Source: Zygophlyctis sp. KS116 (lineage: Eukaryota; Fungi; Chytridiomycota). From it: 5,155 nucleotides of DNA. Below are positions 1 to 5,155 of this stretch, in pieces (position 1 is the stretch's first letter; each line of letters starts with the position of its first letter). The notes below the pieces were generated by a model that saw nothing but the letters and a program-made list of their open reading frames with translations, ran no database searches and was not told where the DNA came from. The stretch is from positions 1-5,155 of the forward strand of contig BAAFSQ010000499.1 in assembly GCA_054661495.1 (NCBI GenBank). The letters are read 5' to 3'. Made by a program: the position numbers and the translations under genes.

Positions 1-16
1 TAAATCTAACCAATAG
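1..16 (+). other. 3' end of a spliceosomal intron of the GT32 gene
   Basis: CTAAC branch-like motif at 6-10, then TAG at 14-16, which is an in-frame stop immediately before the recognisable GT32 coding sequence. Confidence 0.75.
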
Positions 17-759
17 AAATTTAGAGCATGGAGACAGTCTTGGATAAATAATCATCCAAGTTGGATCCATAAGCTATGGACTGATGATGATAACAGGCTT
101 TTTGTATCAACTCACTATCCATGGTTTTTAAGTACGTATGATGAATTACCAAGAGACATTCATCGTATTGATACTGTCCGATATATGTATCTCCACAAAT
201 TCGGCGGTGTATACGTTGATCTGGATTTTGAAAGTATTAGACCAATGGATGAATACTTGAAAGGGAAGCAAATGATTCTAGGACGAATGGGACTTAACGA
301 ATCTTATGAACATTCTATTCCTAATGCTTTAATGGCTTCAATTCCCGAACATCCATTCTGGATCAAAGTACTTGAATATATTACAAAAAATTTAAAAAAG
401 AACTTGTCAGTAGAACAGGTTTATTCAAATATTTAACATTTATAGTTGACTGGACCTGCGATGATTTTTGATGTATACAAAAATTATAAGAATGATAAGT
501 CAATCACTTTGAGTGCAGAAGGTTTTTTAAATTTATTAAACTCTAGATGTTTGGTACCCGTATAGCTGGACTTATGATGATTGGACTGCCACTTGTTCTG
601 CACAAAGAAATACATTTGACGCTGTAAAATGTAAAAAGCATTTTGTCACGAGTAACACTCTGTCTATTACTTATTGGAGTCATTCGTAATTACATTTTAA
701 GATTAATGAATAGATGGGAAGGATCAGAGAATAATGTGATTAAATCTGAAAAGAAATAA
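17..759 (+). CDS. Glycosyltransferase family 32 (DXD sugar-binding; SUR1/CSH1/OCH1-like mannosyltransferase), 5'-partial. Exons 17-418, 446-521, 547-685, 714-759 (220 aa in window)
   Basis: The frame of ORF 185..436 is open upstream to an acceptor at 16 (ctaaccaatag). Spliced translation: KFRAWRQSWINNHPSWIHKLWTDDDNR...DTVRYMYLHKFGGVYVDLDFES...NALMASIPEHPFW...VEQ|LTGPAM...AE|DVWYPYSW...TYWSH-S|WEGSENNVIKSEKK*. The LWTD, RY..L...GGVY.DLD, N..MAS...HPFW, TGP and terminal HSW motifs are typical of GT32. TGP and HSW are restored only by removing the short introns. Confidence 0.9.
419..445 (+). other. Spliceosomal intron, 27 nt, phase 0
   Basis: GTTTAT...TTAAC...TAG, very AT-rich. Removal joins VEQ to LTGP and removes two in-frame stops. 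Confidence 0.88.
522..546 (+). other. Spliceosomal intron, 25 nt, phase 1
   Basis: GTTTTT...TTAAAC TCTAG. Removal restores the frame to DVWYPYSW. Confidence 0.82.
686..713 (+). other. Spliceosomal intron, 28 nt, phase 2
   Basis: GTAATT...TTAAT GAATAG. Removal gives YWSHSW, the GT32 C-terminal motif. Confidence 0.82.
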
Positions 760-774
760 TTTTTAGTATCATGA

Positions 775-780
775 AATAAA
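775..780 (+). promoter_or_regulatory. Candidate polyadenylation signal AATAAA for the GT32 gene
   Basis: AATAAA begins 16 nt after the TAA stop (757-759). A second copy lies at 842-847. The hexamer is common by chance in AT-rich DNA. Confidence 0.35.
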
Positions 781-870
781 TAGATTGCATTTATCCTGAC
801 TAGTCTCCATACTTGTAACCATTTAAGCCATTTTTAAATCGAATAAAAAGGGTTGAAATCGGTTAGAAAA

Positions 871-1493
871 ATGAAAGTTCAACAACCTGCGCCAGCGTTT
901 TCTACTGATGCTCTATTGCCAAACGGTACTTTTGGAACTGTGTCTCTTGACCAGTTTAAAGGAAAATATCTTGTTTTATTCTTTTATCCTTTGGACTTTA
1001 CGTTTGTTTGCCCAACTGAAATTATTGCTTTTTCTGATAGATTTGCAGAATTTGAGAAACTTAATACTGCTGTTGTTGCTTGTTCTGTTGACTCTAAGCA
1101 CTCTCATTTGGCATGGACAAACACGCCAAGAAACAATGGAGGATTGGGAAGTATGAGTATTCCAATTTTATCTGATTTGACTAAATCTATTGCTAAAGAT
1201 TATGGTGTTTTAGTAGAATCTGGGCCAGATTCTGGTATTGCTTTAAGAGGAACATTTGTGATTGATCCAAAAGGAATTTTAAGAATTGCTCATGTCAATG
1301 ATTTACCTATTGGAAGATCTGTTGATGAAGTTTTACGTCTAGTTGAAGCTTTACAGTTTAATGAAGCTCATGGAGAAGGTACTTTTGATTTTTTAAAAAA
1401 ATAGTTTGCCCTGTTAACTGGCATAAAGGAGATCCAACTATGAAGGATGATCCAGTTGCTTCAAAGGCTTATTTTAACAAGGTATGTATTTAA
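871..1493 (+). CDS. TSA1: Typical 2-Cys peroxiredoxin (AhpC/Prx1 subfamily, thioredoxin peroxidase). Exons 871-1378 and 1405-1493 (198 aa); alternative end at 1516 if 1482-1507 is spliced
   Basis: ATG at 871 in an AAAA-ATG context. Peroxidatic motif [14 protein letters not shown], plus DS..SHLAW, GGLG, ALRG.F.ID and [11 protein letters not shown]. After splicing: [12 protein letters not shown] (resolving Cys) and SKAYF (YF motif). Confidence 0.97.
1379..1404 (+). other. Spliceosomal intron, 26 nt, phase 1
   Basis: GTACTT...TTAAAAAAATAG. Removal rebuilds the highly conserved HGEVCP motif exactly (G|TT = Val). Confidence 0.95.
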
Positions 1494-1507
1494 AAATGTG
1501 ATTCAAG
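1482..1507 (+). other. Possible terminal intron of the peroxiredoxin, 26 nt, phase 0
   Basis: Strong donor AAG|GTATGT and modal length to an AAG acceptor, giving ...YFNK|MF*. The unspliced reading ...YFNKVCI* is also viable, and the other acceptors here are TAG. Confidence 0.5.
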
Positions 1508-1555
1508 ATGTTTTAAGATGGATTTAGAGGAAAATCCTCGGAAAAAGTTTAAAAA

Positions 1556-4500
1556 ATGAAGGAATTCATTCTAGGAGTGATTTTTGGAGTTTTGTTTATA
1601 GTTTTTGGAGTGTTCTTGGTATTATACAAGACTAGAATTGTCCCTAAAGTGAGTAAAATTAATGAGGAATGGCCGAGCGCTCTACAGGAATTCATAAAAA
1701 GGAACTTAACTAGGGATGATGCAGACCATTTGGTACAAGATTTAGTTATGAGTCCAACTCTTGATATATCATGGCTTAATCTGATATTTACTAGACTCTT
1801 TCTCTCTCTAAGATCATCAAACTCTTATAAACAATTGACGCTGGAAAGGATTTCCAGGAATATGAATAGGAACTTGAAAAAAGGACTTTTAGTAATTTAC
1901 AATATATAATTATAGAGAGAAATGAATTTGATAGACTTGGATTTGGGGGATAATGCACCAAAAGTAATGGGGGCACGGATTATTAAGAGTTTAACAACTG
2001 ATTTGGCGATTCAAATGGAATTTGATATTTTGTATCAAGGTGGATCTTCAATATCAATAGAAGCAATTATTACAGGATCTATAAAGTTTCCTGCTAGGAT
2101 TTATTTAAATGAATTTGCAGGTCAATTAAGGTTTAGAATGCCAAGTTTAGACTCTCAAGATAAAATTGGAGTTGCTTTTGTCAAAGATCCTGGTGTTAGA
2201 TTTACTATTGATGCTCCATTGTCTGTGAAAACTTCTGAAACTGTTCGTGGGATGGTTAATAGAATATTAGAGTCTATTGCAAGAAAAGTCTTTTTGGATT
2301 TATGGGTTTTGCCATCTTGGAGGACATTTTATTTACCAATGATGAATCCAAGTCCTCATTTTGTAAGTTTTTCTATTAGAATTTAGAAAATTTATGTTTT
2401 GGTATTTAATATTTAGGAATTTAATCAAGAAATAGTGACAGAAAAAGCTTATCCTCCTTCTTTTACCAGTTCAATAGCTTCTAAAGCTGCTACATTATGG
2501 GAAGGAACGGCTCCACTTTTGAAATTTAGGGCGTTTTCAGATTTTGATCCTTTTATAGATTCTAGGCTCTTTCCTACAGATTTAGAAATTTCTACTACAT
2601 CTGTGACACAATTGAAAGTTATGGAAGAGGGGCTGGTAGAGTATTTTATGGAAACAATCAATACGCCTCATACATCAAGTCAAGATGAGACTTCTTTATG
2701 GAAAATTTATAGAAAGAAGGCGGGAGTTGAATATTTTAAGAGAATTATTTCATATAATGATAAAATGATTGAAATGGTTAAAGGAAAGATATCTATTCAG
2801 TGTGATTTTTCCAGAGTATTTTCAGTATGTCTTTTTTTCTAATAAGGTAGTTGTTGTCAAATTCAGAGCATTTTCGGTATATTTCTGATTTCTTTGAGAA
2901 TGCATTATTGCAATCACAATATGATACTAATCAATCTGTCGAAACTTTTCAATTCAAGCGTGTCAAAGTCCCTGTTCATCTATTTGAAGTAAAAAAGCCA
3001 ATAAACGACTCTAGCTTCATAGTGGTATTCAGATCGGTCTTGTGGAAGAGCAATCTAGCTCTAGATAAGGACAAGAAATATGAAACTGAACCTAAAGTAT
3101 CTGTCTCTCATCCAGAGTCTTCAGAAAATAAATTAAGGCACCGCCGCACTTTAAATGGTGATGTTCCTGAATCTGGATATGTGGGAACAGGAGAAAGTAT
3201 AGACCCGAAAATTTACATATTTGGTTATCTTATTGAAATGGCTCCTGAAAAGCCATCGTTGATGTCTAATATCACTCTAATATCTTCTTCTTCACCGGTT
3301 ATATCTTCTCATCTGGCAACTTTTAAATTTTGTGCCAAGCTGAAGTCGTTTATCGAAGAGTTAGTGTCATTATCATCTTCTTTATCTATTCAAGAGTCTA
3401 AGGAGCTTCGTAAGTTGGATGCCCAAGGACCCCGTATTGATAAATTGAAGTCTTATTTTGGATACACTGCGAATCTTATGAAAAACTATAGCTTTATTAA
3501 ATCTCGTGAACTTAATCAGGAGGAGTCTGATGGATCAGATGATGAAAGTGTTTACAGCTCCAAGGTCAATCTTATTGATACAGCATCTGAATTTAATGAT
3601 GTCACTACTGAATTTGACTGTGAAAATTATGTAGATATAACTGTCAACAGCCGAGAAATTTTAAAAATCCCTATAGATTATACGCTCAAGACTGAAAAGG
3701 GGCAGGTCAAATTCAACTGGGAATTTATGTCCGTTACTGAATTGCCTATTTTCTTTGGTATCGAATTTATTCCCTCTGATGGCTTTTTAAGCACACACTA
3801 TGAAAAGACAGACTGTGGCTCTTGGATCATTTTTCCGTTTTCGTGTATTTTAGCTTATTCTAAACCAGCATTTGGTAAACTTTTGATTGATGATTTTCCT
3901 GCTGGAAAGTTTGTTGTTACCTTTGATAATTGGTCGACGACAAAAGGTGCTATTCGTAGGCTGACTACTCGTTGTTGGATATCATATACTTGTTCTCCTT
4001 CAATCGATATTCTAATGAATGAATTATATCAGAGGCCTTTATCTGAATGTCACTTTGAATTTATCATTCCTCGAAAGGCTATCTTGGCTGTTCCTATTCC
4101 TTTTGATTGCATCTTCGCAAATTCTCAAATACCTGAAAAAATACAACTAAACTGGAGTGGAACTGTAGAAGGCGGTGATATCTTCTTTTCCATCTTCTTG
4201 CAAGAGAAGGTCAATGAATCTTTCAGTCAGAGTGAATATGTTGATGAATACCAGGAAATTAAAGATTCTTTAATAGGTTCGAATGAAAGCATCATGGGCG
4301 TAATTTCTAACAAAGTAAAAAATGAAAATAAAGGTGAAAATTCGAAAGCAAAGATATCCAAATTTATAGGAAAAGCCAAGGAAGTCTATAAAGAGGTCAA
4401 GACTGTAATAAACCAGCCCAGATATATTCCGACTTCTGATGTTTCATTAAAATCATCTATCAGCTCGCGAATAAATTCAGTGGTTGTTAAATCAGAAATG

Positions 4501-4761
4501 GCCTCTAGAAAGATAATGCAGGTGATGACATCGGACTCATCTCAGGATTTAGACACCTTATTTCTGGAGTCCTCGCCTTTCATCAGGAATCATCCTAATT
4601 TGAAGAAAATCTTTCCGCATTGCAAACTTAATTCTACCGAACAACCTTTCAAAGGGACTTTGGAAATATCTAAAAAACCAGGGATATACTTCCTTCTTTT
4701 TGAAAATTCACAGGTTTTATCGGCGCCCAAACAAATAACATGCGCCATTACAATAAATTAG
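1556..4761 (+). CDS. Putative membrane-anchored lipid-transfer/tether protein: TM - SMP (Mmm1/PDZD8/TEX2-like) - START-like - two GOLD-like domains. Exons 1556-1891, 1916-2362, 2417-2824, 2851-4761 (1033 aa)
   Basis: ORFs 1556..1909, 1922..2386, 2435..2842 and 2851..4761 join in frame through three GT-AG introns. N-terminal hydrophobic helix FILGVIFGVLFIVFGVFLVLY. SMP-like motifs SWLNLIF.RLF, LDLGDNAP, EFDILYQGG, F.G.LRF, VAFVKDP and WVLP (~1760-2345). START-like motifs WKIY...GVEYF, KGKI.I.....VFSLL, FIVVFRSV and GYLIE (~2690-3365). GOLD-like motifs NWEF...IFFGI...GKFVVTFDN (~3625-3990) and LNW...DIFFSI...PGIYFLLFENS...K (~4050-4758). Confidence 0.8.
1892..1915 (+). other. Spliceosomal intron, 24 nt, phase 0
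   Basis: GTAATT...ATAAT TATAG with two in-frame stops. Removal joins KGLL to REMNLIDLDLG inside the SMP-like domain. Confidence 0.88.
2363..2416 (+). other. Spliceosomal intron, 54 nt, phase 0 (or two tiny introns around a microexon)
   Basis: Canonical GTAAGT donor and TTAAT ATTTAG acceptor. Removal joins SPHF to EFNQEIVTEK in frame. Confidence 0.75.
2825..2850 (+). other. Spliceosomal intron, 26 nt, phase 0
   Basis: GTATGT...CTAAT AAGGTAG. Removal shifts the frame to join RVFS to LLSNSEHF within the START-like domain. Confidence 0.9.
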
Positions 4762-4824
4762 TTCTTCATTATCATTGAAAATTCTAATTATATTCAATCA
4801 CACAGGAGTCCTGTTGGACGGATC

Positions 4825-4876
4825 AGTACGAAACATTCGTGAGAATTATTCGTAAGAATAACGATTGTTTTGTACT
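4825..4876 (+). other. Long imperfect inverted repeat / RNA hairpin with a GNRA-type loop
   Basis: AGTACGAAACATTCGT (4825-4840) pairs with ACGATTGTTTTGTACT (4861-4876) with one G-U and one U-U. It encloses a 6-nt bulge and TATTC-GTAA-GAATA (4847-4860). Function unknown. Confidence 0.55.
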
Positions 4877-5155
4877 AAATACCAATTCGCAATGTTATTC
4901 ATAAAGTTATTATCTATTCCAATTCGAGCATTTTGCCTATACTTTGCTCAAAGATCTGTAACATGCCGAGAAGATGACAACATTTGTAGCCTATTCCCAT
5001 TGACAATAGCATATATGTATCCTTTTCAGAGTTTCCTTGCAAGAATGATAGCACTGGGTGCCAAATCTGTGAATGACTGGGTTGTCCGAACTTTAGAGTA
5101 TGAAGCCACATTCGGTTAGGCAAATAATGAGCATCCTGCGTGGTCGCCTTGGTCA

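What the first reader, a model, noticed from the sequence alone, without database searches (positions are those of the whole stretch)
1556..4761. Hidden ~1033-aa TM-SMP-START-GOLD-GOLD protein: candidate undescribed dual lipid-transfer tether
Seen: four separate ORFs splice into one reading frame with an N-terminal TM helix (FxxGxxxG, as in the Mmm1-type anchor). Established: SMP/TULIP domains (Mmm1, Nvj2/TEX2, PDZD8, E-Syt/tricalbins) are ER-anchored contact-site lipid shuttles, usually paired with C2, PH, PDZ or C1 domains. START domains (CERT, STARD3) carry single lipids. Cytosolic GOLD domains accompany SEC14L, ACBD3, FYCO1 and Osh3 and often mediate Golgi or membrane targeting. Inference: two unrelated lipid-transfer folds plus tandem GOLD domains in one polypeptide is a combination I do not recognise, and it could be a lineage-specific ER-Golgi or ER-endomembrane lipid exchanger.
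Basis: partly seen in the sequence, partly recalled or inferred. Interest (0 to 1): 0.85.

Follow-up and report, generated by a model that had tools for sequence, protein, structure and literature searches.

The report
Chytrid double lipid-transfer tether protein
This freshwater chytrid fungus gene encodes a membrane-anchored protein that joins two different lipid-carrying modules (an SMP tube and a START pocket) with two GOLD modules; the family is conserved across chytrids, was noted in 2018 only as an unnamed SMP paralog, and I found no description of this domain combination or of its function.

Summary
Confirmed. Four phase-0 exons (introns 24, 54, 26 nt) give 1033 codons. Introns 1 and 3 sit at the same codons in all four related loci, intron 2 in three. 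About 20 annotated chytrid proteins carry the same parts co-linearly in one chain. Pfam names no domain exon by exon, but family profiles and folds do: SMP (Mmm1, E 3e-13); classical START (model of a Globomyces ortholog: ACOT11 Z 21, CERT 18.6, Lam/Aster only about 8); two GOLD domains (SEC14L2/ACBD3 Z 12-13; second domain p24 Z 10.7). It is not Mmm1, Mdm12 or Nvj2, which this genome encodes separately, and no PDZ or C1 domain was seen. It is not narrowly lineage-specific: the full architecture spans Chytridiomycota and Piromyces; aphelids have SMP-START; Nematocida has SMP plus a weaker START-like match. Two orthologs are in the dataset of Wideman et al. 2018, which reports an unnamed SMP paralog of flagellated fungi; its text mentions no START or GOLD (figure not viewable). 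Likely an ER-anchored contact-site protein moving bulk phospholipid by SMP and one specific lipid by START. Target organelle, ligand and mRNA are untested. The scan had not reported it elsewhere in this genome.

The parts
1556..1891 (+). Exon 1 (aa 1-112): TM anchor, linker, first part of SMP
1568..1624 (+). N-terminal signal-anchor helix (aa 5-23), FxxGxxxG, basic residues follow (C-terminus predicted cytosolic)
   Evidence: N-terminal TM in 35 of 37 homologs, FxxGxxxG-type motif in 25 of 37
1751..2356 (+). SMP/TULIP domain (aa about 66-259), split by intron 1
   Evidence: family profile on exons 1 and 2, E 5e-10 and 3e-60; profile hits Mmm1 5yk6 E 3e-13, E-Syt2, Mdm12; PF26547 PDZD8_N on orthologous exons
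1892..1915 (+). Intron 1, 24 nt, GT-AG, phase 0
   Evidence: same position in L001-L004
1916..2362 (+). Exon 2 (aa 113-261): SMP core
2363..2416 (+). Intron 2, 54 nt, phase 0; an internal AG at 2385-2386 would give a 24-nt intron and a stop at 2414 (TM-SMP-only product)
2417..2824 (+). Exon 3 (aa 262-397): linker and N-terminal half of START
   Evidence: START-region profile E 2e-16
2468..3375 (+). START domain (aa about 279-572), split by intron 3, with a disordered loop insert at about 3050-3205
   Evidence: exon 3 E 2e-16, exon 4 E 8e-22; fold of ortholog P0106:315-675 matches ACOT11, CERT, STARD4/5
2825..2850 (+). Intron 3, 26 nt, GT-AG, phase 0
   Evidence: same position in L001-L004
2851..4761 (+). 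Exon 4 (aa 398-1033, stop at 4759-4761)
3430..3489 (+). Conserved basic, moderately amphipathic segment after START, followed by an acidic linker (about 3500-3620)
   Evidence: hydrophobic moment 0.39, about the 95th percentile of the exon
3622..3993 (+). GOLD domain 1 (aa about 655-778), SEC14L/ACBD3 type
   Evidence: model of window 3571-4758: SEC14L2 Z 12.8-13.2, ACBD3 Z 12.1-12.9
4021..4755 (+). GOLD domain 2 (aa about 788-1032) with a roughly 130-aa insert (about 4207-4599) holding two predicted basic helices (4342-4413, 4459-4527)
   Evidence: profile to ACBD3 GOLD E 3.5e-12; p24delta1 GOLD Z 10.7 on model residues 160-396; helices; top hydrophobic moment 0.56 at 4375-4428

Best explanation
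A single-pass ER membrane protein acting at a membrane contact site. The N-terminal helix anchors it with the rest in the cytosol (topology predicted). The SMP tube, probably dimeric as in E-Syt and Mmm1, carries glycerophospholipids with little head-group selectivity (inferred from family). The START pocket that follows about 20 residues later binds one specific amphipathic lipid, a sterol, ceramide, fatty acid or phospholipid, and shuttles it across the same gap (inferred). The tandem GOLD domains and basic helices dock the far end on a target endomembrane (Golgi-like or endosomal/vacuolar) through a partner protein and anionic lipids (inferred). Shown here: gene structure, the four folds, their order, conservation, and separateness from Mmm1, Mdm12 and Nvj2. 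Not shown: mRNA, location, ligands, transfer.
For: Architecture. One chain: about 20 annotated chytrid proteins with all four parts in order; Terramyces and Kappamyces proteins that were not in the profiles score on all four; intron-free ORFs P0056 and P0043 carry SMP, START-like and C-terminal GOLD-like matches in leave-one-out tests. The START is under selection: W126 and R239 invariant in 31 of 31, S240, K350, E354, D28 in 30 of 31, N173/H176 in 27 of 31. TM-to-SMP linker about 42 aa, near the 45-75 aa quoted for membrane-anchored TULIPs (PMC4463742). SMP leaves head groups exposed and is broad, START buries them and is selective (PMC6071762), so the two modules would not be redundant.
Against: No experiment on any member. 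The closest START fold is ACOT11's, which from my own knowledge is regulatory and not a shuttle. The START lacks the usual P..RDF loop motif. Aphelid members have SMP-START with no GOLD match, so GOLD-based targeting is not universal. GOLD domains do not fix a target organelle. No RNA support in this organism.
Confidence: 0.5

Rival explanations
1. One transporter plus one sensor: only the SMP moves lipid; the START binds a lipid and switches tethering or SMP activity on or off, as START domains are thought to do in ACOT11/12, DLC1-3 and plant HD-ZIP proteins.
For: Best structural match is ACOT11 START including its N-terminal extension (Z 21.3 over 220 residues; Atlas neighbours ACOT11, CERT and RhoGAP-START). 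START packs close behind the SMP.
Against: CERT, STARD5, STARD4 and STARD10 follow at Z 18-18.6, so the fold does not separate sensor from shuttle; sequence identity to all is 7-15%.
Confidence: 0.22
2. The contact site is the zoospore microbody-lipid globule complex: the protein tethers the ER cisterna (rumposome-type) to the lipid globule, microbody or plasma membrane and feeds stored lipid to the swimming spore.
For: Full architecture found in zoosporic fungi; fatty-acid-binding ACOT11 START is the nearest fold; basic amphipathic helices could bind a lipid-droplet monolayer. The organelle complex is from my own knowledge, not tested.
Against: Likely homologs persist in Nematocida microsporidia, which have no zoospore, and in Piromyces; no localisation data.
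Confidence: 0.15
3. An accessory ERMES-like or PDZD8-like tether between ER and mitochondria or late endosomes, with START and GOLD in place of PDZ, C2 and C1.
For: SMP falls in Pfam PDZD8_N and is nearest Mmm1 among solved structures; Mmm1-type TM motif.
Against: The genome has its own Mmm1, Mdm12 and Nvj2; no PDZ or C1 found; homologs persist in microsporidia, reported to lack ERMES (PMC10648710).
Confidence: 0.1
4. Gene-model artefact: a short TM-SMP gene (splicing to the AG at 2386, stop at 2414) followed by a separate START-GOLD-GOLD gene.
For: Intron 2 is twice the usual length for this genome and has an AG at the usual distance; no RNA data here.
Against: L001 reads through the junction as one ORF and L003 has a 25-nt intron there; annotated orthologs and intron-free ORFs are single chains; the Globomyces model carries a Trinity transcript id. 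A minor short isoform remains possible.
Confidence: 0.03

Closest known systems
Unnamed SMP paralog of flagellated fungi (Wideman et al. 2018, PMC6069729)
   Same: Very probably the same family: JGI models Glopol1|590046 and Enthel1|486021 in the paper's sequence list are P0106 and P0011 here.
   Different: The paper's text treats only the SMP domain and names no START or GOLD domain or function; its Figure 2 (tree and domain sketches) could not be viewed, so clade assignment is inferred. Aphelid and microsporidian members are not in it.
Mmm1 (ERMES)
   Same: N-terminal FxxGxxxG-type TM and SMP; best solved-structure hit.
   Different: Mmm1 ends after the SMP; a separate Mmm1 gene exists in this genome (G000:C102).
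PDZD8
   Same: TM-SMP with a long C-terminal extension; Pfam PDZD8_N match; some orthologs are auto-named PDZD8.
   Different: No PDZ, C2 or C1 match in seven orthologs; START and two GOLD instead.
Nvj2/TEX2
   Same: ER-anchored SMP protein; Nvj2 moves ceramide at ER-Golgi contacts (PMC11320393).
   Different: Nvj2 has TM-PH-SMP; a separate such gene exists here (G000:C180).
CERT, STARD3 and ACOT11 START proteins
   Same: Classical START helix-grip fold (Z 17-21).
   Different: They have PH/FFAT, MENTAL or thioesterase partners, none has an SMP; 7-15% identity.
SEC14L2-4, patellins, ACBD3 (lipid-binding domain plus cytosolic GOLD)
   Same: Same GOLD subtype at the C-terminus of a lipid-handling protein.
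   Different: One GOLD, with CRAL-TRIO or ACB domains; here two GOLD, the second with a long helical insert.
Lam/Aster (VASt) proteins
   Same: ER-anchored contact-site proteins with a START-superfamily domain, the type known in yeasts.
   Different: The domain here is far closer to classical START (Z 21) than to Lam2/Aster (Z 8.1-8.5); anchor is N-terminal; no GRAM.

Membership tests
SMP/TULIP contact-site proteins | SMP domain homology | tested here: met
   Profile A4 to Mmm1 E 3e-13, E-Syt2 4e-4, Mdm12; 24 of 26 members match Pfam MMM1, best 5.5e-11; window exons score 224.6 bits on A4. No fold was predicted for this domain.
SMP/TULIP contact-site proteins | N-terminal membrane anchor | tested here: met
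   (prediction only)
SMP/TULIP contact-site proteins | Lipid binding/transfer and localisation at a contact site | not testable with these tools
   needs experiment
Mmm1 | Orthology to Mmm1, protein ends after SMP | tested here: not met
   Pfam MMM1 finds C102, C180, C205 but not this gene in the genome; C102 has the Mmm1-type TM and SMP; 770 aa follow the SMP here
PDZD8 | PDZ and C1 domains after the SMP | tested here: not met
   none in window exons or seven orthologs
Nvj2/TEX2 | PH domain before the SMP | tested here: not met
   only about 42 aa between TM and SMP; separate TM-PH-SMP gene on C180
START (classical, PF01852) | Helix-grip fold with N-terminal helix and C-terminal helix closing the pocket | tested here: met
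   Tested on ortholog P0106:315-675 (pLDDT 78): Foldseek E 3e-10 ACOT11, top 49 rows all START; Z 21.3. Window exons 3 and 4 match the family profile end to end.
START (classical, PF01852) | Pfam START score above cut-off | tested here: not met
   2 of 31 members match weakly, best E 0.0045; profile finds no PDB sequence. It is a divergent START recognised by fold.
START (classical, PF01852) | Binds one lipid molecule | not testable with these tools
   needs experiment
Cytosolic GOLD (SEC14L/ACBD3 type) | Eight-stranded beta-sandwich with GOLD motifs, twice | tested here: met
   (19 of 29 members match GOLD_2, best 3e-10)
Flagellated-fungi SMP paralog of Wideman et al. 2018 | Belongs to that clade of the published tree | tested here: inconclusive
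   Two orthologs are in the paper's sequence list and the family is separate from Mmm1/Mdm12/Nvj2, but the figure could not be read

The most novel reading that the evidence does not exclude
An SMP tube and a classical START shuttle in one chain work as a coupled two-lipid exchange or relay at a contact site peculiar to zoosporic fungi, and a derived form is kept by microsporidia that lost ERMES, where it may be one of few remaining ER contact-site lipid movers.
Probability: 0.3. Interest if true: 0.8.

Novelty: new variant of a known kind. Interest (0 to 1): 0.62.

Why it matters
Known SMP proteins pair the tube with targeting domains (C2, PH, PDZ, C1), and I found no paper describing an SMP joined to a classical START or to GOLD domains. 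A natural two-carrier protein lets one test whether bulk phospholipid flow and selective lipid transport are coupled in a single tether. It also gives a domain content and testable function to an SMP paralog left unnamed since 2018, shows that current Pfam/UniProt names miss three of its four domains, and points to a contact site kept in chytrids, gut anaerobic fungi, aphelids and probably microsporidia, whose lipid logistics are little studied.

Tried and rejected
Pfam on single exons: no SMP, START or GOLD. START-region profile against PDB sequences: nothing. ESM Atlas feature searches for P0106 and P0084: no usable hit. RNA run X20: no spliced joints. Micro-exon model for intron 2 (2387-2395): rejected because its donor is absent in three other strains. 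Prx-SMP fusion as in the Kappamyces model P0132: rejected as a probable annotation merge, since the Prx has its own stop in window, L001 and L003 and the fused model lacks the start of the TM region. GOLD domains or a second START in microsporidian members: suggested by eye, not supported by profile comparison. Second START in P0056: not supported. GOLD matches of P0059 vanish in leave-one-out. The exon-2 tree does not resolve the deep branches or the outgroup, so monophyly was not shown by tree. Literature searches for SMP with START, GOLD, VASt, StARkin, chytrid or microsporidia found no description of the architecture; subscription journals are mostly missing from that library.

Full report
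Gene structure. The window is a compact, AT-rich eukaryotic contig. The neighbouring peroxiredoxin and glycosyltransferase genes have 26-27-nt introns, so tiny introns are normal here. Four related environmental loci (L001-L004, 38-94% identity in exon 4) have introns 1 and 3 at the same codon boundaries, and L002-L004 have intron 2 as well; in L001 exons 2 and 3 read as one ORF. Intron 2 is the only doubtful junction: it is twice the usual length and an AG at 2385-2386 would give a 24-nt intron and a stop at 2414. A micro-exon solution fails because its donor (2396) is mutated in other strains. The single RNA run available gave no joints, so splicing in this organism is inferred.

One chain. 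A search of 1.84 billion representatives with exon 2 gave 100 hits, 35 at E below 1e-30. Many are 1000-1800-aa proteins of cultured chytrids: Globomyces, Boothiomyces, Terramyces, Kappamyces, Entophlyctis, Thoreauomyces, Phlyctochytrium, Synchytrium, Lobulomyces, Clydaea, Chytridium, Podochytrium, Dinochytrium and Piromyces. The window's four exons map co-linearly onto them, and domain profiles find SMP, START region, GOLD1 and GOLD2 in that order in about 20. Terramyces and Kappamyces proteins that were not in the profiles score on all four. Two intron-free ORFs from compact genomes (P0056, P0043) carry SMP, a START-region match and C-terminal GOLD matches in leave-one-out tests. The Globomyces model bears a Trinity transcript id. 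The fusion is therefore not an artefact of this gene model.

Domains. Pfam sees none of them on single exons. SMP: the family profile hits Mmm1 (E 3e-13 over its whole length), E-Syt2 and Mdm12; 24 of 26 members match Pfam MMM1; orthologous exons match PDZD8_N. START: because intron 3 splits it, I folded the Globomyces ortholog (P0106:315-675, pLDDT 78). The top 49 Foldseek rows are START domains (ACOT11 E 3e-10); the exhaustive aligner gives ACOT11 Z 21.3 over 220 residues, CERT 18.6, STARD5 18.5, STARD4 18.4, bacterial cyclases about 11, Lam2 and Aster 8.1-8.5. It is a classical but divergent START: only 2 of 31 members touch the Pfam model. The window's exons 3 and 4 cover the family profile end to end (positions 4-149 and 151-377 of 378). 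Polar residues are strongly conserved (W126, R239 invariant; S240, K350, E354 in 30 of 31), which argues for a working pocket; I could not inspect the model to confirm they face the cavity. GOLD: the model of window 3571-4758 has two beta-sandwiches. The first matches SEC14L2 (Z 12.8-13.2) and ACBD3 (12.1-12.9), the second p24delta1 GOLD (Z 10.7), and the profile hits ACBD3 at E 3.5e-12. GOLD2 carries a 130-aa insert with two predicted basic helices, one with the highest hydrophobic moment in exon 4. A single N-terminal TM is present in 35 of 37 homologs.

What it is not. The genome encodes Mmm1 (C102), a TM-PH-SMP Nvj2 (C180) and an Mdm12-like gene (C205) separately, and the Pfam MMM1 model does not pick this gene; it is single copy. 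Orthologs auto-named 'PDZ domain-containing protein 8' show no PDZ or C1 match.

Distribution. The window sits in a well-supported clade of six uncultured sequences within the chytrid part of an exon-2 tree (100/99), apart from the Globomyces-Kappamyces-Terramyces clade; deep branches are unresolved. Its DNA occurs in freshwater metagenomes. Amoeboaphelidium members have SMP-START and no GOLD match. At least eight named Nematocida species or isolates have an 850-960-aa TM-SMP protein that scores E 1e-35 to 1e-42 on the SMP profile and has a START-like region right after it (hhalign probability 61-74%, E below 1e-4); GOLD domains there are unsupported. Microsporidia are reported to lack ERMES (PMC10648710). 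I saw no named hit from Dikarya among those I could name, but did not name all hits.

Literature. Wideman et al. [quoted passage not shown] Their sequence list includes Glopol1|590046 and Enthel1|486021, which are P0106 and P0011 here. This family is very probably that paralog. The text says nothing of START, GOLD or function; the figure with domain sketches is not held, so I cannot exclude that it draws them. The TULIP review PMC5507252 and the 2024 SMP review PMC11320393 contain no such architecture, and eight keyword searches found none.

Mechanism. Most likely an ER-anchored contact-site protein. The TM-SMP linker of about 42 aa is close to that of other anchored TULIPs (PMC4463742). SMP domains leave head groups exposed and carry many phospholipids, whereas START domains bury the head group and are selective (PMC6071762), so the two modules suit different cargo. 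The GOLD pair and basic helices take the place that C2, PH or PDZ domains have in other SMP proteins and are the likely target-membrane module. I put 0.5 on a dual carrier at an ER-endomembrane contact, 0.22 on START as a sensor (its nearest fold, ACOT11's, is regulatory by my own knowledge), 0.15 on the zoospore microbody-lipid globule complex, 0.1 on an ERMES- or PDZD8-like role, 0.03 on a gene-model artefact.

Verdict. The observation and the domain reading hold. It is a new architectural variant of a known kind of protein, in a family that was glimpsed once at the SMP level and never characterised. Interest 0.62.

Noticed in passing
window 871-1516 (+): 2-Cys peroxiredoxin with 26-nt introns at 1379-1404 and 1482-1507; its predicted stop lies only 39 nt before the ATG of the SMP gene. 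The same neighbour is upstream in L001-L003 and in Kappamyces, where the NCBI model (P0132) merges the two genes, probably wrongly.
   Followed up: partly
window 1-760 (+): Glycosyltransferase with DXD motif (PF04488, E 1.4e-4) and a 27-nt intron at 419-445; relatives L001 and L002 have an FtsJ methyltransferase at this position instead.
   Followed up: no
window 4885-5155; G000:C728, C1007: The contig ends in high-copy DNA (contig depth roughly 7-20 times the gene's in three DNA runs) that resembles a repeat spaced about 2.28 kb apart on C728, with a Velvet-like ORF between the copies; C1007 has a similar Velvet ORF. Relatives have one Velvet gene just downstream of the SMP gene. Possibly a tandemly amplified velvet unit.
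   Followed up: partly
window 2363-2416: Intron 2 is twice the genome's usual length and has an AG at the usual distance; use of it would give a 270-aa Mmm1-like TM-SMP isoform.
   Followed up: partly
P0084, P0133-P0141 (Nematocida): Microsporidia that are reported to lack ERMES keep a TM-SMP protein of 850-960 aa with a START-like region and two or three further unassigned domains.
   Followed up: partly
P0056 (L022), P0043 (L023): Intron-free members from very compact genomes have an extra domain of about 200 aa between START and the GOLD region that looks START-like by eye but did not score.
   Followed up: partly
L010 (G000:C46): A second, separate START gene in this genome (PF01852 above cut-off) with a C-terminal hydrophobic tail and probably an upstream TM exon.
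   Followed up: no
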